A stretch of DNA of 49,554 nucleotides, filler included, from Catajapyx aquilonaris (GCA_000934665.2; 2 parts of 2 records of this genome joined end to end with filler, not necessarily neighbours in it); one strand, 5' to 3'. Positions 1-49,554 are shown, counted from the first letter of the whole stretch. Numbers and translations: made by a program. Notes: generated from the sequence alone by a model not told the origin.

Positions 1-1891
1 ACTGGAAAATCCATTTAACGACGAGTCTTTTGCAAAAGAAACAGCCCGCAGGCTTCAGTTGGTGTCTGGACAAAAAAAAAACGAAGTTAAGACCAATCTA
101 GAACACAAGTGTAAGTCACGTTCAGAGGTGGATTAACCAGAAGTTTGGGAAAAAGTCGAGTAAATCCCAGCTTATTTTCACGTCCAGAATTTTGCACACT
201 TTTTTTTGCATTGTGCGAATAGACATGCGTATAGTGAGTGACCTAATTCTGCTCCTCGGAATAAGTGGAGTGAGGAAAAATTGGGAATAATAAGAGCCTC
301 GTTTGTTTTTTTCCCCCCCTCGGAGAGCTGCAGGGACGTTGAATGCATTACAGGATAACTTAATTTTCAGTGTGCGAATAAGTGACATTGGTTTTATTCC
401 CCATGTGGGTTTCTCTCCTGGGAGGGTTTGTAACATAATATAGTGTATGCAGCGTATATGTATGGAGACTGCCAAGGGCTTGACATTTTACACCTTTTGA
501 GATTTAGAGTGTCGCGAACGGAAGTGGTATCTGAATCCGTTAAGTGCACCTGCAGGCTATAGAACGTGGTGTCAGATTCAAGAGACAACTTCACAATATT
601 TGAGCCCTATAATTTTCTTTTAAAAAAATTGTCAATATCCGAGAAAGTGTCTTTAGGACAACATGGGTTTAAAAAATCAGTCAATATCAGGTTCTTCTAG
701 CATACTACGTTAAATCAAACTTAATTGATTTTATGCGCCTCATTTACTGTCTCGCCCCTATTGTTGAATCTGCCAATACCAGCAACTGCCAGCTTGCTTA
801 GGTACACTCTGTTGCATTCAATATGTCAGTAACAGAAGTTATAGCGAGGGTAAAGTTCTCCATTGCCAGAGAGTGCCCTATACAGGGTGCGGATACAATG
901 TACGAAAGGCTTCTTGCAAATTCATAAGGAAAAATGACTGTAATTTAATTTGGCGAGGAAAAGTGTGAAAATGGCTGAATTTAACTGACTGCCCTTTAAA
1001 GTTGCGCCATTATAAATTCATGGCAAAAAAAAACAGATTCTCAGTGCCTTTAGTCACGTATCATACAGTAGCCTATACATGAGAGTAATGACCTGTTTCC
1101 CATACGCATAGATCCAAAAAACTGCGCCACAATTCTTCATCTCAATCTTATCACAAAATGGATAATACCTTTTGGGGGGATGAACTTAATTAAATCAACA
1201 TCCAAGCGGATGGTTCCGGAAGTGTCAGTTTCATTTTATCCGGTTCGGTTAATCAGTGACGGTGACATCTGGCGAAACAAGACCGGAGTCGACGTGAAGA
1301 AGACATGAAACTCTTGAATCTCGTCGGGAAATGTCTTCAGGGCTGTCAACTCCCACGAAAATATTGTGACCTAGCCTACAACTGATATGAATTTTTGCTG
1401 CGAGTCGCAAGGGAGTAATTTGGCGCCTTTTGTCATACGGCTAGTAATATCTTTTTTCGGAGCCTCATATTTTACTGAGACACGACTCATAAATTTTCTC
1501 AAAATATCTCTTCCACTATATAAACAACGTTGGAATATATACCGTTACTGTCCTTCAAGTTAAATCAAAATCTTATCTTTCTACTGTACATGGCTGGTGC
1601 CCTGACCAACTCCCCTATTGATTGTTTATGTCAGAAACCATTTTGAAAGAGAAGCAACTACGCATAAAACATGAATATATAGCCAGCTGCACTATAAACA
1701 GGCATATTAATATGCACACTGTATACAGTACATGATGTACAGGTAGGGTTAATTTGGTCTAATGTAGGATAATATTTCCTCGTTAAAATTCACATTTTGG
1801 AAAGAGCTTGTTGAACACCGTTGAGAGCATAATAATTTAGCATATGTAGCCAGGAGAGAAGTGCTGACGCAAATATCAGCATACAGTATTG

Positions 1892-1892
<1 letters not shown>

Positions 1893-1955
<63 letters not shown>
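1893..1955. repeat. (AAT)n microsatellite
   Basis: Direct reading. Confidence 0.97.
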
Positions 1956-4900
1956 GGTTGAAAGCAGGATTCAGCGTGTGATAGCACTAAATTCGGTACT
2001 GCATAGCAATGACAACAGTTATGATATTTGGATAGCGATCGGGAAAAATAATCATGCACATAATTAACACTCAACAGATACAGCCTGTACCATATGCTTC
2101 AATTTTGATTAAATAAGTAGCGATTCATTTTTGAACCAGATTTTCTATTTTTTTGTGGTTAGGCCTACGCTTATTATTGCGCAATTTTTTAATTACACCA
2201 TTATGCCACTAGCAAGTTTTACAGTGGCCTCAGTGTTGATCCCCGTGACTAATTAGGTACATCCAGGTGAGTGTAGTAATTAACATCCCAATTTTATAGA
2301 GTCCTATCTGACATCTCCGGGCTCACAGTCCCACCCTGGATGAAAGTCCGGCTGGAATGTGATGATGGCCCATTCCCAGTGACCATTTCCAGCATGACGC
2401 GGAACATTTGCGGTGTAATTGAACCTTTGACAAGACCAGCCGCGGACACCACGACTTCCCAAGGCATTGCAGCTGATTACATAGCAACCGACCGGACTTT
2501 TAGCTCCTGAATCGTGTTTGTCCGGCTCCGGTAATGAAAATCTTGATCAAAGGCCCTTGAAGTGCAACCAGCCAGTACGTGCAAGCACAGGTATTGCACC
2601 GATTTTAGCGATCACCATGGAGATTGCAAATCACTGCTCTTCTTAAGGTCAGATGGACACAGGAGGGCCAGATAAAATGACCAAAATTATGCCCGGGTTT
2701 CCAGCACATTCCATTATTCGGTTCAGTATAAGATCTCTCCTTGTGATCTCTCGAACAAACGGAACTGTCAGACACATTCCTGAACCTAGCTTGAAATGTC
2801 AATAGGAATTTGACCCTTCCGGGAAATTCATGCAAAACTTGGCCTTTAATTACAGTAAATGGCACGTGTTGTTTACTGACATGTGGAGCAGGTGTTGTGG
2901 TTTTTAGTCCACTGCATTGTGGGTGTTTTTGGCTAGCAGCCGGATTTTTAGTGTGGTTTCGAATAGGACCACGATGAATTCGTTTTCACGTTGTGTCATG
3001 TTCAGCGGACAGCGGAATTTGGACGTGTTTTAATTTTTGGGGGGAAATTGCTTGCAAACAATGGTTCGTACAGAGCTGCTGAGGCGTAACTATCACAGGT
3101 GGCATATTCCGTCCTGATTTCTCCACGGGCTTGTTATATCGGAATGAGGTGATTTTCAATTTTGGATTGACAAAAAAAAACTACCATAGTTGGTGTTCTG
3201 AATGCTATCACTCATTTGGTGCGAACTGCCAGTATTTGTCTATTCTCGTGATCAAATATCCGGGAGGTGCAAAGGGATTGTTTTTCCTTAATCAATCGAA
3301 GCGTGACACGCGCAATGAATGAACTTATCGAATTCCGTTGTAGTTTTCCCAATATTAATTATAGAATCCCTTATTAAAATGAGAGCAAATTATGGCCATG
3401 ATCAAATTACCAGTCGAGCAATAAAAAATGAAACCGGAGTCAATCGGCGACCCTATAACACTTTTTGATCGATTCCGAGGAATTCTCAACCCCTGATTAG
3501 TTTTCTCAAAGGATAACTCTTTACGCCGTAACTTTTCCTCCTCCCGAATGAAGTACCCTGCGGCTATTCTGGTGGATTTTAGCTGCACTTTTTATTAACC
3601 GTAAAAGTCTTGTCCCACTTGGGCACTAGAGAGCTGCATCACCACTGAGGGGCATCAACAGAGACCTCCTGTGATGATGCAGCGAGAAATTGGAATTAAA
3701 TTACGAGTTTTAAAAAACAAGGTTTCTGAATAAATAATCAGGGGATTAATAGTCACCGGATTATTCATCGATTAGATTTAATACTGCATCGCCTGGAGAC
3801 TTTGAACAGTTCCGTTTTAATATGCGTCTGTATAGTTGCAGCGAGAGTTGAGAAGTTAACTTTCAAAAGGCAACTTGTTATAGTGACAGGTACAGTACTA
3901 CTCGTGCATAAAAGTAATTACGGACAGTTATTAATCAAGTTACTATAATAAAAAATAAAGGTTTCCCCCCATTTAATATTATGAAATTGCTGTTACCAAA
4001 AGTCTGTTGAAAATGTCTGTATTAGTAACTTTGAAATCAATAATTACGTTACAGTGAATGCAAAGGGATAAAATAATGTGCAAATAATGTCCTACTCGAA
4101 ATATTAAATCACTATTTAACTAAACTCTAAAAAATTAATATAAAAAATTCGAGCTCAAAGTTAGCATAACTTTCGTTATGGTTGTTTTATCTCACAGTAA
4201 TTAGCTACACTCGTGTGTGTTTAGAAACATAATAATTATATTTATTTTACCAGGCGGAAGTTGCAGCAATGATCAGTTATTAACCTCGATTGCTTCAACA
4301 CTCCATACGCATTGCAATAATAGGAAAAGGTTTCGAAATTATTATTAGGGCAGAGTATACTCTCTGATGGCCATTTTCATTAGGATTGTAATGCATACAG
4401 ATCAAGTCAACTTCCTGTTGTGGGATCCCCTATGCAATCAGTGCGTGGGCTACATGTTATTACATACTTAGCTTGCAATCGAAGCAGTGCAAGCATCACC
4501 AGGCATCCCTTGAGCCAACAATCATACGCCATGATCCGATTCTGTACATATCACGTTCTTTGATATTGAAGTATCTGGATTCGCCTCAAAGGTTGGATAG
4601 AATTGAAAAATTACTGGTGTGGAAGAATACACGCTATCGGATTATTTCGAGTGCTCCAGTTTTCAAAAGTGAGGAAAGTCAATCTAGCTTTGTTGCCTGT
4701 GTTGGCTTCCAAGTGGAATCAAAATCCGTCCCCATTTCGCCAGATCCTTCAATTTAACTCCGAATGGTTTCTCAGGTAGTAAAAAGCGCTCTTTGTAAAA
4801 CCTGATCCGGGTATTGGCACTCGAATCTTCGGCATTTGGGTTTTTTCTTCTCTTGTATATGTCAGCGATAGGGCTTCGCAGAATCGTGCAATTACTGTAA

Positions 4901-7900
4901 GCACTCTTTGATGTACCAATTGCAATGATCAGTTTGTTGAAGAATTCATTGGACTGTGTAGTGATTCTTGTACGTGCAGGAGTAGAGCAACTGATGTGCC
5001 CTTTTCATCAGTTTGCGAATTTTTAGCACGAATTTACTTTGTAATAATTATTGCTAATTCTATATCAAACAAAATGGTGAATGGACACCACCGGACACCA
5101 CCTTTTGTATGCAGTGTACATCCTGTATACAATGTATTACCTTTTCACACTTAATGTGACCTAATTGACTCCCATCACGGTAGCCACTGACTCTTTTGTG
5201 TTGTCCAGCGTTTCCTCTTCATATCCCGCAAGATATTAGTCCTGCAAAACCCATTATCCGGCTGATACCTGAGACTTAACATGAAAGTCACCTTGTCCTC
5301 ATCATGGCCGAACCTCTCAAGAAGATAAAGCCTGATTTGGCGACATTGATACCCGCAGCTTAAATGGACCATTGTGTCGCATGTAATGATGCTGGGCTAA
5401 GATGACCCAAACCCGCAGCACACAGTCGCTGTTCTCGACCAAAATGGAGTTGAAATTCAGTAAAACTTGGAAGGACTCAATCAGCGTTTTCGGCTATTAT
5501 TCCTAATCCTGATGGGAGAGTATGTTGTTAGGACCAGGGTGCTTCTTCGTTTCCAAACCTGTGAGAATCCTAAGGCTATATCTCCCCCGACCCCTTGCAA
5601 ATACCCTGGCTTCCTTCATTTGGCTGAGCAAACAGGTGCTTCGGGAGTATGGTTGTCTGCACTGCTTTAGTAAACAACATCGTTGTGCGAAACGAGAACA
5701 ATTCGCCAGGGAAGGCGGCAGCACTGCACCTCAGGTGCTAATTACGCCAATGGAACCCTGCACTCTCACCCTCATTACCTCCATCGATTATATATATAGT
5801 GAGTGATTGAAATAATGCATATGTGGCACGTACTGTATACACTGTTTGTAATAATAGCTTTTCCATACTAGTAATAATTTATTTCCAATTTTAAAACAGT
5901 CGACTACGTAATCAGACACATCAGTTGCTAATTAACAACTAATATTTTGGTAGCCTTTTGGATGCCTCATTAGGAACGTGTATACTTAGTAATGATTCCG
6001 ATAAACCGATCCGGTTGCATTCCTGGTGTTCAGAGTCTCATTTTATGCACAATTGCACATGCAGGTGTCAGTTGGTAGCCTCAGCTTTGTTAATGAGGTA
6101 ATTATTATCATTAGGGCGGGGATAGTTTTTTCCCCCAGAGCCAGCCTGATGCCACACTTCCATTGTTTATGCGAATTTCAGGAACAACTATTTAGCTCTC
6201 AGTTTAAATTCAAACTTAATGGTATCATTTGCATTTTAAATGAATAAGGTTAGTTATTTTGGAGGGATGCATATCTACCAGGTTATTTTGTACCCCCGTG
6301 TCTGAATCCCACGGCGATAAATAATTACACATCTGCATACTGTTCTCTTGACAAGTGTAAACCTATAGAAGTTAGTCGGAAGCATGACGAAACATCTTAA
6401 TATTCTTTTTCATAACTTCCCAGTAGCAAGCTTCTATAAAGCAGGCCATACTCTCGATGTTGCTGAATAAGAAAAACAACCGGGTTCCATTACAATCGAT
6501 ACCCAAGTTTTTTCGTAAGTGGATATTGGCCAAGGGGAAAAAAACACTTTACCAAAAAAAAAGCGGCTTGCCTTTGTTATGAAGCCTACTGACATCCAAT
6601 CGCGAACAATGGCTGGTGGAGTCAGTTACTAAAGTCCTTTTGTCTGGGCTGTATACATGGTATGTCAAAACGCCAGGTATAATCTAAAAATAATGTAGCT
6701 AGGTGAGAAACTCGAGAAACTAACACGACGATGCTTTATTTCCTTACAGTCTAAGACGCATATCCAGCAATATCGCATAGGCTACTGTATCGTGCACCAG
6801 GAAAATCTTAATCCAAGCATGCCCGTGATTGTTGTCTTACCTTGGAAGAAGCTTTGATCTGAACCACCGTGCATGTGAAAAGCGTGACGCGCTATCTAAT
6901 ATTACATTTGGAGACAGACTGAAAAGCGATCGCACAGAATGAACCATGCAAAAATAAAACGCGCGATATCTTCACCTCGTGGCATTGAATTGTCAGCAGC
7001 CGACCGTGTAAATAATGAGGTGTTCATGCGCCGCTGATTCGATTCCGACCACAATCACCAGCCAGATTGACGTTCACTCGTAAACATGACCCTCAGTATA
7101 TATATAAAAAGAAGGCGGCATAAAGATCGTTACTTACATAGGACGCAAAGAACTGCAAACCGCAACCACATCATTATTTTCTTGGGTGAATCCGGTGTGT
7201 ATTTACTGCGAGACTTGGGTCATCTTCATCAGTGTGGTGGACAGTCCATCGGCCTCTGTGACTTTTTTGAAGGATGATGTAACAAGTTTTGCACTGTCTG
7301 AGAACGATGTCTCCACTGCTGGGAAGGGTGAGGTCCACTGAGGCGATGTTCCTCGTGGATGCGCTTTGATTATATACCGAGACGGAAATTTCGGGGGGGG
7401 GGGTGTTTAGTGGCGCCTGCGCCAAACTTTGGCTGGACAATTTCCTAGCTGGGGGACCAACAGGTGGATGTAATACATGGAGAGATGCGTGACATTATCG
7501 GATTTGTATAGAAATTGTTTTTTTTTTCTAAACTTGAGTATGTTCACATGAACACAATTATTCTCAAAACAAGATGCCACACCATACCAATTGTAAACCA
7601 ATTATATCAAACTACAATGAAGTTCATATTGTTTTGGTCAATTGATGAGTTCTAGAAGTATTAGCATAAGGGATTACCTCGGCTCAGTACGTGGCAAAGG
7701 TGACACGTTTTTAGCGCAAAGTGGGATGGATTTATTATACATTATTGCAGTGTCATGGGGTTCATAAATAAATTATGAATATATTATTCGGCCGGATTAG
7801 TTACAGTCATTATTCAGTCTGATAGACAGGATAGTTCATGCATTGCACACTGAGCATTTTACATGCTGTATACTGTACAGCATGCAGTGTGTCTCAAAAA

Positions 7901-10900
7901 TTAATGGGTATTTTTTCCAGGTCTGATGCACTCTCTTTATTAATTTAGTTGTCTCTTTAACAAATTGTACGAAATTTTCCTGCTGTTGCTGTTGTGACTG
8001 TAGAGGAATACACATTGTAGCCTTTTGCAGATTATAGCTAGCACAGAATCTGCTCAGTCTCTGCTGCTAGCCGGATGTTCAAAGTGCTCATTTATATGGT
8101 CGCGCCCCCTTTTTGTTCAATAATAATTTTTGATATACAATCCTAATATTGGAAATTTCATACTCGGAGGAACGTATACAAGAAGGCTCATAAGCACTGT
8201 CTCCAAACTAATAGCTCCAGAAGAACTTGATATCGTCGCGAGTTCTAAGAACTCCTCAGTTTCTGTTCCAGCGTCTAAAACGCATTTCGCTCACTTTCAT
8301 CTGGAGAGTAAATGCAATCTACAAACTGGAAGCAAAAGTTATTGCCACCCAGGAGGCTCCGTTATTATTGCGAACCGCCCCCCCCTCTGTGCAGAGACTT
8401 TTCATCTTACTAATAGAATTTCTCGGGGGGGCCAAAGTTTAGGCAACTTGGAGAAGGATAACGTGCCCACTTCAAGAAAATGGTACCATGACATGTGCGG
8501 GGGGGAGGAAGGAGGGCTTTGTCGTCCCAACAATAACAAGGGATTTGAAGTGGGTAGAGTTCGCAGAACTTTCCAACGTAACGAAGGTGATCGAGAGGGG
8601 ATATTGAGCCAATTGACACTGAGGACGAGGACGAGTGATGGGATCCTCCCAAGTTGGTCAAAGGGTAATTGCGGCCATCTTTTGGATCCAGGAGATGTGC
8701 TTGGAAAGAGAATGGTGCCATCCGCAGATCCATTATGTATGGGGAGGAAAATGGGGAAAGGATGGGGAGGTTATGTAGTTTTGCGAAGAAATAAATTCTA
8801 AGGGCTTTTGTGCGCAGTAGATTTTTTTTTTGTAGAAATAAAAGGGGGACCTTCAATAGGAAGAATGCTTATTGAAATTCATGCCATATTTCGGGTAATC
8901 ATATATGACACATCGGGACGGAAGAAACGGTTTGGATGGAAGGTTGCGTTTATTGAAATTGCGATCCGTCTTTCACGTTTTCCATCGAATCTGAAGATGC
9001 TATTGGTGTAAACTGTTAGAAAGATATTGGTGCTGTGTGATGTTTGAGTACGATTTCATGCAAGTAATTTTTTTGAATTTGGAAATTTTGCAATATCATT
9101 CTTTAATATCCAGATCTGAACTTGCAAAATATTGCGTACAGGTACTTATGATTGTGTTTTTTAAAATAAAGAAATATGGTCATTAAGCAGTGATTGCGTT
9201 ATTATTGAGATAGTTGATAGTGTGTTCCGCTATACATTCAATATTGTTAGCAACCATGCTGAAAATTACAGTATTAATGCGCAGTATTATAACTTAGAAG
9301 CGCACGTTCATGCAAGAATGATTAAAATGTTTAATATTAAGAAATTAATAACGAGCTTGGAATTGAACTAACTGAAGTGAACTCCGAAGTCCATTTAGCT
9401 TTGAAGAAAATTGGCGAAACTTTGCACTCAAGATTTTCAACTTGAATTCCCTCCTTTTGCGGACTTGAAGGAGAGGGAAAAAAAGGAGTTAGGTTCCGCT
9501 AATTCCTCGCTGCCTACTTGAAGATAAATTCAGCTGACTACCTCCAAGACATCCAAGATATTTTCTCACCCTACCGTAAAATCTTCGGGATGTTCGAGAT
9601 GGAACAACGGAAGCAGAAAATGGCGATGATATAATTCGCCAACATTTCTCACCGCATAGGGATGAACTTTTGCTCTGCCCCATACACGACAGGGTGGTGC
9701 ATTCCCCATAGTCTCAATTCACAAAGAAAATTACTTTAAGCTCCAAATGTGAGATAAATTTTGAACCTGAAATTGAGAGACATTTTGAAGCAATTATTGG
9801 TATTACTCACTTATTAATGTAGTCAACAAGTGGCAAGTGAAAATCAATCAACTGACGTTTTTCAGGGATAACTGAATGATAAGTCGTTAAAATTGAGCCG
9901 AAATTTGCTCTTTAAAGTAATTTATCATTGTCTTCAACCTTGGATTCCTTGTACGTACAGTGCACCACCCTGTACATGTCTTGATATTCATAACGACCAC
10001 CACCATCCTCTCACGTGAGGCTGAGATGAACATCAGATGCGGAATACCAAATCACTTTTCTTTATTACGAAAAATCCGCCAAAAAAACGGCGAACTGGCA
10101 TATAGCTTGCAGCGTCGAAATTTCGCCAACACATTTGTCACACTGAACGTCCGACACATGACACTCAAGCTAAACTGCCGCCGCCCGCATAATAATACAT
10201 GGAAATGAAGACGAACATGCAAAACTCACCGAAGCTGATGCATTGAAATATGCAAATTGGCGTAACATTGGCACCGGGCAATATTCGCGCCCATTTACAT
10301 GCATTCGAACCCCAGATTGGATGAGTCCAGTACACAACACGCGCCCAATTTGGCCCTAATTGAATGGCAGCCCATCTGGAAAGATGTTGCTTTGGATTGG
10401 CCGCCAGTTAGGTTATGAAATTAACCGGGGATTTTTTTTTAGGGGGGTGGTTAGAGCTCGGTGTTTAAACAAGATGGACGATTTTCTGAACCCCCAATTT
10501 GGTGTGTTTCATAGAATAACGCAGGTAGTTAGTTTCTAACTGACCGTACAAAGCCGGTAGTGTTTGACAATTATATCATTACTAGCGCACCTACCCGTAG
10601 CCAAAATTTGGCAAGGTGGCAGCACTCACCAGGGGCCCTTCCATCTTTCCGCCGCGATCAGAAGGTGGCAGCACTCGCACCTTCCGGAGCGTTCCAGAGG
10701 CGAAAAAATAAGGCTATTATTATACGAGGGAATTTAACTCTCAGCATGTCAGGCCATATTTTTAAAAAACTATAGAGATTATATTATAGGACCCATTTTG
10801 GTAGCGGCTGGAAAGCCTTTTCCTAAGCGTTTCATATAGATTCTAATAAGCCATGATAAAGTCCTCTTCCTAAAGCAAAGGGGAGCTTGTCGCCATTAAG

Positions 10901-13900
10901 CGAACATCTCATTACGTGAAAATGTCAACTCTACGTTGTCTCGTGTCTTAACGTGTGCTTAGTGCTACTGAAAGCCGATTTACCTTCCATGATATACAGA
11001 GTGTACAGCATGCAAGTACTTTAGTACCCCCCCCCCCCTTGCTTTTCAGTGCCTTTATGGCGACAGATTTTGCGCCTGTTAGGTTCAGGAAGACGGTTAA
11101 TTGGCGGCGACAACGCGGCTTTTTGGGCACTGGAATTATCTATGGAAACACTACGAGAGCGGTCAGTAACTCCTGCATAATGTGGACGACTCCTTGACCT
11201 TTTTATATATAAGGCCACAGGTTAATGCTACAGTAGACGGAATATTTGGTTGCCATTATGGGGTCCATTGAATTTATATAATGGGCTTGTGTGATGTTTC
11301 ACCACCCACCGAGAAAATTGCAATTTTTAGAATGTTTATTTTACTGGTAATGAGAGTCTGGCCAACGTGTCGCATTAGCATGAAGCCTGCTTTAAATTCC
11401 TACTCATTAACATTCACTCGGGAGCTAATTCTCCGGAATGCTTTTCTTGTTAAAAAAATTTTTCTGCGTAGAATTCCGTACTGGTACGAAATGTAAACCT
11501 GCAAAAAAAAACCTCCGTAAGTTAGGACCAATAAAATTAATTAGAGTAGCTGGAAGTTGATCTTTTATCATCCGGAAAGGGCCAAGAGGTATAACATTAC
11601 CTCTGAGAATAGAAATCCACTTCCAGGAATCGATTCATGGATTCCCAGAACAGACTGGCAGTTACAAGCATCCAGATGTCCGATCTCGTCGTAAATAGAG
11701 TCAGCGAAGTCCCTTGATATATATATTTTTTTTAAACCCCAAACTTTTCCCATTTATATATAGAACCACATGTCCAGATATGAAACGGAAACAGAGTGCT
11801 TTTCGGAAGTCGCAAAAGAGTGGTTGATGAATGAAAACCAAAGGAAAAGCAGGGCATGTCGTGAAGCTCGACCCACGAAAAATAATAGTAATCCAGTGTC
11901 GCTTTTGCAGACTTGTGACCAATTTGAGTCATCCTCACTACTTCCATTTATCTTATTCCTCCCCTTTTTAAGCCCTTCTTCTTGGCTCGATACCAAAAGG
12001 TCCTGTAAAGCTCCTTCCCAAACTGATGATCCTCCCTTGAAATGCTTTATTTTCCGCCTCATTTGCCGTTCCGGCTTATTTTTTTTTCTCGGAATGTGCA
12101 AAAAAAAAAACCCCTGGATTTTTACAGTANTTTTACAGTAGACTTAAATAACAGAGAGGATAATAATATTTAGTCATTTCCCTTATGTTTACATGTCATG
12201 CTGACTCATTAGCCGGAGTTTTTAGTCAGTTACCTGCAGCCTACTCTATAGTTATCTTGATGAATGACACGCTCTGTGCTTTTACCTGGACGTGTCATCC
12301 TTATTTTGTAATATGAGGTGACAAATTTTGACCGCTCATTTCTCAGCTTCCTGGCATGGAAAGTAAAGATGACACGACTTGGAGCGTGTCATATCCATTG
12401 ACAGGACCCATTCAGCTCCGGCAAAGTCTGGAGGATTACGTATGCCATGGAGGTAATCCCTTCTATAGATGCCATCCAAATGCAGAATAATAGCACCTGC
12501 AGTAATGAGCTTGAGCGGAATTACACGCCCCACATTTTGTGTAGGACACTTCTGGAGGGTTGACAGGTTATAGGCACGCTAAAATGTAATGTACTGTACA
12601 GGGTGTTGAACTTATACGAACAACCATATAGTAACATTAACAAATCGATACAGTCAACAGTTAATGTGTTTAAACAGCCTGCCATTTCTGCAGGATGTGA
12701 AAAATAAATTCCACAGGATGTGCTGGAAATCTGTCCTATATTATGACTCTTCATCCTGCGGAATTTCCTGCTGGGAATTTCCCTCGTGAAAAGAATTTGA
12801 TATCCACCCACTTGCGTTGGTTTTATTTATAATCCCGCGGTTTGTTAGCAGAGGCTATTCAATACTTCTGTTTGATTACGGATTCTATTAGAGCAGATAA
12901 GGTCAATGATTTGCACCGTCTCTTTCAATATAGAACCTACCCGAATGTGCGTCTAACTGAAGAAGCAAAGATTAAAAATAAACGCTCAGCTCAAGATATC
13001 CTCAGCAACTGTACAGTACACCGAGGAAATGTATACTGTACAAACAGGATGAAAGCATGAAGTCAAGAGCACGTTAGAAAAAAAAATACAGTTACATTAT
13101 GAATATTTTACAGTAATTCAGACCGCCATCACGTCGAGTACAGAGCAAGGTAAGATCTAATTTTCTCACCTGAATTTTCTCTTGACATGCTCCAAAGACG
13201 CCAGCAAGGGCTATCGACATTCTAATGGAAGCTCATTAAGCAATTTAGAGGTTCGTAACTCATTTAAGTTTCCAACACAGAACTCCACTCCATTGCCAAG
13301 TTGTCATTCGACTTTGCTTAATAAAGGAGATGGCCCCCCCCCACCTCCATCTGAGTAGGTCAGGAAGAAAGTTTAATTGCATTTAAAAAAACTATTGGAT
13401 TGGTCACGTCTTGAACTCGAAATTGGCCGCTGGATGGCAGCATTTAATTAACGGTGCAGTAATTATATGGCGCTGAATTTCAATCGGCGCCTTCGTTGAA
13501 TATTTATGGATTTTTGTTGGGCGTTTTGCAAACACATGCATGAGGTATGGAACTATTATTCGCGGGCTGCGGCTTTTTGAAAACAGGTCATGAACTAGGT
13601 AACTGATATGAAAAGTGCACATCGTTATTTTTGGACCGATCGTCAATGTTGTGATGAATGAAACACACAATCGGGCGGGGCTCTATTTATTATATTATTT
13701 TTGAGCCCACCTGAACAAACAGCCTCGGGTTTGAAGAGCGACCCTGCCATTTTCATGCTTTTCAATGTGCAATTCATTCGTCCTCATTTTACGTCAACTG
13801 CACATCCAAAAGGGTGGAAGTGTACTTTTATACCAATGGTCACTGTGCCACTTTTGCTGTCATAAAAGTAATGCTCGAGGCTGAATTTACAAAAGATATT

Positions 13901-14321
13901 GGACAAAAAAGAGTGGAACAATTCTGAATAGCAGCGAAACGTGTCAAATTTTTTTTTTGCTCAATGTCGTACACTGCTTATGAATTATTTTGGCGTAATT
14001 CTGGCCCTAAACAATATTTTTATCCGTCAACTTTTTAATGAATTTAATCCCGGTTATGAAACGCGATAGATAAGCATCAACCTTATCTCCAGTGCACAAT
14101 ATGTTCAATGCTGCTCATCAACATCAACATCAACAATTATCTGCACTAGGACAAAAATATGAAATGAATGGCTTTGACCATGAACCACTCTAGAGTAATG
14201 CAGCCTTGAACCTGACGTCACAAAAGATAGTGTGCGGCATGAGCCTCACAGCACGAAATTCAGTCAGTCTGTTGTGTACGTGCCATGTGATAGCACGCCA
14301 ATAGTCTCCGTCGTCAAAACT

Positions 14322-16666
14322 ATGGCCGAGTTGAGGAACAGGCAGCTGCTGAAGAGCAAGTCTAGTGTGATAGTTGGAGAAGAAGAGGACCTCAGGTTCA
14401 AGATTGTGCTTTTGGGAGACTCTGGAGTGGGAAAGACGTGTCTGATGAAGCGGTACTTCTCGCAAGAAGCGTTCGCCGAAACACCAAAGACCACGATAGG
14501 AATGGACATATTCTCGGATTTGTGTGTGATTGACGGGAATCTCATCAAGGTAACGGTCTGACTGTGTTGTTGCGAGAAAAAAAACCCTCTGACAATGGGG
14601 CTATTATGACAGGGAAAGGAATGGCTAGGGGGGTGATATAACGAGCTGAGAACAATATATAGAATTATCAAGTGCGCGAATAAATAGCTAGAGATAATGA
14701 CAAGTACAATGCAACCTTGCATCTTAGCCGACTAAAGGGGACACAGAAAATGCGAATTAATCTTAACAGTTTGTGTCATAATAAAATGGGAATGCACGTG
14801 CGTCAATTGTGTTCCAGTGTTCTACTATAAAAATTACAGCAGTTGCTATCAGGTTACATCGCATACCAGAAATTGGGCTGACATACTAAGATAAAACGTG
14901 TGATAATGATTATTTTCAGTCCTTATTTTTATTCGGTCATTATCGCTTGTGCTGTGGCATTACAGAAATTTTACCTAAAAAATCTGCTTGCAAAATTGCA
15001 CCATTTGTAATATACCACGATTTCTACATAACCATGATGTGCAGTCGAAGCTACACATCCGCTCATAAATTACGTAACACCGCCAGCAAATCAACACGCG
15101 GCAGTAAATAATGAGCAAGATTTTCGCATCGTAAAGATTTAAATAAAAGTTAGGCAAAAATTCGCCAAATATTTACCTTTCCATATTACACTGCAGTGTG
15201 TAATACTCTGTGTTATTACTTCCTCCTCTTCATGACCTTCTTATTTTCAAATGTGCTACAACCTAACTTTATGTGACTATAATACACAGACGCGCCTTTT
15301 CGCTGCACCCCAAGTTCTCAGTCAAGTTCTTGGTTCTTTTTATTAAAGTAGGCGGATTTTATTTGGATTCATGCACGGAGGCGGGGGCTAGACAAAATAA
15401 ATATAATCATGAGCCCGGGTAAGTGACACGACCAAGGCCGACTCTTGGACCTTGATGGAACCATCCTTTAGACAGGGCGTGAAATACTATGTACGCGGCG
15501 GGTGCAGACCGCAAGTAATTGCAGCCTCCATGACAAATGCGGATCCTGCTCGAGTTGAACATACTGTGTAGACAAAAGCTTTCGTATAGCCTTGAGAGAA
15601 TAAATTCACAGTAATAACCGTAATAAATGAACAGTCAGGCTAATGGAATTCCAGGTTTCGAGACGCACTTAATTATACCTTGTATTTCTTCTAGGTATAT
15701 TTCTGGGACACAGCGGGTCAAGAGAGATACCACACTGCACTCAGAGAAAGCTATTTTCGATCTATAGACGCCATAGTAGTAGGTAAGCATATTGTGAATC
15801 ATGCCAAACTGTTGGGTGTGTCTGACCTTCCGATTTGTATTTTTTTTTGCAGTGTATGACATAACCGATGTTGATAGCTTCAAGCACGTGGAAAGTTGGA
15901 TAAAAGAAGCGAAGAATTACAGCTCAAAGGACAACTTTGTCTGCATGCTTCTGGGTAAATGACCTGTAATGTGATGATGGCATCACCGTCTAATAATAGA
16001 TCTTGACTTCCAGGAAACAAGTGTGACCTAGAGAACCACCGGAAAGTGTCGAAGAAAGAAGCAGAGAAACTGCTGCAATGCCATCCTGAAATCTACTGGG
16101 TGTTTGAAACCTCGGCCATGGAAAGCACCAACACCGAAAGAGCATTCGTGACTTTGGTCAGCGAACTTGCGGTCAGTTTATTAAGTCAACAGGGTGTGAC
16201 TAATGATAATATTTACACACAATTACCCAAGGATATAACGCATATGTAAAAATAATATTTGTTACATACAGTGGGTGAAATTCTTTCGAACAATATGACT
16301 TTCAGTGTAATTGTTGCTGGAGCCGTATACTCATCAAGGTCACTCGCAATCGACAAAGTCGATTGACGTCAAAATGACGTCGCCAATGATGACCAGGGCA
16401 GGGCGAGGAGAATTGGTGACGTCATTTTGACATCAATCGACTTTGTCGATTGCGAGTGACCTGGATGAGTATACGGCTCCAGACTCTCATTATTCTCATT
16501 ACAGAGAAAGTACGAAGGTGTTGATAAGGCCAGAAAAAGACGCCAGCTTGATATTGTGCGACTGATGGACGACGGAGACATTACAAGGCGATACATGATC
16601 AGGACTGGAAGATACGACACAAACAGGAACTGTAGAGGAAAAAGTGTTGGATGCGGTTGCTCGTGA
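14322..16666 (+). CDS. Divergent Rab-family small GTPase (Rab43/Rab19-like paralogue), 5 coding exons, about 245 aa
   Basis: Hand-spliced exons 14322-14549, 15695-15782, 15853-15954, 16014-16171 and 16505-16666, all GT..AG with consistent phases (0,1,1,0). Motifs: FKIVLLGDSGVGKT (G1), TTIGMDIF (switch I), [10 protein letters not shown] (G3), VYDIT, GNKCD (G4), ETSAM (G5), C-terminal CGCS*. AATAAA near 16903. The start ATG is inferred; the frame is open further upstream. Confidence 0.88.
16317..16482. mobile_element. Palindromic MITE-like element in the last intron of the Rab-like gene
   Basis: Arms of about 71 bp (CTGGAGCCGTATACTCATC...CCAAT / ATTGG...GATGAGTATACGGCTCCAG) with about 3 mismatches around a 24-nt spacer. 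No clear TSD. Confidence 0.75.
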
Positions 16667-17363
16667 TCACGATTTAAAAGGAAACGAACACTGTGCTCTT
16701 ATTCTTTAAAAAGTCACGTTCCCAGTTAATGTGGCTTTATGACGCCACTTTGACGGAGCTGTATTGTGCACAATATTTTGTATTCTCGGGAGTGTGTGAG
16801 TACCGCGCACATGCTTCCGGTTTTTAAAACGGTGACAATGGAGCTTGAACCTGGTTGTGCTTTTTTTTCTGTACTTAACATGTGTCGAGAATTTCAATTT
16901 ATAAATAAATAAATACATGTATATAAAGTGTGTCTCTTGTAGATTAATATTGATGTGTTCAGCATGTCCCTTTTTTCACTTCAGAAAATAGCGAAAATGC
17001 AACGTACCGTACTTTATTAATTATTTGTGTATGAAAAAGTACACAGATTGATATTCTCATGAATTGCAGTAATTTGTTTTAATAATTATTGATTTAATTA
17101 AAAATTTGACCCATCCCTCTCTCAACTGTTGATTCAACGCTCCAGCAGGCATTTTTGCCACGCTCCGTTAGATCTTAATTGATAACAAACAGTTAATTAA
17201 AACTGTGCACACCCAGACCGACCTTGACACCAGCCCTATTTGATCGCAAATGGAAGGTTATCTCATTATTATCACTTGACAATTTCAATATTTGAATTCA
17301 CGCGCAATTGATTAAATAAGACTAGAATTTGTAAACGCATCTGGTTTACATCAGTGAGGACAA

Positions 17364-17490
17364 CCAATCACAGCTCGAGATAGGATCAAACGGACCAATG
17401 GCTGTCCTGTGACGCATGCGCAGTGTGCACTTTTTGTTCTCAGCTGTTAGTAGGCGACAGTGGTGCCACCTGAAAATTCAAGATGGCTCT
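17364..17490 (+). promoter_or_regulatory. Probable TATA-less housekeeping promoter of Rab43
   Basis: Two CCAAT boxes (17364-17368 and 17395-17399, 31 bp apart), an NRF1/Ewg-like GACGCATGCGCA (17411-17422) and a YY1-like CAAGATGGC (about 17479-17487), all within about 215 bp upstream of the ATG. Confidence 0.6.
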
Positions 17491-17578
17491 CTGCTGATCC
17501 TTTGCTGATTTTTTTTTTGGATTTTTGTTATTATTATATTTTTTTCTCTTTGTTCCCTTTGCGGTGGATCCCCCAGTG

Positions 17579-20113
17579 ATGTCCCGCAGCAGCATGACCG
17601 CATCGTCTTCAATGTCGGACGACAGCTTCGACTTCCTGTTCAAGATCGTGCTGATCGGGGACTGCGGAGTAGGGAAGACCTGCGTGGTGCAGCGGTTCAA
17701 GTCTGGAACCTACGTTGAAAGGCACGGGAACACCATAGGAGTCGACTTCTCCATGAAGACCATGATGGTCGAAGGGAAGAAGGTCAAGCTGCAGATCTGG
17801 GACACCGCGGGGCAGGAGAGGTTCAGGACCATCACGCAGAGCTACTACCGTTCCGCTAACGGAGTCATCATCGGTACGCTTCCTCAGCAAATGAAATGGG
17901 CATCATATTAAAGTCTGTTTATAATGTTGCAGTGTATGACATCACAAGGAGGGCGTCTTTTCTCAGCCTTCAACGATGGATTGAGGAAGTTAGGCGTTAT
18001 ACTGCTTCCAATGTGGTCCTCATGGTTGTTGGTAAGTCTGCCGTCCCAAAGGTAAAACACCTTATCTGCAAAAACTAGTAAGGGTCTGCCATCCCAAGGT
18101 AAAACACCCTAACTGCAAAAACTAGTAAGGGTTTGCCGTCCCAAGGTAAATCACCCTAACTGCAAAAACTAGTAAGGGCCTGCCGTCCCAAGGTAAAACA
18201 CCTTATCTGCAAAACTAGTAAGGGTCTGCCGTCCCAAGGTAAAACACCTTATCTGCAAAACTAGTAAGGGTCTGCCGTCCCAAGGTAAAACACCTTATCT
18301 GCAAAAACTAGTAAGGGCCTGCCGTCCCAAGGTAAATCACCCTAACTGCAAAACTAGTAGGGGCCTGCCATCCCAAGGTAAAACACCCTAACTGCAAAAC
18401 TAGTAAGGGTCTGCCATCCCAAGGTAAAACACCCTAACTGCAAAAACTAGTAAGGGTCTGCCGTCCCAAGGTAAAACACCTTATTTTCAAAAACTAGTAA
18501 GGGTGAAAGTTACGTTGATTAATATTTTATTATTTTGTTTGTGTAGGGAACAAGTGTGACCTGGAGAGCCTGAGGGAGGTTGAATTTAGTGAGGCTGAAG
18601 CTATGGTGGATTACATCCCTGAGATTATGTTCGTTTTGGAGACGTCTGCCAAAGAGAACACCAATATTGAGGATGCCTTTGTGGCCCTGGCTACTGAGCT
18701 GAAGGTATGAATCATTTTAAATTTTAAATTTTTTGGCAATGCACGGATAATCCGCACCCGGATAATCAGGAGTACAGTGTATTTGCTATGATGGTTGCTA
18801 CAGATTCAACACCATGCGACGGAAGGAGTATAAACTAGCATGAGCCAGTACGTCGATCCTTCCTGTACTTTATAGGATGGGTAGGCGCCTTCTTGCAACT
18901 TATGCACAGGCGTGGCAGCCGTTGGACGAGACCAAGCGGCGAGCCAAGCGTGCCTGCCTATACGTCTCCAGGAAAAGTCATGCCAAACAGAGAGTGTTGG
19001 TCACATGGACAAGGCAGAAAGTTAGGGCAGTTGTTCACTACCAGTGGTCAACATTTCACATACGACATTCATTGCTGGCTAGTGGAGTGTATGGTCTAGA
19101 GATGTCATGTCTGAGCAAGTGGTGCAGCAATATGGTGCCAGCAATTCTGGAATCAGCTCATGAGTGTGAAGGACAACCAGAGACCCAGACTACTGGCCAC
19201 GGCAATAACCTACAGTGTCCTCAAGTGTCCTAACTTCTGACTTAGTCCATGTGACCAACACTCTCTGTCTGGCATGATTTTTCCTGGCGGAATGTGGGCG
19301 GGTACGCTGAGCTCGCCACTCGGTCTCATCCGACCACTGCTGTGCCTGCGCATAAGTTGCAAGAAGGCACCTACCTGTCCTATAAAGTAGAGGAAGGATG
19401 GACGTACATGCCCCATCCCCGTCTTTGTCCTGTCCTTCGCATGGCGTCAAAACTGTAGCATCACGAAACTTATCTTCCGACTAGCCCTCGTAATTGTTGA
19501 AGGGGTAGTTTTAAAATTCTGTGTCGATAAACAGATACCCAGTGAATCATTGTGCCAAGGGACACTTTTATTAGTCATCCGTACACGACTGAAAATTCTG
19601 CAACTTGCTCTTTCGACAAAAGCAGTTTAAAATGGTGGTCTTTTTAACAAGGAGCGGTTTATCTTTTTTGATTGGCCATTGACATCGGCATTTATTACTG
19701 CCTAGTTAGAGTTCTCGAACCAGCCTTTCTTACCATATGTGATGTTAATTTTTGAAAGGAACCAAGGGGGCCATTCTGAATGATTCTGAAGATAAAATTT
19801 ATGTTGCAGAAGTAACAGATACTTGTGGCGTCGGGATGTAACAATATGAAGTGCTTTAGGTTATATTTTACCCATTTGAAGTTACTACCTAAAATTGTGA
19901 CTTTTTTTTGTATATGTGAGTGGAAGCCCTGAGATTGCAGAAAATGGCACAATAATGTTACACAGCACAGTAGTAATCTAAATCAGTAAATTTCCTTAGC
20001 AAAGGCAAGAAGGTGTCGGCAACATGGAGGCCATGAAGAGCAACACTGTGCGACTAGGAGAAGGCCAAGCTCTTTCTTCCAGATGTGACCCTTGTTCCTT
20101 CCGATTGCCTTGA
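17579..20113 (+). CDS. Rab43: Ras-related protein Rab43 (Rab19/Rab43 subfamily), 4 coding exons, about 221 aa
   Basis: Exons 17579-17873, 17933-18031, 18547-18704 and 20000-20113 (GT..AG, phases 1,1,0). [45 protein letters not shown]...[26 protein letters not shown] is characteristic of Rab43/Rab19. Also GNKCDL, ETSAK and C-terminal [15 protein letters not shown] at 20197-20202. The true start could be a later in-frame ATG. Confidence 0.93.
18036..18503 (+). repeat. Minisatellite, 10 copies of a 46-48 bp unit, in Rab43 intron 2
   Basis: Unit consensus GTCTGCCGTCCCAAGGTAAAACACC(T/C)TA(T/A)CTGCAAAA(A)CTAGTAAGG, counted directly. The array starts at the 5' splice site. Confidence 0.95.
18796..19460. 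mobile_element. Foldback/long-TIR non-autonomous DNA transposon in Rab43 intron 3
   Basis: Imperfect inverted arms of roughly 230 bp (TGCTACAG...CCATGCG...CCTTCTTGCAACTTATGC...CAGAGAGTGTTGGTCACATGGAC and its reverse complement at about 19225-19460). The mirror-image ORFs 18877+ and 19450- in the track reflect this. Confidence 0.85.
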
Positions 20114-21402
20114 GAGCTACGCTACGCTAAGAAGAAACCTGCCTCATAAAGTCGTGCCTTTATTTCACCCCCATCTGGCTGTGATGGGATGTGAGGAATA
20201 AAATTGTTGTAATTTCTGCTCTGCAAAATGCCTAACAAAGTGCCTGGTGTCAAGTTGATCATATTTTGTGAACTGAACTGGGGAAAGAAGGATTTTGTGC
20301 TGTGGCCGTGTCTGGTTTATTTTCAATGGAGGTTACGACCATTGTTGTTGCATTGCCAAGAGTAGTTATTTTCATGTATTTTTTTGCTCTTCTGTATTCT
20401 TTGTCCTGTATGTCGACTCAGTACATTCAAATTGTTACATTTCTTACATTGGTCTGTAATACAGTATTTTACTGCATTTGTTCTCTCTTTTGTTCAAAAC
20501 CTATCTTTTTAAAGTGTCATAAAAATAATATACTGTATAATTATGCCAGTAGAAAAGATTATGGTGTATCCAAGGCATGCTGTGGTCAGGTTTTACTGTG
20601 TTAATATTGGAACCTTATAATTTTTTTTTTTGGGAGCACAGGGTAGCTTTATGCAATTATAAATTATGGGCTATTTTAATTTGTGATTATTACAGTGACA
20701 TCAAGTGTTATCATGGAAGCGTTTAAGTTGGACAACGACACTGATCATTTTGCTCAGTATACCATGACCTGATTGGTTAGGCTTCATACACAGTGAACTC
20801 CTCGTGGTGCACCGACCTGGAAGGACAGGTGCGAGGACAGGGACGAAGGTCAGGCTGTAAAGGTAATGCGCAATTCCATCTGCAAAACGTCGAGCTCAGT
20901 ATAAAAGGTTTCCCCTCATTTCCCCATAGAAAGCAGATACCGTACATTCAGAATAAGGTCACTTTATTGCTGCCAAGTTAACACTACAGTGAACATTGCA
21001 CAGGAGCAAACACTCAATACAAATCCATGCAAGTACATTGAGACCTGGATCTTTCTCATGGTGCTGACCAGAATAAATATGTACATTGGACTAAAATAAA
21101 TATAAAACATAAAATAAAATATCAAAGCTACATATTCTTGCTTGTTCCTAATTTAACAGACCTGCATAGACTGCCAAAAAGGCAAAACAGACTTACTTTT
21201 ACAGCGTTGGGTTGAAAAAACTTCCCGCTGTTTAATTAGAAATGCAAATATTTCATTCCCGCATAACAATCTAACTACAAATTATGCATAAGCTATTAAT
21301 CAACAGTTCGATACCATGGCCTTTATGATGGAATAATACAAACCACCCTGACACCTTCATAATGAAAACAAAATGTATTGCATGTGGTTTACCTCGCCCA
21401 TG

Positions 21403-21564
21403 GAGCGCCTGCACAAATGCACTAACAGCGGGCACCTTCACATGCATCATATCCTCTGGGCTCCCGTTCATGACTGAAGTCATCCATCCCTCCAGCCCCT
21501 TGGCGAAGTTGCGGATGGCCTGCGTCAGGGAGCTGGGTATGGGCCTCAACATGTCTGCTATCAA
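21403..21564 (-). pseudogene. RFX: Isolated fragment of an RFX transcription factor (conserved C box/dimerisation region)
   Basis: Translates to LIADMLRPIPSSLTQAIRNFAKGLEGWMTSVMNGSPEDMMHVKVPAVSAFVQAL, matching my recollection of the RFX1/2/3-type sequence LIPDVLRPIPSxLTQAIRNFAKxLExW...KVxAxSAFAQTLRR. No other RFX exon (e.g. winged-helix DBD) was recognised in the window. Confidence 0.8.
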
Positions 21565-22127
21565 ACATTTATAATGCATGTTGGTTAAGGTTCCAGGTGA
21601 AGGGTCATCTGGTTCTGAGGCCTCTTTTCCCTTCTTTTGGTGAGAACTGCAGTAGACGTAGGGTATTTAACAGACTTCGGAGTGTTCCGATGAGACCAAC
21701 AATGCGGTACTGTATTTATTGATAGAACCCGCCACAAGGCACCACGAAAGACAAAAAATAGCATTATTTTATGTTCCTGTTGTTTGGACTCAAAAAGGTT
21801 GAAGTGTTGTGCTTATGTTCAGATTGTGTTGTTATCGTCATATTTTTCAATATAAAAAGTTTATAATGTCTTTTTCAAACCAGCTTTAACGTAAAACGGC
21901 GTAAAATGGAGTAGTGTAAAACGGGTACCTCCTGTATTTGATAACTGGACGGTGTTATGCAATAATGTGTCAACTCACATGAGACCAGTTTTGAGAAAAG
22001 GGGCTTTGTATGCCATGCCTGTGAAATTAATTGAGTGTTCTTTTCGGTCATTTGTGGCAGAAGTAGCTATGCAGATTTCACCAGCGTGATTTTAACTGAA
22101 TTAAGACTTACGTAGGATCCTTTAGGT

Positions 22128-22329
22128 CAGCGGTTCTTAGCCTGGAGGTGCCCGCACCTCCAGGGGGTGCTAGGTGGCTTCACTGGGGGTGCGAGCAAGG
22201 TGCACATCTGGCTAATAACTGGTCTGACTATATCAACTTAATCAATCACCCCTGGTATAGGGGGTGTGACAAGGACCAATATATTGTCTACAAAGGGGTG
22301 CGGAGGCCCGTAAAGATTAAGAACCTCTG
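22128..22329. mobile_element. hAT-family MITE
   Basis: Imperfect TIRs CAGCGGTTCTTAG / TTAAGAACCTCTG with a perfect 8-bp TSD CTTTAGGT (22120-22127 and 22330-22337). Confidence 0.88.
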
Positions 22330-23366
22330 CTTTAGGTATATGTTCCTGGGTTTGGCTCAATTGTGACATTTTTGTTGACTCAAAGTTAAAAAAAAATTAT
22401 ATAATAATCTTATGGTGCATAATAATAATCCGGTCAAAACATTCCCGCGCCTTGTTCGCCTGTAGTTCGGGAAATGACCCCTTGTTGGCGCAGCAGGTTG
22501 GCGCAAAAGGAATCATGGCTCCCGAACGAAGTTGCGGTCCTTTGTTCTTCTTCATGGCGTGGTCTGCTTCCCTGGCCAGGTTCCACTCGGGTCCAAGGGC
22601 CAGGAGAAAGGTCCTTCGGGGTGGTGCACAGGTTCGGTACAAACCGACGGTGAGTTTGGGAGTGATGAACACAGGTGCATGTTTGTGAGGCATTATTCCT
22701 TAGTACCACCTTATTATGGAAGCATGCCGGGGCCGGCCTTTATAAACCAAAAGTCTGTAGTTTATATAGCCGAGGCTGTTACATCTGGATTCAATAAGTA
22801 CTGTACAATCCCCAGAGCAGCAGGGTAACATTGCGCTAACAATATAGCTAGTTGGTAAACAACAATTGACATTGCTAGGTGATGGAATGATGAACAAATG
22901 AAGTATTTGACGGAAGAAAAATTGGTGAAATAAATCAGAACTTAAATCCTGCAGCAGGTGGAACTGCGAGGCTTTGAACATAGATCCGCACCATCCTACT
23001 GCGCATTCGGCCCTTTGATGAAGAAACCAAATTCCGAATAGTTATTGAGCAAAAAAATAGAGACGTATTTTTTTGTGGTTTTAAATATTTTGCGGCGTTT
23101 TGAAGAGGAATTGAGTTTAGCTGTAAATGGTAGGAATGCACTTCACGACGGTGGGGATCTGTGTTCAAAATTTGGAAGCTCTACCTACAGCAGAACTTGA
23201 GTTAGGGCGAATAATCAAAGCATAACAAGATGTTGAAAAAATTCATTCATTCATTCATTTCCTTCACGGCATATTCCCATCAAGATGGGGTTACCAGCGA
23301 TGACCAGGTACAGTCCACCTGGCCATCTCGAACGACCAGTATAATGAATCCTCTGGTGACTGTTTA

Positions 23367-24391
23367 GGGCCGGTTGCACGAACCGTTCCTAGCCCGCTCC
23401 TAGGAGCGCTCCTACGTAGGGGCTCCCTACGGGTAAGAGCGCTCCCAGGTGGCTGAGGGTTGCACCAACCCAAACTAGGAGGCATCCTACGTACAGGCCT
23501 TCCTTCCCTTGTTATCGGGCAGTCGCGCCAGGCTTCAACACCGGTCTTCATGAACTGGTTATTTATTAATAAAATAACTGTTCTTACATGCATTAAAATA
23601 ATATTACACAGCTGGAGAATATGTTTTATACGCTTAAAAACATAAATTAGCTTATTTAGCGATGCACGTGGTCGTGCATGACGCAATCATGGCAGGCAGG
23701 TTTTGGGCCAAGGCGGGCCAAGCAAGGAGCCCCGAACAAGGCAAAAGATGTGGGAAATTTTAGTGACGCTGAGAAAAATTTAATTTTTGGTGTCGCTGTT
23801 TAATTTAATCACCCACATTTCTGTCTTGCCATCGAAACATTTGCGAAGTAATTAGGATGAAAAACGGCCGAGATAGCAGAGGCATGCAATATACTTAATT
23901 ATGATTGCCCAAATGGTAATTTCTAAAATTTAAATATATGGTTAGATACACAAAGATTTGCACTATCCAGGGTTCACAGGAAAACTTTTGTGGCCTCCGG
24001 TAAGTGACGAATAAAAAGACTTTTTTGGCGTAACGCCCGGCAGCGTATCAAAACATGACACCTTTCCACCTTCTTTCTGGGATAAAAAATTACACAAAGA
24101 ACATAGGAAAACATCTTGCACATATCCTACGAGGATTTAAAGAAGCTTTCTAATGATATATAACATGATTTTTTTGAATCATCTGCCTAGGAGTTGTTTC
24201 GAATCAAACACAAGACTCGACAGATTAGGGAGGAAAGACCTTGGACTGCTGGGAGCGCTCCCAGCCGGTAAGAGTGGGTCCGGGCCTTCCTAGCAGCTAG
24301 GAGCGCTCCCACCACCTAGGAGGGGTTGGTGCAATGAAATCCCTTCCTAGGAGCGCCCCCACATCCTAGGAACGGTTCGTGCAACCGGCCC
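23367..24391. mobile_element. PIF/Harbinger-type non-autonomous element
   Basis: 26-bp TIR GGGCCGGTTGCACGAACCGTTCCTAG at both ends, subterminal (TA)GGAGCGCTCC repeats, TTA on the left flank and ATA on the right. Confidence 0.85.
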
Positions 24392-24623
24392 ATAATGAAT
24401 AGGATGATAATGAAAAGGATGACATGAATACATACAGACACACAAACACACGCGCAATACACACATATAAATATACAAAAAATCATATAAAAACTATGTA
24501 AAATCTATGTAAAAATGAGTCTCCGGTGTTGAGCCAAAAAAATTCACAGTTGAAAATTGCTGTATGGTCTTACTAAGGGGCTGCTGCTGCTAAAATTATT
24601 ATTATTATTATTATTATTATTAC

Positions 24624-24718
24624 TGTGTGAAAGGATATAGTCAGGTTAGTGAGAGAATAATGTGGGTGAGTCTGAAGGTGGTTAAGACTAGGATTGTGGT
24701 TGTGGCTGTGTATGCACC
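24624..24718 (+). mobile_element. Non-LTR retrotransposon (LINE, RTE/CR1-like) apurinic-endonuclease fragment, truncated by the assembly gap
   Basis: Reads CVKGYSQVSERIMWVSLKVVKTRIVVVAVYAP; the ERIM...V..YAP pattern is typical of LINE AP endonucleases. Starts directly after a (TTA)n tract. Confidence 0.7.
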
Positions 24719-24818
24719 NNNNNNNNNNNNNNNNNNNNNNNNNNNNNNNNNNNNNNNNNNNNTTAATTAATTAANNNNNNNNNNNNNNNNNNNNNNNNNN
24801 NNNNNNNNNNNNNNNNNN
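24719..24818. other. Artificial assembly spacer (44 N + TTAATTAATTAA + 44 N = 100 bp)
   Basis: Exactly symmetric N runs around a 12-mer that puts stop codons in all six frames: a scaffolding linker, not biology. Confidence 0.93.
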
Positions 24819-25161
24819 GCTGAACAAATGAAACTTTCCTATAAGGCAGGATTATTTCATAGATGAGGTGACTTTTTATGTGCATCATCAACAACAATGT
24901 GTGTTGTAAATACCCTTCATCTCCAGCTCCTACGGGATAGGGCAGCGGTTCCCAACCTTTTTTCACTTACGTACCCTCTGGCGGCCCATTCCCATAAATT
25001 GTACCCCTTATCCCTAATGGAGAATGTTTGTAATAAATACCTGCTACCTTATTTAAAATATAGGCTGTAACTGGAAATAAATTAATCAGTAATAGGATAA
25101 TAATGCAAAGCAACCATAAGATATACAAAGCATATATTTTTACATTCAAATTCAAATGATA

Positions 25162-26402
25162 CCGTCAAGCGGGGTTACTTAAGCCACTTTTCAATTTCGG
25201 ACATCTGCCAATTCAAGAGCATTGACTTTAGAGATTAACTAATTGTTGTAAAACATGGGTCTACAGTTACGGTCGACGTACACATGGATGAAAGTTTCCT
25301 ACGACATGTATGATAAAAACAAAGAAAAAAGAAGGGGTGGCTTAAGTTACCCCCCCCCCCNTTACCCCCCGATATGGGGTAACTTAAGCCAGCAGGAAGA
25401 ATTCAGTGTTTCGCTTATGTTAGACGATAACACGGTAACAAAGTCCGTTCACAGGGCGAAAATAAACATTTGCATATTGCTCCAGAAATTTATTATTCAA
25501 AATTTCAGTTCAATATAAGGGAAAGTATGGCGGCCTCTCTTTATGCTCACCGGCTGTACAGAACAAACAATATTGCTGATATGTGAACATACATTTCATC
25601 ATCAACAATGATCCCAACTAGGCAACTACTAGGGCTGTGCGATATCCGAAAAAATATCGAATCGAAGTCGATATATCGAAAATCGAAAAACCGTCATCGA
25701 AAACCGACATCGAAAAATATCGCAAACCGACATCGAACCGACATCGAAAAATATCGAAAACCGACATCGAACCGACATCGAAAAATATCGAAAACCGACA
25801 TCGAACCGACATCGAAAAATATCGAAAACCGACATCGTGATATTCGATACATCGCACACGCCAAGCGTCGGATATCGATATTAGGAAAATATCGTATCGA
25901 CAGGCGATGTATCGAAATATCGCACTGCCCTACTCCTGACCCCCAGAAGCTAATCCCCACACTTCCTGCCAGACTTGGAACTACGTCACCAGGTGGCCTA
26001 TGTTACCCCCTACATGACGCAACAATTAATTTTTAAGTATATATTGACACCAAAATGGAAATTTAAGCTATGCAGTATACCTACCTTAAAAGGACTGTTT
26101 CAGGTTATGTTTCATCATCTTTATAGCGAATTAAATTCAAACAGAAGATGTTGGCGATGAAAGTTACGTAAGGGTATAAATTTATGATGCAATTATCCTA
26201 AACATAATTAAGATTTTACAAAGTTACCTATGACACAAACACAATATTCAAATATGCAGTCCAAAACTGCACTAAAATATGGAACTTGTGTCATAAAAAA
26301 TAACATTTCAACTCAAAAGAGTGTTGCCAAAATCAGTGTCCGAAATTTACGCAGCAAAATAGCTTAAGTTACCCACCCGGCCTAAGTAACCCCGCTTGAC
26401 GG
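25162..26402. mobile_element. Tc1/mariner-pogo-type non-autonomous element nested in the hAT MITE
   Basis: TIR CCGTCAAGCGGGGTTACTTA / TAAGTAACCCCGCTTGACGG flanked by TA on both sides, with subterminal CTTAAGT(T)ACCC repeats. Confidence 0.87.
25630..25932. mobile_element. Small TIR element filled with CpG-rich ATATCG/ACCGACATCGA repeats (innermost of the nest)
   Basis: TIR TAGGGCTGTGCGATAT / ATATCGCACTGCCCTA (1 mismatch) around an internal tandem of ACCGACATCGAAAAATATCGAAA. The TSD is ambiguous: no 8-bp match, a 3-bp ACT is possible. Confidence 0.8.
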
Positions 26403-27979
26403 TACTTAAAGATTAACATATGTAATTATTATTAATAGTTAATATGCGCACACACTTCCATATATTTGGAATCTTGTTTCATGAATAACATAGCACACAG
26501 GAAATGTTCAATGAGATCCTTGACCTTGTTTTGAAGCACATAATTTCTTGAAATCTGACTGAACATATTTGCCAGGTGCAATATATTGATTAATCCGCCA
26601 TTGCTCCTTTTCTTTCGCGTACCCCTGACCATCCTGCGGCGTACCCCAGGTTGGGAACCGCTGGGATAGGGTAACAACTCCGGATATGATTGAGTGGGTT
26701 CGTTTTCAGACCGAAAACCATCTTTTTAATTTGCTGAGCAACAAATGAAGCTCATATCGAAACAAACTATGGTGAGACCAAAACTTTCAAAGACATTTCT
26801 TAACATTTCAAAACTTAAATCATTTAGATATGTCTACAAGTTTTTGATTTATAGGGTTTTAGAATTGGGACATTCTTTTTCGATGACCCTGTATTATTGT
26901 ATCCCTGTTATTGAAATATCATATAAACAAGCTTGCAAAAGATTGTTTAGGATGGTGCTATGGAACGAGCCATGGCCTCTTCATTTGGGAGGTTTTTTTC
27001 CAGCCTGTCCAACTTATCCATTCAGTAATGTTTTTGGCTTCTACTCATCTTGTGAATCTCATTGTGCTCTAACAAACATACTCCTTTCCCTATTAGGCTT
27101 GCATTCCATCACCTGCCAGATGAAGCACACTGAGGATTTTTTGCATATTTTAGTGGGAATGGCCTACACGCAGGTTCAAAACATGTGGTAGTCCAGATAC
27201 ACCTTCTTTTCTCATGACCATTTTCCCTCTTGATACAAACCAAATGTTTGGGAAAAGAAAGTCTTGCAAGGACCAGTTTCAATCTAGAGTTGTTATAACA
27301 GTGTAAAGTACAAGAAAAGAGACACCTTGATGAGTTATGAAATACACTGAATAGAACAGGAATGGAAATATTACCCTAAAATCATTGTCAATTGAAGGCT
27401 TTATTGTCCCAACATCTGGCAGGGCTTGTGGTGGGGAGTGGTATGCTAATGAAAAATTATGAATTTGGACTAGCACAGCTTTTGAGCCTGACTATGACCC
27501 AGTTGCCCTTATCCTAATTACGAGGCACATGTCACTTTGTAAGTGACATGCTTCTGATTACTCTTGCTGACCCTACATAGTGCCTTATTAGTATACAGAT
27601 GTTTGAATAATATTATTAGGATAGATAACAGGTTGTCTCATGCACCCTAAAAACTAGCATCAGTTAATACATGCTGCTGCAAATGAAAAATGTTGGCATT
27701 AATCTTATTCCTGTGAGTGCAACTTCCAAAAATCACTTTGATCCTACAAAAATTCTGTATCTGTATATACAGGGTGAAGGGAAACTCGTGGACAATCACC
27801 AGGTAAACTGATAGTACTCATAAAACTAATATAGGGATGTGCAATTAGTCTTGGGCTCCATTGCATAGTTAATGCGTACGGCGCCGTCAAAGTTTCGTGA
27901 CGTCACATCCGTTCTGCCAACTTAAAAGAAGCAAAAGTCAGTTCGAGGGCCTCTGGTCCCTTGCCTTGGTCCCCTAACA

Positions 27980-28252
27980 CAGTGGTTTCCAACCTTTTAC
28001 CAACTGCGACCCCCTAAACATGTTTCCATAAATGTGCGACCCCCCCAGGCCCCTGCTACAACTGACCCATTTCCAGAAAACATACACTCTGCACGGCCAC
28101 AAAAATGTTTCAATTTACACAGAAATTGCAAANTTCCAGAAAACATACACTCTGCACGGCCACAAAAATGTTTCAATTTACACAGAAATTGCAAAAAAAA
28201 AAAAATCAACAAAGGCTCGCAACCCCCGCGACCCCCAGGTTGGAAACCACTG
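27980..28252. mobile_element. hAT-family MITE nested in the mariner-type MITE
   Basis: TIR CAGTGGTTTCCAACC / GGTTGGAAACCACTG, perfect 8-bp TSD CCCTAACA (27972-27979 and 28253-28260), subterminal GCGACCCC repeats. Confidence 0.9.
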
Positions 28253-28326
28253 CCCTAACACAATAATAATTGTTGGGTATAGTGCTCACCTTATCGGTAT
28301 CAGCACAGACCTTTATTTGAATTAGT

Positions 28327-28584
28327 TGTACAGTACATTGTAACACGCCCGGGCCCACGGGCAGGATGACAGGAGGGGATGTGCAAGTGCAGTGCGGTAA
28401 CGGTGCTTGGTCGTTTTGTGAACTCCCCCGGGTGGTTTAGTCTGTGGATATACCACCCGAGACGAAGCCAGAGACGACCCCAGAACTCTGCACGAGATGA
28501 AGGGGGTGTCCCCGGGCTGGGATCGAACCCGGGACCTTAACATCCGTGGGCCCACGGGTTACCGCGGCGCCACTCCGTCTCCCC
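28327..28584 (-). mobile_element. tRNA-derived SINE
   Basis: The minus strand starts GGGGAGACGGAGTGGCGCCGCGGT (A-box-like) ... GGTTCGATCCC (B box) at tRNA-like spacing, followed by a non-tRNA body and a simple tail. The 3' boundary is approximate. Confidence 0.78.
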
Positions 28585-29492
28585 TTAAGAAAATGTCACT
28601 ATAATCACTGTAATGACTGTAATTATGAGGTTAAAGTGATATAAAACTAGTTAAAGAATAGTTTTAAAAAAGCGCGAGGCGTATAAACAGGTAAAACGAC
28701 TGCAAAGTCATATGCGCAGGCCACATGAGTACCACTTGGCATGGCTTGAAGTACCACCAGTGGTACGCGTACCACAGTTTGAGAACCGCAATAGGCAATG
28801 AAATCCCGTCACCGTCAGAGTAAGAATCCGGGTATGACACCCATGCACTTTGTCATTTTTACCATCTGGCCCTCTACACTTTAAAGGTGCCATACTCATT
28901 AACTACACAACAGAGCCAAAAACTAATTGCACATACCTACATTAGTTTTGCGAGTACTATAAGTTTACCTGGCGATTGTCGGCGAGTTTCCCTTCACCCT
29001 GTATAACTCAACTTGCAGCTGTCAAAAGTAGTCAATTGACCAAAATGATCCTTCACTTTTCATGACTATCATAGAGAGGCAAACTGGGTGACATAAATAA
29101 TAATTTATTCATAAGTTGCATTACGGGAATATCAGATTACCATTCAATGGCACAGGTCTGCTAAAGTAGGGTGCACTCCTGTTGGCCCAATGATGCTTAG
29201 ATTGGCAGGGACAATATTATTTTATATACAATGTCTGTAGAGCTCTGAAGTATTTTGAGAATGTATTGAGCATCTTCTACTGTAGATCTCTTATGATTAT
29301 GTGTAACTTGACCCTTCCATTTCTAAGTTATACCACTGGAAAATGCTGAGCTTCTTAACTCGCTTTTTGGAGGAGTTGATCACAGCAGCCTGCTCTTTAA
29401 TGCTATACCATTTACAGTACTTGCATGCAGGACAAATGACAGTCAGTTTATTGAAAAACATTCGGTTTTTTATTACACTGTTTTCTTTTCAG

Positions 29493-29525
29493 TGCATTTG
29501 CATGGGAAATCATCCAAAGGCAAAG
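29493..29525 (+). CDS. Probable 33-nt symmetric micro-exon of the zinc-finger gene (xHLHGKSSKGK)
   Basis: Strong acceptor ttttcttttcAG and donor AAG|GTAAGA. Phase 1 to 1, so it splices in frame onto the exon at 34812 (G+AT = Asp, then IAEVLREFQC). Confidence 0.55.
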
Positions 29526-30751
29526 GTAAGACGCTGTTGTCAATTTGTCCTTAGTTTATTGGAATCCTGGGTGCGTGTTGGTGACAGTCAACTTGTCGTG
29601 CAGTAGATGGAGTTCTTTATTTGGTTTTTAATTATTAATAGTAATGCCCCTTTGCCTTAGCATTTGCTCAGTATGAACACTAATGCAGCAGAGGGTCAAG
29701 CACCACTAATTTCACTTTTGGGTGATTTCCTCATTTTATGTAGGCATTAATTTCTTTCCTATTCGTTATTATTATACTAGCAAAACAGATGGACATAATC
29801 TTTTTTGGCATTATTATTATCTCTGAACACGATTGGCATTCCTTTGTTGAGCACCGTTGTTATCAAAAGGTGAGATTATAATAGGATTAGTCCTGATATT
29901 TACAATGTGTGTTTTATCATCACTTATTGCCTTGTAATTTTACACTTTTGGTTGCCTTCATACCCTCGTTTTTGTGGCCTGTTGTTTATTCACATTTTTG
30001 GCATGAACTTTTTTGGGTCTGTGTAAATGATGTTCCTGTAACTTAGTGGTTTCAATGGTATGTATAGTTCAGTTTCTAGATGAAAACAATTTATTATATC
30101 CAAACTTTATTCAGTATGATTATTACCAATGCTGAGAGAGCGACAAACAACACTTAACATGAAATCATGTAATATTTTTATTATTATTACAGCCTATACT
30201 CATACTGCTCTAACCAAGCCTATAATATATTTAATCCTTATGCAAGGTGCAGATTTTTAAAAAATTCTTGAAATTGCGCAGGGATCAAGAAAAATATTTT
30301 ATTCTCTTAAAGGGCACAGATTTTTTTACAGAGGTTCTACATTTATGGATCAATATCAATTGAATAACTCAATTAAAAAACACTTGGTTTCTTGAAACCC
30401 TGCCTAACTCCATTCACGTTAATCCATTGTTCCCAAACAATTCATCTGTCATTTGCTGGTTTCTAACATCTACATGACATTAAGGACTTTCATTCATTTT
30501 CCAGATATTCACTAATAGATTAATTATTATGAATAAAATATATTCAGTAGCATAAATAGCATTTATTGATTCAGCAATCTTAAATTTCATCTGTCAAATT
30601 CATGTTTTCATAATTATGTGCTATTTTCCTAGTTCTCATGTGATACCAGTTGCAGTAAACTGAATTTGTTTGGATAGGCTGTGATGTTGGTTTGGTGTGG
30701 TACAGTACCTTTCTTCCAAATCACATTGCCTCTTCACCTCAGAGATGTCAC

Positions 30752-30821
30752 GGGATGAGAATTACAAGGTTGTAACTGCAATGAAAATCCTATGTAGTTA
30801 CAACCTTGTAATTCTCATCCC
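30752..30821. repeat. Short inverted repeat (29-bp arms, 12-nt loop)
   Basis: GGGATGAGAATTACAAGGTTGTAACTGCA ... TGTAGTTACAACCTTGTAATTCTCATCCC, with one G-T pair. Confidence 0.85.
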
Positions 30822-31480
30822 ACGATGTGTTGATTTATACTGGTTTGACTCACTCTTAACATAATTATGAGAGTACAGTTATTACTGAATAAGCATATAA
30901 GTAATGTGAAGAATTTTGCCTGAAATATTGTCTTCATATTTTACATTTTGCTCTGGCCTGACTAACCATAAGGTAATGAAAGTAAGTGAAACCTGTGGGA
31001 GTTGGACCCATAAGTTTAATATTTAATTAGTCCCGCATAGCATCACCAGAGGAAATTGAAAGGCTTTTCCCTGGAATACTAAAGAAATGAAATACCATCC
31101 ATGAGCTATAACAGACTGTGTATTTGGCAACTCTCTTGCCTACGGGCATCCAAGGCATTTTCAATTTTTTCAGAAGTTATGTAAAAGCAACAATGTTTTA
31201 CATAGAAATACAATCAGCAGTTTAATGTAATATGTGTCACTTAAAACACTTGATTTCTATCAAATTATTATTCTTATATTGAAGTTTGGTTGCACCGCTA
31301 AAGGTGGCAACTGAATACTTATTGAGATTTATCCTTTTCTTTTGCTGTTGGCAATAATAAAGCTTACTGTTACCAACACTGAATAAGGAAGAAAAATCCT
31401 TGGTTGACAATCTTACCTTCAGTAGTGCAACCTAGTGAGAGAAACGGCTTGCAAGTGTCATTCTTTTAAAAATACCCTTA

Positions 31481-31602
31481 GGGCCTGTTTCACCGAGCTC
31501 GGTATATGATAAAACCAGGTTTCTTTTAGGAAAACCCATACAAATATGTAGGGATTTTCCGAAAGAACCCTGGTTTTATACCGAGCTTGGTGAAACTGGC
31601 CC
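31481..31602. mobile_element. Tourist-like (PIF/Harbinger) palindromic MITE
   Basis: GGGCCTGTTTCACCGAGCTCGGTATA ... TATACCGAGCTTGGTGAAACTGGCCC, with TTA on the left and GTA on the right. Confidence 0.8.
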
Positions 31603-31874
31603 GTAGAGAATGTAAATACTATGGCTGGATGCTCTGAAAATGTAGCACATATTATTTTGTAAAACTCCTCGTGGCAAGTGATCCTTTTTGAGGCAAGTCA
31701 GTTGGCCATAGTTCATATCAATTCAACTGATTGATTTGCCATTTAATGGTGCAGCAGCACAAATGGCTATATTGTGCCAGCACTTTAATTTGACATTATA
31801 ATGTGCACAAAAAATGTGGAAGTAGGGTGGAGCTAATCACTGGTCTAGACATATTAACAGTACCGGGAGTACAC

Positions 31875-32785
31875 TACATCCTCGTTCAGTTTCCACTTAA
31901 AAATGGATCATTCCCCCACTTATAATACGATTTTTCCACACAAAGCCACCCTAATTTTCGTTTAAAAAGTGGAAAAAAAAATCCCACTTATTTAAGTATA
32001 CGTGAGGCTGCTTTTTCCACTTTAATATGCCATCATATCCACATAAAATAAGCGGAATTCGATTTTTCACTTTTTCAATGGAATTTAGGGTGGTTTTAAG
32101 TGAAAATCCGTATACAGTAAAACTTCTATAAGTCGAATCTCCATGGGACCGGGAAAAAACTTCGAGTTATAGAAGATTCGAGTTAGAGAAGTTTGGAATA
32201 TTTTAAGCACATAACTCTATAAGGAAGCCTAACTTTATATCCAGCGACGAAAGGTGTTCAAAACTTGAAAATAACTCACTATCACACTTACAAAGGTCCT
32301 CGTTGTTTTGTTGTAAAAAGATCTCTGTTATGGACATTTGCCTACTCTTAGATTCAAGGATTCAATTGTCACAATCGAGTCAAGCACTTCTTTTGGTATG
32401 TCTGGTAGACGGAGATCATGAAATTGAGCCTTTCTGTGCATGTGGCCTACTCTCGACCCTTCGGCTGGGAAATGAGAACATTTTCCGTACTCGCCAACGT
32501 GAACTTCGACTTAGGGAGACTCAAAATGCATTGATATCCCATCGTAAGGCCCTGCCTGGACTTCGAGTTATGGAGAACTTTGAGTTGTAGAAATTCGAGT
32601 TAGGGAAGTTTATTTCCCATTATTTTACATTGTGACCAACCAAGCTCATTAATTTCTTCGACTTAATAGAGAACTTTGACTGTATTTCCATAAATATCAT
32701 AAATATTTTTCCACCTACTACTGTATTAGTGGAAAAATGATCAATTTTTTCTACTCAATATGAGGGAAAACTGAATGAGAATGTA
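31875..32785. mobile_element. Old degenerate TIR element interrupted by a pogo/Tigger-like MITE
   Basis: Imperfect ends TACATCCTCGTTCAGTTTCC / GGAAAACTGAATGAGAATGTA and internal TTTTCCAC repeats. Confidence 0.5.
32115..32682. mobile_element. pogo/Tigger-like MITE
   Basis: TA|CAGTAAAACTTCTATAAGTCGAA ... TTCGACTTAATAGAGAACTTTGACTG|TA, with multiple subterminal TTCGAGTTA/TTCGACTTA repeats. Confidence 0.8.
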
Positions 32786-33807
32786 CATTGTACAGTATAG
32801 AAGAACAGTTGTGAACAGATGAGTTAGCAATGAAGGGTAGCAGCAAGAAATTAATGTTGGAGAGGTTTGGAAGAAGCCATAACGATTTCAGTTAACTCCA
32901 GTCAATAATAACTGCTCTCCTATATTCATGTAATGTCATCTTGCTTGACTGCATAATTTATATTGATTCCCTATGAGGCATTCCACTTCAAGTGGGCTAC
33001 CCATTGCATGACCTCCTCCGATTTTGACCAAATTCGATTATATTGTAGTGGTCATACATGAGTGTACAGTCGGCTAAAGGATTACCTTTCCACACCAGGC
33101 TGAGAAATTAGCCTGCAACAGAGGTGCTACCTAGGGGAGTGCGAGTCATTGCATCAGGGGGAGGTAGTTTAAAGCAGATGATGAGCCATACAGTAGACTT
33201 GTGTACCAACTGTAAATACTTGTTGTACAAGTACAGTATAGTATAGTTACTATACAAGTAAGTATATACTTGTGTACCAGCTGTGACATGAGGTGAAGCA
33301 ATGAAGAAAAAGAGAGGCTACTCATAGCCTCACGATGCAAGAGATTGTTATGTAATCACATAAAATTGGGTCCATATAATCTAAGCATAAACTACCTATA
33401 AAGGGATGCCTAGATCCTCTTAGCAGCGAGTGGTGCTGCTGGACATATGTGTTGCACTTGCTCCTGCATTAACCACACCATGTACGTGTATTCTTTTTCG
33501 GATGGTTACTTTGGCTTCCATTTTTCTCGCCATTCTGGGTAGGCTTATTGGTCACTTGACTTTGCAGCATATGATCCTGAATTAATTTCTGCTGCTTATT
33601 GCACTTTAAGTTTACTCCACCTCCAATACATACACTAAAAGAATTTGGACAATAATAATTTGTAACAATACATCATGGCATATTTTGCATATTCAGTAGG
33701 CCTATAATGTTCTGACCTTACACAAATCTAAAGTACTACTAAGCAGAGTCAGTTTAGTTTATTTTGACCCAGAAATTCACTGTTGCGCAGCAAAAGAACA
33801 TATTTAA

Positions 33808-34091
33808 CCCTGGAATCGTGACGCGCCTGAAAGTGACGTTAACAGTGACGTGGGGTCTTTTAGGACCCCATGCCATATTTTAATTTTTAGAAATTTTTAT
33901 ATAATACTTTTCAATGTATTGACTATATGCATTAATTCTTTGAACAATGCCTAATATGATCGCTAATTTAAAATAAACATGCACTTTCTGTTATGTACTT
34001 TTTTTAAATGGCAACAGTTCATTTTCATTTTAATTTTACTGCATTTTAATGCCTTTGGGGTCCTAAAAGACCCCACGTCATGGTTCCAGGG
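33808..34091. mobile_element. piggyBac-type MITE
   Basis: TTAA|CCCTGGAA...TTCCAGGG|TTAA with an internal inverted repeat TGACGTGGGGTCTTTTAGGACCCCA / TGGGGTCCTAAAAGACCCCACGTCA. Confidence 0.9.
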
Positions 34092-34811
34092 TTAACAAGT
34101 ATGCCACTCTGGAGGAAGGAAGCTGATGCCACATTCGATGCTTCAAGAAATCTATTATTATTTGCTCAGTAATGTTCCTAGTGGTTCTGGCTGGACTAGG
34201 GCACATTAGCAATGGGAAAATATGAAGAATGATTTAATTTGTGTGATAATGCAAAGAGTACATGTCTGGTGATAAATTATGTAAGTCGATTTGTCATTTT
34301 TTCAAGCTTTAAATTATTATATCTCTGAATCCCCTCTGAATTACCTGTTTGCAGTTTTTATCAAACTCTTATCATCATCAGACATTTCAGAGTAGGCTAA
34401 TGTCAACATGATGAAAATGTTCCAGTTTCTATGCAGTCACTGTCCATAAGATAGTTTTCTAATAATAATCACATAACGTAGGTAAAGTTTCACATACGTA
34501 CTAGAGAAGAAAAAGTAGTAATCATTTTCAGGTAAGTTGAGGGGTAATGTGATTTACTGAGTTTTTAGTCACATAGCCTATATGAAAGTAATGCAAAATG
34601 TAGTGCCTTTATGTGAGTGCTTATAATAAAGAGCATTTGTCTGTACTTACTAGTGTTGTTTAATAAGTACTCTTGTGTTATCATGATCATGCGAGAGAGC
34701 ACATTCTCAGGAAAATGGTCAGAATTAGCTGTAAATTTATTTTTACAATGTGTTGCAGAGGGTCCAATGTAATGCATTTACATACAATTAATGCCATTCC
34801 ACATTTTACAG

Positions 34812-37482
34812 ATATTGCAGAGGTGTTGCGTGAGTTCCAGTGTAAGCTGTGCTTGAAGTTACTTGGTTCTCGAGCAGCTTTGCAGCGCCACATGAAGGAG
34901 GTGCACCAGAAGGATTTGGTGGGCTGCTGTACATGTGATCGTTGTGGGAAAATGTTTCAAAACAAATCCAACCTTAAGATCCATATGCTTACCCACTCAG
35001 GAGTCAAACCATTCAAGTGAGTTGCAGATTCATTTTATGAAGTTGGAGTTACAATTAATGTTTTTAAAATACTAGATGCAATGAGGGTGGTTGCCCAGCA
35101 GCCTTCACCACCAAGCAATGCCTGCAGTTCCACTACAAGAAAGTCCATGGATTCACTGATGACAACATGCCTGGTATCCAGCGCTGTGTGGCCTACACAT
35201 TTGATGCCTACTCAGGGGGGACTGTGGCAGATCCAGGAAGGGGAAAGATTCCTCTCTCTCTGACTCCCAGCTCAACACCACGCCACATGAGTGACGCTGA
35301 AAACAGTGTCAGCAATGCATCACATGATGAGAGCAGCTGTGATCCCTTGGCTTCTGCTCCAGCATCAGCACCTCCAACTGTCCAAGCTCGCACCAAAGCT
35401 GAACTATCTCCAGAGGTGAGTTCAGCTCAATTGAAAATAAAGGGGAAGGGTTTTATACATCCTGTGCAAGCGAGACACAGATGTGATATCTTGAATTTCA
35501 TGTTTATTCAGGACACAACACCTCCTCAGCAACAGTCGCAGTCAAACAGTCTGGATAGCATAATATCCAGTTACACTACCAAAGTAGTGAGTAAAGGCAG
35601 CAAGAAGTGGATGGGAGACCTGGGCCCTTTGCCCCCATCTGCCAATGCTGCTGTCCCAAAAACTTCCCTAGAACGGCTAAAACATGAGGAACCCCTGTCA
35701 CCTCCTCGGAATGAAGATGCTCGTGTTGGAAGCAGCAGGACTTCAAGAGATGTGTATGATTTTAGTGAGAAGGTGACCAATGAAGAGCAAATTTCCCACC
35801 CACGTTTTGAACAACCGAAGCCATTCCGAAGAGGTCCAGAATCAACTGCTAGCCTTTTGGTAGAAGCTGCCCTGGATGCTGCTGAGAAAGATCTAAGTGC
35901 ACATGCTGAATGCCTTGACAAACAGCAAGATGTAGAGCCACCTCCAGCACTCATTTCTAAGCTTCTGCCCCGCCTTCCTATGCTCCATATGCACGACAGT
36001 GGTACTGAGGATCCCCAGCCTCCTCGGCTGAGTCCCATTGTTCAGCATCCAAACCACCCACCACGATTGGGCTTGGACTTTGTTTCCCCCCAGCGCCAGC
36101 ACATGGATGGAGCCTACAGTCTCACAGCTCCCACCCTTCGTCCTGAGCTGGGTGACAGCCTTTCTAGTGATGGTGAGGCTAGTATTCCACCAACTCTTCA
36201 CCCTGAAGGAGGAGGAGGAGGACACACTCCAAAGCAAGGCGAGGGCCCTCTGCCACCACTAGAACTGACAAGTTCTGTGGGCTTGGACATGAGCTACAAA
36301 CCATACAGTCACCACTCAGTTGATCCAGGGATGATGTCAAGTCACATGACCGAACAGGATATGGAAGCAATGAGTTTGTCTCGTCAACAGCAACAAGCAA
36401 TGGATAGTCTGCAACATCACTCTGAGCTGCCACCTCCTCCATCATCAGGGGCACACCCCCGAAGCCTTTCTCCACAAGGCAGCATGAGCCCTCTACCAGA
36501 TCTCCAAGAAGACCTTCGGCATTCTGACTTTCGCTCTCTTCGCCAGCAGGAATCAAGTCGGATGTCCTTTCTTCCCCCTGTGGCCACATCTGAAGCTCTA
36601 CAGGTTACAGTCAGCCATATGGGAGTGGAGTCATTGCGCTCACAGCTCTTATCTGGTGAGCAAGGACTGGACATGACTCGTTCTCCTTTTTCCACTGGAG
36701 GTGGGTATAGCAGGTCTGACTTGAGCCCACACACTCAGCATCAATATCAGGAGGTCCCTCGAAGTACAGCACCATCCCCATTTGATATGGAACGGTCCCC
36801 TGTGCACAGCATGGATCTGAGCCTCAATGCCCGGGCTAGTGCTTACTCCAACCCACCAGATCTTCAACGGTCAGGGTACTCTCATTCAAGTCTTATTCAT
36901 GGAGTTCAGACATTAGACTTGACATCAGGGCGGCACAGCATGGACCTCTCCATCCCACGGTCTCAGCACGATTCTGCACTGGAGCTCGGCCGTGGCATGT
37001 CACCTGTGTCTCCACCAACTCCAGCTGGCACTCCAGTGCACAACCATCAACGATGTGTGTCACCACCATCACAGCTACGAGTAGTCAGCCCCAACACACA
37101 AGTTTTACTTGCTTCTCGGGTGGTCTCACCATTGCCGTCCCACCACCATCACCACCATCACCACCACCATCACCAGTTGCCTCCCTTCAGTTCTGGCAGA
37201 GTCATGACTCCAAGTGCCCAGCCTCTAGTCACCCGAGTCATGTCTCCACTGCCACCACCACCATCATCATTGGATCACATGTCACGAATTGTGTCTCCAC
37301 CAGCCACCAACCACATAATTCCTTCAGGTGGAGTGAACCAGGGCAGAGATGGGGGCCGTGTCATGTCTCCTCCCACCTACCAGAACTATCCTGTTTGCCC
37401 TTCACCCTATCACCTATCCCGTACTGCCCATATCACTTCTCAGCCACCCTCTACCTACCACCACTACTCTGGATATTACTGA
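34812..37482 (+). CDS. C2H2 zinc-finger transcription factor, 3' coding exons (three fingers plus long Pro/Ser/His-rich tail); 5' end not resolved
   Basis: Exons 34812-35016, 35076-35415 and 35512-37482. Fingers: FQCKLCLKLLGSRAALQRHMKEVH, CTCDRCGKMFQNKSNLKIHMLTH, a SGVKPF linker, and CNEGGCPAAFTTKQCLQFHYKKVH. The 59-nt intron 35017-35075 joins fingers 2 and 3 in frame. A 96-nt GT..AG intron (35416-35511) lies inside the 771-aa ORF of the track. Ends ...YHHYSGYY*. Confidence 0.9.
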
Positions 37483-38397
37483 GGTGCCTACAGGCTTAAG
37501 ACTAAGTTCAGGCCTGTGTCAATACAGAGTGAGTACTGAGTAATCCACTGGTGCATTCTGCCAGACATATCTCCTCACCTGCATTCCAAGGATTACCTAG
37601 TCTCAGATACAGCAGCTGTTGTGGATATCAGTCATTGGTTGTCTGGACCCTACAGTATGTACATTGAAAAAGATGATCTTCCTCATTTTCTCCCACAAAA
37701 GTATGTACATTCAATGCATGGGTAGATCTCACAACTTCATTTTATTTTAGGAATGGTGTTAATATTGTATTCCAGCGAAAGTGTTTGTCTTGCTCATTTA
37801 TTCATCAGTAGGCCTACATTTTATTCATGAACCAGTGAGCAGATTACAGTAATCATTGTCTGATTTGGTATTACCTGCAGCCAGTTATTTGAGAGGTGGA
37901 ATCTGTTATGACATTCAGCTGTTGGTTAATTATTATCAGTTGAAAACACTGATAAAATATCAAAATAATATTTGAGGATCTCGGTGTTCAACAAAGTTAT
38001 TTAAATGGTTTATCATAATTCAGCTGACTCTGTGGATGAGTATGTTTCTCTGAACTGCAATGCAAAACAATCCTAGTCTGAAAATTTGTTTTTAAATTCA
38101 CAACATTGAGAGTGCTGAACTACATATGATGATAAATGCCAATGCCATTCAGGGCAGCAAAATAATGTAGCAGTTAAGCCACTACCCTTCTGCTGTTGAC
38201 GTATGGAGTTCAATTCCCAAATTGAGTGTGTGATGGAAGATGATAGAGTTTCAATAGGTTCTTTCTATGCTTGTGTAGGTTTTCTTGGGTTTCTGCCACT
38301 CTCGAAACCCAGCATAACCCAGGTATGATGGAGTTGGGGATATCAAAGATTCTCTGAGGTGCCACAAGCTTATTCTGTCATCATGATGATGATAATA

Positions 38398-38430
<33 letters not shown>

Positions 38431-38446
38431 ATTGTTATTGTTATTA

Positions 38447-38511
<65 letters not shown>

Positions 38512-38625
38512 CATAAGTTAATTGTAAATCTTTATAATAGTACATGGATCAAAATGATGACCATGAAGCTTAGAGTAGGTACCAGTACATTGTAAGTACT
38601 GTCTGGTAGCAATTCCTTGTTCTAT

Positions 38626-38675
<50 letters not shown>
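38398..38675. repeat. Compound (GTT)n(ATT)n microsatellite (about 38398-38510) and (ATTT)n tract (about 38623-38675)
   Basis: Direct reading; source of the poly-V/I/N ORFs in the track. Confidence 0.95.
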
Positions 38676-38676
<1 letters not shown>

Positions 38677-38989
38677 CAATATCAAGTCATTAGTCACAGG
38701 CATAAGTAGCCAATCTCCCAAATGTTGGTGGCACATGACAGTAGCCCTTCCTGGTTTTGATTGTCAGAGGTGGGTCATGTGTGCAGGCAGCCCTATATTC
38801 CAAAGGATCTTTTCTTCATGCAGTATCTTCATTGATAGCTACTGACATACTCACATAATATTCATGCTTTTTATCAGATTCATGTTATAAATATGTTATT
38901 GTTGTTGTTATTGTCATTTTTACTAGTACCATTAATATTGTTATAATTATCATTATTATTATCATTATTAAAGTACTGATGAACATTTA

Positions 38990-39090
38990 GGGCCAGTTGC
39001 ACCGGCCTCAGTATAACTTAGAACCTCGGGTATAACAAGAATTGTTATACCCGAGGTTCTAAGTTATACTGAGGCCGGTGCAACTGGCCC
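38990..39090. mobile_element. Tourist-like (PIF/Harbinger) MITE forming a perfect 101-bp palindrome
   Basis: Perfect 49-bp arms (38990-39038 and 39042-39090), GAA loop, TTA TSD on both sides. Confidence 0.93.
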
Positions 39091-41456
39091 TTAGCTGGAA
39101 TGAAAAATGGAACTTTGAACTTAAAACACCTGAGGTAGCTTACAGTACTCCTTGGGAAAAGTAAGTGATAACATGTCTGAAATATTAGAAGTGAAAGCAC
39201 ATTGGAGTAAGTTATGTCTCCAAAGTCCACTCTATCCATTATCTCATAATGAGCAGGGAATTATTATTAGTTCCTTTCTGTCATTGCATTTGGTGAAATA
39301 TGTACATCACAGCTAAAGCTGAATTACTTAAGAGTGAGAGGTTTTTATCCTGAGCTCCTCATGTATAGCTCCTGAATATTATGACATTATGTATTATCTG
39401 GGACAAATCCATATGTGAATTCAGGTTATAACTGTAAGAGTAAGAAGGGCCCATCCGACCATCAAGTACTGGTAACGGGTGGTCCAAGATTAACTCCCAC
39501 ATTATCATAAATTTACTGTTAAAAATATTAAAAGGGTCAGTTTTAAACACTCTCAACCTTCACAATTTTTCAGAGGAAAGGCAACAAAGTTATTGCTTTT
39601 CATAATTGTGGAATGTTCCATTGCATGCAAAAAGAGAGAGATGACACGTTGCAGGGTTGGTTTGGTTTATTGAAGGAGTGTATGCAACTAAGACAGCAAA
39701 GTGTTATGTTACATACTGCACTGTGGCATCTACTATTGATATCTCCTGGCATTCCAGGGCTCGCACATTCTTCATGACCAGCCATCTCCATCATTTGGCT
39801 CATGACAGTATTGGTCAGTAAAGTCAATGAAGCATGTAGTGCTCACATTGATGTCATTTGACAATGTTACAAGATCCATTGGTTATTCCTTGGTAGCTGC
39901 TTATTAATTTATGATTTAAAGGTTGTTGCTGCAAAAGCTGATCCCAGCTTACTAAGAATGACTTCAAAGTCATGCAAACTTGTGTCGTGATATAGATAAT
40001 TTGAATACTGATCTATATTAATGTGATTATGAATCTAATTCTTTCTAGGCAATATTATGATGAGATTGGTCACTAATGATTATATTATGTTGTGGGATGT
40101 TAATCTTGGAGGCATGATCGTTTATACAATGCATCAGTTTGACCCCTAATGAATGTACTGTACCAAAGTACATTGCTTGTGGTAGGACATATGATCTGGA
40201 GAGACTCTGTGTTGTTAACAATACTGTATATCTATTGTATTGGCAGTAATGGGCCCAGAGTGGGATGTGTAGTAATGTCATATTTGGTTTGCAACAGGCC
40301 CGTAGCATGGTGTCAGATCCTCAGTTAATAGAATGATTGTATACTTCAATTTGTGAAATTCATGTCATGGACTGAACTTTCTATTGCACCATGGCACTGA
40401 CTGTGAGAGAAAATTGCACTTAAGTAAAATGGCCAAATGGAGTGGTAGGGAAAGCAATGCTGCATGCTGAAGTCATACTTTTGTTTTGTAATCCTGCATA
40501 ATTATATGCAATATCTTTATATTTCCCTCGTCATTTGGCTGCTGTAATATTACAGATGGGAAATTGTGTACAATATAATACTCACTTTAAAATCAGGTTC
40601 TACAGTGTGCAAAGTGACCAAGCAACTGTTTCATTTTCACATGTAGTGTAAATCAACGTATGACTTGCAGTATATAGTTTTATAAATTTGAAAGAAGAAA
40701 AAAGTAGATATAAACTTACGTGTGACATTCAGTTGCTCACATGAAAAATCTGTTCTCATTTTTCTACATATTTCAATTTTTTTTCAATATTCCTAGCCTA
40801 ACACATTAGTCCTTGAATATCTCATACAACAATAATGAAAACACAATATATCATACAGGGTCACAAGCAGTTACAAGATTCCACAATCAAATATGTATAT
40901 AATGAGTTTATTATTCTATTGGTAAGTATCATTTAATATGTGGTTGTATAAATGTGATCAATTAATTTTATTAATAGATGCCCAGTAAGGTAAATGCTCT
41001 GACAACCTTGATCAGAACAGCTCCACATTTCCTTTCTTATCAACTACTGAATGTAATTATTATTTCGATTAACATTTAATTGGTTCAGTATATTATATGG
41101 GTTCTCATATGAATCAATCTGTTTTTAATTCTCAGTGAACTCTAGAAGGTATATTATTGAGGTGCAGTGGGCCATGGACACTATTAGTCACAGGGGCATT
41201 CTTGCTTACAAGTTAGCAAATCAGCTCTTTACTTGTCTTTAGAAAGGAGCTGGTATGGTGATGTTCTAATAAGAGTACACATGTTCTGTTTTGGAAATTT
41301 CATGTGCACTGTACTATGTACAGTATGATGATATTGTTGAGGTTCTTGTTCATACCAGCAACATTGACAGCCTGGCAGAAAGCAGCTGGTAACATCCTAG
41401 ATCTACAATGTGGATCTTGGGTAACATCTAGTTATGCACATTTTGATGAGTAGGCC

Positions 41457-41609
41457 TACATTAATGGAAAAAACGGCCTCATACCTCCAGAGTCACAAGC
41501 TGCCAGGCAAGCAGCATGGGTGGAAGCGTGCATGAATCAACTCATGCCTTGCTTACCTGGCTGCTTGGTGCTGATTAGGGGTACTACAAGGTTATTTTTT
41601 CCAGTAGTG
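41457..41609. mobile_element. Degenerate palindromic MITE
   Basis: TACATTAATGGAAAAAA / TTTTTTCCAGTAGTGTA ends and inner arms CAAGCTGCCAGGCAAGCA / TGCTTACCTGGCTGCTTG. Confidence 0.55.
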
Positions 41610-42003
41610 TACAGTATGTGGAAATAACAGATCTTATCACCTTTCTGCTTACATCATCTGCAACTTTATGCCTTTGTCCCTTCGTAAACATGACAGGGTG
41701 TCAGATGCATATAACCTATAGGATTCTGGTAAATGTACCATAAATTATATTCTGAAATTTGTGTGTTGAACAATCATTATTGGCATTATTGGACTCATTA
41801 TCTCTTCTATTGAAATTTTCTGTCATCCTGAGTGGAAGAGTTATTATCAATATGGGATTAATGGTTTTATGTTTCTGGAATTAGTTCAAGTGATTATTAT
41901 TATTATTGTCAAGCAGAAAATGAACCATTTTATACAAGTAATTTTTGCATAGCCAGCAGTTGTGCTGTACCATAATAAATTACTAGTATGGTAGATGATG
42001 ATG

Positions 42004-42086
<83 letters not shown>

Positions 42087-42087
42087 C
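42004..42087. repeat. (ATT)n microsatellite
   Basis: Direct reading. Confidence 0.97.
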
Positions 42088-43127
42088 AGTTTATCTGGTG
42101 CGATGATTCGAACTTGATTTCATTACAAGGGAGAGATGTGATTGGAATGAGACAACTAGATCTGTCATATGGAACTATTGAAAAATAAGATAAGAAGGCC
42201 ACCTGGATTATCGATCAAGTACAACTGAAGGGAAAGGGGCTCCAACAAATTTTTGTTTCATCTGATTAAGAACAATATTGGTCGATGTGGGAGCAAAACA
42301 TCAGAGTGGGCTTGGTGTGTGTGGCTGGAGGGTGTTGTATTAAAGGCTGGTTTCACATGTCAGCCTCCAATCAATCAATGGACAGGTTCAATCCAAGTGT
42401 ACAGTACTGCAGAATTACAGAATATCATTCTTATCATAGCCTTTTTATTCTTAGATGTACTCTATCAATTCATTCCAAAAGTAAGGAGCAATAATATCTC
42501 CCAAAAATCAACATAGTCATATGGGAGAACAGATTTTTAGCTATACCACTTGCCACAAACATGTTGAAACACTTTTGAGCTGTGATACAGTACCATATTT
42601 TGCAAGCTTGTGTCGACCACTTTCGCCGCCAAAATCCTATATTTCTGTCTCTTGGTCACTCGAGGTTCTCACCGGACAAAATTTTTTGGAAGCTGTTAAA
42701 CATGTTAAAGTCACTCGAATTAAGGGTGACACCATGGTCCTGTCTATTTCTGAGCGTACCGGTACTCAAAACCCTTCGACTTGTTCCGTTGGAGAAAGAC
42801 ACACAAGAGTCCTGACTTCACACAGCAATCCTGGCACTGGCATTACTCAAAGTCACTAACAATTCAACGGGTGTAGCTTTCAGCATTGAGATCATGGTCC
42901 AGACCTTGCACCGAATAACCTTGACAAGTTTCGTCAGTCACAAAAAATTTTGACAGGCGAGAATAGCAGTAGCGTCAAAGATTATCAAGGAATAAGGTTG
43001 GTGACATACTCGTAGGCTTGCAAAACCACTGCCCTTAAAATGCTTGTATTGGTATGATGTTTGTGTCAAGGAGTAATAGATAAATATCTGTGAGGTCATA
43101 TGTTTATGTTGGTTTTTAGAAGAAATG

Positions 43128-43210
<83 letters not shown>
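43128..43210. repeat. (ATT)n microsatellite
   Basis: Direct reading. Confidence 0.97.
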
Positions 43211-46200
43211 GGTCAAGCAGTCCTGATTGTGAGATGTGGTTAATACTTGTATACTGTGTGTTTTGAAGCGTTTGGGATTCTTTGAAAAGTTTGTGTACTT
43301 TTATTGCAGTCTCCTTTTTCCCTTGCATAAAAAGATATAGCCTAAATCAATTCAAACTCGCCATTCACTTGCTAATGTGAAATGAGTAAAGCCCGCCCAT
43401 AATAATGTGTATGTAACGAAAACGTATTTATCTTCTCTCTGTCAAAAATTACATATTAGACCCTGTCTGGGACGTGGCCAATAGACCATTGTGTCAACAC
43501 AAATTAAGTGAAGATCACCGATTGTTATATATATTTATTAGGCTATGGATACTACATAATATTTGACATTTCGCCTTAATTTGCGTTATTGCAATAGGAC
43601 CTTATTAAATCATTAACCACTCATAGTTGCAATGTTATGATTTTACGGTCATTTTAATCTGCTGCAAAATGATATAATCTCGTTGTTTGTTGAAATGTAC
43701 AGTACTACAGGCCCATGGGAACTTTATAACCATCCATCTGCAATGGGGTATACGGGGACACGATGGCCACGGTCCCAACAAATTTTTTGTTTCCTGAACT
43801 TATTCTTAATCATGACCGCGTGCAGTTAACTAGCTCACTATCATATGAAGGAATTTTGTAATATCGCACCCTGAAATGTTGCTAAACGAGGGAAATAAAT
43901 TATTCATACTAGTCAAATAATGTCTGGAAAGGTCAATAGTGACTGAGTTTTTCATCGAACTTTGTCGGCCTTTTGAAATAACGTTGGTTAGTTTTTTTCT
44001 TGCCAATTTTCCATTGCCTCGGAACTTGTTTATACTGATTTAAACTGCAGTTGATGTAGAACATAATATTGTCACGGGAACAGCAGTCTTCCTGATGCTT
44101 TTTACTCTTGGGTTGACCCGTGTTAATAATATTGAAATAGTCCTTTTTCTGGCTGCAAAGAATATTTTCTAACGGAATCCACGTGTCTGGCGATACTGTC
44201 TTGTTATTCAGGTGTAAAACATGCAGGCAATCAGTGATTGTGAAGTTGTCAAAATGTTGGTGTGAATGCGTCAATGTGGCTGTGCCTATTGACATAGCAG
44301 ATGAGTAAGAATTGTCAACCACTTGTTCTCTGCCATAGAGCTTTATGTCGGATATTTCCTCAACATCGCAGTTTGGTCTGAATGAAACCTGTCGGTGCAA
44401 AAAGACTGTCGTATAATGTAATAGATTTGGTCCTGAACTGTAGAGTCAGTAGGGCTTTAGGTAGGCTCCTGACATACACGTCTAGTCAGTGTTTCTTGTC
44501 ACGACTGTAATCCGAGGGCGTCGGTGGAAGTCATTTCATATGGACGCCATAATTTCGTACTCTGGCTTACACGTAAGCAAACTATGCTGATGGTTTTCAG
44601 TGTTTTGTAACCCCTCCGTAATTTTTTCATCTGTTGGGAGACTCATTTTTAGAACAAAAAGGTGTTCCGTGTCCAAGATTTTTATTCTAGCATCTTTTTC
44701 CGCAAGTACAGTGTTTCTTCTTCATAGTGCCAAATTTAGTTTTATATCACCCATTTTATACCGTTTCGATGAAAAAATGAGCAAATACGCAAAAAATTCA
44801 ACAGTAATTATTATGTTACCCATAGCAGATCCACCGATGGTGATGATATACCTGCACCGTGGAAAAATGTAACCAAAACGATAAGCCTTTTTTCAGGAAG
44901 TAGAGTTAACACAAATTTTATTTTGAGTTGTGCCCTGTATCAAATTACTCCCTCTGTGAATCCACAATGAGAAAGCCAAATTACTTTTCCGTGTACATGG
45001 TATGTGCACGGGGTGATACCGGGACTGTAGATATTTCTGATATTTATACTCGGATTTTGATCCATCTCCGAAATATTCCTGATAACACCCCTCCCCCCCC
45101 CTCCTCCCCCCAGCATGCGCCAAAGGAAGGGTACAAAATCGACTTTCGGTATTGTGTACATAGTTGTTTACACCCTTGGACCTGCTGTCATTGGTCGAGG
45201 ATCGTCATTTATCGGTAATTAAATTAATTGATGTCTTAATTAGTACTTGTCCTGGCAAACTGAGAACAACCTGGAGTTTGTACAGTGTCTTGCGCTTGCC
45301 AATGCTGCAGCAGCAATGATGGTGATTAATAATTATTATTGGATCAACCGGTCAATGTAGAAGGTGTTTCATTTCTTCGCCACTGCCGAGTTGACTTTAT
45401 TTCAAAGAGGAAGTCGCGTTAGAATTAATCGGATTTATATTCACTTTTTATTCGAATGCGTGTTTCAGAGCGTTAACGTATTTACCATGTAGCATGATTG
45501 TTGACTATTCCTTATAATGATCAGCTAGACAACTTTTACAACATTATTGCTAGTGTTTTGTGAATTATTTTTTCACGAAAATTGCAGTTGCATTGTATAT
45601 GCATTTAAGTATATTGATACTGTAGAAATGGACGGGCATTATAATGACGAACAGTGTGCAAGTTGAAAAATTGAAAAATTGAAATTTAAGAAAACTGCCC
45701 TTTAAATTATTGTTCTAGGTCCATTTAGGGTCGCGTCAAAAAGAAATCCAGTTACTACCACACCAAATATTAAAATTTTGGAATAGAGCCAGGGAAATGC
45801 GCAAAGAGAAATTTAAATCCTTCCACTACACTATAACAAATGTAGTACATGTCTTCGATTTTCTTGTACCCTATTCCATAGTGCAATGTTGTAGGATTAT
45901 TAGATCATAATTATTGTTCATAAAATAATCCATGCAATTTGAGCAGTGGATCATGCATGTTTCTATACTGTAACTTTTGATGTGATAATCCGCATTTGAT
46001 GTTATCTTCCTGCTGTTGTATATTTTTTGTCAATGAGATTATCCTACTGTAGGTGCTATAGTATATCCAAATAAAACACTGTATTTCTTGTTTACACGGT
46101 GCTTTATTATTTCATGCCAGCCAACTTCTGGGATAAAATGAGGCCGACGTGTGAAGCTTACAGCCTTCTAAAGGTCTAGTGTCCATTGCGCATCCTGCGC

Positions 46201-46553
46201 TCACAGAGTAAACCTGTGTTCGAAAAGAGAATCCCTAATTTGGAAAGTGTTGACAAGTGCAAGTGGTGTTGTCTGCTGCTATATATTATCTGCCCGACGC
46301 TCCTCTTCCTCCCGGAAGTTCGTTCCAGAAATTGACAAGTGAGCTCTTAAATAATTCCGTTTAAAGCGGCTGAGTATGTAGGTCGTTGCAATAGAGGAAT
46401 ATCTAAGGGAAAGAAGGGGAATCATTACATTTTTATACCAGAGCTGCCTGTCTGACATCTTGCAGAAATCGATATCGCATAAAAAAACCCGAGGGTGTCG
46501 ACATTTCAAGTCATAAATACAGGTGCGGTCAGGTTTTGACTATCACAAGTGCT

Positions 46554-47344
46554 ATGGGCAGGAATCTGTGTACATTAGTCCTGTTCTTGGAAATCACAGC
46601 AGTGCTTGGGTCAGGATGGTACTGGCCGGTACCGACCACTACAACACCTCCCACCTCAACTACCACCACCACTCATCCTCACCATCCTCACCCCTTTCCA
46701 TATCCACACCCACCCATCTGGTACTGGCCTTTTCCACCAGGATGGCATCCACCACCTCCACCTGCCACAACTGCTACCACCACTAGGCCAACCACTACCA
46801 CTAGCAGACCACCGACAGTCATCTGGTGGTGGCCACCGCATGGTTACTATCCACCGTTTCCCTACCCACATCCGCCACCACCGCCTCCTCCTACCACCGC
46901 AACTACAACTACCACCACCACAAGACCTACCCCTCCGCATTATCCCTACCCTTTATACCCATGGCCCTACGCGGGTCAGTATGTTCAACCACCAACAACC
47001 ACTCGGCCTCCTGCCAACTGCACTTGTGTTCCTTATTACCAGTGCGATGAGTCTCAAGTTGTTACGAGTGGTAAGTTCAAAGACAATCGACGTATAAAGG
47101 AACTCTGATAGTCCGCGATAGGGCTGCACATTTAGGTATTACGCTTTCAGGGCCAGTGATTGACATTCGGCATCCCCATGGTTGCTCTTCGGCTTTGGAA
47201 GTCTGCTGCAGGTCGCCCAGACCCACGCCCTCGACCACCACGGCCAGACCTACACCTAGTGTCCCTACGGCCTTCCCTGGATATCAACCGCAATGCGGAC
47301 GAAGGAATCCCAACGGTGTCCATTCACGGATCCTAGGATTCCAG
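46554..47344 (+). CDS. Secreted CLIP-domain serine-protease homologue (masquerade/prophenoloxidase-activating factor 2-like), exons 1-2; continues beyond the visible exons
   Basis: Exon 46554-47070 (signal peptide MGRNLCTLVLFLEITAVLG, donor G|GTAAGT) and exon 47151-47344 (donor CAG|GTGTGT). The spliced clip domain CTCVPYYQC...VIDIR...CSSALEVCC has 6 Cys and is followed by CGRRNPNGVHSRILGF, the typical linker into the protease-like domain of PPAF-II/CLIPA proteins. No protease-domain exon was recognised in the window. Confidence 0.88.
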
Positions 47345-47804
47345 GTGTGTGTCCTATCATGTTCTTGTTCAGCCAGCACTATTGGTCATTTGGTATAATA
47401 CCAAGAGCTAATGGTAATACGAGAATGCGTAGAAAGACAACTTCAACAATGATGTACTGTACAGTACAACGAAAGGGGAGCTACTGGCATGTCAACACAA
47501 CACTTTTGATTTTCCTTTGAACAGTACGGTAACAATTGAAGTTTCGCGCCAATTGCTTTAGATTACGGTAGTTACGTGTTTAGGGGCGAGTAATTAAAAG
47601 CTCGGATTAGATCAAATTTTGCCAATTGATTATTTATAATTTATAACTAACGTAAAGTATAATCTAAGATTATATTGAAGAAGAAAAACAGCCATAAATA
47701 CTGAAATCATTGAGGGCGACATAGGCTATACTTGAGGCTAAATAGCTCAGAGGTCGAACCAGGTCAGTTTTAGTTCGGAACCATTATCACAGGCACTAAA
47801 TGGG

Positions 47805-47806
<2 letters not shown>

Positions 47807-47894
<88 letters not shown>

Positions 47895-47895
47895 A
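47807..47895. repeat. Compound (AAT)n(AAG)n microsatellite
   Basis: Direct reading. Confidence 0.97.
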
Positions 47896-48256
47896 ACGGT
47901 AAACCAATAAAAATCATGACCTGGGGAAGGCACAGCGTACACTGTAGACTATATACGTAATTATGCTGATTCCGAAAAACTGGGGATCAATCGTCATGAA
48001 AGGCAATGTCTGAAGTTTTGGCTGGGGAAAGGGAGAGGAAAATAGGGGCCGGTATACAAGACAAGAAGTGTCCGATTAGATCGATAGAGAATAATGGCCT
48101 CATGATAATATAACAGTCACCTATTCTGTGATGAGGGTATATTGGACGCGCGGTGTCAAGTGGGAATTGAATGGCAGAGACAGTCATCCATCACTGCACG
48201 TCTGCACCTCAGTCACATTGAAATCTCGTCAAGTAGTATACACTTACGGTATATAC

Positions 48257-48680
48257 CAGGGTGTATCTGAACTGAGTGCCCCGACGTATATGACTGCCTT
48301 CCTAGCCACCAGAGGATCGATTTAAATATAGGAGTCATTATGTCTGGCCGCCGCATTACGGAGATAATTGGCCGCAAACATGTAGTACAAAATATCCTGT
48401 CGGTTAGGCCACCCATCGAACCCTCCCCCAGTCAGAAGGCTCTGGAAGGTCTGGGGGCCGGACTTTGTTGGTTTGTTGCCCACAGGTGGTAAGGCCTCTG
48501 TGGCTAGTTACACCAGAAAATTCTATTTAAAGGTCAGAAGGAGCGATTAGGCAAAAATCGCTAAAGAGTGTATCTCAGTAATGAGGCTGCCCAGACATAA
48601 GACTCCTCTACATAAGTTGATCCTCTGGTGGCTAGGAAGGCAGTCATATACGCCGGGGCACTGAGTTCAGATACACCCTG
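48257..48680. mobile_element. Tc1/mariner-type MITE with about 90-bp TIRs, in intron 2 of the CLIP gene
   Basis: CAGGGTGTATCTGAACTGAGTGCCCCGACGTATATGACTGCCTTCCTAGCCACCAGAGGATC and its near-perfect reverse complement ending ...GATACACCCTG|TA. The track shows the same peptide on both strands. Confidence 0.88.
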
Positions 48681-49309
48681 TATACCGTATGTCATGCATA
48701 TTATTAAAATTTGGGATAAATAATTATTTATTCCATCAAATAATTCCACACAAATTGTTGTGTTAAATCTATAGGCCTACGCTCCAAGCTACGTATATAG
48801 ATTTGTTTCATATCGAGGAATTCGGTGCTTGTCCTGTTATGCCGTTAAACACTTCATAACCTTAACCTCCCACAATGACGTCATATCAACATCTGAATGA
48901 AGGAGGATAGGCTGAAATGACAGCCTGTACCGTGGCCTGTACTGTACTGTACATGGTTATAGCCTATCGAGTAAAACCTGTGTGTCACAGAGGACTTGAC
49001 CCCGTCATCCGCACGCTGTTTCTGTTTGAAAATTATGTTCGCAACTCAAAAGCAATACGGCTGCGGGGCTGCGGCGCGGCGGCTGATGGCTCTTGGTGTG
49101 GTCGATGGTACACCTAGAACAAGTGATTGATTTCTTGTTATTAATGTAGAATTAATTACGTGTTCTAAGTTTATCATCGATTACGCAACCTATGCTAAAG
49201 GTGTGTGTTCAAGAATTCGAGGCATTTTAGTGATCGAGAAGTCAAATTGGGTGAGAGAATTGGCTTCTCGCTCACGATCACGCCCACGCTATACGACAAA
49301 TTCCCGCGA

Positions 49310-49554
49310 GCTTGGGACCAGACCACCCGCCCCTGAACCCGCTCCGGAACCAGCTCCGGAACCCGCTCCTGAACCGGGTGAAACTCTGGAGTCGTTCGCT
49401 CCGAACCCGCTCCGACCTTCGCTCCACTCTTTCCCTGAACCGGCTTGAACCCGTACCCCGTTCCGACGCTCGCTCCGGACTCCGACTCTACTGCTCCGGA
49501 GCGGGTTCGATGTTATCGGGTTCACGGAGCAAGGGTTCGGCTCGGTTCCCAACC
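49310..49554. repeat. GC-rich array of GAACC(C/A)GCTCC repeats, probably a small TIR element running off the window end
   Basis: 12-bp repeats GAACCCGCTCCG (the PEPA peptide in the track) that switch to the inverted GGTTC orientation after about 49500. Ends TTGGGACC / GGTTCCCAA. Confidence 0.6.

Follow-up and report, generated by a model that had tools for sequence, protein, structure and literature searches.

A pair of Rab genes lies head-to-tail on the plus strand of the window, by which we mean the whole stretch of 49,554 nucleotides that was analysed, with the upstream gene at 14322-16666, the downstream gene at 17579-20113 and a gap of 912 nt between them. Both gene models were read from the window sequence and then checked by script (Table 1). 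The upstream open frame has its first methionine at the ATG at 14322 and encodes 245 amino acids in five exons separated by four introns, all four with GT-AG borders, whereas the downstream gene encodes 221 amino acids in four exons with GT-AG borders at all three introns. An earlier reading made from the sequence alone (the sequence-only reading) had described the upstream gene as free of stops and frameshifts, with three introns at the same positions and phases as its neighbor and a penultimate exon of identical size. The gene models bear this out, as the frame stays open over all 245 codons, the 158-nt exon is present in both genes, and two of the shared introns interrupt codons in phase 1 (Val of VYDIT and Gly of GNKCD), the third lying in phase 0 after ELA or ELK. 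To these is to be added a fourth intron in the upstream gene (intron 1 in Table 1), which is absent from the downstream gene.

The downstream gene is a standard arthropod Rab43/Rab19 orthologue. A tblastn search of the window with both proteins found no third Rab copy, the remaining matches all having E values of at least 0.9, and two open frames running antisense across upstream exon 1 gave no Pfam match. The palindrome in upstream intron 4 resembles a small insertion of the foldback or MITE type.

Table 1. Exons and other features of the two Rab genes in the window
Feature	Position	Strand	Description
Upstream exon 1	14322..14549	+	228 nt, encoding aa 1-76 with the N-terminus, the P-loop GDSGVGKT, switch I and IGMDI; 3' end in phase 0; Pfam Ras E 1.7e-10
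Upstream intron 1	14550..15694	+	1145 nt, GT-AG, phase 0, between IK and VYFW; no counterpart in the downstream gene
Upstream exon 2	15695..15782	+	88 nt; KVYFW, DTAGQE, switch II longer by one residue; 3' end in phase 1, splitting Val of VYDIT; Pfam Ras E 1e-05; gapless match to Rab33B switch II
Upstream exon 3	15853..15954	+	102 nt (downstream equivalent 99 nt); spans VYDIT to LLG; 3' end in phase 1, splitting Gly of GNKCD; Pfam Ras E 1.8e-04
Upstream exon 4	16014..16171	+	158 nt, the size of downstream exon 3; NKCD, +2 loop with PE, ETSAM; 3' end follows ELA in phase 0; Pfam Ras E 1.3e-07
Palindrome in upstream intron 4	16317..16482		166 nt, near-perfect; 71-nt arms, 96% complementary
Upstream exon 5	16505..16666	+	162 nt including TGA; 53-aa tail, net charge +8, ending in GCGCS; no Pfam match
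Downstream exon 1	17579..17873	+	295 nt; 3' end in phase 1, splitting Val of VYDIT; Pfam Ras E 6.4e-30
Downstream exon 2	17933..18031	+	99 nt; 3' end in phase 1, splitting Gly of GNKCD
Downstream exon 3	18547..18704	+	158 nt; 3' end follows ELK in phase 0
Downstream exon 4	20000..20113	+	114 nt including stop; tail ends in CDPCSFRLP; CxxC plus a few residues is the usual arthropod Rab43 tail

The upstream gene retains a GTPase core

Pfam Ras (PF00071) matched each of the first four upstream exons with E values between 1.7e-10 and 1.8e-04, identifying the product as a small GTPase of the Ras superfamily, and its top matches in the PDB and the protein libraries were all Rabs; upstream exons 1 and 4 drew nothing more specific than 'Ras family' from the ESM Atlas. 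The P-loop GDSGVGKT, the switch I Thr, DTAGQE with its catalytic Gln, and NKCD are all retained, with 6/7 conserved columns kept in G1, 6/6 in G3 and 3/3 in G4. The G5 motif reads SAM, not SAK. Because ETSAL is found in Rab11-type proteins of the alignment, the Lys of SAK is not obligatory. The protein ends in GCGCS and has another Cys 12 residues from its end, so that the C-terminal cysteines form a putative prenylation motif. The sequence-only reading is right about the nucleotide-binding motifs G1, G3 and G4 and needs amendment at the C-terminus, where the CxC is followed by one further residue and is not terminal.

Changes concentrate on the switch and interswitch surface and in the tail

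Every motif change previously quoted for the upstream protein is present: switch II has gained one residue, IGVDF has become IGMDI, KLQIW has become KVYFW and SAK has become SAM. Two further single-residue insertions lie in KRYFSQ and in SSKDN, and apart from these three in-frame single codons the G domain has kept its length. The product has lost 25 of the 66 residues that are invariant in Rab43, chiefly on the switch and interswitch surface, and much of the surface formed by alpha1, switch I, the interswitch and switch II is replaced. Among highly conserved Rab43 columns, it keeps 16/38 in residues 40-102 but 26/36 in residues 103-192 (Fisher p=0.011), indicating that the changes cluster where the sequence-only reading had placed them. 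The RabF motif consensus that Pereira-Leal and Seabra reportedly gave in 2000 is IGVDF, KLQIW, RFrsiT, YYRGA and LVYDIT; the corresponding regions here read IGMDI, KVYFW, RYHTAL, YFRSI and VVYDIT, of which only the last is near consensus. The Phe of the hydrophobic triad is replaced, and the conserved switch II Thr, the LRRK2 target in Rab8, Rab10 and Rab43, is Arg.

The tail was likewise correctly described as longer and basic. In 95 orthologues the tails have a median length of 35 amino acids (maximum 47) and a median net charge of 0 (maximum +4), compared with 53 amino acids and +8 in the upstream product. The CxCx end, combined with the loss of most RabF residues, would weigh against taking prenylation by the REP/GGTase route as given, and we treat that route as unproven.

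Characters shared with arthropod Rab43

The spacing from NKxD to E[T]SA is 26 residues in both genes of the pair and in 91 of 108 domains from the Rab43 hit list, but in just one among 96 domains fetched from other Rabs, and 86 of the 91 Rab43-list domains with this spacing carry 'PE' at the same loop position, as does the upstream protein. This alpha4-beta6 loop is one residue shorter in annelid and mollusc Rab43 and two residues shorter in nine other Rabs; when the upstream protein is aligned in the PDB, the loop takes a one-residue gap against human Rab43 and a two-residue gap against Rab39B and Rab10. Pairwise comparison points the same way, with the best 45 matches of the upstream protein all coming from the Rab43 list (152-168 bits, 42-46% identity) and other fetched proteins scoring at most 138 bits. 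The marks of descent from arthropod Rab43, namely its +2 loop with PE, the common introns and the exon size, are thus all found in the upstream gene. Among these characters, the rare 26-residue spacing with PE is the best support for a Rab43 origin. The introns common to both genes could be older than the Rab43 family. The upstream protein agrees with residues specific to its neighbor in 10 columns and with the consensus against its neighbor in 8, a split that gives no clear signal for duplication within this lineage.

Arthropod Rab43 (a single Rab19/Rab43 gene, Rab19 in Drosophila) resembles the upstream gene in adjacency, strand, three introns, the 158-nt exon, the spacing with PE and the best pairwise scores. 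By contrast, the upstream gene differs from it in its extra intron, three single-residue insertions, SAM for SAK, the changed invariant positions, a longer and basic tail ending in CGCS where arthropod Rab43 has CxxC plus 3-5 residues, a branch about 14 times longer, and a Rab43 profile score of 185 bits compared with 388 bits for the downstream protein.

Trees and profiles

A phylogeny with other Rabs, which the sequence-only reading had proposed as a check, was computed from sets without named arthropod Rab30, Rab33, Rab35, Rab1 or RabX6, and its outcome depends on the outgroups. With outgroups included, the upstream protein is sister to the Rab43 clade (87/79) and a protostome Rab43 clade (96/97) excludes it. 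Without distant outgroups, it falls inside a hexapod group with the downstream protein (89/85), within Pancrustacea (94/90). AU tests did not reject its union with the downstream protein (p=0.085), a position inside arthropods (p=0.125) or a position outside arthropods (p=0.13), and the trees therefore leave its placement, and with it the date of the copying, undecided. The terminal branches are 2.86 and 0.20 changes per column for the upstream and downstream proteins, respectively, in agreement with the fast divergence claimed earlier.

On a profile of 99 Rab43 sequences, the upstream protein ranked 34/216, level with or below Rabs of other subfamilies including a plant Rab8-type protein (208 bits), Rab11 (207), ypt2 (205) and Rab37 (about 187). 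Matches in the PDB differed by exon and indicate no single subfamily: exon 1 matched Rab8/1/10, exon 2 Rab33B/21/30, exon 3 Rab21/2/1 and exon 4 Rab39B/43. We rejected the upstream gene as a Rab43 orthologue: it lies outside the 96/97 clade of the tree with outgroups, has changed 25/66 invariant columns and ranks low on the profile, and is therefore a derived paralogue, not a Rab43. The claim that it is a tandem duplicate of Rab43 largely survives, by adjacency, shared introns and loop length with PE; the trees are indecisive on this point, and the Rab43 profile does not place the protein above other Rab subfamilies.

Age and constraint

The coding sequences of the pair are identical at 0.59, 0.62 and 0.385 of first, second and third codon positions, respectively, and their products share 41-44% of amino acids. 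The dN is 0.57 and the dS 1.5-2.6, which is saturated, and the introns show no remaining similarity, nothing outside the coding motifs being alignable between the two genes. Since synonymous sites are saturated and no sequence aligns outside coding motifs, the duplication is old, not recent. The dN/dS is about 0.2-0.4 across the pair, on saturated synonymous sites, and by rough estimate 0.4-0.8 on the upstream lineage; these values, which would allow the neofunctionalisation proposed by the sequence-only reading, also fit relaxed constraint.

Neutral evolution was simulated from the downstream coding sequence with one lineage's share of the third-position divergence (20,000 runs, substitutions without indels). 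The fraction of runs without any stop was 0.0002 for a half share and 0.0044 for a quarter share, the chance of retaining the 16 splice-site bases was 1e-4 to 8e-3, and the expected amino-acid identity to the downstream protein was 0.28-0.50. Neutral decay is thus unlikely, and a processed or decayed pseudogene was rejected on the four GT-AG introns, the absence of stops and frameshifts, and the simulation. The earlier judgement that the gene is no decayed pseudogene agrees with the preservation of frame, splice-site bases and G1, G3 and G4 despite saturated synonymous sites.

Searches for orthologues

No orthologue of the upstream gene was found by word-index protein search with exon 1, whose sole match was a Trichuris Rab-43 at 42%, or with exon 4, which gave 8 candidates, unscored. 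HMMER with exon 1 against 1.84 billion representatives returned 2003 matches and no orthologue, none being below 1e-30 or above 57% identity; the top rows were fused or multi-domain proteins, and the 20 matches named (protist, plant, fungal, bird, cockroach and tick) did not resemble the upstream protein. In metagenomes, the 80 loci retrieved (at most 58% identity over short stretches, all via the generic P-loop pattern) included no copy of it. This agrees with the proposal that the gene is lineage-specific, weakly so, as no close relative of the species seems to be among the sequences searched.

Discussion

The upstream gene could instead belong to another old metazoan subfamily derived from Rab1, such as RabX6, Rab33 or Rab30, and be a neighbor of Rab43 through early tandem copies. 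Klopper et al. 2012 (PMC3425129) derive Rab19, Rab30, Rab33, Rab35 and RabX6 from Rab1 within the metazoans and state that vertebrates have lost RabX6, which favors such an origin, and a second source (PMC8016483), placing Drosophila Rab19 and RabX6 7.6 Mb apart on one chromosome arm, adds a weak hint. The position outside the Rab43 clade once outgroups are included and the lack of preference on the Rab43 profile would also fit, as would switch II, in which Rab33B (1z06, 6zay, 2g77) is one residue longer than other Rabs and aligns to the upstream protein without gaps, a spacing seen in 0/168 fetched Rab domains. However, Rab33B is the top PDB match for exon 2 only (23.6 bits) and is not preferred by the other three G-domain exons, being absent among the 60 matches listed for exon 1 or exon 3 and the 40 listed for exon 4, so that assignment to Rab33 was rejected although the switch II length fits. 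The 26-residue spacing, together with PE, characterises arthropod Rab43, the tree without distant outgroups places the protein in the hexapod group and not on the arthropod-lophotrochozoan branch, and orthologues of an old subfamily would be expected beside Rab43 in many arthropod proteomes, where none stood out. We therefore regard an old subfamily as unlikely. The upstream gene might also be a redundant copy that drifts under relaxed constraint, either dispensable or silenced only recently, so that its frame is still unbroken. This would account for the loss of Rab43-invariant residues, for an identity to the downstream protein (0.41) that lies little above the neutral expectation (0.28-0.50), and for the lack of a detected orthologue. 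Against such drift stand the open frame (P 0.0002-0.004) and intact splice sites, in simulations that left out indels, the restriction of G-domain length changes to three in-frame codons, and losses that are regionally biased, not uniform, and spare G1, G3 and G4; we consider it very improbable.

The reading that we favor, and judge reasonably probable from the characters compared here, is that the upstream gene is a real, probably functional gene that arose long ago, when an arthropod-type Rab43/Rab19 gene was duplicated in tandem at the DNA level. The downstream copy would have kept the ancestral sequence while the upstream protein changed about 14 times faster. Its product is predicted to act as a Rab-type GTP/GDP switch anchored in a membrane that would bind effectors and regulators other than those of Rab43 and, because of its polybasic tail, would probably act at a different, more acidic membrane. 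A more far-reaching version is conceivable but doubtful: the gene may have founded a Rab subfamily that evolves fast, is confined to one arthropod lineage and has so far gone unrecognised, born from Rab43, with an effector/GEF/GAP surface rebuilt under positive selection and a polybasic prenylated tail shifting it away from the Golgi and towards the plasma membrane or endosomes.

Drosophila Rab9-like copies are fast-evolving, lineage-restricted Rab duplicates, and our literature search found nothing specific on an arthropod Rab43/Rab19 duplicate or on fast-evolving fly Rab copies. Lineage-restricted duplicates listed by Klopper et al. 2012 (PMC3425129) include primate Rab40A/Rab40AL, Rab41 and hominid Rab6C, which resemble the upstream gene as extra single-lineage copies beside a conserved parent gene. 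By comparison with them, it has diverged much further from the gene presumed to be its parent (44% identity). Such copies are thus already known as a kind, and the upstream gene is a new example.

The identity of a Rab is set by its switch and interswitch surface and its tail, and the rise of a new identity after duplication has mostly been inferred from old, fixed subfamilies. Here, parent and derived copy are still adjacent, with the nucleotide core kept, the partner surface largely replaced and the tail charge different. If it did found a subfamily, the gene would be a natural example of a Rab gaining a new identity. It would be another lineage-restricted Rab copy, of a sort common in eukaryotes, unless it is expressed and conserved in related species, in which case the pair would offer a convenient case for the evolution of Rab specificity.

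Gene models of the two Rab genes and neighbouring features

Script splicing gave two Rab genes on the same strand, UP (the upstream gene) and DN (its downstream neighbour, the Rab43/Rab19 orthologue), separated by 912 nucleotides (UP stop to DN start). UP contains five exons and four introns, all GT-AG, and its start ATG (14322) is the first methionine of the open frame, while DN has four exons encoding 221 amino acids. A frame free of stops and frameshifts, as read in UP from sequence alone, was upheld in the spliced model of 245 amino acids. Every exon except the last of each gene matched Pfam Ras (UP exons 1-4, DN exons 1-3); the tail exons had no Pfam match, and tblastn with both proteins found no third Rab copy in the window.

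All three introns named as common to both genes are present with the same sites and phases, namely phase 1 inside the Val codon of VYDIT, phase 1 inside the Gly codon of GNKCD and phase 0 following ELA (UP) or ELK (DN), and the penultimate exon is 158 nucleotides long in each. However, UP has a further phase 0 intron (14550-15694) that is absent from DN. The motif differences quoted in the sequence-only reading were all recovered, with two amendments: the one-residue insertion in switch II is joined by two further single-residue insertions elsewhere, and the CxC is present but not terminal, as the protein ends in GCGCS.

Coordinates of the two Rab genes, intron repeats and other open frames
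Feature	Position	Strand	Basis
UP exons 1-5	14322-14549, 15695-15782, 15853-15954, 16014-16171, 16505-16666	+	script splicing of 14000-20500
DN exons 1-4	17579-17873, 17933-18031, 18547-18704, 20000-20113	+	script splicing
Palindrome, UP intron 4	16317-16482		71-nt arms, 96% complementary; 24-nt spacer
Tandem repeat, DN intron 2	18036-18504		47 nt x 10, 92% matches
Inverted repeat, DN intron 3	18848-19407		186-nt arms, 81% complementary; 188 nt between
RFX frame	21271-21666	-	RFX BCD domain, PF25340, E 5.5e-14
804-codon frame	35068-37482	+	start resembles end of C2H2 zinc finger
Clip-domain frame	46407-47108	+	frame end, PPAF-2-type Clip domain, PF18322, E 7.2e-07

The near-perfect 166-nt palindrome in UP resembles a small insertion of the foldback or MITE type. 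In DN, the tandem repeat occupies nearly the whole of intron 2, and an open frame across the large inverted repeat of intron 3 (18844-19233) had no Pfam match. The RFX BCD match indicates an RFX-type transcription factor gene downstream of DN and convergent with it. Beyond its start, the 804-codon frame is Ser/Pro/His-rich and of low complexity, including a run of 11 His; it matched no Pfam family and probably represents the long final exon of a transcription factor gene. The Clip-domain frame probably belongs to a clip-domain serine protease gene as one of its exons.

DN is an arthropod Rab43

Of 8000 candidates scored in a word-index search with exon 1 of DN, 7701 proteins had E <= 1e-10, and most single-domain rows among the 120 matches listed were arthropod proteins named Rab-43 (a few Rab19). 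At full length, DN shares 76-83% identity with insect orthologues in alignments that reach their ends, and it is placed at the base of insects, after crustaceans, in both trees described below. Because the closest library protein is about 83% identical, close relatives of Catajapyx aquilonaris are seemingly missing from the libraries. The DN tail (CxxC plus a few residues) is usual for arthropod Rab43, most orthologues in the match list (P0013-P0121) ending in CxxC plus three to five residues. Textbook Rab ends are CC or CXC, and the mode of prenylation of these tails seems worth a look.

A probable old duplication followed by fast change

UP and DN are 44% identical across 196 residues, with identities of 0.59, 0.62 and 0.385 at codon positions 1, 2 and 3, a dN of 0.57 and a dS of 1.5 (LWL85) to 2.6 (NG86), indicating saturated synonymous sites. 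Comparison of the two gene regions by blastn gave four short matches only, all on coding motifs, with no similarity in introns or flanks. This likeness of coding motifs alone indicates that the duplication is old, not recent.

Could UP be a copy that has drifted neutrally since then? The DN coding sequence was evolved in 20,000 runs (substitutions only, no indels) over a Jukes-Cantor third-position distance of 1.29, with half, 0.35 or a quarter assigned to UP. No stop was left in 0.0002, 0.0018 and 0.0044 of runs, respectively, and the corresponding probabilities of retaining all 16 splice-site bases were 1.2e-4, 1.4e-3 and 7.8e-3; neutral drift is thus very unlikely. The observed identity of 0.41 lies within the simulated neutral means (0.28-0.50), indicating that UP changed fast. 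The fast divergence claimed for UP is also borne out by its branch of 2.86 versus 0.20 for DN in the 43-row tree, which carries nearly all the protein change and thereby puts the average dN/dS of the UP lineage at roughly 0.4-0.8, a rough value drawn from saturated numbers. UP is very probably a functional coding gene, or was one for a long time.

Origin of UP

Adjacency to DN, the same strand, three common introns and the equal 158-nt exon argue for a Rab43 origin. The 45 best BLAST matches of UP are all from the Rab43 list (152-168 bits, 42-46% identity), and all other compared proteins, a haphazard sample of best library matches to UP exon 1, score at most 138 bits. The most telling character, in our view, is the spacing between NKxD and E[T]SA: 26 residues in UP, DN and 91 of 108 domains of the Rab43 list. 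Among 96 domains of other Rabs, 88 have a spacing of 24 and one has 26. A 'PE' stands at the equivalent place in UP and in 86 of those 91 domains. This loop is one residue shorter in annelid and mollusc Rab43 and two shorter in nine outgroup Rabs, and relative to UP, PDB sequences show a one-residue gap in human Rab43 and a two-residue gap in Rab39B and Rab10. UP therefore bears a derived trait of arthropod Rab43.

Other comparisons were less discriminating. Per-exon PDB searches favoured no one subfamily, and a profile of 99 Rab43 rows gave 388 bits to DN and 185 to UP (rank 34 of 216), with Rab11, a plant Rab8-type protein and ypt2 above UP and Rab37 level with it. UP shares DN-specific states at 10 columns, including Met137 (0/99 others), Val198 (1/99) and the triplet EGV (0/99), and is consensus-like against DN at 8, which gives no clear signal. 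In an IQ-TREE (LG+C20) tree of 43 rows (UP, DN, 32 Rab43 chosen from 99 for taxonomic spread and nine other Rabs), UP was the sister (87/79) of a 96/97 clade containing all protostome Rab43, a position expected under long-branch attraction to distant outgroups; AU tests rejected neither grouping with DN (delta lnL 9.27, p=0.085) nor placement with arthropods (delta lnL 7.62, p=0.125). After removal of the nine outgroup Rabs and a garbled amphipod sequence (33 rows left), UP, on a branch of 4.65, fell in an unresolved hexapod group with DN (89/85) inside Pancrustacea (94/90), a position outside arthropods again being unrejected (delta lnL 3.32, p=0.13). Neither tree dates the duplication. The trees were without named arthropod Rab30, Rab33, Rab35, Rab1 or RabX6; metazoan Rab19, Rab30, Rab33, Rab35 and RabX6 are described as Rab1-derived by Klopper et al. 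(2012, PMC3425129). Taken together, descent of UP by tandem duplication from an arthropod-type Rab43 is likely.

Where UP changed

Invariance of at least 98% across 100 Rab43 sequences (99 library sequences and DN) defines 66 columns, of which UP keeps 41 and alters 25. With the threshold lowered to at least 90% conservation, there are 38 columns in residues 40-102 (helix 1, switch I, interswitch strands and switch II, excluding G3), of which UP keeps 16, and 36 in residues 103-192, of which it keeps 26 (Fisher p=0.011). The nucleotide-binding motifs are retained as originally read (conserved columns kept: G1 6/7, G3 6/6, G4 3/3). SAK is changed to SAM, and the Lys is dispensable given ETSAL in Rab11-type rows and ETSAQ and ETSAV in two unnamed Rabs. 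Nine residues separate DTAGQE from the Y/F-Y/F-R motif in UP switch II, a spacing found in none of 168 compared Rab domains and shared by Rab33B (PDB), which aligns with UP without gaps. The UP tail is indeed longer, with 53 residues and a net charge of +8 versus medians of 35 (maximum 47) and 0 (maximum +4) in the 95 of 99 Rab43 orthologues matching the tail pattern.

The Phe of IGVDF is part of a hydrophobic triad read by effectors, the switch II Thr (Arg in UP) is presumably the LRRK2 site of Rab8, Rab10 and Rab43, and polybasic prenylated tails, such as those of Rab35 and K-Ras4B, direct proteins to acidic membranes. These changes may bear on effector binding and membrane targeting of UP, which may have gained a new function or, alternatively, may have one that is relaxed or partly lost.

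Taxonomic range of UP

No UP orthologue was found by two word-index protein searches, by HMMER with exon 1 against 1.84 billion representatives (20 matches named) or in JGI metagenomes, searches in which near relatives of C. aquilonaris were unsampled and a similarly fast-evolving orthologue could be missed with exon 1. Proteins of several dozen arthropod species are named in the Rab43 list, and in most of the arthropods sampled UP is therefore probably missing or not annotated.

Multi-Rab proteins were also encountered: a 1706-aa Blattella germanica hypothetical protein has four Rab-like stretches, and the cluster representative of Haemaphysalis longicornis (tick) proteins of 361-463 aa has two. 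They are either genuine multi-Rab proteins or gene models that fuse tandem Rab genes, and neither resembles UP closely (125 bits for the tick protein; the Blattella protein outside the 60 best non-Rab43 rows).

UP is, as first proposed, a genuine Rab paralogue, intact and strongly diverged. Lineage-restricted Rab copies are already known, as noted by Klopper et al. (2012, PMC3425129), and UP would thus be one more of such copies.
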